The notes beneath the pieces are model-generated. The model saw only the letters and a program-made list of their open reading frames with translations, ran no database searches and was not told the DNA's origin. A stretch of 64,000 nt of DNA from a bacterium (GTDB lineage: Bacteria; UBA8248). The translations under genes and the position numbers were made by a program. Position 1 is the first letter of the stretch. Every line of letters begins with the position of its first letter. This document shows, piece by piece, positions 1-64,000 of the stretch. The stretch lies in assembly GCA_965204535.1 (NCBI GenBank), contig CBDBEV010000001.1, positions 2,880,001 to 2,944,000 of the forward strand. Reading direction: 5' to 3'.

Positions 1-1142
1 CGGGTCGAGGCGCCCAACCCGCCTGGGAGGCCCTTTGCGCGGGCCGCTCCCTCCTTGCTCCGGATGCTGATCCCGAACTCGCTGGCTTCCCCCCCATCGA
101 AACAGCGCAGTGCGCGCGAATCGACCCCGAATCGGTCGGCGCGTATCGACGTGCGGCGAGAATCATGGGCCACCATACCCACATGCTCCTGGCGGCGGTT
201 CAAGATGTGATGGCCGACGCCCCTGCCGACCCGGAGATGACGGAGGAAGATATCGCCTTTTTCGCTGGCATGGACTCTGTCGATCCGGATAAAGACGATT
301 TGGTAGGCGCAGTGAGGGAATCGGAAGATCTGGTGGATTTGGGGCATTTCTTCAGCGAGGGGATGGACGCCATCCCCCCGCTTTGGCCGCTCGGCATGTT
401 GAACGCGATAGCTTTCAGCCAGGCGGCGATTCAGCACAGGTGGCGGGGCGAGAACGCCGTTTTCAGCACGGGCCCGGAGGCGACGGCGCGCGCCCTCTGC
501 GAGGCGGCGGACTCGGTCGGATCAGGCAAGTCGAGGCTCGCTCTGTGCGCCGGCGTAAGCGGGGTGGTTTCCGCAAGAATGCTGGCCCGCGCGAAGCGGC
601 GGGGCGCGTGGCCCGCTGCGGGCGGACTCGGAGAGGGCGCGGGCGTGATTCGCTTCGAGAAGACCGAAGTTGCCCATTCGTCCAAAATTCTTGGCTGGTT
701 CAAGGGCCAATCTTCTGTGCGCGCGTTAAAAAAAAGAGGCGGCCTCGTCCGGGCAATTCAAGAGTCGGCCCAGGGCGCGCTCGCGTGTGCCGGTCTCAAG
801 CCCGAGGGAGTGGACCTTCTCGTGATTCATGGGGAGGGGGAATCTCGGGCGGATGGCGCCGAGGCGGAAGCGGTTTCCGCCGTTTTCGGCGGCCACAAGC
901 CTTGGGGGCTTGCGACGAAGGGCGTATTCGGCCACCTTTGGGGGGGAAGCCCGGCGCTGGACCTGATTATGGCGATGAAAGCCCTGGCCGAAGGCGCGGC
1001 GCCCCCATCTCCCGCATCGGAGAAGGAATTATTCCGGGATGCGGCAGATGGCTCCAGGCGGGATGAGCTCCGAAACGCGCTGGTGCTTCTCCAGGGCTTC
1101 GACGGCGTATGCTCGGGGCTGGTGGTGGGAAAAGGCGCTTGA
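1..1142 (+). CDS. Beta-ketoacyl-ACP synthase-like protein, probably non-condensing (chain-length-factor-like); 5' truncated by window edge
   Basis: Frame open from nt 3 (..WEALCAGRS.., KS N-terminal motif). Contains GEGAG, IHGEG and TKGVFGHLWG. The catalytic Cys position reads STGPEA (Pro). Confidence 0.8.
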   Translation, partial: GRGAQPAWEALCAGRSLLAPDADPELAGFPPIETAQCARIDPESVGAYRRAARIMGHHTHMLLAAVQDVMADAPADPEMTEEDIAFFAGMDSVDPDKDDLVGAVRESEDLVDLGHFFSEGMDAIPPLWPLGMLNAIAFSQAAIQHRWRGENAVFSTGPEATARALCEAADSVGSGKSRLALCAGVSGVVSARMLARAKRRGAWPAAGGLGEGAGVIRFEKTEVAHSSKILGWFKGQSSVRALKKRGGLVRAIQESAQGALACAGLKPEGVDLLVIHGEGESRADGAEAEAVSAVFGGHKPWGLATKGVFGHLWGGSPALDLIMAMKALAEGAAPPSPASEKELFRDAADGSRRDELRNALVLLQGFDGVCSGLVVGKGA

Positions 1143-1157
1143 CGGGAGAACGGGAAA

Positions 1158-1610
1158 TTGCGGTTTCTCTTTTTCGATCAGATCAAGGAGATGGTGCGCG
1201 GCGAGCGGATCGTGGGCGTCAAGACGTTTCCGCTCTCAGAAGCATATTTGAACGCCCATTTCCGGCGCGCGCCCCGGGTGCCCGGCTCGATCCTCATCGA
1301 GGCGATGGCGCAGATCACGGGGTGGCTCGTAATCTACACCTATGATTTCAAGACCTCGTGCGTCATCTCGCTCATCGACGACGTGGAGGTGGCGAACGAC
1401 CTGCGACCGGGCGTTACCGTGGAGATTCATGGCGAGATAATCGACACGAACGAACGGGCGAGCCTGTGCCGCGCGCGTATCGAAAAAGACGGTGTCGCTG
1501 TGGCCAAAGCCGAGCGGTTCGTGTATCCCCACTTTCCCAATGACGATCCAGAAAGCCTCAAGGAGCGCTTTAGAAGCTACGGCTGGCTGGCGTTCGAGGA
1601 GACGGCATGA
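1158..1610 (+). CDS. FabA/FabZ-family 3-hydroxyacyl-ACP dehydratase
   Basis: RFLFFDQI...HFRRAPRVPGSILIEAMAQ hot-dog motif with catalytic His and Glu. Confidence 0.85.
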   Translation: MRFLFFDQIKEMVRGERIVGVKTFPLSEAYLNAHFRRAPRVPGSILIEAMAQITGWLVIYTYDFKTSCVISLIDDVEVANDLRPGVTVEIHGEIIDTNERASLCRARIEKDGVAVAKAERFVYPHFPNDDPESLKERFRSYGWLAFEETA

Positions 1611-2872
1611 GCGCGCAGGTATTCATCACCGGCCTCGGCATGGTGACCTCTTTGGGCGCCGACGTGGAGACTTGCTGGCGGCGGGCGCTGGCCGGTGAAT
1701 CGGGCCTCGCGCCGATCACGTCTTTCGACGCGAAAGCGCTGCCCGTCGCCGGAGCGGGCGAGGTTTCTGAGGAGACGCTCCGCGCCATCCGGGAGAGGCT
1801 TCCCGAGGAATATGCGGGCGAGGGGGAGCGCAGGGTGTTGTTCGCGCTCGACGCCGCGCAGAACGCGATGACGGACGCCGGGATGCGCCCCGGCGATTAT
1901 GCCCCCGAGCGCGCGGGCGTGGTGATGGGGACCGGGCTGAGCAGCTACCGGCTGGAGGATTTCGCCGCCTGGGCGGACCCTGAAAACGGCTTCGACGCCG
2001 TCCGCTTCGCTGAAGAGCTTGAGATGACGCAAGTCTCCGGCTACTTCAACAACCCGCCCGAGCGGGCGACCTCCCTGATGGCGGAGTGGTTCGAACTCGC
2101 CGGTCCCACCGGCACGATCACCTCCGCCTGCGCGGCGGCGGGTCAGGCGATTGGCCTCGGGATGCGCATGATCCGAAGGGGCGAGGCGGACGTGGTTCTT
2201 TGCGGCGGGGCCGATTCGATGATCCATCCCGTCGGGATGGCCATATTCCTCCTGCTGGGCGCGGCGTCCAAATCGAAAGACCCCATCTGCCGTCCTTTCG
2301 ACAGAAGACGCTCCGGCCTCGCCGTGGGCGAAGGGTCGGGCGTGGTGGTTCTGGAGTCGCAAGACCATGCGCGCGCGCGGGGCGCTGCGCCCTACGCCGT
2401 TCTATCGGGCTACGGCGCGAGCATGGACGCGCACCAGGTGACGGCCCCGCACCCGGCGGGCCGGGGCGCCGTTCGGTCGATGAGCGAGGCGATGGAAGAT
2501 GCGGGCCTGGCTCCTGATGATGTCGCCTACGTCAACGCGCACGGCACGGGCACGAAACTGAACGATCCGGTCGAGACCAGGGCGATTCGCGAGGTGTTCG
2601 GCGCGCGGGCGGATGCGCTGGCGGTGAGTTCGTCCAAATCCATGATCGGGCATCTCATCGCCGCCTGCGGCGCGCCCGAGTTCATCTTCACGGCCTTGAG
2701 CGTCGCGCGCGATATCGTGCATCCTACGACGTGCCTTGAGAACCCGGACCCGAAGTGCGATCTCGACTACGTGGCCGGGGGGGCGAGGGAGATGCCCGTG
2801 CCCGCCGCCATCACGAATTCCTTTGGTTTCGGCGGGCAAAACGCCACCTTGCTCGTGAGAAAGGCGGCCTAG
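1607..2872 (+). CDS. fabF: Beta-ketoacyl-ACP synthase II (FabF-like), intact Cys-His-His triad
   Basis: ITGLGMVT, TSACAA, NAHGTGT, KSMIGHL, NSFGFGGQN. Overlaps the upstream gene (ATGA). Confidence 0.9.
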   Translation: MSAQVFITGLGMVTSLGADVETCWRRALAGESGLAPITSFDAKALPVAGAGEVSEETLRAIRERLPEEYAGEGERRVLFALDAAQNAMTDAGMRPGDYAPERAGVVMGTGLSSYRLEDFAAWADPENGFDAVRFAEELEMTQVSGYFNNPPERATSLMAEWFELAGPTGTITSACAAAGQAIGLGMRMIRRGEADVVLCGGADSMIHPVGMAIFLLLGAASKSKDPICRPFDRRRSGLAVGEGSGVVVLESQDHARARGAAPYAVLSGYGASMDAHQVTAPHPAGRGAVRSMSEAMEDAGLAPDDVAYVNAHGTGTKLNDPVETRAIREVFGARADALAVSSSKSMIGHLIAACGAPEFIFTALSVARDIVHPTTCLENPDPKCDLDYVAGGAREMPVPAAITNSFGFGGQNATLLVRKAA

Positions 2873-2889
2873 ATGAGAGGTGATACGGA

Positions 2890-3642
2890 ATGAAAATCGA
2901 TTTGAGCGGAAAAATCGCGCTGGTGACCGGAGGCGGGCGGGGCATCGGGCGCGCCTGCTGCACGGCCCTGGCCGAGGCGGGGGCTTCGGTGGCGGTCAAC
3001 TACAGCCGCTCGGCGGAGGCCGCCGAGGAGGTAAAGGGGGAGATCGAAGCGGCCGGCGGGCAGGCGAATACCTACCAGGCCGACGTCTCCTCTTTCGAGG
3101 ACGTATCGGCGATGTTCGAGCAGGTAAAAGAGGATTTCGGCACGCTCGATATTCTCGTCAACAACGCGGGCGTGATACAGGACGGCTTGCTGCTCACCAT
3201 GAAGCCCGCAGGCTGGCGCAAGGTGCTCGGCGTGAGCCTGGACGGCGCTTACCACTGCACGAAGGCGGCCGGCGAGATCATGCTCCGGAAGCGCTCCGGC
3301 AAGGTGATCAGCATCTCCTCCGTCATGGGGGTTTCGGGCGGGGCCGGGCAGACGAACTACGCCTCCGCCAAGGCGGGCATCATCGCCTTCATGCGCGCCT
3401 GCGCGGCGGAGATGGGAAAGCGGGGAATCCAGTTCAACACCATATTGCCGGGCATGATCGTCACCGACATGAGCGAGCGCGTGCGCGAGAAGGGCGGCGA
3501 CGTGATTATGGGGCGCATACCGGCGGGCCGCTTCGGCGAACCGGAGGACGTGGCCAGGCTCGTGGTGTTCCTGGCGTCCGCGGAATCGGATTACATCAAC
3601 GGACAGGCGATAGCCGTGGACGGCGGTCTGCTCACGGGCTGA
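2890..3642 (+). CDS. fabG: 3-oxoacyl-ACP reductase (SDR)
   Basis: TGGGRGIG, NNAG, GQTNYASAK, VDGG. Confidence 0.9.
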   Translation: MKIDLSGKIALVTGGGRGIGRACCTALAEAGASVAVNYSRSAEAAEEVKGEIEAAGGQANTYQADVSSFEDVSAMFEQVKEDFGTLDILVNNAGVIQDGLLLTMKPAGWRKVLGVSLDGAYHCTKAAGEIMLRKRSGKVISISSVMGVSGGAGQTNYASAKAGIIAFMRACAAEMGKRGIQFNTILPGMIVTDMSERVREKGGDVIMGRIPAGRFGEPEDVARLVVFLASAESDYINGQAIAVDGGLLTG

Positions 3643-3660
3643 GCGCGGGGGATATTCGGG

Positions 3661-4077
3661 ATGCAGCTGTACCAGGGGGTGGATTTGGTGGAGGTCGCGC
3701 GCTTGAAGGAGGCCTATGAGCGCCACGAGGCGTTCGGCGAGGACGTGTTCACCGAAGCCGAGCGGGCGTATTGCCTGAAGCGCCGGAACCCCTATCCCCA
3801 CTTCGCGGCCCGCTTCGCGGCGAAAGAAGCCTGCCTCAAGGCATTCGGCCTCGGCATTTCCGAGCCGGGCGGGCTGGGCGGCAGGGGGCGTTTGCGCGAG
3901 ATCGAGGTGGAATCGATGGCTTCGGGCAAACCCACGCTCAAACTGAGCGGCTCGATGGAGCGCATGAGCGCGCGAAAGAAGATCACGCAGTCCACCATTT
4001 CGATGAGCCATACGCTCGATCTGGCGGTGGCCCAGGTGATCCTCCTGGGCGAGGACGCGCCGGAAGAAGCTGATTAA
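3661..4077 (+). CDS. acpS: Holo-ACP synthase (phosphopantetheinyl transferase)
   Basis: GVDLVEV, FTEAE, AARFAAKEA, SMSH. Confidence 0.92.
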   Translation: MQLYQGVDLVEVARLKEAYERHEAFGEDVFTEAERAYCLKRRNPYPHFAARFAAKEACLKAFGLGISEPGGLGGRGRLREIEVESMASGKPTLKLSGSMERMSARKKITQSTISMSHTLDLAVAQVILLGEDAPEEAD

Positions 4078-4089
4078 GGAGTCCTTGGT

Positions 4090-4551
4090 TTGAGATATAT
4101 GCTCGTGGACAGGGTGACGGCGTGGGAGGCGGGGGTCTCCATCCAGGGGGTGAAGAACGTCACGATGAGCGAGGATTTTCTGGAGTTCCATTTCCCGCGG
4201 TTTCCCGTCATGCCGGGCGCGCTGATATTCGAGGCGCTGGTGCAGCTGGCAGGCTGGCTCGAAGCGGCGGAATCCGATTTCACCCGGTGGATTCTTTTGG
4301 AAAAGGTTCGAAGCGTCAGGTACTATGGATTCGCCTTTCCGGGGGATCAGGTCCTCCTGAACGTGGAGGCGCGGGGAGAGGAAGAAGGTCTCAAGAACTT
4401 CAGGGGCGTTGCCACCGTGGAGGGCGAGCGTCGGGTGGTCGCCGATTTTGGCGGAAAGGCGGCGCCGCTCGCGGATTATGAGGATCCCGAGGAGCAGCGC
4501 CATCATTTTCGTGTTCTCGGACGCGAGATTCGGTTGAGCCAGGCGGGATGA
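4090..4551 (+). CDS. Second FabA/FabZ-family dehydratase
   Basis: LVDRV...KNVTMSEDFLEFHFPRFPVMPGALIFEALVQ; TTG start after AAGGAG. Confidence 0.87.
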   Translation: MRYMLVDRVTAWEAGVSIQGVKNVTMSEDFLEFHFPRFPVMPGALIFEALVQLAGWLEAAESDFTRWILLEKVRSVRYYGFAFPGDQVLLNVEARGEEEGLKNFRGVATVEGERRVVADFGGKAAPLADYEDPEEQRHHFRVLGREIRLSQAG

Positions 4552-4554
4552 GCG

Positions 4555-5853
4555 ATGCGAGGCGAGGAAGTCTGGATTACGGGCGTGGGTTTGCTGACTT
4601 CCATAGGCGAGAATGCCGGGGAAAACTGGGAGTCGCTTTGCGCCGGAAAATGCGGGGTCGCCTGTCATCCAAGCGAGGATAACGGCTCTCTTCCGGATAA
4701 TTTCGCCTACCATGGCGCAATCCCCGGCCATGAAGACCCGCCCGAGGTGCCGCCCAAACTCGCGAGCCAGCGCAAATTCCTGAACAGAAGCTCCATCCTG
4801 GGGCTTTACGCCGCCGCCGAGGCGGTGGCCTGCTCTGGTCTCGACATGGGAGAGGTGGCGCCCGAGAGAAAGTCCCTCTACGTCGGTTCGGGCGATTTCA
4901 CCAGGGTGGGCTATGTGGATTTCTATGCCGCGCTCAAACAAACGGCCGGCGAGGCGTGGGACGCGCCCGAACCCGCCTCCCTCAACGAGGCGTCGCTCCA
5001 CAGGGTAAGCCCTTTTTTCCTGCTCGAGGGATTGCCCAACAATCTTTTCAGCTATCTCTCGGGCATCTACGAATTCATGGGGCCGAACGGCAGTTTTTCC
5101 AGCCTTTCATCCTGCGGCGCGCAGGCGCTCGAGAATTGCGACCGCGTGCTTCGCTTCGGCGAGGCCGACGTCGGCCTCGTCGTGGGCTGCGGGAGTTGGG
5201 CGCACCCCATGGTGCTCCTGGAACTCGACGGGCTGGGCATTCTCTCCCGGGCGAAAGAGGGGGCCGAGTCGTTCCGGCCCTTCGACAGGAGGCGCGATGG
5301 ATTCTTCCCCGGAGAGGGCGCCGCCGCCCTGGTGCTCGAGAGCGCCGAATCCGCCTGTGCGCGGGGCGCGAAGCCCCTGGGCCGCGTTCTGGGGACGGCG
5401 AACTGCCAGGAATACTCCTCTGAGCGCTATATTCCCGTTCCCACCGGCGCGGTGCGCCATTCGGTGGAATCGGCGGTGGCCGAGGCGGGCGTCACGAGCG
5501 ATGATCTGGCCTTCATCCTTCCCCACGGGAGTGCGACGCCCCAGGGAGACGCGGGCGAATTGTCCGCCTTGCTGGAATACGGCGATAAGGTCAAGGGCCC
5601 GATTCCGCTCGCCGGCTGGAAGCCCTATACGGGACACATGGGCTCCGCCAGCGATTTGGCCGAGATCGTGCTGGGACTCTCTGCCCTCAATGAGGGCCGC
5701 CTTCCCCCCACGCCGGGCCTTGAGCAAAAAGACGATGCCTTCGAGGCCCTCCACATCCCCACCGAAGAATGCGCCGTCTCGGGGGCCGCGTTCCTGTCCC
5801 TGAGTCACGGCATCGGCGGGCAATCCTCCGCAACCATCGTCGCCGCGCAGTGA
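4555..5853 (+). CDS. Ketosynthase-like protein with Ser at the catalytic Cys position
   Basis: ITGVG, RPFDRRRDGF, GEGAAA, PHGSAT, GHMG. FSSLSSCGAQA aligns by eye to ITSACAAAGQA of the neighbouring FabF with C->S. Confidence 0.82.
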   Translation: MRGEEVWITGVGLLTSIGENAGENWESLCAGKCGVACHPSEDNGSLPDNFAYHGAIPGHEDPPEVPPKLASQRKFLNRSSILGLYAAAEAVACSGLDMGEVAPERKSLYVGSGDFTRVGYVDFYAALKQTAGEAWDAPEPASLNEASLHRVSPFFLLEGLPNNLFSYLSGIYEFMGPNGSFSSLSSCGAQALENCDRVLRFGEADVGLVVGCGSWAHPMVLLELDGLGILSRAKEGAESFRPFDRRRDGFFPGEGAAALVLESAESACARGAKPLGRVLGTANCQEYSSERYIPVPTGAVRHSVESAVAEAGVTSDDLAFILPHGSATPQGDAGELSALLEYGDKVKGPIPLAGWKPYTGHMGSASDLAEIVLGLSALNEGRLPPTPGLEQKDDAFEALHIPTEECAVSGAAFLSLSHGIGGQSSATIVAAQ

Positions 5854-6836
5854 ACAAATCCGCAGAATCCACCAAGAGAAAACGCAGCAAAGACAAGGGC
5901 GCGTTTCACCAATGGGTGGAATACGCCCTGCTCGTTTCGTTTCTGTGGTTGATCCGCCTGCTGCCCTATGGTGTCTGCCGCGCGGTTTCCGTTTTGATAG
6001 GGGAGGCGATTTTCCGCTTCGCCCCCAGGAGAAGGCGCATCGCGCGCGCCAACCTGCGCATCGCGTTCCCCGAACTCAATGAAGCGCAGCGCTCCGTTCT
6101 GGCGAGGCGCAGTTGCCGTTCGTTTATTCTCACCTGCCTGGAGGGAGCGAAGTTTCTGACCCGCTTCGATTTGCGACGCGCCGAGAAAACGGTGCGCGAG
6201 ATCGTGGACGAGGCGGAGGAGACAATAGATAAGGTGCGCGTGATTCACGAAGATGCGGGCGGCTGCGTGTTCGTCGTGCCGCATCTGGGGAACTGGGAAT
6301 TCCTCGCCCATGCCGGCGCGCTGGCGGGAATTCCGCTCACCATCCCGGTGCGTCCCCTGGACAATCGAAAGCTCGAAGCCTCGCTGTATGCAATGCGCGC
6401 ATCCTCCGGACAGGAGATTCTTTCGAAGAAAAACGCCTTCTTTCACCTGCGCGAGGCGCTGCGCAAGGGCCGTTCGGTGGCGATTCTGGCGGATCAGAAC
6501 GCGGGTGGCGAGGGAATCGACGCGCCGTTTTTCGGCAAGCCCGCCAGGACGACGCTCGCTCCCGCAGCCCTCGCGGTTCTCTACAACCGGCCCATTGTCC
6601 TGATCTCGTGTCTCAGAAAAGGCGGTGGCCGGCGCTATGAGGTCTTGCTCAGCGAGCCGATAGCGCCCGATATGAACGCGCAAAGCGCCAAAAAAGAAAT
6701 CGAGAGGCTCACGATGGCGGTGAACGAGGAGACGGAAAATTTTATTCGAAAAGGGCCGGAGCAGTACTTATGGATCCATGACAGGTGGAAACTCACCAAA
6801 AGCCAGGGACCGTCCCGGTGGGCCGATTCAAGTTGA
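5850..6836 (+). CDS. LpxL/HtrB-family (lipid A-type) acyltransferase
   Basis: N-terminal hydrophobic anchor, ANLRIAFP, HLGNWE, LADQ, PFFG, PEQYLWIHDRWK. GTG start overlaps the upstream stop. Confidence 0.88.
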   Translation: MNKSAESTKRKRSKDKGAFHQWVEYALLVSFLWLIRLLPYGVCRAVSVLIGEAIFRFAPRRRRIARANLRIAFPELNEAQRSVLARRSCRSFILTCLEGAKFLTRFDLRRAEKTVREIVDEAEETIDKVRVIHEDAGGCVFVVPHLGNWEFLAHAGALAGIPLTIPVRPLDNRKLEASLYAMRASSGQEILSKKNAFFHLREALRKGRSVAILADQNAGGEGIDAPFFGKPARTTLAPAALAVLYNRPIVLISCLRKGGGRRYEVLLSEPIAPDMNAQSAKKEIERLTMAVNEETENFIRKGPEQYLWIHDRWKLTKSQGPSRWADSS

Positions 6837-7235
6837 AGCTTCAGGGGAGGATACGGTTTCTTTCAGATGCTTGAAGAAGGGAACCCCCAGTTTTTCGAGT
6901 TTCGCCTCGAGCTTTTCCGTGCAGTCGCAATCGCCGCAGACGGGATAGCCTTCGCAATCTTCAGGTTTGCGGGCGAAGCGCACGTCGATCTCCTCGAAAT
7001 ACGCCTCCCAGTAGGGTAGTTCCTCATACAGCTCATAACCCGGCCCGAACGCCTCGCGGCAGTAGCAGACCTCGAGCCAGCGAACCTGGCCTTTCTCGGT
7101 GAGCCTCGCCTCTTTCATGCACTTGAGAAACGTCCGGTGCGCGATGGAGCCTCGCCCGAGTTCGCCCGATTCGATGGCTTCGAGCAGGGCGGCGCTCTTG
7201 CCCTCGATGACTTTTCCGCGCACGAGATAACGCAT
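6828..7235 (-). CDS. Hypothetical Cys-rich protein
   Basis: 135 aa ORF with GGAGG RBS; EVCYC and C-x5-C-x2-C-x-C cluster. Confidence 0.7.
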   Translation of the reverse strand: MRYLVRGKVIEGKSAALLEAIESGELGRGSIAHRTFLKCMKEARLTEKGQVRWLEVCYCREAFGPGYELYEELPYWEAYFEEIDVRFARKPEDCEGYPVCGDCDCTEKLEAKLEKLGVPFFKHLKETVSSPEAST

Positions 7236-7356
7236 GGAACCTCCACGCTTTTTTCATGAACCCTTCATTCGATTGTAACATACACGATATGATTCATGTA
7301 TAGATTGCCGGATGCTTCGGAGCATCGACGGCGTAAGGCGGCAGGGCGAGGAGCCC

Positions 7357-8838
7357 ATGAACCCTGGGATAGGCGGGATGACGGACAAACCAATCGAAAT
7401 CACCATGGTGGCGAGCGAGATGTTCCCCTTCGCCAAATCGGGCGGGCTGGGCGACGTCATCGGTGCGCTGCCTTCGGCCCTGGCGAGGTTGGGCCACAAG
7501 GTCTGCGTCTACCTGCCCGCGTACCGTGCTGCTCTCAATGAATATGACCCCGGTTCTCCCGCGCAGGTCGCAGACGTCTTCGCCGAGGCGCGCTGCGAGG
7601 TGTTCTCGCTCGAACACGAGGGGGTTTCGGTCAGACTCGTCGCCGCGGATGATCTGTTCGATCGGGATGGATTCTACGGAGACGCGCGCGGAGCGTTTCC
7701 CGACAACGCGGAGCGCTTCGCCCGTTTCGCCAGAGGCGCGCTCTCCCACATGGAGAGCGAAAAAGCGTATCCGTTCATCATCCACTGCCATGACTGGCAA
7801 AGCGCCCTGATCCCGCCCTTGCTGCAGTATCGCCGCGCTGACGAAACGAAATGGCGCGGGGTCTCCAGTGTTTTCACGGTTCACAACCTGGCGTACCAGG
7901 GCCGCTTCCACCGGGATGATTTCGCGCACACTTGTCTGCCCGATGAAATGATGGGCATGGAGGGGCTTGAGTTTCACGGCGACATCAACTTCATGAAGGG
8001 CGGCATCCTGTTCAGCGGAGCGGTCTCCACCGTGAGCGAGCGTTATGCGCAGGAGATGCTGACGGAAGAGCAGGGAGAAGGGCTCGAAGGAGTGGTCGCT
8101 CTCAGAAGGGATTCTTTGTTCGGCATCATGAACGGCATCGACGATGTGGTCTGGAATCCCGAAAGCGACCCCCACGTTCCGGCGCCGTTCTCGATCGCGC
8201 GCCCGGAGGGCAAGGCGAAGTGCAAGGCGGCGCTTCAGGAGGAATTGAGGCTGGACGCAGGCGCGGAGGGGCCTTTGTGCGTCGTCGTCTCGCGGCTGGC
8301 GCATCAGAAGGGAATCGACCTGATCCTCGAAACGATGGATGAATGGATGAAGCTGGGCGTAAGCCTGGCCGTTCTGGGAACCGGCGAGGAGGCGTTGGAA
8401 GGTGGCCTCGCCGAAGCCGCTTCGACCCATCCGGGCCGGGTGGCCTTCGTGCCCGCCTATGACGAGGCGCTCTCCCACCGCATGTACGCAGGCGGCGACG
8501 TCCTGCTCATGCCCTCACGCTATGAGCCTTCGGGCCTGAACCAGCTGTACGCCATGCGCTACGGCGCCCTTCCTTACGTGCGGCGGGTCGGCGGACTTGC
8601 GGACTCGGTGATTTCATCCCCAACCCCCGAAGCGGACTCGGACACCGGCTTCCATTTCGACGCGTTCGCCCCGGCCGATTTCCTCACCGGGATGGAGAGG
8701 ATTTGCCGGGTGTTTTTGGATCAGGGCCTTTGGCGTATGATGATGCGCAACGCGATGGAGAAGGACTCCGGTTGGGACGGCGTCGCGCCCCGCTACGTCG
8801 GTTTGTACGAAAAGGCGATGCGCCCGCAGCCGCGTTGA
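7357..8838 (+). CDS. glgA: Glycogen synthase (start 7357 or 7378)
   Basis: ASEMFPFAKSGGLGDV, HCHDWQ, TVHNLAYQG, SRLAHQKG, PSRYEPSGLNQ. Confidence 0.95.
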   Translation: MNPGIGGMTDKPIEITMVASEMFPFAKSGGLGDVIGALPSALARLGHKVCVYLPAYRAALNEYDPGSPAQVADVFAEARCEVFSLEHEGVSVRLVAADDLFDRDGFYGDARGAFPDNAERFARFARGALSHMESEKAYPFIIHCHDWQSALIPPLLQYRRADETKWRGVSSVFTVHNLAYQGRFHRDDFAHTCLPDEMMGMEGLEFHGDINFMKGGILFSGAVSTVSERYAQEMLTEEQGEGLEGVVALRRDSLFGIMNGIDDVVWNPESDPHVPAPFSIARPEGKAKCKAALQEELRLDAGAEGPLCVVVSRLAHQKGIDLILETMDEWMKLGVSLAVLGTGEEALEGGLAEAASTHPGRVAFVPAYDEALSHRMYAGGDVLLMPSRYEPSGLNQLYAMRYGALPYVRRVGGLADSVISSPTPEADSDTGFHFDAFAPADFLTGMERICRVFLDQGLWRMMMRNAMEKDSGWDGVAPRYVGLYEKAMRPQPR

Positions 8839-8864
8839 GACGAATCGAACAGAGGAGCCGGATA

Positions 8865-10094
8865 TTGGATTCGCGCGATCCCAGAGTCATATCTTTCGTC
8901 ATGGCGGGCGGCGCCGGAAACAGGCTCCACCCCCTCACGGTCGCGCGCGGCAAGCCGGCCGTGCCGTTCGGTTCGAAATACCGCATCATCGACTTCGTGC
9001 TGAGCAACCTGGTGAACTCGGGCTATCAGTCCATCTACGTGCTGGTGCAGTACCTGGCGCAATCGCTGATCGAGCATTTGAGGCGCTCGTGGAACATCAG
9101 CGGAACGCTCGGCAAGAATTTCGTGACGGCCGTTCCGCCCCAGCAGCGCGCAGGCGAGTTCTGGTTCAAGGGCACGGCCGATTCCATCCATCAGAACAGA
9201 AACCTGGTGACCGACAATGCGCCCGACATCGTGCTGGTGTTCGGGGCGGACCACATCTACCGCATGGACGTGAGCCAGATGGTTCGCTTTCACCTCGAAA
9301 GCGGGGCGGACGCGACGATATCGGCCCTGCCCGCGCCGGTCGAAGACGCCCGGGAATTCGGCGTGCTGGCCGTGGACGAGGAGGGACGGGTGGAGCGTTT
9401 TGACGAAAAGCCCTCCCGCCCCCGCCCCATGCCGGGCGACCCCTCGCGCGCGCTGTGCTCGATGGGAAATTACGTGTTTTCCTCCCAGGTGCTGATGGAT
9501 GCGCTCATCAGCGATGCGGCGCGTGAGGGGGAGCACGACTTCGGGCGAACGATCATCCCCGCTCTTCTCGGCGAGCGTAAAAAACTCTACGCCTACGATT
9601 TCATGAAAAACGAGATTCCGGGGGTTCGGCCCACCGAGGAAAGAGGCTACTGGCGCGACGTGGGCACCATCAAGAGCTACTGGGAGACGCAGATGGACCT
9701 TTTGGGGGAGACGCCGCTCCTTGACTTGAGCAACCCCGACTGGCCGATTCACACCAGCGCCTATCCGGGGCCGGGCAGCCGCATCGTGTCCACGCAGGTG
9801 GAAGACGCCTTGATCGGAGAGGGGTGCCAGATTGTGGGGGCGCGGATCGAGCGCTCCGTCATCGGCCGCGGCGTGGTAATCGAAAAAGGGGCGGAGATCG
9901 TCGATTCCATCGTCATGGACCACACCCACATCGGGGCGGGGGCGCATCTGCAAAAAGCGATTGTCGACAGGTTCAACCAGATAGAAGCGGGCGCTTCGGT
10001 GGCGATTGAAAGGGCCGATTCCTTCCCTGGCGCCGTCTCCGACCCTTCCGGCATCATCGTCCTGCCGCGCGGGTTCACCCGGCCCGTCATTTGA
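8865..10094 (+). CDS. glgC: Glucose-1-phosphate adenylyltransferase
   Basis: MAGGAGNRLHPLT..RGKPAVPFG, WFKGTAD, GADHIYRMD, YWRDVGT; TTG start after AGGAG. Confidence 0.95.
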   Translation: MDSRDPRVISFVMAGGAGNRLHPLTVARGKPAVPFGSKYRIIDFVLSNLVNSGYQSIYVLVQYLAQSLIEHLRRSWNISGTLGKNFVTAVPPQQRAGEFWFKGTADSIHQNRNLVTDNAPDIVLVFGADHIYRMDVSQMVRFHLESGADATISALPAPVEDAREFGVLAVDEEGRVERFDEKPSRPRPMPGDPSRALCSMGNYVFSSQVLMDALISDAAREGEHDFGRTIIPALLGERKKLYAYDFMKNEIPGVRPTEERGYWRDVGTIKSYWETQMDLLGETPLLDLSNPDWPIHTSAYPGPGSRIVSTQVEDALIGEGCQIVGARIERSVIGRGVVIEKGAEIVDSIVMDHTHIGAGAHLQKAIVDRFNQIEAGASVAIERADSFPGAVSDPSGIIVLPRGFTRPVI

Positions 10095-11593
10095 AATCCA
10101 TGGATATATCGGAAATCAGAATCCGCGCCGAGGCTTTTCTCGGCGAATCGCGAAAAGAGTGGTACGAGGTCGGCGCCGGTCTCAAGGAAGAAGTGCGACT
10201 GAGCGAGATTTTCGCCGAATACGCCGATCTTTTCACGCGCGAGAACGTCGAGGCGTTCGCTTCCCTCGCCGGACCGGAGGAAGATGCGGCCGAAGCCCTG
10301 AAATTGGCCGAGTTGCGCGGGTTTCTGACCCTGGGCCACATACGCGACGCGACGAGGGAGTTGAGCGAGCAGGCGCTTCTCTTCGAAACCAAAACCACCG
10401 TGAAAACGTCCGAGGGCGAATCCATCCCCTACCGGCAAAGCGCCGTCGCGCTCCTGAACGAATCGGAGCGTGAGAAGCGGCGTTTTCTGGAAAACGCCCG
10501 CTGTGATGCCCTGGCGGAGAAGAACGAATTTTTACGGCAAATTCATCGCACGACCCATGAAATGGCCGATGATTTGGGGTTCGAGGGCTATCTGGGCATG
10601 ATGGCGGCGCTCAAACGCTACCCGCTTGAGCCTGTTCGTGAGGAGATGGCGCGGTTTTTAGGGCGCACCGAAGCGCTTTACGCCGAGGCGATGGGAGAGG
10701 AACTGAGCCAGGCGGGGGTTCCTCCGGCGTCCGCGCAGCGACACGATGCGCAGTACTGTTTTCGGGGTGCGGAGTATGACGCTCTTTTCCCGGCGGAGAA
10801 GATCGAAACTTCTGCGCGGGAGATTTGCGCGTCGATGGGCCTCGATCTCTCGGCGGCGGGCAGGGTGCGCCTCGACATCGAGGACCGCCCCTTGAAGAGC
10901 CCCCGCGCGTTTTGCGCTTCCCTGCGCGTGCCGGATGAAGTCTATCTCGTCATCAGGCCCCGGGGCGGTTATGACGATTACCGCGCGTTCTGGCACGAAC
11001 TCGGCCACGCGCTTCATTTCGCGGGCGTGGCGGCGGACGCGCCTTTCGAGTGGAAGCGCCTGGGGGACAACTCCGTGACGGAGGGGTTCGCCATGCTCTT
11101 CGATCATCTGCTCTTCGAACCGCTCTGGCTGGAAGACGCCCTGGGCGGGGAGGCGTCGGACTACGCGGCGTTTCTGGCGCATCACGCGCTTTTCGAACTC
11201 TACATGCTCAGGCGCTACGCGGCGAAAATCGACTATGAACTCACGCTTCACCAGGGCGCAGGTCTGGAAGGCAAGGACGCCGCTTACCGGGAGAAGCTGA
11301 GCGCGGCGACGGGGGTGGAATACCCTGGCGTCTCCTATCTCGACGACGTGGACCCGTTTTTCTACTGCGCGAATTATCTGAGGGCGTGGATGCTACAGGC
11401 GCAGATGTCGGAAATTCTCAAGACGAAGTTCGGCAAGCGGTGGTGGGCCAACCAAAAGAGCGGCGGTTTCCTGGCGGAAATCTGGCGCGACGGCCAGCGC
11501 CACGACGGCGACTCCCTCTCCCGCCACTTGGGCTACGAGAAACTCACCACCGAACCGCTCGAGGCGCAGATCAGGAATCTCATGCCGCGCTAG
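10091..11593 (+). CDS. M3-family metallopeptidase (oligoendopeptidase F-like)
   Basis: HELGH zinc motif, downstream E in SVTEGFA, KSPRAFC. Confidence 0.75.
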   Translation: MKSMDISEIRIRAEAFLGESRKEWYEVGAGLKEEVRLSEIFAEYADLFTRENVEAFASLAGPEEDAAEALKLAELRGFLTLGHIRDATRELSEQALLFETKTTVKTSEGESIPYRQSAVALLNESEREKRRFLENARCDALAEKNEFLRQIHRTTHEMADDLGFEGYLGMMAALKRYPLEPVREEMARFLGRTEALYAEAMGEELSQAGVPPASAQRHDAQYCFRGAEYDALFPAEKIETSAREICASMGLDLSAAGRVRLDIEDRPLKSPRAFCASLRVPDEVYLVIRPRGGYDDYRAFWHELGHALHFAGVAADAPFEWKRLGDNSVTEGFAMLFDHLLFEPLWLEDALGGEASDYAAFLAHHALFELYMLRRYAAKIDYELTLHQGAGLEGKDAAYREKLSAATGVEYPGVSYLDDVDPFFYCANYLRAWMLQAQMSEILKTKFGKRWWANQKSGGFLAEIWRDGQRHDGDSLSRHLGYEKLTTEPLEAQIRNLMPR

Positions 11594-11615
11594 CGGGAAT
11601 GCGAACTACCCCTAC

Positions 11616-11799
11616 GGAGGCTGTTGAGAAGGCCCGCCTCGCTTGGAATTCATCCCCTGAGGATTTGGCGCGACCGTGGAGGGGGCGGTTTTTGTAGGGG
11701 ACGCATATATGCGTCCCTGCGTTTTCGACGTCGAAACACGGGCCGCATACTATGCGGCCCCTACAATTTGCCGGCATTGCAGGGTTTTTCAACAACTCC
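11616..11799. mobile_element. MITE-like element with imperfect GGAG..TGTTGA ends carrying a REP doublet
   Basis: GGAGGCTGTTGAGAA ... TTTTCAACAACTCC, flanked by CTAC on both sides. Confidence 0.55.
11693..11765. repeat. GTAG-type REP doublet (REPIN-like)
   Basis: TGTAGGGGACGCATATATGCGTCCC-spacer-GGGCCGCATACTATGCGGCCCCTACA; related copies at 35858 and 61412. Confidence 0.8.
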
Positions 11800-11833
11800 C
11801 TACAGGAGCGATCGCGCTTCATCCGCCCGGGCC

Positions 11834-12892
11834 TTAAAGCGTGACGGGCTGGCCCTCCTTGCACGAACGGTCCGCCGCCATGGTGAGGGCGAGCACCTCT
11901 CTCGCGTGCGCGCCCGTGGCGAGTCCCACCCCGCCGATTCCCAGGATGTGGCGCACGAAGGCGTCGGTTTCCTCCTTCATGGGGCCGAAGAACTCGCCCA
12001 TCACGAAGTCCCCCGGCATGGCGGAACCCAGGAAGGCGACGTTCACCTGGTGTTCGGGCGTGTAGGGGCAGGGAATCGGGTCCTCGGGCGCGAGGATGAC
12101 GTCCCGGTGGGCGTCGTCCACGTTCAGCGAGCCTTTCGTGCCTTGGAGGTCGATCTCCATCGTCGCCGTATAGGCGGGCCAGTGGTGGGGCGGGAGCCAG
12201 CTCGTGCCCAGCGTGGCCACGCTCCCGTCGTCGAAGGTGACGATCATCCACTGGAAATCGTCGCGGTTGTATTTCTTGAACACGAAGCTCGCCGCGCGGG
12301 CGTAGACCTCGACGGGCTTTTTCCCCTCCATGTACCATAGGATGAGGTCGACCATGTAGGTGAGGGTGTTGATGGAGGGCGTGGTGTTGGGCGAGCGCCT
12401 CGCCACCGCCTCGCCCACCGCGCGGGTGACGTAGATCTTGCCGAGCGCCATCACGATGTCGCCGAGTTGTCCGGCGAAGGCCGCCTGCTTGGCGAGCAGA
12501 AAGCGCCTCCTGTAGCGCTGGGTGTAGCCCACGAAAATCTCGGCGCCCGACTCATCGGCCTTCGCCAGAATGTCGTCCGCCTCGTCCAGGTCCAAGACGA
12601 AGGGTTTTTCGATGAGCACGGGTTTTCCGAGTTTGGCCGCCAGGGCGGCGGGGCCGTGGTGGTACTCCTCGTCCGAGGAGACGATGACGGCGCCCACGCG
12701 CTCGTCCCGAATCGCCACCTCGTATTTTTCCGTCGCCACGTCGGCCCGCACCGACTCCGCGAGGCGGTCGAGCTTCTCGGGCACGATGTCGCACACGGCG
12801 AGGTAGTCCACCTGGGGGATTTGCGCGCAAGAATGCGCCCTGAGCGTTCCGATGCCGCCCGCGCCGATGACGGCTACTCCTGTCGTTTTCAC
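11834..12892 (-). CDS. Gfo/Idh/MocA-family NAD-dependent oxidoreductase
   Basis: VAVIGAGGIG, VLIEKP, VGYTQRY; GTG start after GAGGAG. Confidence 0.88.
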   Translation of the reverse strand: MKTTGVAVIGAGGIGTLRAHSCAQIPQVDYLAVCDIVPEKLDRLAESVRADVATEKYEVAIRDERVGAVIVSSDEEYHHGPAALAAKLGKPVLIEKPFVLDLDEADDILAKADESGAEIFVGYTQRYRRRFLLAKQAAFAGQLGDIVMALGKIYVTRAVGEAVARRSPNTTPSINTLTYMVDLILWYMEGKKPVEVYARAASFVFKKYNRDDFQWMIVTFDDGSVATLGTSWLPPHHWPAYTATMEIDLQGTKGSLNVDDAHRDVILAPEDPIPCPYTPEHQVNVAFLGSAMPGDFVMGEFFGPMKEETDAFVRHILGIGGVGLATGAHAREVLALTMAADRSCKEGQPVTL

Positions 12893-12988
12893 AATCGTCT
12901 CCTCACTTGAATTTGCATCCGGTTCATTCTGGGGGAATAATCCCCTCTGTCCAATATCAAGGTTCCCGTCATATATCTGGAGAATTCC

Positions 12989-13966
12989 ATGCGCATCGAT
13001 GTTCAGACCCATCATGTACCACAAGCCTACGTCAAAGCGCTCGCCGCCCGCTCCGATTTTCCGCACTACGAGAAGGCGGAGGATTTCTGGTGGGCGTGGG
13101 CGAGCCCGGATGAAAAGCTCCCGATGCGTTCTCCCGCGCTGGACATCTCCATCAAGCTCGCCGAAATGGATGAGCAGGAAATCGATATTGCCCTAATCAG
13201 CATGAACATTCCAGGCCCGGACCTCGCCAGAAGCCCCGGGGACGCGGACGAGCTCGCGCGAATCGGGAACGACGGGCTGGCCGAGGCGGCGGCGCTTCAC
13301 CCGGGGCGGTTTCGCGGCTTGGCCTCACTCGGCTTCGGGGATATGGACGCGACCTGCCGCGAGCTGCAGCGCTGCGTGGACGATCTTGGTTTCGTGGGCC
13401 TGCAGGTGTTCTCCTACATCGGCGGCAGGCGCTACATCGACGACGCGGCCTATGAGCCCTTGTGGGGGCTATTGGCCGAGCGCGGCGTTCCGCTCGTGCT
13501 GCATCCGGGGCCTTCTCCCTCCGGGCCGCAGTACAAGGATCACTGGCTGGGGCCGATGATCGGCTTCATGTTCGATGAGTGCCTGGCGGCGCTGCGGCTC
13601 ATCCTGAGCGGCGTGCTGGAGCGCCACCCGAACCTCAAGGTGCTCCTGCCGCACGGGGGCGCGTCGCTCCCGCTGTTCATCGGGCGGGTGGACAACCTGA
13701 GTTCGCGCTACCGTGAGGATCAGGACCTCATCACACGCGACCCGAGCGAATACTTCGCGCGCTTCCACACGGACACGGTGGTTCACTCCCAGACGGCGCT
13801 CGAATTTTCTCTCAAGGAGATGGGCGCATCGCGCATGATGTTCGCGAGCGACGCCCCCTGGGTGCCCGTGAAGCGCCACGCCGACATGATGGACGCGCTG
13901 GATATTTCTGCGGAAGACGCGGAACGAATCTGGAGCGGCACGGCGAAAGCGTTTTTCGGTTTGTAG
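12989..13966 (+). CDS. Amidohydrolase_2 family protein (ACMSD-like)
   Basis: IDVQTHH, VLHP, PHGG, MFASDAPW. Confidence 0.83.
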   Translation: MRIDVQTHHVPQAYVKALAARSDFPHYEKAEDFWWAWASPDEKLPMRSPALDISIKLAEMDEQEIDIALISMNIPGPDLARSPGDADELARIGNDGLAEAAALHPGRFRGLASLGFGDMDATCRELQRCVDDLGFVGLQVFSYIGGRRYIDDAAYEPLWGLLAERGVPLVLHPGPSPSGPQYKDHWLGPMIGFMFDECLAALRLILSGVLERHPNLKVLLPHGGASLPLFIGRVDNLSSRYREDQDLITRDPSEYFARFHTDTVVHSQTALEFSLKEMGASRMMFASDAPWVPVKRHADMMDALDISAEDAERIWSGTAKAFFGL

Positions 13967-13976
13967 AGCGCTGGTT

Positions 13977-14432
13977 TTATGTGTCGCTTCTGAGCAGCAT
14001 GCGCTTAACATCGTATTCGAGCACCACCTCGCCGTTCTGGTTGCGCACCCTCTGGTGTGTTGCGACGACGCCGCGATCGGGCCTGCTTTTGGAGGGGCGC
14101 ACGTCGGTCGTCTCGACTTCCACCGTGAGCGTATCGCCCACGTAGACAGGCGCGCGCGCCACGAGGCCGTCCACGCCCAAAAGCGCTATCGCGTAATCGT
14201 GCAAAACGCCCGTCTGGACGATGAGGGTATCCGCGATGCCGCAGGTGAAAAGAGCCGGGGCCATGCGCCTTTCGTGGCCTTTCCCCCTCAAGAACTCCAT
14301 GTCGAGGAACAGGCTTTCCGTATAGCCCACGAGGTTGACGTAGTTCACCACGTCGGTCTCGGTGATGGTCCTGCCCCGGGTGGTGAATTTGCTCCCGACT
14401 TCCCATTTTTCGAACGCGACGCCTTCGCTCAT
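13977..14432 (-). CDS. MaoC-family dehydratase
   Basis: GRTITETD, APVYVGDTL, RPSKSRPDRGVV, NQNGEVV. Confidence 0.85.
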   Translation of the reverse strand: MSEGVAFEKWEVGSKFTTRGRTITETDVVNYVNLVGYTESLFLDMEFLRGKGHERRMAPALFTCGIADTLIVQTGVLHDYAIALLGVDGLVARAPVYVGDTLTVEVETTDVRPSKSRPDRGVVATHQRVRNQNGEVVLEYDVKRMLLRSDT

Positions 14433-14585
14433 GAAACCTGAAACCTCCCGAATAGTTGTGTGATTCCGCGGGAGGCGATTCTACAGGCGGGCGCGTAAAT
14501 CTTCAAAGTTCGCGCGCTCGATAGTGCCTCACTTATAAAATAGGAACATCGCAAAGGCGGGATATGAAACTGGCGGGTTCCGGTC

Positions 14586-14813
14586 TCAGCCTCCGGTGCG
14601 CTCGATGAGCACTTTCTGCCCTTCGATGAGCGCCTTGAGCGCAGACATGTTCTCTTCTCTGCTAGTCCTGATCTCTTCCATATTCTCCATGTGCCGCCGA
14701 ATGCTTTCCTGTTCCCTGCGTTCGGTCCCTTTTCTCATGGAGTGAATGCCGTAGAAAATCAGCCCAAGACCGATGTACTGCCCGAAGATGCTGAACATTT
14801 CATAGGAAGTCAT
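14586..14813 (-). CDS. Small single-TM hypothetical protein with coiled-coil-like tail
   Basis: ATG after AAAGGAG; MTSYEMFSIFGQYIGLGLIFYG...ALKALIEGQKVLIERTGG. Confidence 0.6.
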   Translation of the reverse strand: MTSYEMFSIFGQYIGLGLIFYGIHSMRKGTERREQESIRRHMENMEEIRTSREENMSALKALIEGQKVLIERTGG

Positions 14814-15198
14814 GGTATCTCCTTTCCATAGGCGTCTTCTATTCTCCGTTAAATTTTCAAGAAGCGTCAAGGCCTCTCTTGAATATATCTGATTGATAGA
14901 ACCATTTTGCCATTGCATCATTCTCCCGCCAAATATCTGCATGTGGTCCCGTAAGTCGGGTCTCCCGCTGAATACAAAACCGCTCCTGCGGGAATAAGCA
15001 GGACCTCACATCAACGTGCGGATGTTTGGCGACCGACCCGGCTTCGCTGAGAGGCGCTTTGTGATGAAACAGGGTAATCATTAAAATATCAATAAGTTAG
15101 GTGAGATGGAACCCGGCGGCGTCGAATAGTATAATAAGCAGGTCGCTGGTTCACGTCTTTTCCCGGCAAACGGGTAAAGCTACAGGGGAGACGGACAG

Positions 15199-15939
15199 AT
15201 GAAGCGCTATGGGGTCATCATTGCATTGAGTGCTTTGGCGGTTGTTTTTCTGATCAATTCTGCGGCGGCGGATGACCGTCGAGGCAGGCGCCACGGAATC
15301 AAGCGGCACCATAAATACAAATCGCACCGGCACCACAGAGCGCATCAGCATCGCAAATGGCATCGCCATCATCGCCGTCCCCGCGTCATCGTTCGCCATA
15401 ATTTCTGGTACGGCTATCCTGCCTGGTATGGCTATCCGGTCTGGACCGGCCCGCGCGTCATTTATCGCCCCTACCCGCGTGAGCGCTACGTCTATCATTC
15501 GACGGGCGATGATTGCGCGGTCTATTACACGAACAACGACAACGAGGTTCTCGGCTCGGTCATCGGCGCGATCGGCGGCGGCGTCATCGGGCATCAACTC
15601 GGCAAGGGAAGCGGTCACGGACTGGCCACCTTCGCGGGCGTGCTTCTCGGCAGCGTGGTGGGCGGGCAGATCGGGCGCGACCTGGACGAGGCCGAGCGGC
15701 TCAGGCTCGCGAGCGCCACGCAGTACGCGCTCGAGAACCAGCGCTCCGGCACGCGCACCGTTTGGGACAACCCCGACAGGCGGGTCTGCGGCGTCGTCGT
15801 TCCCAGGCCGGCCTTCAAGAACGAACTCGACCAGTACTGCCGGGAGTTCCAGCAGACGATCGTCGTAGACGGCAAAAAGCAAAACGCCTACGGCACCGCC
15901 TGCAGGCAGCCCGATGGACAGTGGAAGATCGCCAACTAG
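15199..15939 (+). CDS. Glycine-zipper surface antigen (17 kDa/RT0821-like) with His/Arg-rich N-terminus
   Basis: Signal peptide, GSVIGAIGGGVIG...GGQIG zipper, WDNPD, YCREFQQT..AYGTACRQPDGQW. Confidence 0.85.
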   Translation: MKRYGVIIALSALAVVFLINSAAADDRRGRRHGIKRHHKYKSHRHHRAHQHRKWHRHHRRPRVIVRHNFWYGYPAWYGYPVWTGPRVIYRPYPRERYVYHSTGDDCAVYYTNNDNEVLGSVIGAIGGGVIGHQLGKGSGHGLATFAGVLLGSVVGGQIGRDLDEAERLRLASATQYALENQRSGTRTVWDNPDRRVCGVVVPRPAFKNELDQYCREFQQTIVVDGKKQNAYGTACRQPDGQWKIAN

Positions 15940-16100
15940 CCCGCTGACGCTTAAGTGGGTTGTTGAATAACCCCTGGATGCGACCCCTGCACAAACCGCC
16001 AACGCCTCTTTCCTCACCCTGAGTAGCCGCCGGAGGCGGCGTATCAAAGGGTGAGAGGAGTTGAACGCCTCGCGCCGGGCGGAGCAATCGCTTCCGCATT

Positions 16101-16411
16101 GGGGCTGTTGAAAAACCCTGGAACACTGGATTTGTCGTATATAACTGACCGACGAGAGAGAAAAATCACTCCCCCCTTGAGGGTCGGGCTTCCCGAGGGG
16201 AAAGCCCGACAGAAGCCGAGCGTTTTTTGCGAAGGCTGATGCGGTGGGGGGTGAAATGCGTTTTATCGCCATTGCGAATTATACCCCCCACCGAATCGCT
16301 TGCGGGCTTACGCCCTTAGCTCTTCGTCTGGCTTTCCCCTCGGGAAGCCCGACCCCCTCAAGGGGGGAGTGAAATCTAGCGCGCTCCTTCTGTGGGTTTT
16401 TCAACAGCCCC
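16101..16411. mobile_element. MITE with perfect 18-bp TIRs and 5-bp target duplication, enclosing a long hairpin repeat
   Basis: GCATT|GGGGCTGTTGAAAAACCC ... GGGTTTTTCAACAGCCCC|GCATT. Interior ~16166-16371 is an inverted copy of ~61120-61318. Confidence 0.8.
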
Positions 16412-16526
16412 GCATTAGGCGCGATTGACCTTCGATACGCGACTTCGCCGCTACTCAAGATGAGGCGACGGGGAGACCCTGCGCACCGAATCACGAAATC
16501 AGGGCTTATTCAAGAAATCCCTAAGC

Positions 16527-17567
16527 CTAGTCCATCACGATGACCGCGCGGCCCGTGACGGCCGCGACTTCCAGCCGTTCGTGCACTTTTTCCACCTCTT
16601 CGGCGTTGAACGAGTAGGTCTCCGTCACCACGGGCCAGACGTCGCCCCGCGCCACCAGATCGAGCGATTCCTTGAGTTCCTGTTTCGAACAGTATCGGCT
16701 GCCCAAGAGTTCGAGTTCTTTCGTCACCATATCGCGCGCCGCGGCCTGGAACGGCTGCCCCGTGCCGCCCAGCGTCACCAGGCGCCCGCCGATTCCCAGG
16801 GATTGAACGCCCGCTTCCATCGTGGCGGCGGAGGAGACGAAGTCGACCACCACGTCTACGCCCTCCCCGTTCGTCAAGTCCATGAGCGCGCCAGCCACGT
16901 CTCCCTGGGATGCGTCGACGACCTCGTCCGCGCCCACGTCGCGGCACTTGCCCAGCTTGTTCGCCGCGGCGTCCACGGCGATGACCCTCGCGTGCGCCCA
17001 CTTCGCCATCATCACCATGTGGATGCCCACGCCGCCGCCCGCGCCGATGACGGCCACGTTCTCGAGCGGCGCGATGCGCGCGCGCTTCGTTACTTTATAC
17101 GGGGTGGCTATCGCGTCGCAGATAACGGAGACCTCCGCCGCGTTATTCTCGTAATCCAGCCCGGCGGGGATTTTGATGAAATTCCGTGCGGGCAGCTTGA
17201 TGTATTCGGCATAGGCGCCCTGCACCTGGCGGCCGATGTAGCCCGTGAAGTTCTCGCACAGCGTTTCGCGGTTGATAAGGCACCACTTGCACCTCCCGCA
17301 CGTGACGTAGAAATGGGCGGTCACCGCGTCGCCCTCCTGGAGGCCCTCCACGCCTTCGCCCAGGGCGGTGATGACGGCGGTGATCTCATGGCCGATGATG
17401 AGGGGATAGGTCACATCGGGCACCCGGCCCATGCGGGCGTGGTGGATGGTCAGCCCCGCGCCGCATGCCAGTACCTTCGCGACCGCCTCCCCCGGCCCCG
17501 CCACGGGGTCCGGATATTCTTCCTCGACAAAGGGTTCTCCAGGTCCTCTCAGCACCATCGCCTTCAA
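16527..17567 (-). CDS. Zinc-binding (MDR) alcohol dehydrogenase-like protein
   Basis: IGHE, CGRCKWC..ETLC structural Zn site, GAGGGVG; TTG start after GAGGAGG. Confidence 0.88.
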   Translation of the reverse strand: MKAMVLRGPGEPFVEEEYPDPVAGPGEAVAKVLACGAGLTIHHARMGRVPDVTYPLIIGHEITAVITALGEGVEGLQEGDAVTAHFYVTCGRCKWCLINRETLCENFTGYIGRQVQGAYAEYIKLPARNFIKIPAGLDYENNAAEVSVICDAIATPYKVTKRARIAPLENVAVIGAGGGVGIHMVMMAKWAHARVIAVDAAANKLGKCRDVGADEVVDASQGDVAGALMDLTNGEGVDVVVDFVSSAATMEAGVQSLGIGGRLVTLGGTGQPFQAAARDMVTKELELLGSRYCSKQELKESLDLVARGDVWPVVTETYSFNAEEVEKVHERLEVAAVTGRAVIVMD

Positions 17568-17696
17568 TGGGCGTCCTCCTCAAATAAATGAATGGGATTT
17601 CAGTCACGCGATTACAACACACGGGAGAGCGCCTAGGCAACGAGGAGCGGATGGCGTACCCTCACGGGGCGGCGTCCGAAGGGAAAGCGAGAGAAG

Positions 17697-18080
17697 ATGA
17701 ACGAACCCCCCGTAAGTGAAGAGAGAGTGTTCGACGCGCAGCGCGCGGCCAGGACCACGCTGCTGGTCGGCGCGTTGCTCATCGTCTTCACCGCGTCTGC
17801 GATGTATATGGACCAGCCGGGCAGGGTGGGCTACGGCTGGGCGACGCTGGGGGCGGGAGCGGCCCTGGGCCTGTTCGGGCTGGCGACACTGCGGGGGTTC
17901 GCGTGGTGTAGTTATCTCTCGGTCCTTGTTCTGGGCGTGTTCGATTTCATCTGGATGGTGCGGGTGCTCGAGGGTTTCGACGTCGGCCTCGCCATCTGGA
18001 TAGCGATATGCTTTTTCGCCATCCGCGAGATATGGCCGGGCATCGACGAGAAATTTCCGTGGGTGAAGCGCAATCCCTGA
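17697..18080 (+). CDS. Hypothetical membrane protein (about 4 TM)
   Basis: 127 aa with four hydrophobic stretches; fills the gap between flanking genes. Confidence 0.65.
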   Translation: MNEPPVSEERVFDAQRAARTTLLVGALLIVFTASAMYMDQPGRVGYGWATLGAGAALGLFGLATLRGFAWCSYLSVLVLGVFDFIWMVRVLEGFDVGLAIWIAICFFAIREIWPGIDEKFPWVKRNP

Positions 18081-18106
18081 GGGCGCGTCCGCGAGGCTAC
18101 AACGTA

Positions 18107-19213
18107 TTACATTCTTTCCATCACGTATCGAACGCACTCGAAATGACGCGGTGCATTGCTAGGCGCGAATTCAGGCGCGTTCAGGGCCCATAGCGGCACG
18201 ATGCTCTCATGCAGCGAGCCGTGGCTTCTGAGCCTGACCTCGCGCTCGGCTTCTTCCATCACGCCGAATACGGTCTCTGAATCAGCCAGCACCATGACCT
18301 CGCCCACCCGCCCGGGCATCAACTGGAAGCGCGCGGCGGCCTCTTGACGCGTGAGCGCATCGTCGATGCCGGGGTGCGCTTTCAGAATGGCGATGGCCTC
18401 GGCAAGTGAATCCTCGTTTTCCAGGTGGACATAGGCGGCGCCGCCCTGGTTGCCGTGGTGGACGACGTAGCGGTCCTTGATGATGGGCACGGCTTCCGCG
18501 CCGACGCCCTCAGCTCTCACAATGACGCCCGGATCGAGCGCCCGCGTCTTATCAAGCATGCCGTGGTCGGCGGTGATGAAGATCGCCCCGTCCTTGTGAA
18601 TACGCAACCAGCTATCGACGAGTTTTCCGACTTCCGCATCAAGCGCGGCGTGGTGCGCCTGCGCCTCTTCGCTTTCAGGGCCGTATTTGTGCTGCATGTA
18701 GTCCGTCGTGGTGACGTAGAGAAGGTCCGGTTTTTCCTCTTCCAGCACTGTGCGCGCCGCCCGCAGGAGCCAGAGGTTCACGGCCCCGCTGTATATCTCC
18801 TCTTTAGGCCCTGCTATTCGGGTGAGCCACTCCGGCGGGTCTTCCGCGGTGACGACCGTCTCCGCTCCTTTGCCTATCATGTCGCAGAGCTTTTGTTTGG
18901 ACGCCAGGACGGCGGTCTTACGTCCCGCCGCGCTGCCCGTCTCCATGAGGGTGGGCGCAAGAACGAAATCCCCCGATTCCATATAGACTTCCTCGCCCGT
19001 CTCTGCGTTCAGGAAGTAGTTGGCCGTAATGCCGTGCGCGGCGGGGGGCGCGCCGCAGATCATCGAGACGTTGTTCACGTTGGTGACAGAGGGCATCTGG
19101 CACGAGACGGTGTAGCGTGCCCCCTCGCTCTCGATTCTGTCGAGATTCGGCGTGTGGGAGGCTTCGAAATAGGCGGGGTCGCCCCCGTCGATCAGGATGA
19201 TGAGAGCGCGCAT
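18107..19213 (-). CDS. Alkaline-phosphatase-superfamily hydrolase, phosphonoacetate hydrolase (PhnA)-like
   Basis: IDGG, MPSVTNVNNVS (Thr nucleophile), TTDYMQHK, TADHGM, LRSHG. Confidence 0.8.
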   Translation of the reverse strand: MRALIILIDGGDPAYFEASHTPNLDRIESEGARYTVSCQMPSVTNVNNVSMICGAPPAAHGITANYFLNAETGEEVYMESGDFVLAPTLMETGSAAGRKTAVLASKQKLCDMIGKGAETVVTAEDPPEWLTRIAGPKEEIYSGAVNLWLLRAARTVLEEEKPDLLYVTTTDYMQHKYGPESEEAQAHHAALDAEVGKLVDSWLRIHKDGAIFITADHGMLDKTRALDPGVIVRAEGVGAEAVPIIKDRYVVHHGNQGGAAYVHLENEDSLAEAIAILKAHPGIDDALTRQEAAARFQLMPGRVGEVMVLADSETVFGVMEEAEREVRLRSHGSLHESIVPLWALNAPEFAPSNAPRHFECVRYVMERM

Positions 19214-19235
19214 GCGGAACCGGGAGCCTGCCGAA

Positions 19236-20516
19236 TCAGCCGAGACGCCTTAAAGCCTTGGCGCCGATGTCTTTTCGGAAATAAACGTCTTCCCAGTAAA
19301 TCAGGTCGCACGCCTCATAGGCGCGCGCGATGGCGGTGCGGATGTCCATCCCGCGCGCGGTGACGCCCAGCACACGGCCGCCTGCGGTCACGACTTCTCC
19401 TTCGTCGTTCAGGCTCGTTCCGGCGTGAAAGACGTGGACGCCGGGCAGGGCGTCGGCGTCTTCGATTCCCTGTATCGCGTCGCCGCTCCGGTAGGCGTCC
19501 GGGTAGCCGCCCGCCGCCATGACGACGCAAACGGCGGCGTCGTTCGAGTAGCGGATGGTCGTCTCGTGCAGCTTGCCCTCCACGCACGCCATGAGGACGG
19601 GCAGCAAGTCCCCCTCCATGCGGGTGAGCAGGGGCTGGCATTCGGGGTCGCCGAAGCGGCAGTTGAATTCCAGCACCTTCAAATCATCGCCCTGCACCAT
19701 GAGGCCGGCATAAAGAACGCCCCGATAGGGGGTGCCCCGCCTCGCCATGGCGCGGATGGCGGGCTTGACCACGGTTTCGAGCGTGCGTTCCTCCAACGCG
19801 CCCGAGAGCACGGGCGCAGGCGAATACGCACCCATGCCGCCCGTGTTGGGGCCGGTGTCGCCCTCGCCGATAGCCTTGTGATCCTGCGCCGAAGCCATCG
19901 GGAGCGCGGTTTCTCCGTCTGCGAAGGCGAGAAAACTCGCCTCCTCGCCCTCCAGGAATTCCTCGACCACGCACTTGGCGCCCGCATCGCCGAACGCTCT
20001 TTCCTCCATGATTTGCGCGATGGCCGCATGCGCGCTCGATGAGTCTGCGCAAAGGAGCACGCCCTTGCCGGCGGCGAGACCGTCCGCCTTCACCGCCCAT
20101 GCGCCGCCGCGCTCTGATACGAAATCTCTGGCTGCGCCTGCATCCTCGAAGACGCCGTAGGCGGCGGTGGGGATTCCCGCCTCGTCCATCAGGGCTTTGG
20201 AGAACGCCTTGCTCGCCTCGATGCGGGCGGCCTCGGCGGATGGACCGAACGCGGGGATTCCGAGCGCTTCGAGTTCATCCACCAGCCCCAGGGCGAGGGG
20301 GGCTTCGGGGCCGACGACGACCAGGCCCGGAGATTCTTCTTTCGCCAGCGAGAGAAGACCAGCGATGTCCTCCGCGCCGACGGGTACATTCCGCCCGACC
20401 CGGGCGGTGCCCGCGTTACCGGGCGCGCAGACTATCGTCTCCACGTCCGGGCTTTGGCTGAGCTTCCAGGCCAGGGCGTGCTCGCGACCGCCCCCGCCGA
20501 CAATGATGACCTTCAT
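19236..20516 (-). CDS. purD: Phosphoribosylamine-glycine ligase
   Basis: GGGGREHAL, KADGLAAGKGV, DTGPNTGGMGAYSP, EFNCRFGDPE. Confidence 0.97.
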   Translation of the reverse strand: MKVIIVGGGGREHALAWKLSQSPDVETIVCAPGNAGTARVGRNVPVGAEDIAGLLSLAKEESPGLVVVGPEAPLALGLVDELEALGIPAFGPSAEAARIEASKAFSKALMDEAGIPTAAYGVFEDAGAARDFVSERGGAWAVKADGLAAGKGVLLCADSSSAHAAIAQIMEERAFGDAGAKCVVEEFLEGEEASFLAFADGETALPMASAQDHKAIGEGDTGPNTGGMGAYSPAPVLSGALEERTLETVVKPAIRAMARRGTPYRGVLYAGLMVQGDDLKVLEFNCRFGDPECQPLLTRMEGDLLPVLMACVEGKLHETTIRYSNDAAVCVVMAAGGYPDAYRSGDAIQGIEDADALPGVHVFHAGTSLNDEGEVVTAGGRVLGVTARGMDIRTAIARAYEACDLIYWEDVYFRKDIGAKALRRLG

Positions 20517-20592
20517 CGGATGTTCCCGTGAGAAAATAGTGATGCCCACAACCTAAGGCGGCGCAAAAAAGGTGTCAAACGATCTGGACGCA

Positions 20593-21363
20593 TCAGCCCA
20601 TGTCGCCCAGGGCGTGCTGCGCGATGGTGAGGAGCGAGATGGGCGCGGTGTCTGCGCGCAGGATTCTGGGTCCCAGGGACACCGGCAGGAAGCCGCTCTC
20701 CATCGCCTGTTCCGCCTCCTCGTCCGTGAGGTCGCCCTCTGGGCCAGTCAGGATGGCGATGCGAAGGGGCGCGGTGGTTTTGCCTCCAGTCTCGCGTGAT
20801 AAAGCCTCTTTGACCGGAAGCGCATTTTCTCCCAGGAATCCTAAGATTTTGAGGTCGAAATCCTCCGTCGCAGCGAGAAACCCTCCCAGCCCTCCGAGCG
20901 GATGCGCAGCAGGCGGGGGCACGCGGTCGCACTGCTTGGCGGCTTCGAGGACGATGCGCCGCCAACGCCTGTGGCGCTCTGCGCTTCTCTTCTCCTGAAT
21001 CCTGACTTCACAGCGTTCGAGCGCGAGAGGATGGAAGGCATCGGCGCCCAGCTCACACCCTTTCTGGAGTACCCATTCGAAACGCTCCCCTTTGAGCAGG
21101 GGCAGCCCCAAGGCGACCGACAGGGGAGAGGGTGGTCTTTCGGGCAGGCGCTCGATGATTCTGGCGGTGCTCTCCCTAGCGGATATTGCCGTCAGTTCCA
21201 CCTTGTATTCACGGCCATCCTCGGTCGCGACACGGCAAATCGCGCCCGTCCCCATCTTGAGCACGCGGCGTATGTGCGCGGATTCCTCCGCCCCCAGGAT
21301 GACCTGCTCATCCTGAATCGCCTCTGGAGCGATGTAGAAAAGCCGCAGCCCGTCGCGCGTCAT
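20593..21363 (-). CDS. rsmE: 16S rRNA m3U1498 methyltransferase
   Basis: HIRRVLK, QKGCELG, EAAKQC, GPEGD, SLGPRILRADTA. Confidence 0.95.
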   Translation of the reverse strand: MTRDGLRLFYIAPEAIQDEQVILGAEESAHIRRVLKMGTGAICRVATEDGREYKVELTAISARESTARIIERLPERPPSPLSVALGLPLLKGERFEWVLQKGCELGADAFHPLALERCEVRIQEKRSAERHRRWRRIVLEAAKQCDRVPPPAAHPLGGLGGFLAATEDFDLKILGFLGENALPVKEALSRETGGKTTAPLRIAILTGPEGDLTDEEAEQAMESGFLPVSLGPRILRADTAPISLLTIAQHALGDMG

Positions 21364-22238
21364 GGTTTTATTGCCTCGATGCTCGCCCATTCCTCGATCC
21401 GGTTCGTATTCTCGACCCTGAAACCGGCTTCTTCGTAGATGCGGGCGAGCGTCTCCGCCCCCTCAAAACCGATTCCCGAGAGCACGGCCCGGCCCCCCGT
21501 GGCGAGCGTCCCGTGAATGAGCGGCGCGAGTTCTCTCAAAGCGTCAAGAAAAATGTTCGCCGCAATGAAATCCACCCGGCCCCACCATTCTCCAAGCGCC
21601 CCGGGCGTGAGCGTCGTGCCCAGCGCCGTCATGTGGTCTCCCACGCCGTTTCGCTCCGCAAGTGCAATGGTTTCCTCCACGGCTTTGGGGTCGAGGTCGA
21701 ACCCCGTTACGTGGTTTGCGCCATAGAGAAGGGCGGCGACGCCCAGGATGCCGGAACCGCAGCCTAAGTCCACCATACGCTCGGGAGGTTTTCGTGCGAA
21801 TTGGCGCTCAATTGCGAGGAGAGCCAGACGTGTGGAAGGGTGTCTGCCGGTGCCGAAGGCGAGGCCGGGTTCCAGTATCAACTCGACGCGCCCTTCGGGT
21901 ATTTCGTTTTCATCCCAGGGCGGCTTCACCCAGAGTTTCTCGCCGTACGCTTCGCCCTTGAAATGGCCGCGCGACCGGGCAACCCAGTCCTGATCCTCGA
22001 TGTTTTTTAACGTGATGGCGCTTTTCCCGACGCCCATGTCGGCGAGAAGCGCTTCTATCGCGCGGAGTTTTTGGGTCGCGCCGTCTTCCAAAGCGATGTG
22101 CGTGATGAGCACGGACGCGCCCCCCAAGCCATTTCGCTCCTCCACGGCGGAAGCGCCCGCCTCCAGTATCCGGGCGGAGGCGTCCTCGGCCAGGGTTTCA
22201 GAAACCTCGATGATGAGTTCGAGCCATTTTTTCTTCAC
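21360..22238 (-). CDS. prmA: Ribosomal protein L11 methyltransferase
   Basis: LEPGLAFGTGRHPST, DLGCGSGIL, ANI, LSGI. Confidence 0.95.
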   Translation of the reverse strand: MKKKWLELIIEVSETLAEDASARILEAGASAVEERNGLGGASVLITHIALEDGATQKLRAIEALLADMGVGKSAITLKNIEDQDWVARSRGHFKGEAYGEKLWVKPPWDENEIPEGRVELILEPGLAFGTGRHPSTRLALLAIERQFARKPPERMVDLGCGSGILGVAALLYGANHVTGFDLDPKAVEETIALAERNGVGDHMTALGTTLTPGALGEWWGRVDFIAANIFLDALRELAPLIHGTLATGGRAVLSGIGFEGAETLARIYEEAGFRVENTNRIEEWASIEAIKP

Positions 22239-22251
22239 AGGCTCTCGCGAT

Positions 22252-23337
22252 TTACTCCGGCAGGCGGACGACGGCCGAGCCCGCCGTCGCCAGCTCGCCC
22301 TCCTGGTTCGTTCCGGTGATCTCCACCTTCACGGTGCGCTCGGCCTCGTTTTTCTCGACCACCTCTCCCTTATGCCAGATGGTGTCGCCGTAGATCATGG
22401 GGCGGCGCACCTGGACGTAGAGGTTCTTCAGGAACGCGTCGTCCCCCATCCAGTTCGTGATGAAGGGGCTCACCCAGGCGAAGCGCATGACGCCGTTGTC
22501 GAAAGGTCCCGGCATCCCGCGCCCCGAGGCGAGGTTGAAGTCCTCGTGCTGCTGGGAGTTTTTCACCTGGATCCCGATCTGGGGGATCAGGACGGCGTTG
22601 TGCGGCGCTTTTTTGAGGTCGAGATAGCCGCGCCTGCCCGCCTTGTAGGAGGGGCCGTTGCCCGCGTTCCAGGCCACCATGTCGCCGATGGTGAGGGGGC
22701 CGCGGAGCATGGGCGGGAGCTCATCGCCGACCGATACGTCCCCAAAGCGGCGCTTCTCACCCCCTCGTCTTTCTTCGGCCTGGTAGGCGTTTTCGATTTC
22801 TTGGAATTCCGCCTCGTCGTACTTCTTGACGGGCCGCTCGTAGAGGAGCGTATTTCCTTCCTGCAGAGTCCTGATCATCGTGCCGATACCCCTGGCGACG
22901 ACCTCATCCGCCTCGTTCCAGTAGGTGCACTCCGAGATGATGAAGATGAGCTGTCGGCCCGCCTTGTTCGTCTTAACGAACGAATCCTTCTGGATGGATT
23001 CGGCGCGCAGCCTGGCTCCCTGGGAGACGGGTTTTTCCCACTCGAATTCCACGCCCCCGATGAGGGAGGAGAGGGGCACTTCCATGGGCGCACCGTGGAG
23101 GATCGGGTAGAGGACCGACACCAGAAACGCGGGCGGCGCCATGATGTCCTTGTGAGATGTGCCGGATGCGTATCCGGCGTCCAGCCAGAGCGGGTTGTCG
23201 TCGTCGATGCCGTAGGCGAAATGGCGGATGGCGTCGGCGCTCGCCTCGTTGTTCCACGCCTCGCGCTCGCGCACGGGCTTGCCGTTCAGTGCTTGTGTCT
23301 TCTCGATGAACTCATCGATATGTGCTTGATTCGACAA
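22252..23337 (-). CDS. Double hot-dog (tandem MaoC-like) dehydratase
   Basis: DAIRHFAYGIDDDNPLW..APP in the first domain; DVSVGDELP..QHED..GMPGPFDNG in the second. Confidence 0.8.
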   Translation of the reverse strand: MSNQAHIDEFIEKTQALNGKPVREREAWNNEASADAIRHFAYGIDDDNPLWLDAGYASGTSHKDIMAPPAFLVSVLYPILHGAPMEVPLSSLIGGVEFEWEKPVSQGARLRAESIQKDSFVKTNKAGRQLIFIISECTYWNEADEVVARGIGTMIRTLQEGNTLLYERPVKKYDEAEFQEIENAYQAEERRGGEKRRFGDVSVGDELPPMLRGPLTIGDMVAWNAGNGPSYKAGRRGYLDLKKAPHNAVLIPQIGIQVKNSQQHEDFNLASGRGMPGPFDNGVMRFAWVSPFITNWMGDDAFLKNLYVQVRRPMIYGDTIWHKGEVVEKNEAERTVKVEITGTNQEGELATAGSAVVRLPE

Positions 23338-23453
23338 TGTAGGATGCTCCTGTGTCTTTTGTACGAGGGTATACTGAATTGTGCGGTGAAATTCGATTTC
23401 TGGATGAGTTATGTAGCAGGAAATTCAGGGCGCAACAAGGCGGCCCGGGTCCC

Positions 23454-24539
23454 TCATTCGAGAAGGCCTCTCATCTTCTCCAGAAACGACCGGGTTCTCG
23501 GGTGCGTAGACGGCGAGGAGATTTTCTGGAACTCATCGAGAATTTCACGCTGGCGCTCGTTGAGCTTGGTGGGCGTTTCGATGATTACGCGAATGAGCAG
23601 GTCGCCCGTGTTGCGTCCGCCCGCCGGCGAGAGCCCCGCTCCCTTCAGGCGAAATACCCGGCCCGACTGGGTTCCCGCGGGAATCCTGATCGTCCGCGCG
23701 TCCTGGAGCGTGGGGGCAAGGGCTTCGTGGCCGAGGGCGGCCTGGGATATGCTCACCGGCAGGTCGAAGAGGATGTCGTTGCCCTCCCTTCGGAAAAGAG
23801 GGTGCGGCTTCGCACGCACCGTGACGATGAGGTCTCCCGCATCGCCCGATCGCGCCTCCTCATCGCCCTTGCCCTTGATCTTGATTTGAGCGCCCTCTCT
23901 GGTCGCGGCGGGAATCGTCACTCTCAGGTTCTCCCGCCTGCTAACGCGACCCTCTCCTCCACAGTCCCGGCATGCAAGACCTGTGTGAGCACCGTTTCCA
24001 TCACAAGCCGAGCAGGGAACCCACAACTCCGCGAGTCCCTGCCTGTAGCGAACCTCGCCCGCGCCCTTACACGCCGGACAGGCGCCCATCCGCGCGCCCG
24101 CCTCAAAGCCGCGGCCCTCGCATGAGGCGCAGCGGACGCGGCGGGAAGCGGGAATCTCTTTTTCGGAGTCCCGCTTCAGTTCCTCGAGTGTCACCTCGAC
24201 CTGGGCGTGCAAGTCCCGGGACTTGGGTTTTTTCTCATCCGCCGGCTCACGCGCGTTCTTGAAGATATGGGAGAAAATGTCCTCCCATTTTTCCTCGTAT
24301 TCGCCTCTTTGGCGCGCCGATTTCCGTCCCCGAGGCGTCCCGCCAAGGCCCGGGCGTTTCGGGTTTTGGAGGGTTTCGTGAGCGATGACGATCTGCTTGA
24401 AGCGCCTTTCGGCTTCCGCGTCGCCCGGGTTTCTGTCCGGATGGAATTCCAGGGCCAGCTTCTTGTAGGCGCTTTTAAGTCGGGACCCCGAGGGGTTTTT
24501 CTCCAGGCCCAGGATTTTCAGAGCGTCGGCGATCTTCAA
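23454..24539 (-). CDS. dnaJ: DnaJ chaperone
   Basis: J domain with HPD, four CxxCxGxG repeats, C-terminal substrate domain; G/F linker reduced. Confidence 0.9.
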   Translation of the reverse strand: MKIADALKILGLEKNPSGSRLKSAYKKLALEFHPDRNPGDAEAERRFKQIVIAHETLQNPKRPGLGGTPRGRKSARQRGEYEEKWEDIFSHIFKNAREPADEKKPKSRDLHAQVEVTLEELKRDSEKEIPASRRVRCASCEGRGFEAGARMGACPACKGAGEVRYRQGLAELWVPCSACDGNGAHTGLACRDCGGEGRVSRRENLRVTIPAATREGAQIKIKGKGDEEARSGDAGDLIVTVRAKPHPLFRREGNDILFDLPVSISQAALGHEALAPTLQDARTIRIPAGTQSGRVFRLKGAGLSPAGGRNTGDLLIRVIIETPTKLNERQREILDEFQKISSPSTHPRTRSFLEKMRGLLE

Positions 24540-24587
24540 GGAATCATGACCTCCGCCGGGGGGAGCCGGAAGGAAAGCGCGGTTCGT

Positions 24588-25640
24588 CTATCGCTCGCCC
24601 GAGGAGAGGAATTTCGACACCGAATCCGCCGTCCATTCCACCAGCGAGACGGCGCGATCGTAGCGCATGCGCTTGGGGCCGATGATGCCGATGCTGCCGA
24701 GCGGCCGGTCGTCCATATAGTAGCGCTGGGCGACGACGCTGCAGTCCTTCATCTCATCGAAATCGTTCTCCGAACCGATGAGAATGGTGATGTCCGAGGA
24801 TTCCAGGCACTTGTCCAGCAGGCGCACCAGCTTTTCCCGCTCCTCGAACGTGCGGTAGAGCGTCTGGAGCTTTTCGGCGTTGGTGGCGAAATCAGGCTGC
24901 GAGAACACGCGCGAGGCCCCCTCGACGAAAATGGATTCCTGCGCCGCTTCGCTTTCCGAGAGCGCCTCTTTGCTGAGTTTGAGGGCCTGCCGGTAGAGGG
25001 CGTCGAGGCCTTCGCGCGCATGGGCCATTTTCTGGATGATTTTCTCGCGCACCTCTCTTAAGGCGAGGCCGCCGAACTCCTCGTTCAGCATGTTCGATAT
25101 CCTGTTCAACTCGTCCTGGCTCATGGGGGTCTCGGTCGGGATGACGCGGTTTTGCACCACCCCGCTCATGGAGACGATGACGGCCAGGGTCTTTTCCTCC
25201 GACATCTTCACGAAGTTGATGTGCTTGAAGTGGAGCTGTTCCCCTGCGGGCAGGAGCACGAGCCCCGCCGTGTTCGTGAGTTCCGAGAGCACGCGCGTCG
25301 CCTGCGCGAGCACCTGTTCGATCTGGGCGGCCTGCGCGGAAGCGCCCAGGCGCATGGATTCCTGCTCCTCGCTCGTGAGGGTGTGAGAATCCATCAGATC
25401 GTCGACGAAGACGCGGTAGCCCAGGTCGGTGGGGAGCCTGCCCGAGGAGACGTGGGGCTTGGTCAGGAATCCCGCATCGGCCAGGTCGCTCATGATGTTC
25501 CGGATGGTGGCGGGGCTCAAGGCGATGTCCGCGTGTTTCGAGAGCGTGCGGCTCCCCACCGGTTCGCCCGTGTCCACGAAAGTGTTGATGATGGCGCGCA
25601 GGATTTCCCGGTTTCTCTGGGCAAGTTCCAGGGCGTCCAT
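24588..25640 (-). CDS. hrcA: Heat-inducible transcription repressor
   Basis: TGEPVGSRTL, LSPATIRNIM, PHVSSGRLPTDLGYRVFVD, GPKRMRY. Confidence 0.96.
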   Translation of the reverse strand: MDALELAQRNREILRAIINTFVDTGEPVGSRTLSKHADIALSPATIRNIMSDLADAGFLTKPHVSSGRLPTDLGYRVFVDDLMDSHTLTSEEQESMRLGASAQAAQIEQVLAQATRVLSELTNTAGLVLLPAGEQLHFKHINFVKMSEEKTLAVIVSMSGVVQNRVIPTETPMSQDELNRISNMLNEEFGGLALREVREKIIQKMAHAREGLDALYRQALKLSKEALSESEAAQESIFVEGASRVFSQPDFATNAEKLQTLYRTFEEREKLVRLLDKCLESSDITILIGSENDFDEMKDCSVVAQRYYMDDRPLGSIGIIGPKRMRYDRAVSLVEWTADSVSKFLSSGER

Positions 25641-25684
25641 TTCGCGAGTCTCCCGCTGAGGCGTCTTTCGCGCTGAATTTTGGT

Positions 25685-25711
25685 GTGGCACTCCGGCGCA
25701 TGGAGTGCTAA
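25685..25711 (-). promoter_or_regulatory. CIRCE operator upstream of hrcA
   Basis: Minus strand TTAGCACTC-N9-GAGTGCCAC versus consensus TTAGCACTC-N9-GAGTGCTAA; 45 nt upstream of the hrcA start. Confidence 0.9.
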
Positions 25712-25851
25712 TTTGTGCAAGATATGGGGCGATTTTCCCCGTGTCAAGGGCGCGGCGCCGGGGCGGGGAAAGGATTTCCCGAATTAGAAACCCGTACCCT
25801 GAGACCCGGCGCCGGGGCTGAGCGAAAGAGGCCGCTTTTCGAGGGAAGCCG

Positions 25852-28080
25852 ATGCCGAACGCATGGACGAGAGCCTTTCGAGTCATACGGAGGCGATGGT
25901 TCGGGCGGCGGACGCCGCCGCGCGACGAGACGATCCATGAAACCGGGGATTCGGCGCGTTCACGCATCGCCCGCTCACGCCGGGCGAACCGGAAGTTCCA
26001 GTACTGCACGATAGGCGCGACGTTCGTGTTGATAGTGATATTGAGTTTTCTTTCCTATCGCATCTACGTGGATACCAAGATCGAGATAGAGGAAAGATCC
26101 AATCGCCGGCAGCTTCTTCTCGTGGAGCAGGCCGGCGATCGTATCGCCTCCTTCCTGGAGGCGCTCACGGCCTCTTTGCGCTACAGCGCGGGGTTTCTGC
26201 GCACCATCGAGCCCGATCATCCCGGACGTATGGCGGTGATGATGGGGCTGTATGAAAGGCTGGGCGGAGGGTTTCAGGTAAATGAACTGGGCTACCTGCA
26301 GGGAGCGGGTCAGCAGATCGCCGCGATTCCCGAGGGATTACTCGAAAAACTCGCGAACTGCTCCTTGTCGCAGGGCGCCTGCATCATCGTGATTCGCGAT
26401 GAAGCCCAAAGGGTTTCCTCCCTGTTCGCGGCTGTCCCCGTGGCGTTAATCGGGGATGAGACCGAAGGATCCGAGGCGCAGAGAAAACGCGACTGGCTCT
26501 ACGCGCGAATTGCCATGCCGAATCTGGTGCGTTCCTTCATCGAACCCGTTCAATCGGGCGGTCGCGAGCGGGCGTGGCTCGTGGACGGCGAAGGCAGAAT
26601 CATCCTCCCTCCGGGCATCCCCCGGCTGGAGGGCGTTCATTTGTCCACCCTCGCGCGTGAGCTGCGGGATGAGAGGCTCGAAAAACTCGTTGGTCGGATG
26701 AAGAAAGAAGTGAAAGGGTTTGACTGGCACCTCGACTTGAGACCCGGGAACGAAGAAAAACGCATGCGTTACCTGACGGCATTCAGCAACTTCCCGGTAG
26801 GGGGCGAGAAATGGACTTTCGCCCTCACGGCGCCGTCCACCGAGTTCGTCGGGTTAATCGGACGACTTTTCCGAAAAGGCTGGCTGTTGACGGGTTTCGG
26901 GTTCATCGCCCTGGTTCTGGCGGCTCTTTTGATACTCGACCGTGAGCGCAGGCGCATACGGGCCGAGGACAGAATCATCTGGTCCCAGCAGGTGTTCGAG
27001 AGCAACAGGCGGCTTCAGGCGCTGTTCGACGGCATCACGGACGCCATCGGCATTCTGGACAAGGATTTCCGCATACGGATGCTCAATCGCTCGATGGGGA
27101 GGCTCTTCGGGCGCGATACGTCCGATTTGCTGGATCAGAAATGGGAGATATCGCCGCTCACCCCGGTGCCGGAGTCATTCGTCGAGCGCGCCATCGTGGT
27201 CGACACGTTCGCGACCGGCGAGCCGGGTTTTTTCGAAAAGTCGATTTCATGGGAAGATGGACGCCGGATGGCTATGGAATACTATACCTACCCGATTCTC
27301 GACGCCTCGGGAGCGACGTTGCAGGTGATTTTGTATTTGAAGGACGTGACGGAGCGCAAGGCGCTCGAAAAAGAGGTTCTCCAAAGCGAGAGGCTCTCGA
27401 TCGTCGGCAAGATGAGCGAGCAGGTGGCGCATTCCATACGCAACCCTCTCTCGGCCATCAACCTGAGCGCGGAATTGCTCGGCGATGAGTTGTCGCAATT
27501 CAAGGGGGCGGACACCTCCGAGGCGTGGGCGCTGCTCAAATCCGTGAGGGCGGAGGTGGCTATCCTCAGCCAGGTGACGGCCGATTATCTCAAATTCGTG
27601 CGCATGCCCAGTCTGGAGAGAACGCCTATCAACTGCAACGAAATGATTGAGGATTTGCTGGACCTGCACGCGGAAGTGGCGGCGAGCAGAAAAATCCAGG
27701 TCGAAAAGGAACTCGAAAGGGACATCCCCGAGGTCGTCCTGGATGAAACGCAAATGCGCGTCGCGATTCAGAACCTCATCTTGAACGGTTTCGACGCAAT
27801 GCCCGACGGCGGTCGCCTCCTGGTGAAAACGGAACTCGAAAACCGGCATCTCGCCATCCGCATATCGGACAGCGGGGAAGGCATCAGCCGCGAGGATCAG
27901 GCCTCGTTGTTCACGCCGTTTTTCACGACGAAGGCGAACGGAACCGGCCTCGGCCTCGTGTTGAGCCGGCAAATCATCACCGAGCACGACGGCGGCATCC
28001 ACTTCGAGAGCAGGGAGGGGGCGGGCGCCACCTTCATCGTCGAACTCCCGCTCCCGGTTGCGCAGGAGGCGAAGGCATGA
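25852..28080 (+). CDS. Membrane sensor histidine kinase (periplasmic Cache-like domain, PAS, HisKA, HATPase); start uncertain
   Basis: Two TMs, VAHSIRNPL H-box, NLILNG, DSGEGI, FFTTK..GTGLGL. Confidence 0.9.
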   Translation: MPNAWTRAFRVIRRRWFGRRTPPRDETIHETGDSARSRIARSRRANRKFQYCTIGATFVLIVILSFLSYRIYVDTKIEIEERSNRRQLLLVEQAGDRIASFLEALTASLRYSAGFLRTIEPDHPGRMAVMMGLYERLGGGFQVNELGYLQGAGQQIAAIPEGLLEKLANCSLSQGACIIVIRDEAQRVSSLFAAVPVALIGDETEGSEAQRKRDWLYARIAMPNLVRSFIEPVQSGGRERAWLVDGEGRIILPPGIPRLEGVHLSTLARELRDERLEKLVGRMKKEVKGFDWHLDLRPGNEEKRMRYLTAFSNFPVGGEKWTFALTAPSTEFVGLIGRLFRKGWLLTGFGFIALVLAALLILDRERRRIRAEDRIIWSQQVFESNRRLQALFDGITDAIGILDKDFRIRMLNRSMGRLFGRDTSDLLDQKWEISPLTPVPESFVERAIVVDTFATGEPGFFEKSISWEDGRRMAMEYYTYPILDASGATLQVILYLKDVTERKALEKEVLQSERLSIVGKMSEQVAHSIRNPLSAINLSAELLGDELSQFKGADTSEAWALLKSVRAEVAILSQVTADYLKFVRMPSLERTPINCNEMIEDLLDLHAEVAASRKIQVEKELERDIPEVVLDETQMRVAIQNLILNGFDAMPDGGRLLVKTELENRHLAIRISDSGEGISREDQASLFTPFFTTKANGTGLGLVLSRQIITEHDGGIHFESREGAGATFIVELPLPVAQEAKA

Positions 28081-29456
28081 GCGACCACGCCGGGGCGCGC
28101 GTGCTGGTGGTGGACGACAAGCGCGGCAGCCGCGAGGCCCTCCAGAAGATGATCACCAAAGAGGGGTTCGACGTCGCCATGGCGCACGACGCGGAAACCG
28201 CCGCAGAGATGTTCGGCGCGGAACCCGCCAATCTGGTGATCACCGATCTCAGAATGCCCGGAATGGACGGCATCGGCCTGCTCAAGGAGGTGAAGCGTCT
28301 CAGCCCGGATACGGAAGTGATCCTGATCTCCGGCGCCGGGAGCATCGAGTCGGCCGTCGAGGCGATGCGTGAGGGGGCGTATGATTTTCTCACAAAGCCC
28401 CTGGAGCGCGTGGTTGTCCTCAAGGCGATAGACAAGGCGCTCGAAAAACAGGCCCTCCTGCGCGAGAACGCGGATTTGCGGGCGCAACTCCAGAGCCTGA
28501 GAGACACCTCGGGCATGATGGGGGACCACTCCTCGATTCGCCGGGTGAAGGACATGGTTCGCCAGGTCGCGCCCACCTCCGCCACGGTGCTTATACTGGG
28601 CGAAAGCGGCACGGGCAAGGAACTGGTGGCGAACGCCCTGCACGAGGGAAGCGAGCGGGCGGGCAAGGCGATGGTGAAGGTGAACTGCGCGGCACTTCCC
28701 GAGACGCTCCTCGAGAGCGAGTTGTTCGGCTACGAGCGCGGGGCGTTCACGGGCGCGGCGGGCCGGAAGGAGGGGCGCTTCAAGATCGCGCACGAAGGCA
28801 CGCTGTTTCTCGATGAAATCGGGGATATGCCCCTCGTTTTGCAGCCGAAGATTCTTCGGGTTTTACAGGAAGGGGAATTCGAGCGCGTCGGTGGGACGGA
28901 GACTTTGAAGGTGGACGCGCGTATCGTGGCCTCCACCAACGCGGACTTGCAAACCGCCGTGGCCGACAAGAGGTTTCGCGAGGATCTCTATTATCGCCTG
29001 AACGTGATCACCATCCACATGCCGGCCCTGAGGGACAGGCGCAGCGATATTCCGCTGCTCGCCGAGCATTTCCTCCAGCGCTTCGCCGCGAAGAACAACC
29101 GGCCCGTCCTCGCGTTTTCGCGCGAGGCGCTCGATGCGATGTCGAACTACCATTGGCCGGGAAATGTGCGTGAACTCGAAAACATGGTGGAGCGCGCCGT
29201 GGTGCTGAGCCGCGGAGAGATTCTCTCGGTGGATGATTTGCCCGCGCAAATCGCCCGGGGCGAGCCCACGAATGGGGAGCAGTCCGTGGCGTCGGACTCG
29301 CCACTCATCAATCTCGAGGTCGGCACCCCGCTCGCGGAAGTCGAGCGGCGGGTCATTCTGGAGACTCTCCGGTATACGGGCGGCGACAAGAGCGCCGCCG
29401 CACGCCTCCTGGGAATCGCCACGCGCACCATATACCGGAAGCTGGACGGGAACTGA
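28077..29456 (+). CDS. Sigma54-dependent response regulator (NtrC/AtoC family)
   Basis: Receiver VVDD/TDLRMP, GESGTGKE, GAFTGA, WPGNVREL, Fis-type HTH. Confidence 0.95.
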   Translation: MSDHAGARVLVVDDKRGSREALQKMITKEGFDVAMAHDAETAAEMFGAEPANLVITDLRMPGMDGIGLLKEVKRLSPDTEVILISGAGSIESAVEAMREGAYDFLTKPLERVVVLKAIDKALEKQALLRENADLRAQLQSLRDTSGMMGDHSSIRRVKDMVRQVAPTSATVLILGESGTGKELVANALHEGSERAGKAMVKVNCAALPETLLESELFGYERGAFTGAAGRKEGRFKIAHEGTLFLDEIGDMPLVLQPKILRVLQEGEFERVGGTETLKVDARIVASTNADLQTAVADKRFREDLYYRLNVITIHMPALRDRRSDIPLLAEHFLQRFAAKNNRPVLAFSREALDAMSNYHWPGNVRELENMVERAVVLSRGEILSVDDLPAQIARGEPTNGEQSVASDSPLINLEVGTPLAEVERRVILETLRYTGGDKSAAARLLGIATRTIYRKLDGN

Positions 29457-29529
29457 TCGCTCGCATGCCGCCCGCCCCATGAGCGGGTTGTGGTAAGGTG
29501 TGGCGCGGGAATTTTCCGGGAGTTTGCCG

Positions 29530-30183
29530 ATGCGGGGTCGTTTCATCACATTCGAGGGTGTGGAGGGTTGCGGCAAGTCGACCCAGATGGCGCGCCTGCG
29601 GGATTGGATGAAAGAAGTGGGCCTGCCTGTTCGCGCCACGCGCGAACCCGGCGGCACGAAGGTCGGCGAGGGGATTCGCGAGTTATTGCTCGCTCCACGC
29701 GATGAGGGCTTGGATGCCGCCACGGAGCTCCTGCTCTACGAGGCGGCGCGGGCGCAGCACGTGAGCGAGGTGATTCGGCCGGCCCTGGAGGCGGGCGTCC
29801 ACGTTCTTTGCGACCGGTTCTTCGACTCCACGACGGCGTACCAGGCGTTCGGACGGGGGCTGGACGAGGAGATGGTGCGGGAGCTCAACCGGATGGCGAG
29901 CGGGGGGATTATCCCCGACCTCACGCTGTTGTTCTCCGTATCGATTGAGGAAGGTCTCGGTCGCGCGCGCGGCGGAAGCGCGGGCGACCGGCTCGAGGGC
30001 GAAAGTCTGGCGTTTCACCGCAGGGTGCAGGCGGGCTTCGACGCGCTGGCGAAGCGCGAGCCCGGGCGGTTCCGCACCCTGGGCGAGGGCGCGATTGAGC
30101 AGGTGCACGAAGAGGTGGTGCGCATCGTAAAGGAAAGATTCGAATGGGCTGGGAATCCATCCGCGGCCAGGACGCAGCCCTAG
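29530..30183 (+). CDS. tmk: Thymidylate kinase
   Basis: FITFEGVEGCGKST, TREPGG, CDRFFDST.AYQ. Confidence 0.95.
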   Translation: MRGRFITFEGVEGCGKSTQMARLRDWMKEVGLPVRATREPGGTKVGEGIRELLLAPRDEGLDAATELLLYEAARAQHVSEVIRPALEAGVHVLCDRFFDSTTAYQAFGRGLDEEMVRELNRMASGGIIPDLTLLFSVSIEEGLGRARGGSAGDRLEGESLAFHRRVQAGFDALAKREPGRFRTLGEGAIEQVHEEVVRIVKERFEWAGNPSAARTQP

Positions 30184-31169
30184 ACCTGCTGCGAAGGGAC
30201 TTATCCTCCGGCCAGGCGGCGGGCGCTTATCTGTTTTACGGCCCCGACGGGGTCGGCAAGGCGAGCGCTGCGCGCCTGTTCGCCCAGGCCCTCCAATGCA
30301 CGGGCGATGCGCCGCCGTGCGGAAGCTGTGCGGCGTGCGAGAAGGTGCGCGCGAACGTACACCCCGACGTCGTCTCCATCGGCCCCGTCGCGGGGTCTCG
30401 CTCCATCAAGGCGGAGTCGGTCCGAGAGGAAGTGATCTGGCGCGCCCACCAGCGTCCCAACGAGGGGATGCGGCAGGTCTTCATCATCGAAGACGCCCAT
30501 CTGCTGACGCGAGTGAGCCAGAACGTCCTGCTCAAGACGCTGGAGGAGCCTGGCGCAGACACGGTATTGATACTGGTGACGCCGAACCTCCACACCCTGC
30601 TGCCGACGATCGTCTCGCGTTGCCGGAGGCTCAGGTTCCAGGCTCTGGCGCGGGCGGATATGGCCGCCATTCTGGAGGAGTGCCTCGGTGACGACGACGC
30701 CGACGTGGACAAACTCGTCTCCCTCAGCATGGGAAGACTGGGCGTCGCGGTGTCTTCCGACGTCGAGGCCCTCTCCGAGCGCAGGGAGGAGGCGATGAGG
30801 TTCCTGGAGGAGTTGAGCGCGCCGGCGGGCCGGGCGGACGAGGTGACCCTCATCACGCTCGCCTCCGAGCGGGCGGGCAGCGGGGCAACTGGCAGAAATG
30901 AAACAATTCTCTTTTTGGAAATGCTTCGGGGGCTGCTTCGCGATATACTCATCACCCAGGAAGCGCCCGAGGCGATAGATTTGTGGCACACGGACATTCG
31001 GGCGGCGTTGGCCGCCATGGGAGAGCGCTGGGGGAGCGCAGGCTTGACCCGTGCCCTCGAGAGGGTGGGAGAGGCCATGCGCGACGTGGACGGCGGGAAC
31101 ACCAACCCGTCCCTGACGCTCGAGACTTTGGTATATTCCCTGCGGGAGACGGTCCCCGCCGGGGTTTGA
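30144..31169 (+). CDS. holB: DNA polymerase III delta' subunit
   Basis: YLFYGPDGVGK, CGSCAAC..HPD, LLKTLEEP, LLPTIVSRC; follows tmk. Confidence 0.92.
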   Translation: MGWESIRGQDAALDLLRRDLSSGQAAGAYLFYGPDGVGKASAARLFAQALQCTGDAPPCGSCAACEKVRANVHPDVVSIGPVAGSRSIKAESVREEVIWRAHQRPNEGMRQVFIIEDAHLLTRVSQNVLLKTLEEPGADTVLILVTPNLHTLLPTIVSRCRRLRFQALARADMAAILEECLGDDDADVDKLVSLSMGRLGVAVSSDVEALSERREEAMRFLEELSAPAGRADEVTLITLASERAGSGATGRNETILFLEMLRGLLRDILITQEAPEAIDLWHTDIRAALAAMGERWGSAGLTRALERVGEAMRDVDGGNTNPSLTLETLVYSLRETVPAGV

Positions 31170-31178
31170 GGTGAACGA

Positions 31179-32117
31179 ATGAGTGAAACAACCAATGGCG
31201 GCGCGGCCCTCGAGGCGCCGCCCGAGCCGCGCAAGATCGGCGTGGTCGGGGTCAAGACGCGCTTCGGCGCACGGCCGCTTCATCACACCTACGGGGAACT
31301 CAGGCTTCGGGTCGGCATGAAGGTGATGGTCAAGACCAGGGACGGGGATACGGAGTTCGGCGAGATATCCGAAAACCCCCGGGTCATGGATTCGCGCTAT
31401 TTTCCCGATCCGCTGCCCGAGGTGTTGCGGTTGGCCACCGAAGATGACGATAAAAAGGTGGCCCGCAACGAGGCGAATGAGAAGAGCGCCTATGATTTTT
31501 GCCGCATGAAGATATCCGAGCTCAAACTCCCCATGCGCCTCATCGAGGTTCGCTACATTCACTCGAACAAGAAGGCGACGTTTTATTTCTCCTCCGACGG
31601 CCGCGTGGATTTCCGCAAGCTGGTGCGGGTGCTCGCCGAGCGCCTCTCGGTTCGCGTGGAGATGCGCCAGATCGGAGTGCGCGACGAGGCGGGCATGAAG
31701 GGCGGCTGCGGGGATTGCGGGCGCACCTATTGCTGCAGTTCCTTTCTCAAGTCGTTCGACCCCATTTCGGTCCGCATGGCGAAGGATCAGAACCTGAGCT
31801 TGAACCCCGTAAAACTCTCCGGCGGCTGCGGGCGGCTCAAGTGCTGCCTGCGCTTCGAACATTCCCACTACGTGTCGGTGAAGAAGCGATTACCCGCCTG
31901 CAAGAAGAAAGTCGGCGGCTGCGACTGCGGCGCGACCGTCGTGCGCCAGGACCTGCTCAAGGAAGAGGTGACTCTCGCTCTCGAGACGGGAGACTTCATG
32001 ACGGTTCGCGCGGAGGACTTGATGCGCTTGCCCACAGGCCAGTTTTCTCTTAAAACCGGCGTCCAGAACGATACATCCCTCAACGTCTTGCCCAGGGAAA
32101 ACGGCCCGAAACGATGA
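31179..32117 (+). CDS. PSP1/RicT (YaaT) family Fe-S regulatory protein
   Basis: RVDFRKLV, EMRQIGVRDEA, GDCGRTYCC, MAKDQNLSLNP.KLSGGCGRLKCCL. Confidence 0.93.
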   Translation: MSETTNGGAALEAPPEPRKIGVVGVKTRFGARPLHHTYGELRLRVGMKVMVKTRDGDTEFGEISENPRVMDSRYFPDPLPEVLRLATEDDDKKVARNEANEKSAYDFCRMKISELKLPMRLIEVRYIHSNKKATFYFSSDGRVDFRKLVRVLAERLSVRVEMRQIGVRDEAGMKGGCGDCGRTYCCSSFLKSFDPISVRMAKDQNLSLNPVKLSGGCGRLKCCLRFEHSHYVSVKKRLPACKKKVGGCDCGATVVRQDLLKEEVTLALETGDFMTVRAEDLMRLPTGQFSLKTGVQNDTSLNVLPRENGPKR

Positions 32118-34063
32118 GCAAAAAACCGTTTTACGTCACCACGCCGATATATTACGTCAACGACAAGCCGCACCTCGGCCATGCCTACACGACGGTGGCC
32201 TGCGACGCCAAGGCGCGCTTCCACAGGCTCCGGGGCGAGCCGACGCAGTTTCTCACCGGAACCGACGAGCACGGCCAGAAACTCGAGCGCGCGGCCCGAG
32301 AGGCCGGCATGGACCCCCTCGCGTTCTGCGACATGAACAGCGCGAAATTCCGCGAGCTCTGGGAGAAGCTCGATATCTCCTACGACGATTACATCCGCAC
32401 GACCGAGGAGCGCCACGTCCGCGGGGTGCAGGAGCTTTGGCGGCGCGTGGAGGCCGCGGGCGACATCTACCTGGGCGCCTACGCGGGCTGGTACGCCGTT
32501 CGCGACGAAGCGTTCTACACCGAGAGCGAACTCACCGAAGGCCCCGACGGCGTGAAACTCGCGCCCACGGGGGCCGAGGTCGAATGGGTGGAGGAGCCGA
32601 GTTATTTCTTCCGCCTGAGCAAGTACGCCGAGCCGCTTCTTGCGCATTATGAGAAAAATCCCCAATTCGTTCAGCCCGAGAGCCGCAGGAACGAGGTGAT
32701 GAGCTTCGTGCGGGGGGGACTCAAGGACCTGTCGCTCTCGCGTACGAGCTTTCAGTGGGGCATCCCCGTGCCGGGGGACGAGAAACACGTGATCTACGTG
32801 TGGTTCGACGCGCTGAGCAACTACCTGACCGCTCCGGGCTTCGATGAGAGCGGGATGCACGAGGGAAGCTCCTGGCCGACGGACCAGCACTTCATCGGCA
32901 AGGACATCCTGAGGTTCCACGCGGTCTACTGGCCCGCCTTTCTGCTCTCCGCCGGTGTCCCCCTGCCGGGCCAGGTCTTCAGTCACGGGTGGTGGACGGT
33001 CGAGGGCCAGAAGATGTCCAAGAGCCTGGGCAACGCGGTCGACCCGCACTGGCTCATCGAGGAATACGGCGTCGACGCCATCCGTTACTTCCTGCTCAAG
33101 GAAATCCCCTTCGGGCTGGATGGGGATTTCTCCCACAGCGCGCTGATCGACCGCATCAACAGCGATCTGGCGAACGATCTGGGCAACCTGCTCTACCGCA
33201 CGCTGAACATGGTGAAGCGCTACCGGGATGGCCGCCTCGAGCGCTCCGCGGCGGGCGATACCGAGGCGGAGAACGCGTTCTGTGAATTCGTCGCCGATGC
33301 GGCCGGGAAATACGAGAGCGGCATGGCGGCGACCCACTTCCAGAACGGTCTGAGAGCCGCCTGGGAGGTGATTTCCTGCGCGAATAAATACATCGACGCG
33401 AACGCTCCCTGGACGCTCGCGAAAGAGGGTGAGGAGGCCCGCCTGTGCTCGGTGCTCTGGCACGCCGTGGCGTCGATGCGCGTCGTCGCGGCCATGATAT
33501 CGCCCGTCATGCCCGCCTCGGCGCAGAAGATAGCGGTGCAAATCGGCCTGGCCGAAGACTGGGCGAGTGCGCCTTATTCGGAATTGATGGACATGCGGAG
33601 GCTGCCGGAGGAGTTGGTGACCAACATCGGCGCTCCCCTTTTCCCGCGCATCGAGGATGAGGCGAAAGAAGCCATACAGGAGAAGGTGGCCCGGCGCATC
33701 GCGGGCGGCGACGAGGCAGCGCCCGGAGAGGATGCGACAGAACGGATATCTTTCGAGGAATTTCAAAAGATGGATTTGCGCGTCGCCGAGGTGCTCGAGG
33801 CCGAGCGGATACCCAAGTCGAAAAACCTGCTGAAGCTCACCGTCTCTCTCGGCGAGGAACCCCGGACCGTCGTGGCGGGCATTGCGAAACACTACGCGCC
33901 CGAGGATTTGCCGGGCCGCAAGGTGATTCTGGTGGCCAACCTCGAACCCGCCAGGCTGATGGGCGTGGAATCCCAGGGCATGGTTCTCGCCGCCGAGGAC
34001 GGGAAGAATCTCCTGCTCGCAGGCGTGGACGAGACGGCAACGCCGGGCGCGCCGATCCGGTAG
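32114..34063 (+). CDS. metG: Methionyl-tRNA synthetase with C-terminal OB-fold domain
   Basis: TTPIYYVN..PHLGH, GTDEHG, YVWFDAL, KMSKS, ANLEPARLMGVESQGM. Confidence 0.97.
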   Translation: MSKKPFYVTTPIYYVNDKPHLGHAYTTVACDAKARFHRLRGEPTQFLTGTDEHGQKLERAAREAGMDPLAFCDMNSAKFRELWEKLDISYDDYIRTTEERHVRGVQELWRRVEAAGDIYLGAYAGWYAVRDEAFYTESELTEGPDGVKLAPTGAEVEWVEEPSYFFRLSKYAEPLLAHYEKNPQFVQPESRRNEVMSFVRGGLKDLSLSRTSFQWGIPVPGDEKHVIYVWFDALSNYLTAPGFDESGMHEGSSWPTDQHFIGKDILRFHAVYWPAFLLSAGVPLPGQVFSHGWWTVEGQKMSKSLGNAVDPHWLIEEYGVDAIRYFLLKEIPFGLDGDFSHSALIDRINSDLANDLGNLLYRTLNMVKRYRDGRLERSAAGDTEAENAFCEFVADAAGKYESGMAATHFQNGLRAAWEVISCANKYIDANAPWTLAKEGEEARLCSVLWHAVASMRVVAAMISPVMPASAQKIAVQIGLAEDWASAPYSELMDMRRLPEELVTNIGAPLFPRIEDEAKEAIQEKVARRIAGGDEAAPGEDATERISFEEFQKMDLRVAEVLEAERIPKSKNLLKLTVSLGEEPRTVVAGIAKHYAPEDLPGRKVILVANLEPARLMGVESQGMVLAAEDGKNLLLAGVDETATPGAPIR

Positions 34064-34101
34064 AGACGAGAAGCCCCGCCCGGGAGATTGGAGTTTGTGG
34101 A

Positions 34102-35832
34102 GTGAACGAATCTATGGAATCCGGGCCGGATTCATCCGGCGATAAGGACTCATTCGCGGGTAAGGACAGAAAGGGACGCTCCCAGCGCCGCAGAAGAAGA
34201 CGCGGCCGAAGGGGCGGAAAACGTCCGGAACACAAAGAACGTCAGAATACATCCGGGGCGACCGAACCCGCCGCGCACGCGCAAAACGGAGAGAAAACCG
34301 CCCAGCGCGCTGAAAACGGTGGTGCGCGCGATAGCGATTCCCGGCGCGGGCGAGGCGGACGCAGGACTAAGAACCGCTGGCGGCACGAGCGGAGGAAAAA
34401 AGCCCGGCCCCAGGTCATCATCGCCGACTTGCCGGATACGAACGGGCTGCCCGTGCTGGTCGATACCCATGCGCATCTCATCGACAAGGCGTTCGATCCG
34501 GACCGCCAGGGGGCGGTGGAGCGCGCCATCGAGGAGGGGGTGCACTACATCATCTCGATGGGCACCTGCCTGGAATCGAGCCGCCGGACCGTCGACCTCG
34601 CGGCTTCCTACGCGGGCGTCTACGCGGCGGTCGGCGTGCATCCGAGCGACGTGAGCGGCGTGAACGAGAGAACCATCAAGGATATCGCCAAACTCACGGC
34701 AGAGCCCAAGGTGGTGGCCGTCGGCGAGATAGGCCTGGACTACTACCGGGAGGGCGCCCCGCGCAAGGCCCAGCGCAGGTGGTTCCGGGAGCAAATCAGG
34801 GTGGCCGTCGATGTGGGCAAGCCCATCATCGTCCATTGCCGCGACTCTGCGGATGACATCTATGAGATTCTGGAGGAAGAGAGGGCGTGGCGCGCGGGCG
34901 GCGTCATCCACTGCTTCACGGGCGATGACGAGCAGGCCCGAAAATTCCTGGACATCGATTTTCACCTGGGTGCGGGCGGGGCCATCACGTTCTCGCGCTC
35001 GGAAGGGTTGAGGGAAGTCTTCGAGCGGGTTCCTGTAGAGCGCGTTCTGCTCGAGACGGACAGCCCCTATCTCGCTCCCCCGCCGCACCGGGGCAAGCGA
35101 AACGAGCCGGCCTACGTCGCGCGCGTGGCGGAGACCCTGGCCGAACTCCACGGGATGACGACGGAGGCGGTGACGCGCCTCACGACGGAGAACGTGCGCC
35201 GCCTGTTCGGGGTAGGGCCGGAGCCTGACGGGGGAAGCGTCGCCTACTCGGTCGGGGAGACGCTCTACCTCAACGTCACGAACGATTGCCAGAATTCGTG
35301 CTTTTTCTGCGGGCTTCTGAGTGATTGCGTCTACAAGGGACACAATCTGAAACTCGCGCAGGAACCCGACGCGGCGGAGGTGCTCGCCGCCGCCGGCGAC
35401 CCGTCGCGCTTCACCGAAGTCGTATTCAGCGGATTCGGCGAGCCGACGCTCAGGCTCGACGTGGTGAAAGAGGTGGCCGGCGAGCTCAAGCGCCGCGGCG
35501 CCCGGCGGATCCGCCTGGTGACGAACGGGCTCGCCAACAAGACGCACGAGAGAAACATTCTGCCCGAACTCCGCGGCCTCGTGGACGCGGTATCCATCAG
35601 CATGCAGGCGGAAAGCCCCGAAGCCTACGCGAAAATCTGCAAGACCAAGGGCGTGGAAGAACCTTATCCCTCGGTCAAGGAGTTCGTGAGGTGGTCCAAG
35701 AACTACATCCCCGAGGTGGAGGTGACGGCCGTCAAGATGAGCGGCCTCATCGACATCGAAGCGTGCGAGAAGGTGGCGACAGAAGAGCTGGGCGTGCCCT
35801 TCCGCGCGCATGAATATGTGAGGATGGATTAG
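34102..35832 (+). CDS. tatD: TatD nuclease fused to a C-terminal radical SAM domain, with Arg-rich N-terminal extension
   Basis: DTHAH, GEIGLDY, HCR, HCF, ETDSPY; then YLNVTNDCQNSCFFC and FSGFGEPT. Confidence 0.9.
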   Translation: MNESMESGPDSSGDKDSFAGKDRKGRSQRRRRRRGRRGGKRPEHKERQNTSGATEPAAHAQNGEKTAQRAENGGARDSDSRRGRGGRRTKNRWRHERRKKARPQVIIADLPDTNGLPVLVDTHAHLIDKAFDPDRQGAVERAIEEGVHYIISMGTCLESSRRTVDLAASYAGVYAAVGVHPSDVSGVNERTIKDIAKLTAEPKVVAVGEIGLDYYREGAPRKAQRRWFREQIRVAVDVGKPIIVHCRDSADDIYEILEEERAWRAGGVIHCFTGDDEQARKFLDIDFHLGAGGAITFSRSEGLREVFERVPVERVLLETDSPYLAPPPHRGKRNEPAYVARVAETLAELHGMTTEAVTRLTTENVRRLFGVGPEPDGGSVAYSVGETLYLNVTNDCQNSCFFCGLLSDCVYKGHNLKLAQEPDAAEVLAAAGDPSRFTEVVFSGFGEPTLRLDVVKEVAGELKRRGARRIRLVTNGLANKTHERNILPELRGLVDAVSISMQAESPEAYAKICKTKGVEEPYPSVKEFVRWSKNYIPEVEVTAVKMSGLIDIEACEKVATEELGVPFRAHEYVRMD

Positions 35833-35857
35833 GGCAATCGCGACCGAGGAGAGAGAT

Positions 35858-35929
35858 TGTAGGGGTCGCATAAATGCGACCCGTGTCACGTCGGTGAAAA
35901 ATGAGGGACGCATATATGCGTCCCCTACA
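35858..35929. repeat. GTAG-type REP doublet
   Basis: TGTAGGGGTCGCATAAATGCGACCC...GGGACGCATATATGCGTCCCCTACA. Confidence 0.8.
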
Positions 35930-36099
35930 CTTGCGTCGACGTGAGCGACGTCTGGATATGTAACCACGCCCCTGGGAGCCAGCAGGTACAACCCCGCCCC
36001 GTTGCGCTAGAATGCCCCCATGAATAACCGACGTTCCCCGGCAAAATTCACAATTCCTTTTGGGCGAAATCTGTTCGTGTTCCCCCGGGCCAACCCTCG

Positions 36100-37032
36100 A
36101 TGAGCAAGCCCTTCTACATCCTCTCGCTCGACGGCGGGGGATCGCTCGGGGTCTACACCCTGGGCGTTCTGGCGGAAACCGAGCGCATGTTGGGACGCCC
36201 ATTGCATGAAGTGTTCAATCTTGTCTACGGCGTCAGCACGGGTTCGATCATCGCCACGATGATTGCGCTGGGCGATGCGGTCGAGCCGACGATTGCGAAC
36301 CGCTATTTCGAACTCGCGCCCGACGTGCTGGGGCCCCTGCTCGCGCGCTCCAAAACGAACGCGCTGCAAAGGCACTCGCAAGCGATATACGGCGAGAGGA
36401 CTTTCGAGGATTTCAAGATGGACTTAGGCATCCTCGTCACCCACGCGGATCATGACCGCCCCATGGTATTCAAGCGCACCATCGGCCCATCGCACGGCGA
36501 TCTCGATAGTTTCTTGTCGGGCGAGGGCATGAAGATATCGGACGCGATACTGGCGTCTTGCGCCGCGCATCCGTTCCTGAAGCAAAAACGCATCGCCGCG
36601 CCCAAAATCGAGGAACGCACGGCGCTCGACGGCGGGTTCACGGCGAACAACCCGGCCCTTTTCGCCATCGCGGACGCCACCGGGCCGCTCGGAATCCCCC
36701 CCGAGGATATCCGGATATTAAGCGTCGGGACGGGCAGTTATCCCGAATCGAGACGCTGGACGCGGCGGATCATCGCAGGGATCAGGCCGCTCAAGACCTA
36801 CATGACGCTATCGAGGACGAGTTCGAACACCGTCGATACGCTGCGCGGGATGTTCTTCCCGGACGTCCGTACCCTGCGCATCAACGACTCCTTCACCGAC
36901 CGCGCCTATGAGACGGACTTCATGGAGCACGACCCGCGCAAGCTCCGGGCCATATTCGGGCTCGGGCGCAAGTCTTTCGAGAAAGCGGAGGCCGAGGTGC
37001 GGGAGTTTTTTGGGGACGTGCGCTCTGAGTAG
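36100..37032 (+). CDS. Patatin-like phospholipase
   Basis: LSLDGGG, GVSTG (GxSxG), ASCAAHP, DGG, LSVGTG. Confidence 0.9.
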   Translation: MSKPFYILSLDGGGSLGVYTLGVLAETERMLGRPLHEVFNLVYGVSTGSIIATMIALGDAVEPTIANRYFELAPDVLGPLLARSKTNALQRHSQAIYGERTFEDFKMDLGILVTHADHDRPMVFKRTIGPSHGDLDSFLSGEGMKISDAILASCAAHPFLKQKRIAAPKIEERTALDGGFTANNPALFAIADATGPLGIPPEDIRILSVGTGSYPESRRWTRRIIAGIRPLKTYMTLSRTSSNTVDTLRGMFFPDVRTLRINDSFTDRAYETDFMEHDPRKLRAIFGLGRKSFEKAEAEVREFFGDVRSE

Positions 37033-37048
37033 TGTGAGGTTTTGGTTT

Positions 37049-37389
37049 TGTAGGGGTCAGACATATATGTCTGACTACGTGTCCTCCCTTTTTGTTTACC
37101 GTCCTGATCGCATTGTATCTATTGTGGCAGGCACACAGGTCCGCCCCTGCTGCCACAAAGACATTGCCGTCATTCCGGCGAATGCCGGAATCCAGGGGTT
37201 TTGTCTTTTGTCTTTCTTTTTTTCTCGTCGCTCTATGGATGCGAGGTAATAGAACGCCGCGTATTTTCAACCTACCCGGTTCTGGATTCCGGCATTCGCC
37301 GGAATGACGGTGTATTGTATCCGTGGGTCATTTCTACCGAAAAAGGGCAGGATCGCTTTATTGGGACAGGTCGCGACCTGTCCCTACGG
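37049..37389. repeat. Cluster of palindromic repeats
   Basis: GTAG REP at 37049; perfect inverted 29-mer CCGTCATTCCGGCGAATGCCGGAATCCAG at 37167-37195 and 37282-37310; GGGACAGGTCGCGACCTGTCCCTAC at ~37363. Confidence 0.8.
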
Positions 37390-37439
37390 TCTACGGGCCC
37401 CCTTCCATCCGGCCCCGTTTGGGGTAGAATACCCCCGCT

Positions 37440-40400
37440 ATGGACAGACACTCCTTTCATCCGCTGATCGCGCGCTGGTTCGCTGAAAAATTCGGGGAGC
37501 CGAGCGCTCCCCAGGATGCCGGCTGGCCCGAGATAGCCACCGGGCGCGACACGCTCATCGCGGCGCCCACGGGCACCGGCAAGACGCTGGCCGCCTTTCT
37601 GTGGTCGCTCGACGGACTGATTCGAGACGCGCTCGCGGGCGCACTCGATGATGAATGCCGCCTCGTCTACATCTCTCCCTTGAAGGCACTCGGCAACGAC
37701 ATCCAGAAGAACCTGCAGGAGCCATTGAGCGAGATTCGCGCACTCGCGAAGAAAGAGGGCGTGGAGTTGCCGGAGATACGCGTGGCGGTGCGCTCCGGCG
37801 ACACGCCCGCGCGCGAGCGCAGGCTCATGCTTAAAAAACGCCCCCACATCCTCATCACCACGCCCGAGTCGCTCTACATCCTCCTGACGGCAGAGCGCAG
37901 CCGAAAAGTATTGGAGACCGCGCGCGCCGTCATCGTGGACGAGATACACGCCGTCGCGGGGGACAAGCGCGGCGCGCACCTGGCGATCTCCTTGGAGCGG
38001 CTCGACGCGCTATGCGATACGCGGCTGCAGCGTATCGGGCTCAGCGCCACGCAAAAGCCGATCGGCGAGATAGCGCGCCTGCTCATCGGCGCGGAAAGGC
38101 GAGGGGAGGACGGCGCTCCCGATTGCGCTATCGTGGACGTGGGCCACAAGCGTGAGATGGCGCTCACGGTCGAGGTGGCCGATCAGGATATCGGCCCCAT
38201 CGCCTCGCACGAGTACTGGGGGGAAGTGTTCGACCGCATCGCCGCCCACATCGAAAGCCACCGCACGACCATCGTGTTCGTCCACACGAGGCGGCTGGCG
38301 GAGCGCGTCGCCCACCGGCTCACGGAGAGACTCGGCGAGGGGCGGGTGGCGGCGCACCACGGCTCCCTGTCGCGCAAGATCAGGCTCGACGCCGAAGAGC
38401 GGCTGAAATCGGGCGCGCTCTCCGCCATCGTCGCCACGGCGTCCCTGGAACTCGGCATCGACATCGGTCACGTCGACCTCGTCTGCCACCTGGGCGCGCC
38501 GAGAACGCTCGCCTCCCTGCTCCAGCGCGTGGGGCGCTCGGGCCACTGGAAGGGCGCTATCCCTAAGGGAATCGTCTTTCCCATGACGCGGGACGAACTG
38601 CTGCAAAGCGCCGCCGCGATCCGCTCGGTGAGAGGAGGCGCGCTCGATCTGGTGATCTTCCCCAAGGCGCCGCTCGACATCCTCGCCCAGCAGATGGTGG
38701 CCGAGGTCGCGGCGCAAGAGGAGATAGGAGAGGAGTCGCTCTGGGCGCTCGTCAGGCGCGCGCAGCCTTATGGAGAGCTTGCGCGGAGCGTTTTCGAGGA
38801 CGTGCTCGAGATGTTATCCGAGGGCATCTCGACCAGCAGGGGCAGGCGCACCGCCTATCTGCACAGGGACCGCGTGAACGCTCTCTTGAGACCACGGCGC
38901 GGGGCGCGTCTTTGCGCCATCACGTCGGGCGGCGCGATTCCCGACACGGCGGATTACGACGTGGTGGAAGGCGCTGCGGAGACCTTCGTGGGTAAGGTGA
39001 ACGAGGATTTCGCCATCGAGTCGAACGCTGGCGACATCTTCCTGCTCGGAAACCACTCTTGGCGCGTCAAGCGCGTGGAGCGCGACAAGGTGCGCGTGGA
39101 AGACGCCGAGGGGCTTCCGCCGAACATCCCTTTCTGGCTGGGCGAGGCGCCCTCGCGCACGGCGGAACTCTCGGAAGCCGTCTCGGCGCTGCGGGCCGAA
39201 CTGGCGGGGCGTCTCGACGCGCCCGGCGAGGCGATCCGCTGGATGCGCGCCGAATGCGGGCTTTGCGCACAGGGCGCGTCGCAGATTCTCGACTACGCCC
39301 GCGAGACCGCCCGCGTGCTGGGGCGCGTGCCCACGCAGGAAGAGATAATCGCGGAGCGGTTCTTCGACGAGGCGGGCGGGATGCAGCTCGTCATCCACTC
39401 GCCCTTCGGGGGGCGCATCAACCGCGCGTGGGGTCATACGCTGAGAAAACGCTTTTGCCTCACCTTCGATTTCGAACTCCAGGCCGCCGCCACGGACGAC
39501 GGCATCGTGCTCTCGCTCTCCTCGCAGCACAGCTTTCCGCTCGAATCGATCTTCGGTTTCGCGCGCCTGGCGTCGCTCAAAAAGGACATGCTCCAGTCCG
39601 CGCTCCAGTCGCCCATGTTCACCAACCGGTGGCGCTGGAACGCCACGCGCGCCTTGGCACTCCCCAGGCACAGCGGGGGCAAGAAGGTGCCCGTCGCGAT
39701 CCAGCGCATGCGGGCCGAGGACTTGCTCGCCGCCGTCTTCCCGGCCCAGCTTGCGTGTCAGGACAACCACCACGGCCCCATCGAGCCGCCCGACCACCCC
39801 CTCGTGAACGAGACGGTGGAGAACTGCCTGAGCGAAGCGATGGATATCGAAAGCCTTAGGAAACTCATTAGTGATATAGAAAGCAGGAAAATTAAAACCT
39901 ATGGCGTCGAGACGCCCGCGCCCTCGCCGATGTCGCACGAGATACTGAACGCGAACCCCTACGCCTTCATCGACGACGCCCCGCTGGAGGAACGCCGCTC
40001 GCGCGCGGTGCCGCTGAGGCGCGCCCTGCCCGATGACGCCGAGGGCGCCCGGCTCGACGCGGACGTCATCGAGGAGGTGTGCGCGCAGGCCTGGCCGGCC
40101 CCGCGCGACGCGGATGAGTTGCACGACGCGCTGCTTTCTTTATGCGTTCTGCCTGACGAGGAAGCGGGCGAGTGGTCCGCGTGGGTCGATGAGTTGCTCG
40201 CCCGGAACCGAGTGGCGAAAGGGCAGTGGCAGTCTGACGGTAAGGAACGAGAGGGCTGGGTTCCGGCGGAGCGGATGGCGCTCATTCGCGCGGCGCTCCC
40301 GGGAATCAGTCTCAACCCGAGCGAAATATCCTTTCAGGGGGATGAGGCGGAACCGCCCGCGCAGGATGAGGCGGCCCTCGCCATCGTCCGGGGGTGGACC

Positions 40401-41765
40401 GAGGCGTCCGGCCCCGTAACGGCAGGTGAACTCGCCTCCAAAGTCGGTCTCGCGCGGGCGGATGTGGAGATCGCCCTGGCCGCCCTGGAGGGAGAGGGAG
40501 CGGTGCTGCGGGGCCGGTTCGTTCATCTCTCGCCGGAAGCCGAAACCGAGTGGTGCGACCGCGTGTTGCTGGCCCGCATCCACCGCATGACGCTCGGCAA
40601 GCTGAGAAAAGAGATAGAACCCGTCACGGCGGCGGAATTCGTCCGCTATCTGCTCAGGTGGCAGCACGTGCACGAGGACGCCATGCTTCACGGGCGCGAC
40701 GGCGTGTTGGAGGTGATCCGCCAGCTTCAGGGGCTCGAACTCCCCGCACCCGCCTGGGAGGAGCAGATTCTGCCCGCGCGCATCAAGAACTACGACCCTG
40801 CTGACTTAGAGGCGCTTTGCCTCTCGGGCCTGGTCGCCTGGGGACGCCTGCGCCCGGGCGCGCCGCCCGAGCCGGTCGAAGCTCCCGTGAACGGGAAACG
40901 CGCCAGGACGCTCCAGAGTGCTGCGCCCACGCGGCGGGCGCTCTTGGCCTTCCTGATGAGAGAGCACCTGGATCTTTTCCTGAGACCAAAAGAGGCCGAA
41001 GACGCCTGGCGGGGGAATCTCTCCCGCGCGGCATGCGAGATACTCGATTTTCTTAAGAGCAGGGGGGCGTCTTTCCTGGCCGACATCACGGCGGCGACGG
41101 GCAGGCTGCGCACCGAGGCCGAGGAGGCGCTCTGGGAGCTCGTCGCGCGCGGTCTGGTGACGGGCGACGGCGTGGCGGGATTGAGGGCTTTGATAGCCGG
41201 CGCGAACGAGAAGAAAAAAGGCGAGCGCAGGCTGCGCGCCCTGCCGGGCGGACGGGCGATATCGCGCGAGGCGAAAAAGCGATTCATGCCCGTGGGCCGC
41301 TGGTCGCTCTGGGGGAGTGCCGCCGCACCGCTCGACGCGGAAGCCGGCCGCGAGGCCCATGCGCGGCAGTTGCTGAAACGCTACGGCGTCGTGCTCCGCG
41401 AGCTGGCCGTCCGCGAACCCGGCGCTCCGCGCTGGCGCGAACTCGTGCGGGAATTCAGGCGCCTGGAAGCCAGGGGCGAGATTCGGGGCGGGCGTTTCGT
41501 CTCGGGCTTCACCGGCGAGCAGTTCGCCCTGCCCGAAGCGGTGGAGGCGCTTCGCGCCGTGCGGCGGATTCCGGCGCGGGGGAAACCAACCATCGTCCAT
41601 GCGAGCGACCCGATGAATTTAATAGGTATCGTTATTCCAGGACCTAAAGTTTCGGTGAGGTCACGCGAGGTCATCCTCTACCGCGACGGCCTCGCGGTCG
41701 ACAGCGGTCCCCTCGGCGAGGTGCGAAGCCGGATGCGGAATGAATCACTCGGTGGGGGAGGGTAG
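37440..41765 (+). CDS. lhr: Lhr-family large helicase
   Basis: APTGTGKT, TTPESL, DEIH, SAT, HHGSL, LELGIDIG, QRVGRSGH; C-terminal GEIRGGRFV..GEQFA. Confidence 0.93.
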   Translation: MDRHSFHPLIARWFAEKFGEPSAPQDAGWPEIATGRDTLIAAPTGTGKTLAAFLWSLDGLIRDALAGALDDECRLVYISPLKALGNDIQKNLQEPLSEIRALAKKEGVELPEIRVAVRSGDTPARERRLMLKKRPHILITTPESLYILLTAERSRKVLETARAVIVDEIHAVAGDKRGAHLAISLERLDALCDTRLQRIGLSATQKPIGEIARLLIGAERRGEDGAPDCAIVDVGHKREMALTVEVADQDIGPIASHEYWGEVFDRIAAHIESHRTTIVFVHTRRLAERVAHRLTERLGEGRVAAHHGSLSRKIRLDAEERLKSGALSAIVATASLELGIDIGHVDLVCHLGAPRTLASLLQRVGRSGHWKGAIPKGIVFPMTRDELLQSAAAIRSVRGGALDLVIFPKAPLDILAQQMVAEVAAQEEIGEESLWALVRRAQPYGELARSVFEDVLEMLSEGISTSRGRRTAYLHRDRVNALLRPRRGARLCAITSGGAIPDTADYDVVEGAAETFVGKVNEDFAIESNAGDIFLLGNHSWRVKRVERDKVRVEDAEGLPPNIPFWLGEAPSRTAELSEAVSALRAELAGRLDAPGEAIRWMRAECGLCAQGASQILDYARETARVLGRVPTQEEIIAERFFDEAGGMQLVIHSPFGGRINRAWGHTLRKRFCLTFDFELQAAATDDGIVLSLSSQHSFPLESIFGFARLASLKKDMLQSALQSPMFTNRWRWNATRALALPRHSGGKKVPVAIQRMRAEDLLAAVFPAQLACQDNHHGPIEPPDHPLVNETVENCLSEAMDIESLRKLISDIESRKIKTYGVETPAPSPMSHEILNANPYAFIDDAPLEERRSRAVPLRRALPDDAEGARLDADVIEEVCAQAWPAPRDADELHDALLSLCVLPDEEAGEWSAWVDELLARNRVAKGQWQSDGKEREGWVPAERMALIRAALPGISLNPSEISFQGDEAEPPAQDEAALAIVRGWTEASGPVTAGELASKVGLARADVEIALAALEGEGAVLRGRFVHLSPEAETEWCDRVLLARIHRMTLGKLRKEIEPVTAAEFVRYLLRWQHVHEDAMLHGRDGVLEVIRQLQGLELPAPAWEEQILPARIKNYDPADLEALCLSGLVAWGRLRPGAPPEPVEAPVNGKRARTLQSAAPTRRALLAFLMREHLDLFLRPKEAEDAWRGNLSRAACEILDFLKSRGASFLADITAATGRLRTEAEEALWELVARGLVTGDGVAGLRALIAGANEKKKGERRLRALPGGRAISREAKKRFMPVGRWSLWGSAAAPLDAEAGREAHARQLLKRYGVVLRELAVREPGAPRWRELVREFRRLEARGEIRGGRFVSGFTGEQFALPEAVEALRAVRRIPARGKPTIVHASDPMNLIGIVIPGPKVSVRSREVILYRDGLAVDSGPLGEVRSRMRNESLGGGG

Positions 41766-41848
41766 GGACAGGTCGCGACCTGTCCCTACAAAACCTGCAA
41801 TCCCCGTTCATCGGGACTTTTTCAACAACCCTTCCTCAGGGGATAAAG

Positions 41849-41997
41849 GCAACCCCCCCTACCCCCCCTTGACAGGGGGGTATGAAAAAACAACCCCCCT
41901 TCGACCCGGAGGCGGACGTCGTCTTTTTTCATATCCTCCACTTGCCGGGGCGTCGGACTTTTTTACCCCCCTGACAAGGGGGGGTAGGGGGGGTTGC
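41849..41997. repeat. Inverted-repeat element with GCAACCCCCCCTACCCCCC(C)TTG(A/T)CAGGGGGG ends
   Basis: Paired inverted ends; same family at 42937-43079, 61059-61385 and 62726-63088; GTAG REPs at 41762 and 42048 on either side. Confidence 0.8.
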
Positions 41998-42123
41998 TTT
42001 TCATGCAGGTGAGAGGGCAACCAAATCGAACGAGGAGGCGCCGCCCCGTAGGGACAGGCCCCCGTGCCTGTCCTGACGAGGGACAACCACACGGACGGGA
42101 AAATCATTGCCATTCCAAAATAA

Positions 42124-42155
42124 GAAAACCCCGGCGGCGCGCGCCGGGGCTTCTC
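42124..42155 (-). terminator. Probable intrinsic terminator of the cytochrome c' gene
   Basis: Minus strand CCCCGGCG..CGCCGGGG hairpin followed by TTTTCTTATTTT. Confidence 0.6.
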
Positions 42156-42173
42156 TCTTTCTCTTGAGCGTCG

Positions 42174-42689
42174 CTATCTTTTCTTCTTCTTTCGGAACGA
42201 CTTGTGGCATGCGCCGCATTGCCTGCCGATGAGGCCCACCGCTTTCTTGATGGCTGCCGGACCGCCCTTGTAGTGGATCTGCGCCAGGGCGGCGGCGTTC
42301 GCGGCCAGGCCGTCCGCGATGAGAGCGAATTTCCGCTTGTCTTTCCAGATGGCGGCGACGGATGTCGTCTTGCCCGCCAGGGTGTTCTTCTGGAACGCCT
42401 TTTTGATCTTGCTCGCCTTCTTGTACATGTCGCCTGCGGCCTGGCGCACCTGCTCCTCGACCACCCAGCCGCTGCCTTGTTTCATCGCGGTTCTGAGACG
42501 CTTCATGTCGGCGCCGATGCCGCGCATGAGCTTCTTGCGCGCCGTGACGGTGGGGTCCTCGCCGCCTTTCATCATCTTTTTCTTGCCCATCATCTTCTTG
42601 TCCATCATCCCCTCGCCCGCGCAGCCTGCGGCGAGCGCGCCGGCCATCATCAGGACAGCCAGGCTAATGAATACGTCTCGTTTTTTCAT
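42174..42689 (-). CDS. Class II cytochrome c (c'/c556), probable lipoprotein
   Basis: Lipobox LAAGC, Met/Lys-rich linker, RKKLM, AIW, C-terminal CGACH. Confidence 0.85.
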   Translation of the reverse strand: MKKRDVFISLAVLMMAGALAAGCAGEGMMDKKMMGKKKMMKGGEDPTVTARKKLMRGIGADMKRLRTAMKQGSGWVVEEQVRQAAGDMYKKASKIKKAFQKNTLAGKTTSVAAIWKDKRKFALIADGLAANAAALAQIHYKGGPAAIKKAVGLIGRQCGACHKSFRKKKKR

Positions 42690-42936
42690 GACCGGATTTC
42701 CCCCACAAAATCAGAAACGAAAAAGACAAACAGGCGGACCTGTATGAAACCCTCTTGTGCTGGTGCGCGTATAAACCAACCATGGGCGGTGGCTTGCTCG
42801 ACTCGTTGTGTATGGCTTCATACTAGCCGAAAAGAGACCCGGCGGCCAGTCCCCGGAATTGCGGTGCGAAGGCGCCCGGGGAGGAAGCAGATTCACTCCC
42901 TCTCAAGGGGGCTGTTGAAAAAATTTTGTCAAAGGA

Positions 42937-43079
42937 GCAACCCCCCCTACCCCCCCTTGTCAGGGGGGTATGAAAAGGCGGCACCCGCCGCTGGCAGGGG
43001 GGCTTTTGTTTTTTCCCGCCCTCCTGTCAAGGGGGTTTTCTTTTTTTGCCCCCCTGACAAGGGGGGGTAGGGGGGGTTG
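42937..43079. repeat. Second copy of the CCCCCCCTACCCCCC inverted-repeat element, preceded by a lone GGGGCTGTTGAAAAA end
   Basis: Direct comparison with 41849-41997. Confidence 0.8.
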
Positions 43080-43338
43080 GTTTTATCTCCCGCCAAGGGG
43101 GGAGTCGATTTGTTTCCGTCCGACATTACGCCGTCATCCACCTTCGCACGGGCGGCGTTGATCCCGAAGCCCATTTATGAAACCTTGGGATATCCAGAAG
43201 GTTTCATGAATGCCTCACTTTCAAGCCCGGCGAAGGCCGGTCGGCGAGGAGGCATGAGAGACGCCGCTATGATTGCGGCTCGAAATCTTTATTCCATTAG
43301 CCGCCGGGCGGGCGGCCCCATTTGCGAAAGGAGCGGAC

Positions 43339-43632
43339 ATGGGCGCATACGTGGTCGGACACATCACCGTCAAGGACGAAGAAGGCTTCAACAGCTACGC
43401 CGAGCAGGGGCTCGCCATCGTCGCATCCGTCGGGGGCGAGGTGGCGGCGAGCGGACAACTCGTAAAAGTCCTCACCGGCGAGCACGACAGGCAAATGTTC
43501 GTCCTCCTCAAGTTCCCCGATCAGGAGGCGGTGGAGAAATGGTATTACTCGGACGGCTACCAGGCCCTGATCCCCGGCCGCAACGAGGCGGTGGACATCA
43601 CGTTCATCTCCTATGACGAGCCGGAGGAGTAG
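43339..43632 (+). CDS. DUF1330-family protein
   Basis: AYVVGHITVKD..Y..GGE..LLKFPD..WYYSDGYQ..R; AAAGGAG RBS. Confidence 0.85.
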   Translation: MGAYVVGHITVKDEEGFNSYAEQGLAIVASVGGEVAASGQLVKVLTGEHDRQMFVLLKFPDQEAVEKWYYSDGYQALIPGRNEAVDITFISYDEPEE

Positions 43633-43791
43633 GCGTTCGGAGGAGGGGAGGCGGAACTGGCGCGCAGCTTCAGGGTGCTCAGGGAACTGGAAGTCGACGT
43701 CGTGATATGCAGCGTTTCTGTAGGCGAGATGCGAATCGTGGAAGTCACGCCCGAGGAGTGGCGGGGCATCATAGACGGGTTGGCGGGGTAG
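43633..43791 (+). pseudogene. Start-less coding remnant (possible C-terminus of a lost gene)
   Basis: 52 open codons with protein-like composition (..LARSFRVLRELEVDVVICSVSVG..VTPEEWRGIIDGLAG*), in frame after the DUF1330 TAG. Confidence 0.4.
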
Positions 43792-43884
43792 GGGTCAATT
43801 CGGTCTCAAGAAGACGGAATTGCGAACCGATGTTTTCTTCACGCCCGGCAGACTCTCCCTTTAGAGTCACCAGCCCTTTTGCAT

Positions 43885-45879
43885 TCACCCGCTTTTCGGG
43901 AGGCTTTCCTCGATGAGTTCTTTTCGCAAAAACCAGCCTCCGTGGCGCGTGACCTGGAAAATCACGAGAATCGCCAACAAGACGAATCCTGCGCCTTGAG
44001 AAAAAAGCGTGGGCCAAAGCATCATGAATGCCCCCAGGAGAAGGCCTCCTCTCTCCATCCAGGTTGTCCTCCCGATCAGATATCCACTCAGGCCGGCCGT
44101 TCCGGCGACAAGCGCGATGCCGGTTGTCAAGGTAACCAGGATGATATCGGCCACGCTACCGTTCAGCAGAATGGCGGGGGAATAGGCGAAAAGAAACGGG
44201 ATCACATAGAGGCCTTTCGCCGCCCTGAAGGAAGTCCAGCCGGTCTTCATCGGATCCGCCTCGGCGATGGCGGCGGCGGTATAGGCAGGAATGCAAACGG
44301 GAGGCGTGTAACAACTATCCAGGCTGAACCAGAAGATGATCATGTGGGCCGTCACGGCGCTCATACCGCCCAGCTCGATGAGGGCGGGAGCGGCCATCGT
44401 CGCCAGAACGATATAGGCGGAACTGCTCGGAAGCCCCATCCCCAGAACGAAGGAGGCCACGCCGACCAGAATGATTCCGAGAAAGAGACTTCCGCCCGAG
44501 GCTGAAACGACGATGGAGGAGAATTTGAGTCCCAGCCCCGTAATCGTCGTCGCTCCGATGATGATGCCCGCAGTCGCGCAGGCGGCGGCTATCGGGGCGC
44601 ACTGCTGCGCTCCGCGAACCAGCGCCCTGATGAGTTTGCTCAGGCCGCTTTTCAGATAATCGAGAGCGCGCCTCACGGAAAAACTTCGTTCCCGCCATCC
44701 CTGGTAGAGATAGTCGACCATTCCCAGCAGCATCATGGAAATAATCGTGGCGATGATTCCGGATACGCCCGCATACTGCACCGATCTCCCGATCACCATG
44801 AAATAAATCAGGACGGCCGGCGGTATGAGGAAGACGAGCGCGCGCGCTATCGTATTCAGGATGTTGGGAAGGTCTTCCCAGCTCAGGCCCCGGATGTCGT
44901 TTTTGGCCGCCTCCAGATGCACGAACACGAAAACGGACATGAAATAGAGCAACGCCGGGATGACCGATATCTTGATGATGGTGAAATAGGAAGTGCCGGT
45001 GAATTCGGCCAGCAGAAACGCCGCCGTCCCCATGATGGGAGGCATGATCTGGCCCCCGGTGGACGCCGCCGTCTCGACCGCTCCCGCCACGTGGGGGCGA
45101 TACCCCATTTTTTTCATCAGGGGGATGGTGAAGGTGCCCGTGGTGACGATGTTGGCGGTGGCGCTTCCCGATATGGTTCCCGAGAGGGCGCTGGCCACAA
45201 CGGCCGCCTTGGCGGGTCCGCCCCGCATTCTGCCGGTCAGCAGGAACGCGAAGTCGATATATATCTTCCCGGCGCCCGAAGCATCGAGCACGGCCCCGAA
45301 CAGGATGAACAGGAACATGTAATTGACGAAAACGTACATCGGAGCGGACCAAAGACCCCCGTCGGTCAGATAGAAATGATCGATGATGTCCAGAAACCCG
45401 ATGCCGCCGTGCTTGAACTCCCACGGCATCCAGGGGCCGAAGTAGGTGTAGACAAGGAAGAATAGCGCAATCAAAGGCAGGGTCAGATTGATCGCCCTGC
45501 GCGTGGCCTCGAGAACCAAAACGATGCAGATGACTCCAAAAACGATATCCAGGAGCAGGACATCGTCTATATACCGGGTGCGTTCGAGCAGCCGGTCGAA
45601 CTCCCAAAGCAGCCACATTACGGAAACCACCGCCAGGACGCCGAGGAAGGCGACAAACGCCTTGCGCCACCCAGGCGACAAGACCCCGGCTTTTTTCGAT
45701 GGGGGAGTGAGAAAGATGATGGCGGCGGCGGCCAGATAAAACATCGGCCGCTCGAAAATCGCGTCCATCCCGCCGGTAACGGCGAGATAGACCTCGGTGA
45801 GGGACATGCCGATCGCAACCAGCGTGAGGAGATAACCGACGAATCCCCTGGGCGGAAAATTTACGCCTTGACTGGCCAT
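43885..45879 (-). CDS. TRAP transporter fused 4TM/12TM permease (TAXI-associated)
   Basis: LEATRR, GGPAKAAV, SGSATANIVTTG, ASTGGQIMPPIMG, LGMGLP, TPPV. Confidence 0.93.
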   Translation of the reverse strand: MASQGVNFPPRGFVGYLLTLVAIGMSLTEVYLAVTGGMDAIFERPMFYLAAAAIIFLTPPSKKAGVLSPGWRKAFVAFLGVLAVVSVMWLLWEFDRLLERTRYIDDVLLLDIVFGVICIVLVLEATRRAINLTLPLIALFFLVYTYFGPWMPWEFKHGGIGFLDIIDHFYLTDGGLWSAPMYVFVNYMFLFILFGAVLDASGAGKIYIDFAFLLTGRMRGGPAKAAVVASALSGTISGSATANIVTTGTFTIPLMKKMGYRPHVAGAVETAASTGGQIMPPIMGTAAFLLAEFTGTSYFTIIKISVIPALLYFMSVFVFVHLEAAKNDIRGLSWEDLPNILNTIARALVFLIPPAVLIYFMVIGRSVQYAGVSGIIATIISMMLLGMVDYLYQGWRERSFSVRRALDYLKSGLSKLIRALVRGAQQCAPIAAACATAGIIIGATTITGLGLKFSSIVVSASGGSLFLGIILVGVASFVLGMGLPSSSAYIVLATMAAPALIELGGMSAVTAHMIIFWFSLDSCYTPPVCIPAYTAAAIAEADPMKTGWTSFRAAKGLYVIPFLFAYSPAILLNGSVADIILVTLTTGIALVAGTAGLSGYLIGRTTWMERGGLLLGAFMMLWPTLFSQGAGFVLLAILVIFQVTRHGGWFLRKELIEESLPKSG

Positions 45880-45983
45880 GAAGAGCGCCTTCCGGAATTA
45901 TGCGGAAACGGGCGCCGGGATAATCGCGGGAATCCCCGGCGCCCGCTCATTCCTCCAGCGTGGTGAAACTGCGCTTTCTCAGA

Positions 45984-47006
45984 TTACATCGCTCCCACTT
46001 CCTTGTAATAACGGGCTGCGCCGGGGTGCATGGGAACGCCTTTCATGTTCTTCACGGAACGTTTGGGTTCCAGGAAACCGTAAAGCCTGTGGGCACCCTT
46101 CAGATAATCCTTGTTTTCAAAAACGGTTTTCGTCACCTTGTAGATCAGGTCGGGTGATTGGTCTCCTCTCGTGAAAATGATCGTTCGGAGTCCGTAGGTA
46201 TCGAGGGGTTTCTTCTGGCCGGGATAGGTATTCGCGTCCACAATCGATTCCACCAGGCCGAAATTTTCCAGCCTCTGCCGCATGCCCGGGGTGACCCCGG
46301 TGAAATTGATGGGGCGGCGCAGGGCCGCTTGTTTGATCAATCCGTTACCGGGGCCGGTGTGGAACAGGACGAAATCCACGTGCTTGTCCTGATAGAAGCG
46401 CATCATGGCGCGGCCTCCGCCGAGGCGGACCGACACGCCCGCTTTTTTCAGCGCAGCGGTCGAGGTTCCGTACTCCTTCAAAAGGTAGGTCGCAATGTTG
46501 TAGGTTCCCGTCCCTTTCTTCCCGATGGTTATTCCGGCCCTGGGTTTCTTCTGCACGAAATCCTCGAACGATTGAATCCCTTTATCGACCAGTTCGGGCG
46601 CCGCCATGAAATGAACGGCGGACGTATAGAGCCATACCATGGCCCTCAAGTTCGGATACTTTTTCTTGTATGGTTTTTTGCCCGCAATGGCGTTTCCCAC
46701 GTAATACGTGTAACTGTAGGCGATGTCGGACTTGCCCACCCCCACCAGTTGCGGGTTGGATTTTCCCCCGCCCAGGGTGACGTTCAGGGAATAGTCCTTG
46801 TTCTTGCGGTTGAAGACGTCCGCAAGAGCGCCCGCCATGACATAGAGTGTGCTGGCGACGGTGGCGGCCCCCAGTTTGACCGCTTTTTTGGCGGCTTCGA
46901 CTTTGGGGGGAGCGACCAGTACGAATACAAACAAGGCGACGCAGGCTGCAATCCGTGCTGAGTGCTGGCGACAAGTCTTTTTGAGCATCAATTTACCCTC
47001 CCTCAT
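45984..47006 (-). CDS. TAXI-family TRAP solute-binding protein (start 47006 or 46988)
   Basis: Signal peptide, GGGKSN, TYPGQ, PMHPGAARYYKE. Confidence 0.9.
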   Translation of the reverse strand: MREGKLMLKKTCRQHSARIAACVALFVFVLVAPPKVEAAKKAVKLGAATVASTLYVMAGALADVFNRKNKDYSLNVTLGGGKSNPQLVGVGKSDIAYSYTYYVGNAIAGKKPYKKKYPNLRAMVWLYTSAVHFMAAPELVDKGIQSFEDFVQKKPRAGITIGKKGTGTYNIATYLLKEYGTSTAALKKAGVSVRLGGGRAMMRFYQDKHVDFVLFHTGPGNGLIKQAALRRPINFTGVTPGMRQRLENFGLVESIVDANTYPGQKKPLDTYGLRTIIFTRGDQSPDLIYKVTKTVFENKDYLKGAHRLYGFLEPKRSVKNMKGVPMHPGAARYYKEVGAM

Positions 47007-47062
47007 CAGAGCAGGACGATTTGCATCCTTGAACGGGATGATTTAACCAACGCCTCGACTAT

Positions 47063-47467
47063 CTAAGCGCCCGGACTTATTGCGGCAATCGCTTTCTGCG
47101 TAAACTCCTTGATGTGGTCGTAGGCTCTCTCGGAAAGTTTGCACACCTCGGAGCCGTAGGTGGCGGGGCCGCGCACGTGTGTCGTTCTCAGGCTCTCGAA
47201 CACGGTCAGTTGGGTGAGGGCCCGCCTTGTCTCCTCGTCTATGTTGGCCTCCAGGAAATCATGGTCCCCGTGTTCAAAGAGATACCAGGTATGGGCAACG
47301 TCGTTGTTCTCGGGGATGACCCCTTTCGCGTGCAGGGCGGCATTCATCCAATTCGAGCAGATGTGCATGCGGCCCCACATCACCGCCTCGAAATCCTCCT
47401 CGGGGTCGAGTTTTTTCACCGATTGCGCAAACCGCTCAGCCTTGGCCATGTGTTCTTCGATTTTCAC
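47063..47467 (-). CDS. Hypothetical helical protein, paralog of 47490-47897
   Basis: GTG after GGAGA; HMAKAERF..KLDP..NAALHAKG..DVAHT..ESLRTTHVRG. Confidence 0.75.
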   Translation of the reverse strand: MKIEEHMAKAERFAQSVKKLDPEEDFEAVMWGRMHICSNWMNAALHAKGVIPENNDVAHTWYLFEHGDHDFLEANIDEETRRALTQLTVFESLRTTHVRGPATYGSEVCKLSERAYDHIKEFTQKAIAAISPGA

Positions 47468-47489
47468 GGCGCATCTCCAGAATTTCTGC

Positions 47490-47897
47490 TCATACCACTC
47501 TCCAGACCGCAGGCCGGGCCGCATCTCCGACTATCTCCAGAAAACCGGCTTTCGCCTCCTCCAGACTCTGAAGGCATTTGTCCATGATTGCCCGGGTAAT
47601 CGGCTCATTGTCCCGGCAATGCCCGGGGCGGAGCTGCTCAATGAATTTCAGGGGTTCCATCGCGGCCTGAAGCGCCGCGCCGGGCTGCCTGATGTATCCG
47701 TCCAGAGTGGGGCGGAAGGTGTGCGCGTGGTCCATCAACTGGTTTGTGATCCCCTCCGCGTGGAGAGCCGCGTTGAAATAGTGCGTGGCGGCGAGCATGC
47801 ACGTCTCGATGATCATTTCGGGGTCGTCGGCGGGATCCAGTTTTCGAAGGGAGGCTTCGATTCTTTGCGCCTTTGCGACGTGGTCACGCGGTTCCAT
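47490..47897 (-). CDS. Hypothetical helical protein, paralog of 47063-47467
   Basis: ATG after GGAGGAG; HVAKAQRI..KLDP..NAALHAEG..DHAHT..EQLRPGHCRD. Confidence 0.75.
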   Translation of the reverse strand: MEPRDHVAKAQRIEASLRKLDPADDPEMIIETCMLAATHYFNAALHAEGITNQLMDHAHTFRPTLDGYIRQPGAALQAAMEPLKFIEQLRPGHCRDNEPITRAIMDKCLQSLEEAKAGFLEIVGDAARPAVWRVV

Positions 47898-48227
47898 TAT
47901 TGATCTCCTCCGCTTTCCGGTGGGCATTGAAAACGAGGCCATCAATCCATGAATCAAAACCAGACGGGAAATTTTGACGTAAAGTGTCGCTTGGACGTGG
48001 GGCGTATGTCAACTATTCGAAATTCATCCCCTGAGCCACATTGAATTTGAAAACCGTGCCGGGAGATTCCATGAGAAAATTTCACGCTCGGCAAATGCGA
48101 CCACATCAATCGGGTTGAATGCCTCTGCAATTCTTTGCCGAGGCGTCTTCAGAACGTCTTGTTTGACTTCGCTTCCTATCAGACACCATATTAGGGACAC
48201 TTCGTGAAACGATAATCTCACATACGA

Positions 48228-49433
48228 GTGGGAGGCCTACCCGTGAATCCAGTCGCTCAAGCGGAAACCACAACAGACATCATCGACGCCTCAACCGGCA
48301 AAAAGATGAACATCATCGATTGCGATATTCATCCCCGAATGCCGAAAGGAGTGCAATCTCTCGTGCCCTATCTCCCCGAGAAGTGGCAGGCGCGGATCGG
48401 GATGAAGGGCGCCCTGGTGAAAGACGAAGCGAACCCCCGGAATACGTTCGCCGTTCCCAGGCGCGCGTTCTTCCATCCTCACCCCGGGGGGTCCGGGCGA
48501 GTGGATGCCAGGCCGCCCGAAGGCGGCCCCATCGGTTCGGACATCGGCTTCCTGGCGAAACAGCTGCTCGACGAACACGACATCAACTACGCCATCATCG
48601 TCGGTCAGGACGCCACGGGCGTCTCGGGAATCCCGGATGCGGACTTGAGCGCCGCCTACGCCTCCGCCTACAACGATTTCGTTCTCACCGAGTGGGCTTC
48701 CACCGACGAACGCTTCAAGGCGTGCATCTGGGTGAGCCCGCGCGATCCGAATCTCGCGGCGGAGGAAATCGATCGACTGGCCGGTCATCCCGATATCGTC
48801 TCGGTCCAGGTTTGCCCGATGGACATCCCCCTGGGCCAGCGGTACATGTGGCCGATATACGAAGCGGCCTCCCGCCACCACCTGCCCGTCGCGATTCACG
48901 GCGGCTCTGAAACCGCCGGCGTCAATCCACCGATGCTGGCCGTGGGAATGCCTTCTTATTTCATCGAGTTACACAGCGGCTTGCCCCAGGTGGGGTGGAT
49001 GCACGTGACGAGCATGGTATGCGAGGGGGTGTTCGCACGCTTCCCGAACCTGAAATTCATCGTCCAGGAGATGGGTTACGCCTGGGTCGCAGGCCTCATG
49101 TGGCGCCTGGACAAGGAGTGGAGATCCCTGCGGCTCGAGGTTCCCTGGGTCAAGGAGCCGCCCAGCGAAGTCATTCGCAAGCACGTGCGGTTTACGAGCC
49201 AGCCCGTCGAGGAGCCGCCCAGGCCCGAATTCAACGAGCAGATGCTGAAAATGATCTATGCGGAAGACACGCTTCAGTTTTCTTCCGACTATCCGCATTG
49301 GGACTTCGACGACCCGCGCTATGTTTTCCCCAACATCGACCCGCAGCTGCACAAGAGCATCTTTTATGGAAATGCGCTCGGCACTTACCCGAAGATCCAT
49401 AAACTCGTGGCGGGAGAAAACGGGGAAACCTGA
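48228..49433 (+). CDS. Amidohydrolase-fold protein (DxH type; possible dinuclear oxygenase); start 48228, 48243 or 48306
   Basis: IIDCDIHP, VAIHG, QEMG, TSQPVEEP, SSDYPHWDFD. Confidence 0.85.
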   Translation: MGGLPVNPVAQAETTTDIIDASTGKKMNIIDCDIHPRMPKGVQSLVPYLPEKWQARIGMKGALVKDEANPRNTFAVPRRAFFHPHPGGSGRVDARPPEGGPIGSDIGFLAKQLLDEHDINYAIIVGQDATGVSGIPDADLSAAYASAYNDFVLTEWASTDERFKACIWVSPRDPNLAAEEIDRLAGHPDIVSVQVCPMDIPLGQRYMWPIYEAASRHHLPVAIHGGSETAGVNPPMLAVGMPSYFIELHSGLPQVGWMHVTSMVCEGVFARFPNLKFIVQEMGYAWVAGLMWRLDKEWRSLRLEVPWVKEPPSEVIRKHVRFTSQPVEEPPRPEFNEQMLKMIYAEDTLQFSSDYPHWDFDDPRYVFPNIDPQLHKSIFYGNALGTYPKIHKLVAGENGET

Positions 49434-49843
49434 TGGGAAAGCATATCGTATCCAGGGTGTCGGATTTCCCTCCCGGCGAAAGAAAAATCGTCGAATTCGA
49501 AAACCGCTCCATCGGAGTATTCAACGTCAAGGGCGAGTATTTCGCCTTGAGAAACGTATGCCCCCACCAGGGAGCGCCATTGTGCATCGGGCCCGTGCGC
49601 GGAACCATGGATGCGGAAACGCCTCACCGGATTCAGTATGTGAAAGACGGCGAGATTATCGTCTGCCCCTGGCATTGCTGGGAGTTCGACATCCTCACGG
49701 GGCGATCCGTATTCAACCCGCACCGCACCCGCGTGAGGGCGTACAAGGTGACGGTCGAGCGGCCGGAGAGTGCAGAGGAAGACCCTTCCGTGGAAACATT
49801 CCGGGTAACGGTGGAGGACGATCTTGTCGTCCTGCACGTGTGA
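49433..49843 (+). CDS. Rieske [2Fe-2S] ferredoxin
   Basis: CPHQG...CPWH; TGATG translational coupling to the amidohydrolase. Confidence 0.92.
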   Translation: MGKHIVSRVSDFPPGERKIVEFENRSIGVFNVKGEYFALRNVCPHQGAPLCIGPVRGTMDAETPHRIQYVKDGEIIVCPWHCWEFDILTGRSVFNPHRTRVRAYKVTVERPESAEEDPSVETFRVTVEDDLVVLHV

Positions 49844-50064
49844 CGCGAACCATCCCGGCAAAATCCCGCATCGACAAGTCGAGCCGTTTTCATAGGCGGC
49901 GAGATTCTCTTCGGGAATTATATGCTTGAGTTGACAGTAGCAGGATTACGGGTTCTGGATTCGAAAGGGAACAATGAAATCACTCCCCTTTGAGAGTCAT
50001 TCCCGACCAATAGAGAGGAATTTCCGATCTGGAATAGGGGCAGGTCGCGGCCTGACCCTGCAGG

Positions 50065-50883
50065 CTATTTTTTCCCGGCGGCGGCCGCTCTGGGCGCGGC
50101 CAGCGCCAGGGCGGATGGCGCCCTGCGGAGGCTCAGCATGTAGACCGTCAGCGCTTCGAGATCCTCAGGCTTCAAATGGCCGTAGGCGGGCATGGCGGAG
50201 CCGGGCGAAACCTTCTGCGGGAACTTGAAATGTTCGATGTGCCACTTCGGGTCCTTCCGGCGCTCGCCCGCAAAGGTCAGGTCGGGCCCGACGACCCCGC
50301 CGGCGCCCCTGATCTTGTGGCAGGCGAGACAGCCGTTCATCAGATAAAGCAGTTTTCCCCTCTGGATGAGGGGGGCGTCTTTGAGAGCCCCCGCGTGGCA
50401 GGGGCCGCAACTCGCCTGAATGAACCCTCCCCGCAGCAGCGGCTCCTCCCAGAACGCGACTTCGCCGTGGGCGTCCTGGACGCTCGTCGCCCGGCCCTGG
50501 CCCTGGTGGCACACGGTGCAGCCGAACCGCTCGAAGGGATGCGGCGGGATGGTGGGGTGTCTGGCGAAAGGCTGCTCGGCATCCTTGAACGCCGGGTGCT
50601 CGACGCCGCGGTGGCACATGACGCACCTGTCCACGCGCTCGCCGCCGGCCACGATGATTTGCTCGAACTGGTCCCCGCTCGCCAGAGCGGCCTTGCGCTC
50701 CTCTTCGGTTCCGGCTCTTTCGACGAGCATTTCACGGAACGTCCGCTGGTAGCCCCGCCATTCGCGGTCGTAATCCTTCCAGACGGACAAGAGAAAAAAC
50801 AAGGCCGCGCAGACGCTCAGGGCGGCGAAGGCGACCACCCACCCGAACGGCACATGGGAATCGTTCTGATTTGAATTGGCCAT
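50065..50883 (-). CDS. Membrane-anchored tetraheme cytochrome c
   Basis: N-terminal TM; CVMCH, CTVCH, CGPCH, CLACH; C-terminal GPDL..PGSAMP. Confidence 0.9.
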   Translation of the reverse strand: MANSNQNDSHVPFGWVVAFAALSVCAALFFLLSVWKDYDREWRGYQRTFREMLVERAGTEEERKAALASGDQFEQIIVAGGERVDRCVMCHRGVEHPAFKDAEQPFARHPTIPPHPFERFGCTVCHQGQGRATSVQDAHGEVAFWEEPLLRGGFIQASCGPCHAGALKDAPLIQRGKLLYLMNGCLACHKIRGAGGVVGPDLTFAGERRKDPKWHIEHFKFPQKVSPGSAMPAYGHLKPEDLEALTVYMLSLRRAPSALALAAPRAAAAGKK

Positions 50884-50895
50884 ACGTTATCCGCC

Positions 50896-52392
50896 TCAGT
50901 GCAGGCCCGTCGCCTGCCACGGCCATATCCAGGCCCAGTTGGCGCCGCGGAAATAAAGCCCGATGAGCGTATAAATCAGGTAAGACGTCAGAAAATATGA
51001 ATACAGGGCCAACGCCCCCATCCGGCTCGACCCCGTGCGCCGCCAGATGTAGAGCGACCCGGCGGCGAAGAGGACGATCAGTATGGTCCCCGGATTCAGG
51101 AGGTCGACCCAGATCTGCGAGGCGCCCGGGACCAGTATCCGCACGGCGTAGTGCTCGTTCAGCCAGGTCAGGACGAGGACGACCGGGATGACCGCCGCGA
51201 CCGACCAGAGCGTGATCCGGCGGCCCTGGCCCGAGGTGAACCAGGTTCCCTGGCCCTCGGGGTTACGATCGATGTAGGGAATGCTCATGAGGCCGATAAT
51301 CGCGGCGGCGGGAACGATGACGCCTCCCGCCAGGGCGGAATAGCTCACGATTTCCTGGAGCCCGAGAAAATACCAGGGCGCCTTGGCCGGGTTGGGCGGA
51401 TGGTCCGGGTTGGCCAGCTCCTCCAGAGGCGCATCGAAGAAGTAGGCGACGGCGGAGAGGACGGCCACGACGCCCACGAAGACGACCAGCATCCGGAAGA
51501 CCGTATGCGGCCAGCTCATGACCTCTTCTTCGGGGGCCTGCGCCTCCACCATGGGCGTCTTGCCCTCGGCCAGCTCCACGAGCATGTACGTCTTGTGCGG
51601 CGAAAAAGCCGCCGCCTCGCCCCGGGCGGCCACAGAGGGCGGCGCGGGCGGCCGGGAGAGGCCCCCGTCCTTGCGTATCCGCCAGAAATGGACGCCCATG
51701 AGTATCATCATGATTCCCGGCAGGACGATGACGTGCATGACGTAGAACCGGATCAGCGCGTTCTGCCCCACCGTATCGCCTCCGAGCATCAGCGTGCGGA
51801 TGTGCTCTCCTACCAGCGGCGGGTAGCTGGCGATGCTCGACCCGACGGTGATGGCCCAATAGGCGAGTTGATCCCAGGGGAGGAGGTAGCCCGTGAAGCT
51901 CATCATCAGGGTCGCCCCCCAGAGGAGCACCCCGATGACCCAGTTGAACTCACGCGGCGCTTTGTAACTCGCCGTATAGAACACGCGGCACATGTGCAAA
52001 AAGACGACGGCGACCATCGCGTGCGCAGCCCAGCGGTGGAGGTTCCGCAGGACGACGCCGTAGGAGACGACGAATTGCAGGTCCTTCATGTCGCTGTAGG
52101 CGCGCTCGGTCGAGGGGACGTAGAAGAACATGAGCAAGGAGCCGGTGCCCAGAAGAATGATGAACAAGAACAGGGAGATGACCCCGAGTCCCCAGGTGTA
52201 GGTGGGTTTTAAGCTGTGAACGTGCGTTCGCGCGGGAAGGACGTGCAGGAAGAAATTCGAGAACATGACGGCCGCGCGATCCAGATCGTTGTCCGGATAG
52301 CCGCGGCGGAAGATCGAGCGGACGACGCGGTTGTCCCTAAGCCACGATACGGCTTTTCCGCGCCCTGATTTCTGCGGGGATTCGGTGACCAT
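50896..52392 (-). CDS. Cytochrome b of a Rieske/cyt b complex (b6 + subunit IV-like fusion with extra TMs)
   Basis: [27 protein letters not shown]-x14-H in helix D, PAKAPWYF (PEWY variant). Confidence 0.92.
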
Positions 52393-52401
52393 TGGGGCGG
52401 C

Positions 52402-52893
52402 TCAGATCTTGAAATGTTCGGAGGGGGCGACGACTTTGCGCGTATCGACCACGACGCGGCCATCCGGCGATTTCTTGACGAGGAAAAAGTCGAGCCCCCG
52501 GGGCGCAGGTCCCCCGAGCACCTGTCCCCGCCCGTCGAACGTGCTGCCGTGGCAGGGGCACCGGGCCCTCAATATATCGGGAGAGGCGCCGGGCGCGCCG
52601 ACGAAGGGGCTGATCACGCAACGGAGATGCGGACAGACGGCGGTGCAGGCCCGGAACCCGTCCTTCTCGCGAAACAGAACGATTTTCTTCTCTGCGAAAA
52701 ACGTGATGGACCCCACGGGGTACTTCTCCAGGGAGTCGAGCTTCAGAACCGACTCGCCCTCATAAACGACGTTGGGGAACAGGAAGCGGACGTTGGCGAG
52801 AACCGGACCCAGCAGGGAGATCAGGAAGGAAACCCAGCCGAGACCCAAAAGCATCCGTCGCCGGGGGGTCTGTTCATCCAGGCTCGCAGTCAT
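52402..52893 (-). CDS. Rieske iron-sulfur subunit of a bc-type complex
   Basis: RRRML twin-Arg plus TM; CPHLRC...CPCHGS; GPAPR. Confidence 0.92.
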   Translation of the reverse strand: MTASLDEQTPRRRMLLGLGWVSFLISLLGPVLANVRFLFPNVVYEGESVLKLDSLEKYPVGSITFFAEKKIVLFREKDGFRACTAVCPHLRCVISPFVGAPGASPDILRARCPCHGSTFDGRGQVLGGPAPRGLDFFLVKKSPDGRVVVDTRKVVAPSEHFKI

Positions 52894-52894
52894 G

Positions 52895-54940
52895 TCATCC
52901 AGTCTCCACCCACTCTTCCTGGAAAGAAAAATTCTCGATGGTGACGGCGCCCGTGGGACAGCGCTGGGCGCAGAGCGAACAACGGATGCACTTGTCCGGG
53001 TCCATGATCATCGCCGCGCCTCTCTCTCCTGCGCCCCCGGCGGACGTGCCAAAGCGGGCCTGGACCAGAGCCGCCAGGTCCTCTCCACCCTGAAGGGCTT
53101 CGAGGGGAACCATTCGAAGACAGCGTGAGGGGCAGACGTCCACGCAGCCGCCGCAGAGGATGCACCTGGCGCCGTCGAAGATCGGGTTAGCACTACAGCG
53201 CAGACACCGGAGCCCCTGTTCGACCGCCTCCCCGGGCGAATAACCAAGCTCCACCTCGGCGACGCCGATTCTGCGCTCGATGGGCAGCGCGTCGGGGTTT
53301 CGGCGAGACACTTTCTGGTAGCCGGGATTGACGATGGGAAGGGAAAACCCGTCTCCCGGCTCCTGGAGCAGCGCTTGTTGCAAGGGTTCGACAGAGGCCC
53401 ACTGAAGATGCGTCTGGACGCCTGCCTGACCGCCGGACAGATAGGTGTGAATGGAGCGGGCGGCGCGGTGGCCGTTTTCCACGCCCTCGATGAAGATACG
53501 GGGACCCATGGCGACGTCCCCGCCCGCGTACACGCCTGGAGCGGTCGTGGCCAGGGTTTCGGGATCAACGCGGATCGTCCCGCGCGGCGTCGTCTCGACG
53601 CCGTCCTCATCCTTGATCCAGGAGAGATCGGAGGCCTGGCCGACGGCGACGATCACCGAATCGCACGGAATCACGCGCCTGGTGTCCGGGTCGAATTCCG
53701 GGCTGAAGCGGCCCTCCTCGTCGAAGACGCGGGTGCACGTCTGGACTTCCAGCCCGACCACGCGGCCTTCTTTCTCCACGATGCGGACGGGCCCCACCCG
53801 GGGCTCGAGCTCGATCCCCTCATCGAGGGCTTCTTCGATCTCGAAATCCGCCGCCGGCATCTCGTCGCGCGATTCGAGGCAGATGACGTGGACGTTCCTC
53901 GCTCCCACGCGCATCGCCTCCCGGGCCACGTCCATCATCTCGCGCATGAGGACGGCGTCTTCCGTTTGATCGGCCGCGCCCGCGGGGGCATCCGCCCCGC
54001 CGGCGACCCGGGCGGCGACCCGGGCGGCGTCCATGGCCACGTTTCCCCCGCCGATCACGACGACGCGCTCGCCCAAATCGACGCGGAAGTTCAGATTCAC
54101 GTTCAGCAGAAACTCGACGGCCCGGAAAACGCCGTCCGCGTCCTGTCCTTCCATGGGGAGAGAGCGACTCACATGAGCGCCGATGGCGACGAACACCGCC
54201 TCGAAGCCTTCCTCGCGAAGGGAGGAGAGGTTGAAGTCCCGCCCGATGGCCTGGTTCAGCCGAAGCTCCACGCCCAGGCTGAGGATGGCCTGGATTTCGG
54301 CCTGAACGAGGTCGCGCGGGAGCCTGTATTCGGGAACCCCGAGCATCAGCATGCCGCCGGGAACGCCCTGTTTTTCGAAAACGCTCACGTCATAGCCGAG
54401 CAGGGCGAGATCGTGGGCGCAGGTCAGCCCCGCCACGCCCGATCCGACGACGGCCACCTTTTTTCCTGCCGTCTTTTCCTGTTCGGGCTTTCGGCGGGCC
54501 GCCTCCAGCACCGAAAAATCGTTGATGGTGCGCGTGGAGGGCTGAAAACGGAGGTCGCGCATACTCCTGAGGCTCCGGTGCGAGAAGGAGGATTCTCCCT
54601 TGCCGGACGACAAATCGGCCTCGACCCCGTAGCGTTCCGTCACGAATCGCTTGAGCGCCCGGATGGCCACCGGCGCATCGATGTTGCCGCGGCGGCACGC
54701 CGCTTCGCACGGCGCCGCGCAGACACGCCCGCAAACCGACGCGAAGGGGTTGGGCCCCCGGGCGATGATGTAGGCGCGCTCGAAGTCTTGCTCCGAGATG
54801 GCGGTCACGTAACCCCGCGCGTCCGTATGGACGGGACACGCGTCCTGGCAGCAAATCGTTTTCCGCCAGTGGTCGTGGCCGGGCAACTCGACCCGAAAGG
54901 AGCGCTCGGGAAGGGGAGCGTCCCGATTCCCTGAACCCAT
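52895..54940 (-). CDS. NAD(P)H/FAD-dependent Fe-S oxidoreductase (GltD/NfnB/DsrL-like) with C-terminal 2x[4Fe-4S] ferredoxin domain
   Basis: CQDACP, CGRVCAAPCEAAC, GSGVAG, GGGNVA, GGD; RCLRC, CILCGGCVDVCP, CIRCSLCAQRCP. Confidence 0.92.
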   Translation of the reverse strand: MGSGNRDAPLPERSFRVELPGHDHWRKTICCQDACPVHTDARGYVTAISEQDFERAYIIARGPNPFASVCGRVCAAPCEAACRRGNIDAPVAIRALKRFVTERYGVEADLSSGKGESSFSHRSLRSMRDLRFQPSTRTINDFSVLEAARRKPEQEKTAGKKVAVVGSGVAGLTCAHDLALLGYDVSVFEKQGVPGGMLMLGVPEYRLPRDLVQAEIQAILSLGVELRLNQAIGRDFNLSSLREEGFEAVFVAIGAHVSRSLPMEGQDADGVFRAVEFLLNVNLNFRVDLGERVVVIGGGNVAMDAARVAARVAGGADAPAGAADQTEDAVLMREMMDVAREAMRVGARNVHVICLESRDEMPAADFEIEEALDEGIELEPRVGPVRIVEKEGRVVGLEVQTCTRVFDEEGRFSPEFDPDTRRVIPCDSVIVAVGQASDLSWIKDEDGVETTPRGTIRVDPETLATTAPGVYAGGDVAMGPRIFIEGVENGHRAARSIHTYLSGGQAGVQTHLQWASVEPLQQALLQEPGDGFSLPIVNPGYQKVSRRNPDALPIERRIGVAEVELGYSPGEAVEQGLRCLRCSANPIFDGARCILCGGCVDVCPSRCLRMVPLEALQGGEDLAALVQARFGTSAGGAGERGAAMIMDPDKCIRCSLCAQRCPTGAVTIENFSFQEEWVETG

Positions 54941-54950
54941 GCCCGCGATC

Positions 54951-55337
54951 CTATTTCGCCAGGGAGCGCATGAACGCGACCAGGTTCTGGAGGTCCGCGT
55001 CCGAAAGAACCCCGCCCCAGGGGGGCATCAACGGCGATTTCCCGACCGCGACGCCGCCAAGCTTGGTGATCTTGGCGATATATTCGTCCGATATGGTCTT
55101 CATGTATTTGGCGTCGGTGTGATTCCTCGGCTTCGGGTTGAGCGCCTTGGCCGCGGGGCCGTCGCCCTTGCCCGATGCGCCGTGGCAGGAGGCGCAAAGC
55201 TGCTGGTATTTGACGTTGCCGGCCGCAACGTCGCCTTTCTGCTGAGCGGCCCCGTCATCCGAAGACCAGAAAAAGAGCGCAACTGCAAGCGCCAGGCCGG
55301 CGCAGATGAGAAACCTTCTCGATCGAGACATTCGCAT
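54951..55337 (-). CDS. Periplasmic monoheme class I cytochrome c
   Basis: Signal peptide, CASCH, GDGP..PRN, distal Met in PLMPPW. Confidence 0.9.
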   Translation of the reverse strand: MRMSRSRRFLICAGLALAVALFFWSSDDGAAQQKGDVAAGNVKYQQLCASCHGASGKGDGPAAKALNPKPRNHTDAKYMKTISDEYIAKITKLGGVAVGKSPLMPPWGGVLSDADLQNLVAFMRSLAK

Positions 55338-55384
55338 TCAACCTCCCTCGCGGTTTTACGGGCTTGTGTAAACCTCCATCTCCA

Positions 55385-58051
55385 TCAAAGCGTCCGGGGG
55401 ACAAAGCTTAAGCTCGTCAGCGAATGCTTGTGCGGAGATTCTCCTATCTTCTTCAACTTCCCCTTGCCCAGCTTGTAGCGGTAGCGGTTGGTCAGGGGGT
55501 CCGGCACCCGGTGGACCACCGAATTGGCCGGGTTCTCGGGAAAGCCGAAATAGGCGAAGGTGACGCCCTCGCGAACCGCGTCCGTGACCATGGCCACCGC
55601 GGTGAAGCTCCCCTTGCTCTTCTTGATATTCCCGGCCTTCATGAGCTCGGTGAACGTCTGCTCCTTGCCGTCGACGCCGATGTATCCGCCCGTCTGCACG
55701 AGGAGGTCGTCGTTCTCGATGGCCACGAGGTCTCCTGATTCGATGCCCCGGGCGCCGGCGTCTTTGGGGTGAATTTCCAGGAACTGCTGCGGCCAGCGCT
55801 GCATGATGTAGGGCCGCCGCTTGTCGTCGTAGCCGGATTGCCAGAGCTCGTTGATCCGCCCGTTCGTCACCCACAGTTCGTCCCCCTGCGGGGTGACCCG
55901 GTCGTAGAAGTCCTTGAAATCCTCCCAGTAGCTTTTCAGCAAGACCGCCTTGCCGCTCTGGGTCCCGAAGGAGGTGAGCCACTTCCGGTGCATGGTGGGC
56001 CCCTCGGGGGTTCCGAGTTCCAGGGTCTCGTCGTGGAGGCGCTTCGTCCCGACGAGTTCGCCCTTGACCATGCGGATGGGGGTTTGGATGCCGTCGGTCC
56101 CGTATTCGCGGAGCAATTCGTGGCCCCGTTTCCCCTCGCGCTTGGCCTTCACCACGAGCGGGTGGTAATTGAGCACCCCCTTGCGTCCGAAGCGGGCCGC
56201 TTCCTCGAAGATCTGGTTGCTGTCCTTCCAGTCGAAGCCCTTGAAGCCCATCTTCCTCGCGAAGGCCGCGATGATCCACCAGTCGGGCCGGGCCTCACCG
56301 GGGGGGTCGGCGAACTTGCTGTAGAGCCTGAGGCGGCGCTCGCCGTTGCACCGGGTGAAGTCCTCCTCGCCCCAGGTGGCGGCCGGGAGCACCAGGTCCG
56401 CATACTCGGTTCCGATCGGGGAAACGGGATAGATGTCCTGGTGGGCGACGACCATGCCGCCGGAATCCACTCGCTGCTTGAGCGCGTCCACCGCCGTATC
56501 GACGTCGAAGCTCTCGATCTGGTGCGGGTTGCGGCGCGTCAACCGCTGGAAGACGTCCATCAACTCCTGAGACGCCGCCATGGCCTGGCACCAGGTGGTT
56601 CCGATGACCCATGCGAAGCGCACGTGGCCGTCCACGACCCAGCGGTCGAGGTCGATCTCCTTCTTGCGGCGCCCCGGCGCCTTCTCCGGCGACAGGCTCC
56701 TCGGATAACCGGCCCCTCCCATCCAGCCCCGCTGGTGTCCACCGCCGCGGGAGATCACCCGGCCCGGCCGCGACCCGGCGCCGCAGACCAGCCCCAGCGC
56801 CGCAAAGGAAGCCGTGTTCCCGAAACTGTTGCACCAGTAATTGCCCTTCTCGAGCATGAACGAGGTCTTCTTGCGGGTTCCGTCGGGCTTGGGCTTGGCG
56901 AGGATTTCAGCCGTCTGGCGTATGGACGCCGCGGACACGCCCGTTATCTTCTCGGCGCGCTCCAGTTCGGCGTAGGGATAGCTCATGATCCACTTCTTGT
57001 AGCCCTCGAAGTCCGTCCCGTACTTGCCCCAGGTCGTGACCCACTGCCAGGGCGTGTTGCGGGTGCCGCGCCCCATGCCGGAGCCGATCTCCCACTTGTT
57101 CGAGATTTTTCGCGCGATCCACTCCTTGTCCTCCCAGCCGTTCTCGAGGATCAGGCGGATGATGGCCAGGTGGAGCACCGTGTCCGTCCCCGGAATGACG
57201 GGGAGAAAGAGACCGCCGCGCTTCTCGCCGTAGGCCACGCCCGAAGTCTTGCGCGGCATGGCGAAGACGAGTTTCTTGCTCGGCGTTTTCCCGCCCATGA
57301 TCCACGAGGTGAACAGCACCGACTTGGTCTCCCAGGGGTCGACGCCCGAGAAGAAGATGACCTCGGCCTCTCCCCAGTCGTCATAGGAGGCGCTGAAGGG
57401 GTTGATGCCGGAAAAATCGATCCCGGGCGTGTCCTTGCCGGGGCCCGGCTTGTCATGCGGGGCGTAGGCCGGCGTTCCGATGGCGCGGAAAGCGAGCTTG
57501 GAGATGGCGTAGGTGTTCTCGAAATACTGGTAGGAATACGTCTTCATCGCCCAGGCGTGCTCGCCGAACTTGTCCAGGACGTGCTTCGAGATTCCCGCCA
57601 TGACGCCCACCGCCGTATCCCACGAGACCTCCTGCAAGGTACCGCGGACCCGCATCATCGGCTGGCGCAGGCGGTCCTGCGAGGGTTCGTTGGGGTTGTA
57701 GAGCTTCTTGGCCAGGACGCCGCCCCGGATGGAGTGGTTCCCCCCGACGTTCACGACATTCGCATCCTTGTCCGGCATGACGACGACGTGGTGGGGACTG
57801 CCGTCCACCATGATGATGTTGTGCATGTTCGGGCTGACCCAGCCGCCGCTCATGATGGCGGTGGGGAAATCCACGCGCAGGGCGTTCTGGCTCGCCTTGG
57901 GTCCGCCCTCGCGACCGATCGGCCAGCGGTAGACCTTGTACCCGCAGCCCACGATGCAGTAGTCGCACGCCGTGGTGAACACCTCCGCGTTCGGCGGGGG
58001 GAGGGGGACACTGTCTTCCGCAAGATAGTAGTTCGTCACCTTTCCTGCCAT
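55385..58051 (-). CDS. idrA: DMSO-reductase-family molybdoenzyme of the AioA/IdrA clade; iodate reductase catalytic subunit-like
   Basis: TACDYCIVGCGY ([3Fe-4S] CX2CX3C) plus HSIRG, APHDKP, EKGNYW, RGGGHQRG, NGERRLRLY, NGRINE.WQS; no signal peptide; adjacent Rieske and two CCP genes. Confidence 0.8.
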   Translation of the reverse strand: MAGKVTNYYLAEDSVPLPPPNAEVFTTACDYCIVGCGYKVYRWPIGREGGPKASQNALRVDFPTAIMSGGWVSPNMHNIIMVDGSPHHVVVMPDKDANVVNVGGNHSIRGGVLAKKLYNPNEPSQDRLRQPMMRVRGTLQEVSWDTAVGVMAGISKHVLDKFGEHAWAMKTYSYQYFENTYAISKLAFRAIGTPAYAPHDKPGPGKDTPGIDFSGINPFSASYDDWGEAEVIFFSGVDPWETKSVLFTSWIMGGKTPSKKLVFAMPRKTSGVAYGEKRGGLFLPVIPGTDTVLHLAIIRLILENGWEDKEWIARKISNKWEIGSGMGRGTRNTPWQWVTTWGKYGTDFEGYKKWIMSYPYAELERAEKITGVSAASIRQTAEILAKPKPDGTRKKTSFMLEKGNYWCNSFGNTASFAALGLVCGAGSRPGRVISRGGGHQRGWMGGAGYPRSLSPEKAPGRRKKEIDLDRWVVDGHVRFAWVIGTTWCQAMAASQELMDVFQRLTRRNPHQIESFDVDTAVDALKQRVDSGGMVVAHQDIYPVSPIGTEYADLVLPAATWGEEDFTRCNGERRLRLYSKFADPPGEARPDWWIIAAFARKMGFKGFDWKDSNQIFEEAARFGRKGVLNYHPLVVKAKREGKRGHELLREYGTDGIQTPIRMVKGELVGTKRLHDETLELGTPEGPTMHRKWLTSFGTQSGKAVLLKSYWEDFKDFYDRVTPQGDELWVTNGRINELWQSGYDDKRRPYIMQRWPQQFLEIHPKDAGARGIESGDLVAIENDDLLVQTGGYIGVDGKEQTFTELMKAGNIKKSKGSFTAVAMVTDAVREGVTFAYFGFPENPANSVVHRVPDPLTNRYRYKLGKGKLKKIGESPHKHSLTSLSFVPRTL

Positions 58052-58063
58052 GATGCGTCCTCC

Positions 58064-58606
58064 TCAGCGCTGTACCGGCGCCAGATTCGAGTGATAACCA
58101 TACAGCAGTCCCATCATCCCGATCGCGTAGATGTCGTCTCCTCGGGTTTCCAGAACCACCTGGGGGAGGCTTTCGGTGGCCTGCCCCGCCCCGACCATGC
58201 CGTGCTTCATCAGATCGAAGGTCGTCAGATGGAACGGGCACGGGCCGATGGCCTTGTGCTGCGCGTTATAAGTCCCCTGCAGGGGGCCGCCCATGTGGGT
58301 GCAGAGGGTGCTGAACGCCACCACGTCCCGCTTGGGGCCGACGCCGCCGCCGGCTTGAACGCCCAGTTTGACCAGCATGCACCCCGAGAAGACGTCCTTC
58401 CACGGGTACTGGAAGAATTGCGGCGCATCGACCTTGAGGGCGCTGAGCGTCCCGATTTTCTGGCGGGGATACTCCGCCCTTTGCAGGGCCGCTCCGGCCA
58501 GGCCGGGGATGCCCTGGACCAGCACGATGCTCACGGCGGTTCCGCCGGCCAGGAGAAAGGCGCGCCGCGAGACGCAAGGCCGGGTTTCCTTGGCTTCCTG
58601 AGTCAT
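58064..58606 (-). CDS. idrB: TAT-exported Rieske small subunit (AioB/IdrB)
   Basis: SRRAFL twin-Arg signal, GGVGP..DVVAFS, CTHMG, CPFH, GQATESLPQ, GLLYG. Confidence 0.82.
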   Translation of the reverse strand: MTQEAKETRPCVSRRAFLLAGGTAVSIVLVQGIPGLAGAALQRAEYPRQKIGTLSALKVDAPQFFQYPWKDVFSGCMLVKLGVQAGGGVGPKRDVVAFSTLCTHMGGPLQGTYNAQHKAIGPCPFHLTTFDLMKHGMVGAGQATESLPQVVLETRGDDIYAIGMMGLLYGYHSNLAPVQR

Positions 58607-58616
58607 GGATTCCTCC

Positions 58617-59756
58617 TTACGGCATGGCCGCATACGGCGGCAGTTCGGGGGGCCGGACGAGCAGGGGCTTATCGCTCGAGAGCGATTCCAGAAACGCCAG
58701 CAGGTCTTCTTTCTCCTCGTCCGAAAGTCCCAGTTTCTTGATGAGGGGACTCTTGTTCGCATCCTCGCCGCCCCCTTCGTCATAAAAATCGATGACCTCA
58801 TCCAGTTCGAAAAATGCGCCGTTGTGCATATAGGGCGCAGTGTATTTGAGCTCCCTCAGGCTCGGGGTGCGGAACCTCCCCTTATCGGCCTCGCGCTTGG
58901 TGGTGTAGAAGAGCCCCAGGTCCCGGTCCGCCTTGCGGTAGACGGATTCGGGGACGCCGCGGATCACGTGCTGGTAGCGAAGCGTTATCTGCCTTAAAGG
59001 ATCTTCCTCGAACGCGGGGCTCTTGGGAACGCCGACGTTGTGGTAGTCCTCATCCGAGAGGAGTGCGCCGTTGTGGCACTGGACGCACCCGGCCTTTCCC
59101 TGGAAGAGAGCCAGCCCGCGCTTCGCGCTGTCCGAGAGCGCCTTCTCCTCCCCTTTCATGAAGCGGTCGAAGGGCACGTCCTTCGCGTTGGAAACCACCG
59201 TGCGCTCGAAGGCCGAGATGGCCCGCCAGGCGTCGTCGATGGTCGGCCAGGGGGATCCGAACACCGCCCGGAAGCGCCTGACGTATTCGGGGACCTGGCG
59301 CAGGCGCTCCTCCATCATCATGGTGTCGCCGTTGCCGGCCACGTTGCCCGTGGCGGCGCTCTTCGCCTGCGCTTCGAGGCTCGTAGACTCGCCCGCCCAG
59401 AAGAGTTTTGCGTAGTAGGCGGAATTGAGGATCGTCTGGGAATTGCGCCAGTGCTGCGTGCCCGGATAGCCCCGGCTCAGATCGCCCCCGTCCCCCCAGC
59501 CGCTCTCGGGGCTGTGGCAGGAGGCGCACGACGTGCTGGCGTCGCCCGAGAGGCGGGCGTCGAAAAACAGCAGCTTGCCGAGCTCCACCTTGGCGGCGGA
59601 CATGGGGTTGTCCGCGGGCACCGGGACAGGCGGCAAGGGTCCCAGCGGAGGGAATTTCCCCTCCTGGGCCGCGCTTGCTCCTCCCACCAGAAGTGCGGCG
59701 ATGAAGCATACGGCCATCGTGGAACCCAGGAAGCAGTTTTTGATTCGCGCGTTCAT
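58617..59756 (-). CDS. Diheme cytochrome c peroxidase/MauG-family protein (IdrP-like)
   Basis: DNP..KVELGKLLFFDARLS, CASCH, CVQCH, FRTPSLR..TAPYMHNG; ATG after GAGGAG. Confidence 0.9.
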   Translation of the reverse strand: MNARIKNCFLGSTMAVCFIAALLVGGASAAQEGKFPPLGPLPPVPVPADNPMSAAKVELGKLLFFDARLSGDASTSCASCHSPESGWGDGGDLSRGYPGTQHWRNSQTILNSAYYAKLFWAGESTSLEAQAKSAATGNVAGNGDTMMMEERLRQVPEYVRRFRAVFGSPWPTIDDAWRAISAFERTVVSNAKDVPFDRFMKGEEKALSDSAKRGLALFQGKAGCVQCHNGALLSDEDYHNVGVPKSPAFEEDPLRQITLRYQHVIRGVPESVYRKADRDLGLFYTTKREADKGRFRTPSLRELKYTAPYMHNGAFFELDEVIDFYDEGGGEDANKSPLIKKLGLSDEEKEDLLAFLESLSSDKPLLVRPPELPPYAAMP

Positions 59757-59766
59757 GGCCGTCTCC

Positions 59767-60882
59767 TCAATTATCGCCGAGTTTGCGAAGTTCATAATCG
59801 GGAATTTTCGGCGCCGCAGCAAAAACCGTCTCGCCCGAGAGGCTCTTAAGGAACGCCACCAGGGCCTTCTTCTCATCCGCAGTCAGCCCCAGCGGCTTCA
59901 AGCGCGAGCTCTTGTTGGGGCCGCTCCCGCCGCCCCTGTCGTAGAAGGCGACGACGTCTTCAAGCGCGGCGAGTGCGCCGTTGTGCATGTAGGGCGCCGT
60001 CCGGGCGACTTCGCGCAGGGTCGGCGTGCGGAACTTGCCCCGGTCGCTCTCCTCTTTGGTCACGACGTAGAGGCCGGGGTCGGCCCTCAGGTTCATGAAG
60101 TTCGGGACGCCGATGACCTTGTTGAAGCGCCGGAAGGTGATGTGGCGCAGCGGGTCCTTGAATATCTGCTCGTTCTCGGGAACGCCGAGCGCGTGGAATC
60201 CGCCGTCGCTCAATAGCGCGCCGTTATGGCACTGAACGCAACCGGCCTTTCCGCTGAACAGGGCGAGGCCTTTTTGCGCCTCGGCGGAAAGGGCCTTTTT
60301 ATCGCCCTTCAGGTAGTTGTCGAAAGGCGCGTTCTCCGAAGCGATGGTGTGCAGGAACGCCGCGATGGCCTTGAGCGCGCCGCCGAAGGAGGGCTCCCCG
60401 CCGTAGACCTCCTTGAATTTCTTCACGTAAAGCGGCACCTGCTTGAGCCGCTCGGGGAACAGCCGCCCGTCGACCAGCATGAAGTGGGCTTCGGTCAGGT
60501 GGTCCCGCACGAGCGTGGGCAGGTCGGCCCCGCTCAGGCGCCCGTCCCAGAAGACGCGCTTGTTGTAGGCGGCGTTTAAGAGCGTCTGGGCGTTCCGGAA
60601 ATACTTGCTTCCCGGATAACCCGCCGAGAGCGCCTGCCCGTCGCCCCATCCCTTCGCGGGCTGGTGGCAGGCGGCGCAGCTGATCCCTCCGTCCCCCGAC
60701 ATCCGGGGGTCGAAGAACAGGTACCGGCCCAGTTCGGCCTGCGCGGGCTTCTGGGCCTTGGGCGCCGGCAGGGGCGCGAGAGAAGCCCCCAGGCCCGCGG
60801 CGGGGAGCAGAACCCAGGCGCTCAGCAGGACTCCGCAGAGTATCCGGCGCCGGACAACGCGAACTGATTTCATTCTTCGCAC
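59767..60882 (-). CDS. Second diheme cytochrome c peroxidase/MauG-family protein (IdrP-like); start 60882 or 60873
   Basis: ELGRYLFFDPRMS, CAACH, CVQCH, FRTPTLR..TAPYMHNG. Confidence 0.9.
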   Translation of the reverse strand: MRRMKSVRVVRRRILCGVLLSAWVLLPAAGLGASLAPLPAPKAQKPAQAELGRYLFFDPRMSGDGGISCAACHQPAKGWGDGQALSAGYPGSKYFRNAQTLLNAAYNKRVFWDGRLSGADLPTLVRDHLTEAHFMLVDGRLFPERLKQVPLYVKKFKEVYGGEPSFGGALKAIAAFLHTIASENAPFDNYLKGDKKALSAEAQKGLALFSGKAGCVQCHNGALLSDGGFHALGVPENEQIFKDPLRHITFRRFNKVIGVPNFMNLRADPGLYVVTKEESDRGKFRTPTLREVARTAPYMHNGALAALEDVVAFYDRGGGSGPNKSSRLKPLGLTADEKKALVAFLKSLSGETVFAAAPKIPDYELRKLGDN

Positions 60883-60972
60883 CTCCCTGGCTGGCTGTTC
60901 TGTCTTCTGACGCTATCCCCTATCGGACATCCGGCCCGACCGCGCCGGATGAGAATATCGACCCCGGACTTC

Positions 60973-61484
60973 GGGGTTGTTGAAAGAGCCGTGTGGCTCG
61001 GGCATCTCCTCATCGGTCGGGTTACAAATCAACTCCCCTCCTTAAACAGGGGACAAAGGCAACCCCCCCTACCCCCCCTTGTCAGGGGGGTATAAAAAAG
61101 CACCCCCCGCAAAAAAGGATCAACTCTCCCCTTGAGGGGGTCGGGCTTTCCCCTCGGGAAGACCGACGAAGAGCTAAGGGCGAAGCCCGCAAGCGATTCG
61201 GTGGGGGGACATGCCACGGATAAAAACTCCCCCCACCACATCGGCCTTCGCACAAACCGCTCGGCCTCTGTCGGGCTTCCCGAGGGGAAAGCCCGACCCC
61301 CTCAAGGGGGGAGTTGATTGTTGAGCGCTCTACAAGGGGGGTTGCTCTTTCTTGCCCCCCTGACAAGGGGGGGTAGGGGGGGTTGTCCCTTCCGGTGAAA
61401 TTCGATTGATCTGTAGGGGTCGCATATATGCGACCCTGCCTTTTTTCGCCGCCGCTCATGGGCCGCATGTATGCGGCCCCTACA
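60973..61484. repeat. Nested palindromic repeat cluster
   Basis: GGGGTTGTTGAAA end at 60973; outer element 61059-61385 enclosing hairpin ~61120-61318; REP doublet 61412-61484. Confidence 0.8.
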
Positions 61485-61694
61485 AAACCATCGCCTTTGG
61501 AAACCATGGGCCTTTTCAGGGAAGCTTTTCGGGCGGCCCCCATCAGGCCGTATTCGACGTGTTCTCCGGTGAGGCGCCGGGACAGGACGGGCGAACCCGC
61601 GGATGCGAATCGAACGGTTCGCTTCTCGAGTGTTTTCACTGCATGCGGGTCGGTTCTCATTTTCCCGGGTCTTCCTCGTGTTGAAAATCCGGTC

Positions 61695-62438
61695 TTATTT
61701 CGCAGAAAACGTGAAGTCGGCCGTCTTCTTTCCTCCGGTGGAAATTTTGATCCTTTTCTTCTTGACCCCCAGGGCCGGGTGCCACGCCCGCAGCGCGTAT
61801 TTCCCCGGCGGGACGTCTGCGATCTCGAAGCGCCCGTCCGCGCCCACGAGCGCGTAGTAGGGGTTCCGGGCCACGAAGAGGAATCCCTTCATCCAGTTGT
61901 GCACGTCGCACTCGACCCGGACGATGGGGCTGCGCCGCACCTTCGCCCGGCGGACGACCTTCTTCCGCTGTTTGGGCTGGGAGATGTTCCACATGGAGCG
62001 CTTCGCCCGGCCGATGATCTCGTAGGTGTGGATGTTGTGGTGGGCGGCGTCGCTGTTCAGGATGGTGACCTTGCCCCCCTCGGCGACGACCTGGAGGTAG
62101 GGCACGTAGGCGCACTTCTTCTGGTCCACCACGGCGCTCTTGATTTTCCCGGGATACGCCTTGCCCTTTTTGACCTTGTCGAGATAGACGACCACGCCCC
62201 TCAAGGCGCCGTCTTTCGCGTCCACCTCCTGGCGGGTGACCTGGCCCTTGCCGCAGGCGTGCTGGTCCTTGGTGATGATGTATTTGACGGGGGCGGGAGG
62301 CTTTCCCTCGAAGCTCACCTTGCCGGTGATGGTTCCGCCGTCTTTGACGGATGCGGCCTTGTACTTCGCCAGGGAAGCGTTCGGGGCAAGGAGGAAAGGC
62401 AGGGACAAAACGAATGGCAGGATGAATGTACGAATCAT
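61695..62438 (-). CDS. Secreted protein with carboxypeptidase-regulatory-like beta domains and a cupredoxin-like motif
   Basis: Signal peptide, GGTITGKV, DQKKCAYVP, HHNIH, CDVHNWM, VPPGKY..WHP. Confidence 0.8.
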   Translation of the reverse strand: MIRTFILPFVLSLPFLLAPNASLAKYKAASVKDGGTITGKVSFEGKPPAPVKYIITKDQHACGKGQVTRQEVDAKDGALRGVVVYLDKVKKGKAYPGKIKSAVVDQKKCAYVPYLQVVAEGGKVTILNSDAAHHNIHTYEIIGRAKRSMWNISQPKQRKKVVRRAKVRRSPIVRVECDVHNWMKGFLFVARNPYYALVGADGRFEIADVPPGKYALRAWHPALGVKKKRIKISTGGKKTADFTFSAK

Positions 62439-62596
62439 TGCGAGAATTCCCCCACGAAATCTTGCATCGGATCACGGCAACCCTGTCGTCAACTGTTCCG
62501 GGTCGTTTTCATCCTCCTCATCGGCGGCGCGCCGGCGCGGAAAGGGAGCGTCCTTTCCGCCTCGGGCGTGCTTTTTATGAACGTATTCCTGCTTTT

Positions 62597-62625
62597 AATA
62601 TAAGGACTGCGGCTGAATGTTGCAA
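62597..62625 (-). promoter_or_regulatory. Candidate sigma70 promoter at the head of the redox cluster
   Basis: Minus strand TTGCAA-17 nt-TATATT, about 160 nt upstream of the 62438 start. Confidence 0.55.
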
Positions 62626-62725
62626 CAGGATGGAAATGCGGTTTTCCCCCGGTGAGCGGGCCGTTGGGAAAGCCCTGTATGCGTCCCCCGGAAACCGCCG
62701 ACGCCTCTTTCCTAACCCTGAAAAC

Positions 62726-63088
62726 CAACCCCCCCTACCCCCCCTTGACAGGGGGGTATGAAAAGGCGACGCCCCGCCGCCGAGATGAACGCAAATCAAC
62801 TCCCCCCTTGAGGGCCTGTTGAAAAACCCCTCGTCGAGCGGAATTGATTGCCGGAATGACAATCAAAAGCACATTCACCCGTAGGGGCGGCCCCCTGTGG
62901 CCGCCCTGCCCCGTGGCTACGCTTCGCACGGACAGGCACGGGGGCCTGTCCCTACGGTGAACAATTCGATGATCGGGATTCCTTCTCCACCGGAGGGTTT
63001 TTCAACAGACCCCCAAGCGGGGAGTTGATCTTTTTTTTGCGGGGGTTGCTCTTTTTACCCCCCTGACAAGAGGGGGCAGGGGGGGTTG
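62726..63088. repeat. Multi-level nested repeat (outer CCCCTACCCC element, TGTTGAAAAA-ended MITE 62812-63012, REP doublet 62880-62956)
   Basis: GGGCCTGTTGAAAAACCC ... GGGTTTTTCAACAGACCC (17/18 inverted match) inside the paired outer ends. Confidence 0.8.
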
Positions 63089-63239
63089 CATTCCAGCCGG
63101 GGGAAGGGCGGCCACGGTCGAACTCCCCTCTTCGGGAAGTTCGACACCCCTACGGGTTCGTTACGTTACGATCGGTTTTCGTAGGGACAGGCCCCCGTGC
63201 CTGTCCGTGGCCCCCGTGCCTGTCCGGGGCCGGGCGTCC

Positions 63240-64000
63240 TCACGGCCCGTAGCGCAGCCGCGCCGTCGCGCCCTGTTTCGCGAGCTGGCCCTGCGCGTAG
63301 CGCCCCGGCATGGCGGGCGAGCGCCAGCGGCCGGCGATTTGCATCTCGACCAGCGACGCGCCCGCCGTGACGAGGCTCTGCGCGCTGCCCACCCTGAGGC
63401 TGTGCCCGCTGATGCGCCCCTCCAGGCCCGCCTCCCGGGCGCGGCGGACGATGATGCGCCGGATGCCCCTCTCCGAGAGGCGCCCCGCCTGCACCCGGCC
63501 CGACCTGTGGACGGCCCGGAAGAGCGCTCCTTCTCCGAGACCCGACCCCTCGAGCCAGGCCCCGACGCGCGCCAGGGTCGGGTCGCCCATAAACTGCAGG
63601 ACGCCCGCGCCCTCCTGGTCCGTCTTCGAGCGCCGGACCAGCACCGTCTTCTCGCCCAAGTCCATGTCGGCGACGTCGAGCGCCGCGACCTCCGACACCC
63701 GGAGCAGGGCGTCGCTCGCCACCGCGATGATCGCCGCGTCGCGCAGCCCGCCCAGGGTCCCCGAGCGCTCGGCCAGCGCCGCCGCGCGGTCCGCCTGCTC
63801 CCAGCGAACGCCCGCCACCTTGCCGCTCCCGCGCTCTGCGGCCAGGCGCCGGAAGCCGGCCAGCACCCGCTCGGCGGCCGCCCCCACCGGGGAGGGCCAC
63901 CCGCCCAGCTTCGCCCGGAAGCGCAGCGCCGCGACCGCCATGGAGGCTGCGGCCGCGGACAGCCCCCCCTCGTAGAGGTCCCCCAGGTACGCCGCCACCC
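63240..64000 (-). CDS. Tyrosine recombinase, Cre-like; 5' truncated by window edge
   Basis: RDAA..LLRVSE (R), RRSKTDQ (K), GHSLRVG (HxxR), GRW (W), M..RY (Y). Confidence 0.92.
   Translation of the reverse strand, partial: VAAYLGDLYEGGLSAAAASMAVAALRFRAKLGGWPSPVGAAAERVLAGFRRLAAERGSGKVAGVRWEQADRAAALAERSGTLGGLRDAAIIAVASDALLRVSEVAALDVADMDLGEKTVLVRRSKTDQEGAGVLQFMGDPTLARVGAWLEGSGLGEGALFRAVHRSGRVQAGRLSERGIRRIIVRRAREAGLEGRISGHSLRVGSAQSLVTAGASLVEMQIAGRWRSPAMPGRYAQGQLAKQGATARLRYGP

What the first reader, a model, noticed from the sequence alone, without database searches (positions are those of the whole stretch)
50065..62438. Iodate-reductase-like module joined to its own flavoprotein-containing Rieske/cytochrome b complex
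Seen: ten co-directional minus-strand genes in the order cupredoxin-like, CCP, CCP, TAT-Rieske, molybdoenzyme, cyt c, NAD(P)H Fe-S flavoprotein, Rieske, cyt b, tetraheme cyt c. The last nine are separated by only 1-47 nt. Established: idrABP1P2 (AioA-related Mo enzyme, Rieske, two CCP-like proteins) is the dissimilatory iodate reductase of Pseudomonas sp. SCT and Denitromonas sp. IR-12. Inference: this operon encodes the whole electron path, NAD(P)H/quinol -> Rieske/cyt b -> tetraheme c -> cyt c -> IdrB/IdrA and IdrP. I do not recall this combination being described, and the host appears to lie outside the Proteobacteria in which Idr was characterised.
Basis: partly seen in the sequence, partly recalled or inferred. 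Interest (0 to 1): 0.9.

Follow-up and report, generated by a model that had tools for sequence, protein, structure and literature searches.

The report
Iodate reductase with anammox-type quinol complex
A bacterium whose closest named relatives come from sponges keeps likely iodate-reductase genes in one gene block with an unusual membrane complex of a kind first seen in anammox bacteria, which is predicted to split the two electrons of quinol between iodate and NAD+; related complexes sit beside other terminal reductase genes, so this untested idea can now be tried outside anammox.

Summary
Confirmed: ten minus-strand genes, the last nine 1-47 nt apart. The molybdoenzyme falls in the IdrA clade (58% identical to a proven iodate reducer, about 30% to AioA) and has the defining idrP1P2BA order; activity is untested in this branch. 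The second half is an anammox-type Rieske/cytochrome b complex with a cytoplasmic Fe-S flavoprotein predicted to use NAD(H); the genome also has a separate ordinary complex. The link is no accident: all 14 genus genomes with idrA carry the module, and the pairing recurs, from separate branches of both proteins, in 4 of 6 idrA-bearing genomes of the Calditrichota sample. RNA-library contigs cover the block and bridge idrA to the flavoprotein gene. Related modules sit beside N2O reductase and Nap-like or cbb3-like genes. Likeliest mechanism (0.42): menaquinol is split, one electron going to iodate and one to NAD+. A published 'arsenite oxidase' call in a sponge Nitrospinota genome is this cluster. 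Both halves are known; I found no paper on the pairing. The scan noted it before in other genomes; one note's 'confined to one lineage' is contradicted here.

The parts
61695..62438 (-). Secreted protein with a cupredoxin domain and a predicted type-1 copper site (H134, C177, H180, M183); candidate periplasmic electron carrier
   Evidence: Four residues invariant in 27 of 27 aligned homologs; model pLDDT 90.7 matches plastocyanin, amicyanin and pseudoazurin; reading them as copper ligands is recalled knowledge; signal peptide judged by eye
60883..61694 (.). 812-nt spacer filled with genome-wide short inverted repeats; absent in several relatives
   Evidence: an RNA-library contig from a relative joins P1 to the cupredoxin gene without 784 nt of it (X3 record 23)
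59767..60882 (-). IdrP1-type di-heme protein (first peroxidase-like gene), with Tyr at the distal ligand position (MbnH/MauG-like)
   Evidence: PF03150; 52% to the first peroxidase gene of Azonexus NCP973; motifs shared with it. The P1/P2 labels follow gene order here
58617..59756 (-). IdrP2-type di-heme protein (second peroxidase-like gene), with Tyr at the distal ligand position
   Evidence: PF03150; 61% to NCP973; Tyr aligns with the Tyr of 6e1c and the Met of 4aal
58064..58606 (-). IdrB, Rieske subunit with a twin-arginine motif (SRRAFLL)
   Evidence: TIGR02694 above cut-off; 58% to NCP973, 41-42% to AioB
55385..58051 (-). IdrA, 888-aa molybdo-bis-PGD enzyme with a [3Fe-4S] motif; likely iodate reductase
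   Evidence: TIGR02693 score 455.5 over cut-off 359; IdrA clade 100/100; 58% to NCP973; 75% to OGK84091.1
54951..55337 (-). Monoheme cytochrome c; predicted shuttle from the membrane complex to Idr
   Evidence: 1 CxxCH, PF13442; NCP973 also has a c-type cytochrome gene right after idrA; it precedes the module in G035 and G025
52895..54940 (-). Cytoplasmic NfnA/GltD/DsrL-like Fe-S flavoprotein with a C-terminal ferredoxin domain; predicted NAD(H)-specific
   Evidence: Domains; best PDB match by sequence and fold is the NfnABC of 9bov/9bp5; CLE replaces YRR; no signal peptide by eye
52402..52893 (-). Rieske protein of the membrane complex, with a Ser/Phe second sphere like Kuenenia Kustd1480
   Evidence: PDB hits ranked 1 and 3 are the Kuenenia proteins 9rk4 and 9rk3; motifs
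50896..52392 (-). Fused cytochrome b6 + subunit IV; heme ligands H119, H133, H220, H235; extra H50; no heme ci Cys
50065..50883 (-). Membrane-anchored tetraheme cytochrome c
   Evidence: 4 CxxCH; homologs follow cyt b in the related modules, with 4-8 hemes; membrane anchor judged by eye

Best explanation
The block encodes a likely periplasmic iodate reductase (IdrABP1P2) together with its own anammox-type Rieske/cytochrome b complex, which is predicted to oxidise menaquinol and send one electron through Rieske, tetraheme c and cytochrome c to iodate and the other across the membrane to a cytoplasmic flavoprotein that would reduce NAD+. The NADH would be re-oxidised by complex I, so more charge is moved per iodate than in an ordinary Q-cycle. 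Shown: the genes, their order, the clade of IdrA, repeated linkage, a second ordinary complex, presence in RNA libraries. Inferred: substrate (about 0.85), electron supply by this complex (about 0.85), direction of the flavoprotein branch (about 0.55 given the first two).
For: Idr identity: tree, gene order as in Azonexus NCP973, shared motifs. Functional link: all 14 of 23 genus genomes with idrA have the fused cyt b, and 8 genomes lack both; linked with another gene order in G028; linked in 4 of 6 idrA genomes among 121 Calditrichota-phylum genomes, where the 70%-or-closer ortholog of that flavoprotein occurs only in 5 idrA genomes. The linked IdrAs and the linked flavoproteins are each rejected as one clade (p-AU 7e-82; 9e-59). 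Outward flow to reductases: of 16 further module loci, 7 lie beside clade II nosZ, 2 beside a Nap-like enzyme, 1 beside a type II Mo enzyme and 1 beside cbb3-like genes. Altered cytoplasmic side: 0 of 14 flavoprotein-linked cyt b rows have the heme ci Cys, which the host's ordinary copy keeps, while the Qo-loop motif KAPWYF is the same in both. Menaquinone pathway and complex I NuoF present. Precedent and potentials: PMC12954380.
Against: No experiment on this branch of IdrA: it lies outside the branches with tested enzymes, the base of the clade is unresolved, and the stretch after the conserved His differs from NCP973 (HDKPGPGKD against HDKCSATND). NAD(P)H formation by such complexes has not been measured even in anammox. 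The host shows no RuBisCO, no clear ATP-citrate lyase and no CO dehydrogenase above cut-off (genome 95.7% complete), so it has no obvious autotrophic need for reverse electron flow. Aerobic idr carriers are proposed to use iodate as a sink for surplus reducing power (PMC11445184), which fits the opposite direction. Most idr clusters lack the module: 1 of 47 distant loci with 3 kb or more downstream, 0 of 12 such places in the Methylomirabilota sample. H50 is also in the ordinary cyt b, and the Lys near the FAD-proximal cluster is also in NfnA/StnC, so neither is diagnostic. The seven nosZ-linked modules form one clade and count as one event.
Confidence: 0.42

Rival explanations
1. One reading: the flavoprotein oxidises NADH and feeds electrons into cytochrome b and quinone, so the block is a self-contained NADH-to-iodate chain that dumps surplus reducing power when oxygen runs short.
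For: The host looks heterotrophic (relatives listed as 'lithoheterotrophs'). Iodate as an electron sink is proposed for aerobic idr carriers. An NAD(H)-type pocket fits. All linkage and RNA evidence fits equally well.
Against: It would bypass the proton pumping of complex I, whose NuoF is present; PMC12954380 rejects this direction for anammox on that ground. The heme ci Cys, on the side where quinone would be reduced, is missing.
Confidence: 0.28
2. The molybdoenzyme acts on another oxyanion (arsenite or antimonite oxidation, bromate or chlorate reduction), and the complex serves that reaction, perhaps in reverse.
For: It passes the AioA HMM cut-off and has been published as arsenite oxidase in sponge Nitrospinota MAGs. 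Its branch is untested and its active-site loop differs from NCP973. A position as sister to AioA was only weakly rejected (p-AU 0.039).
Against: About 30% identity to AioA against 58% to a proven IdrA. It lacks the GG insert and the GHQE motif of the four AioA rows. Peroxidase-like genes, absent from aio clusters, lie upstream in 53 of 53 distant loci with enough DNA. idr clusters from two uncultured lineages reduced iodate in E. coli. The published 'unknown clade' was not in my tree.
Confidence: 0.13
3. The complex is simply a second, co-regulated quinol:cytochrome c oxidoreductase for Idr that runs an ordinary Q-cycle; the flavoprotein is an accessory with little flux.
For: The four canonical heme His and the Qo-loop motif are intact. 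Many bc complexes work without heme ci (recalled).
Against: The flavoprotein gene stays directly before the Rieske gene in the modules examined across several phyla, with its Cys sets and nucleotide motifs conserved.
Confidence: 0.12
4. Two unrelated units sit side by side by hitch-hiking on a mobile island.
For: An integrase gene lies 0.8 kb upstream, and the flanks differ among relatives. The module occurs without idrA found in G025 and away from it in G035.
Against: Gaps of 47 and 10 nt; linkage kept after rearrangement (G028) and repeated in another phylum from different branches; G+C matches the window; the integrase is beside the block in only 2 of the 14 close loci.
Confidence: 0.05

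Closest known systems
IdrABP1P2 iodate reductase (Pseudomonas sp. SCT, Denitromonas IR-12, Azonexus hydrophilus NCP973)
   Same: Order peroxidase-peroxidase-B-A followed by a cytochrome c gene; 52-61% identity of all four proteins to NCP973; twin-arginine motif on B; no chlorite dismutase in the host (its only family member is HemQ-type).
   Different: Deep branch next to Rokubacteria/NC10 enzymes with no tested member. It carries its own quinol-oxidising complex and a cupredoxin, whereas the IR-12 cluster 'lacked a quinone oxidoreductase'.
Kuenenia stuttgartiensis Rieske/cyt b complexes Kuste4569-4574 and Kustd1480-1485
   Same: b6-like cyt b, multiheme c instead of cyt c1/f, NfnA-like Fe-S flavoprotein; Rieske most like 9rk4 and 9rk3; a His before helix A and Arg after helix D where the paper models an extra heme.
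   Different: b6 and subunit IV are fused; 4 hemes instead of 6-8; no heme ci Cys; the partner is IdrA rather than an HAO-like protein; the host is not an anammox organism. The Kuenenia flavoprotein and cyt b sequences were not in hand.
Arsenite oxidase AioAB (NT-26, Thermus, Burkholderia, Acidiphilium)
   Same: Same enzyme family, [3Fe-4S] motif and Rieske small subunit; passes TIGR02693 and TIGR02694.
   Different: 28-31% identity, separate clade at 100/100, different active-site motifs, no peroxidase genes.
MbnH / MauG di-heme enzymes and bacterial cytochrome c peroxidases
   Same: Family PF03150, two CxxCH motifs, inter-heme Trp.
   Different: P1 and P2 have Tyr at the distal position like 6e1c, not Met, and lack the Glu found in the peroxidase 4aal at the aligned site (the roles of these residues are recalled). 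NCP973 shares both traits, so this is a feature of the Idr family.

Membership tests
IdrABP1P2 iodate reductase | Catalytic subunit in the IdrA clade, apart from AioA | tested here: met
   100/100 with NCP973 IdrA and with OGK84091.1 and OGH62377.1, both in the published idr figure. The published 'unknown clade' (Halobiforma, Dehalococcoidia) was not included.
IdrABP1P2 iodate reductase | Two di-heme peroxidase-like genes and a Rieske gene directly before idrA | tested here: met
   criterion from PMC8692401
IdrABP1P2 iodate reductase | Tat signal on B, Sec signals on P1 and P2, none on A | tested here: met
   Read by eye from the sequences; no signal-peptide predictor was run
IdrABP1P2 iodate reductase | Reduces iodate to iodide; induced by iodate | not testable with these tools
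   Needs expression and assay
Arsenite oxidase AioAB | Membership of the AioA clade with AioA active-site motifs and no peroxidase genes | tested here: not met
   the HMM cut-off alone is met but is also met by Idr-type proteins
Anammox-type Rieske/cyt b complex with NAD(P) oxidoreductase | Genes for flavoprotein, Rieske, b6-like cyt b with subunit IV and multiheme c in one unit | tested here: met
Anammox-type Rieske/cyt b complex with NAD(P) oxidoreductase | Flavoprotein of NfnA-like fold with four Fe-S clusters, the FAD-proximal one short of a Cys and with a nearby Lys | tested here: inconclusive
   Fold and Cys sets fit; K97 is invariant in 91 rows but also present in NfnA/StnC; no Kuenenia sequence to align
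Anammox-type Rieske/cyt b complex with NAD(P) oxidoreductase | N-terminal His for a modelled extra heme b at the dimer interface | tested here: inconclusive
   H50 invariant in 18 of 18 rows, but one of those rows is the host's ordinary cyt b6
Anammox-type Rieske/cyt b complex with NAD(P) oxidoreductase | Heme cN (ci) on the cytoplasmic side | tested here: not met
   WGLGV in place of YCLGG; hence a variant of the anammox type
Anammox-type Rieske/cyt b complex with NAD(P) oxidoreductase | Flavoprotein physically bound to cyt b; quinol-driven NAD(P)+ reduction | not tested
Canonical bacterial cytochrome c peroxidase | Met distal ligand on the high-potential heme and catalytic Glu/Gln | tested here: not met
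   Tyr in 157 of 174 P1/P2-type sequences, His in 4, motif not found in 13; alignments

The most novel reading that the evidence does not exclude
The flavoprotein-bearing Rieske/cyt b complex is not an anammox oddity but a widespread plug-in. Menaquinone-using bacteria attach it to strong terminal oxidants (iodate, N2O, nitrate, O2) to bifurcate quinol electrons onto NAD+ and run them through complex I again, raising the energy yield per scarce acceptor. Sponge symbionts use it in situ to respire seawater iodate, with hypoiodous acid as a reactive by-product inside the sponge.
Probability: 0.33. Interest if true: 0.87.

Novelty: new variant of a known kind. Interest (0 to 1): 0.68.

Why it matters
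(1) Whether Rieske/cyt b complexes can make NAD(P)H by quinol bifurcation is an open proposal, so far tied to anammox bacteria. Here the complex has a named, assayable acceptor enzyme, and relatives sit beside nosZ, which widens the choice of test systems. (2) The donor to Idr is unknown in the model strains; two lineages recruited the same kind of complex. (3) The 'arsenite oxidation' potential reported for at least one sponge Nitrospinota MAG rests on this cluster, so HMM-based aoxAB calls in sponge microbiomes need rechecking, and iodine rather than arsenic cycling may be at stake. Both halves are known separately, so this is a new combination and not a new kind of enzyme.

Tried and rejected
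H50 and K97 as markers of the anammox type: dropped as non-diagnostic. Promoter and terminator scan: 1 promoter-like site against 1.8 expected; uninformative. Chlorite dismutase partner: the only family member is HemQ-type and lies elsewhere. Mobile island: G+C is level and the integrase is one of about a dozen copies. Metagenome scan with the flavoprotein gave only 3 loci. Contig depth was not used to rank genes. The first flavoprotein tree had long-branch outgroups and was redone without them. SCT, IR-12 and Kuenenia flavoprotein or cyt b sequences could not be obtained. Six large ORFs elsewhere in the window gave nothing tied to the block.
Full report
OBSERVATION. The ten ORFs are present on the minus strand in the stated order. 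With starts set by ribosome-binding sites, the gaps from P1 to the tetraheme gene are 10, 10, 12, 47, 10, 1, 9 and 12 nt; the first gene is 812 nt away. That spacer holds repeats common in this genome and is about 85 nt in five relatives. G+C is level with the rest of the window.

HOST. The nearest named relatives (IdrA 93-97% identical) are MAGs deposited as Nitrospinota (L009, L011, L012). The MAG behind L011 is listed from the sponge Ircinia ramosa in the supplement of PMC8941161. A lineage such as UBA8248 is probable but was not tested for this genome. The genome (95.7% complete) has a complex I NuoF above cut-off, a heme-copper oxidase and two futalosine-pathway menaquinone genes. It has no RuBisCO, only two weak ATP-citrate-lyase-domain hits, no CO dehydrogenase above cut-off and no true chlorite dismutase. 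A second, split b6/subunit IV Rieske complex lies on the other contig, so the complex in the block is an extra one.

THE IDR HALF. The 888-aa protein is 58% identical to IdrA of Azonexus hydrophilus NCP973 and 28-31% to AioA. NCP973 is one of five isolated iodate respirers (PMC13455634) and has the same order, followed by a cytochrome c gene. In a 30-row tree with four AioA as outgroup, the window protein is in the Idr-like clade (100/100) and is sister to Rokubacteria/Methylomirabilota proteins including OGK84091.1 (a 46-row quick tree agrees). That accession is in the published idr neighbourhood figure, whose text counts Rokubacteria and NC10 among predicted iodate reducers. Motifs are Idr-type. 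Against: no enzyme of this branch has been tested, the base of the clade is unresolved, a position as sister to AioA was rejected only at p-AU 0.039, and the published 'unknown clade' was not sampled. P1 and P2 carry Tyr where peroxidases have Met, like the di-heme enzyme 6e1c; Tyr was found in 157 of 174 P1/P2-type sequences, His in 4, no motif in 13. NCP973 shares this, so Idr 'peroxidases' look MbnH/MauG-like as a family (ligand roles recalled). A search for IdrP1, MauG, iodate and di-heme listed no paper holding the word MauG.

THE MEMBRANE HALF. The Rieske protein's PDB hits ranked 1 and 3 are the Kuenenia proteins 9rk4 and 9rk3; it has the Ser/Phe pair of Kustd1480, measured at +335 mV. 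The flavoprotein matches the NfnABC of entries 9bov/9bp5 best by sequence and fold; 9bp5 is one of the two structural homologs named for the Kuenenia flavoproteins. It has CLE where NADP-binding relatives have YRR; in DsrL, loss of YRR goes with NAD(H) use (PMC7596348). All 29 module flavoproteins in my tree have xLE. The cyt b is a b6-subunit IV fusion with four heme His and the same KAPWYF loop as the ordinary copy, but none of the 14 flavoprotein-linked rows has the heme ci Cys that the ordinary copy keeps. It is therefore a variant of the anammox type, whose models include that heme. The first gene is a cupredoxin with an invariant His/Cys/His/Met set; homologs occur in 10 of 44 distant idr loci with enough upstream DNA.

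LINKAGE. Among 61 genomes searched, 14 of 23 in the genus have idrA and all 14 have the fused cyt b; one more (350 contigs) has the module at a contig end without idrA found; 8 lack both, one of them 79% complete. G041 (same class) has the whole block; G028 has the module upstream of the idr genes; G035 has both on different contigs; G025 has the module with no idrA found. Most idr clusters lack it: 1 of 47 distant loci with 3 kb or more downstream, and 0 of 12 such places from the 17 of 251 genomes with idrA in the phylum sample around a Methylomirabilota record. In 121 genomes of the phylum around a Calditrichaceae record, 6 have idrA; 4 have flavoprotein and Rieske genes just downstream (cyt b seen in 3; the fourth contig ends), 1 has a broken contig with the ortholog on another, and 1 has none. 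Orthologs at 70% or more to that flavoprotein occur only in those 5 genomes, although 20 of 121 have some module flavoprotein (that tally includes one unpublished genome, G406, on which nothing else rests). The linked IdrAs are not one clade (p-AU 7e-82), nor are the linked flavoproteins (9e-59). The pairing thus arose at least twice, or both halves were replaced separately; kin are not independent within each group.

OTHER PARTNERS. I fetched 16 of the 30 matches, chosen by rank and omitting those already seen, partial or unpublished. Seven lie beside clade II nosZ (above cut-off), two beside a Tat Nap-like Mo enzyme (one scanned, below cut-off; one cut by the contig end), one beside a type II Mo enzyme and one beside cbb3-like genes (both below cut-off), one is the idr-genome ortholog, two have unassigned neighbours and two end at contig edges. 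Flavoprotein clades follow the partner; the nosZ set is one clade. The partners that could be named firmly are terminal reductases for strong oxidants.

RNA. Eight RNA runs hold part of the block; four, from two studies, were laid. In X2, contigs about 95% identical cover 50089-60348 almost without a break, and one spans 53701-56537 across flavoprotein, cytochrome c and idrA; an X1 contig bridges the same junction. On a 20-kb control stretch X2 had depth in 15 of 30 bins, against 28 of 30, in short pieces; X1 and X3 had 25 and 29 bins but left a 3.4-kb gene almost bare. This argues against even DNA carry-over. The runs were picked for holding the block, come from relatives, and contigs show neither strand nor a single transcript.

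MECHANISM. With the values in PMC12954380 (menaquinone -70 mV, NAD -320 mV, Rieske +303 to +335 mV), the uphill step costs 250 mV and the downhill step gives about 370-405 mV. The surplus of 120-155 mV is about what moving one electron against the membrane potential costs (typical size recalled). The reaction would therefore run only with a strong sink that keeps the Rieske oxidised. Iodate respiration is placed between oxygen and nitrate in energy yield, which fits, as do the other partners. For a heterotroph the gain would be a second pass through complex I per scarce iodate. All of this is inference. The NADH-fed direction fits the same genes and the electron-sink proposal for aerobic idr carriers, but wastes complex I's pumping.

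A PUBLISHED CALL TO REVISE. PMC8941161 reports aoxAB in sponge Nitrospinota MAGs, using TIGR02693 at threshold 357, and marks it present in SB0662_bin51. That genome has one TIGR02693 match at E 1e-20 or better, the gene in L011, which is 95% identical to the window's IdrA and preceded by P1, P2 and B.

LITERATURE SEEN. PMC8692401: parts 2-3 of 8, a supplement search and supplementary file 2. PMC12954380: part 1 of 7, first part of the Discussion, passages. PMC13455634: parts 1-2 of 5 and a term search (no hit for Rieske, cytochrome, quinol, Calditrich, Nitrospin). PMC10989891: part 1 of 3 and passages. PMC11445184, PMC10839748, PMC7596348: passages. PMC8941161: passages and supplement rows (two of its three files were cut when stored). 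Yamazaki 2020, Kartal 2013 and de Almeida 2016 were not read and are cited through these papers. Searches listed no paper whose title or abstract start, or whose text where read, describes idr joined to such a complex. The library lacks most subscription journals, and older reviews of Rieske/cyt b diversity (recalled) may mention flavoprotein-bearing operons.

VERDICT. A real, conserved, independently repeated pairing of two known systems: a new variant of a known kind, interest 0.68. The scan recorded the same pairing in other genomes; those notes are not counted as support.

Noticed in passing
L157, L161, L163-L166, L168: The same kind of flavoprotein-Rieske-cyt b-pentaheme module lies just upstream of clade II nosZ in seven loci from six genomes of the phylum sample around a Calditrichaceae record; one paper search listed nothing on it.
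   Followed up: partly
L121, L122, L029 (genome G062); L157, L167, L168 (genome G363): Single genomes carry three or four different module flavoproteins with different neighbours, as Kuenenia carries several Rieske/cyt b complexes.
   Followed up: partly
window 58617-60882 and idr loci generally: IdrP1/P2-type proteins, including those of a proven iodate reducer, have a Tyr distal ligand position and lack the peroxidase Glu; their textbook role as H2O2 reductases may need rethinking.
   Followed up: partly
window 63240-63998: Tyrosine recombinase gene cut by the window edge, with about a dozen paralogs in the genome, seven of them 75-82% identical over the full length.
   Followed up: partly
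window 60883-61694 and 62440-63200: Families of short G/C-run inverted repeats; one 54-nt unit has 204 matches in the genome.
   Followed up: partly
G000:C1:459442-462081: The host has a Tat-exported molybdoenzyme followed by napG/napH-looking genes; not scanned against families.
   Followed up: no
L076:13330-16284: 984-aa octaheme cytochrome c near the ordinary Rieske/cyt b genes, 35% identical in part to the tetraheme protein.
   Followed up: no
L077 (G000:C2:384313-386615): A third di-heme peroxidase-like gene, also with Tyr at the distal position, followed by di- and monoheme cytochrome c genes.
   Followed up: no
L078 (G000:C2:728394-730390): A paralog of the cupredoxin gene (37%) lies divergent from the HemQ-type gene.
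   Followed up: partly
L082, L084, L154-L156: An Rrf2-looking regulator gene precedes several modules (confirmed by family scan for L082 only); the window's block has no adjacent regulator, whereas NCP973 and the Calditrichaceae idr cluster have a sensor/regulator pair upstream.
   Followed up: partly
window 47063-47957: Two tandem related-looking ORFs of about 155 aa with no Pfam match.
   Followed up: no
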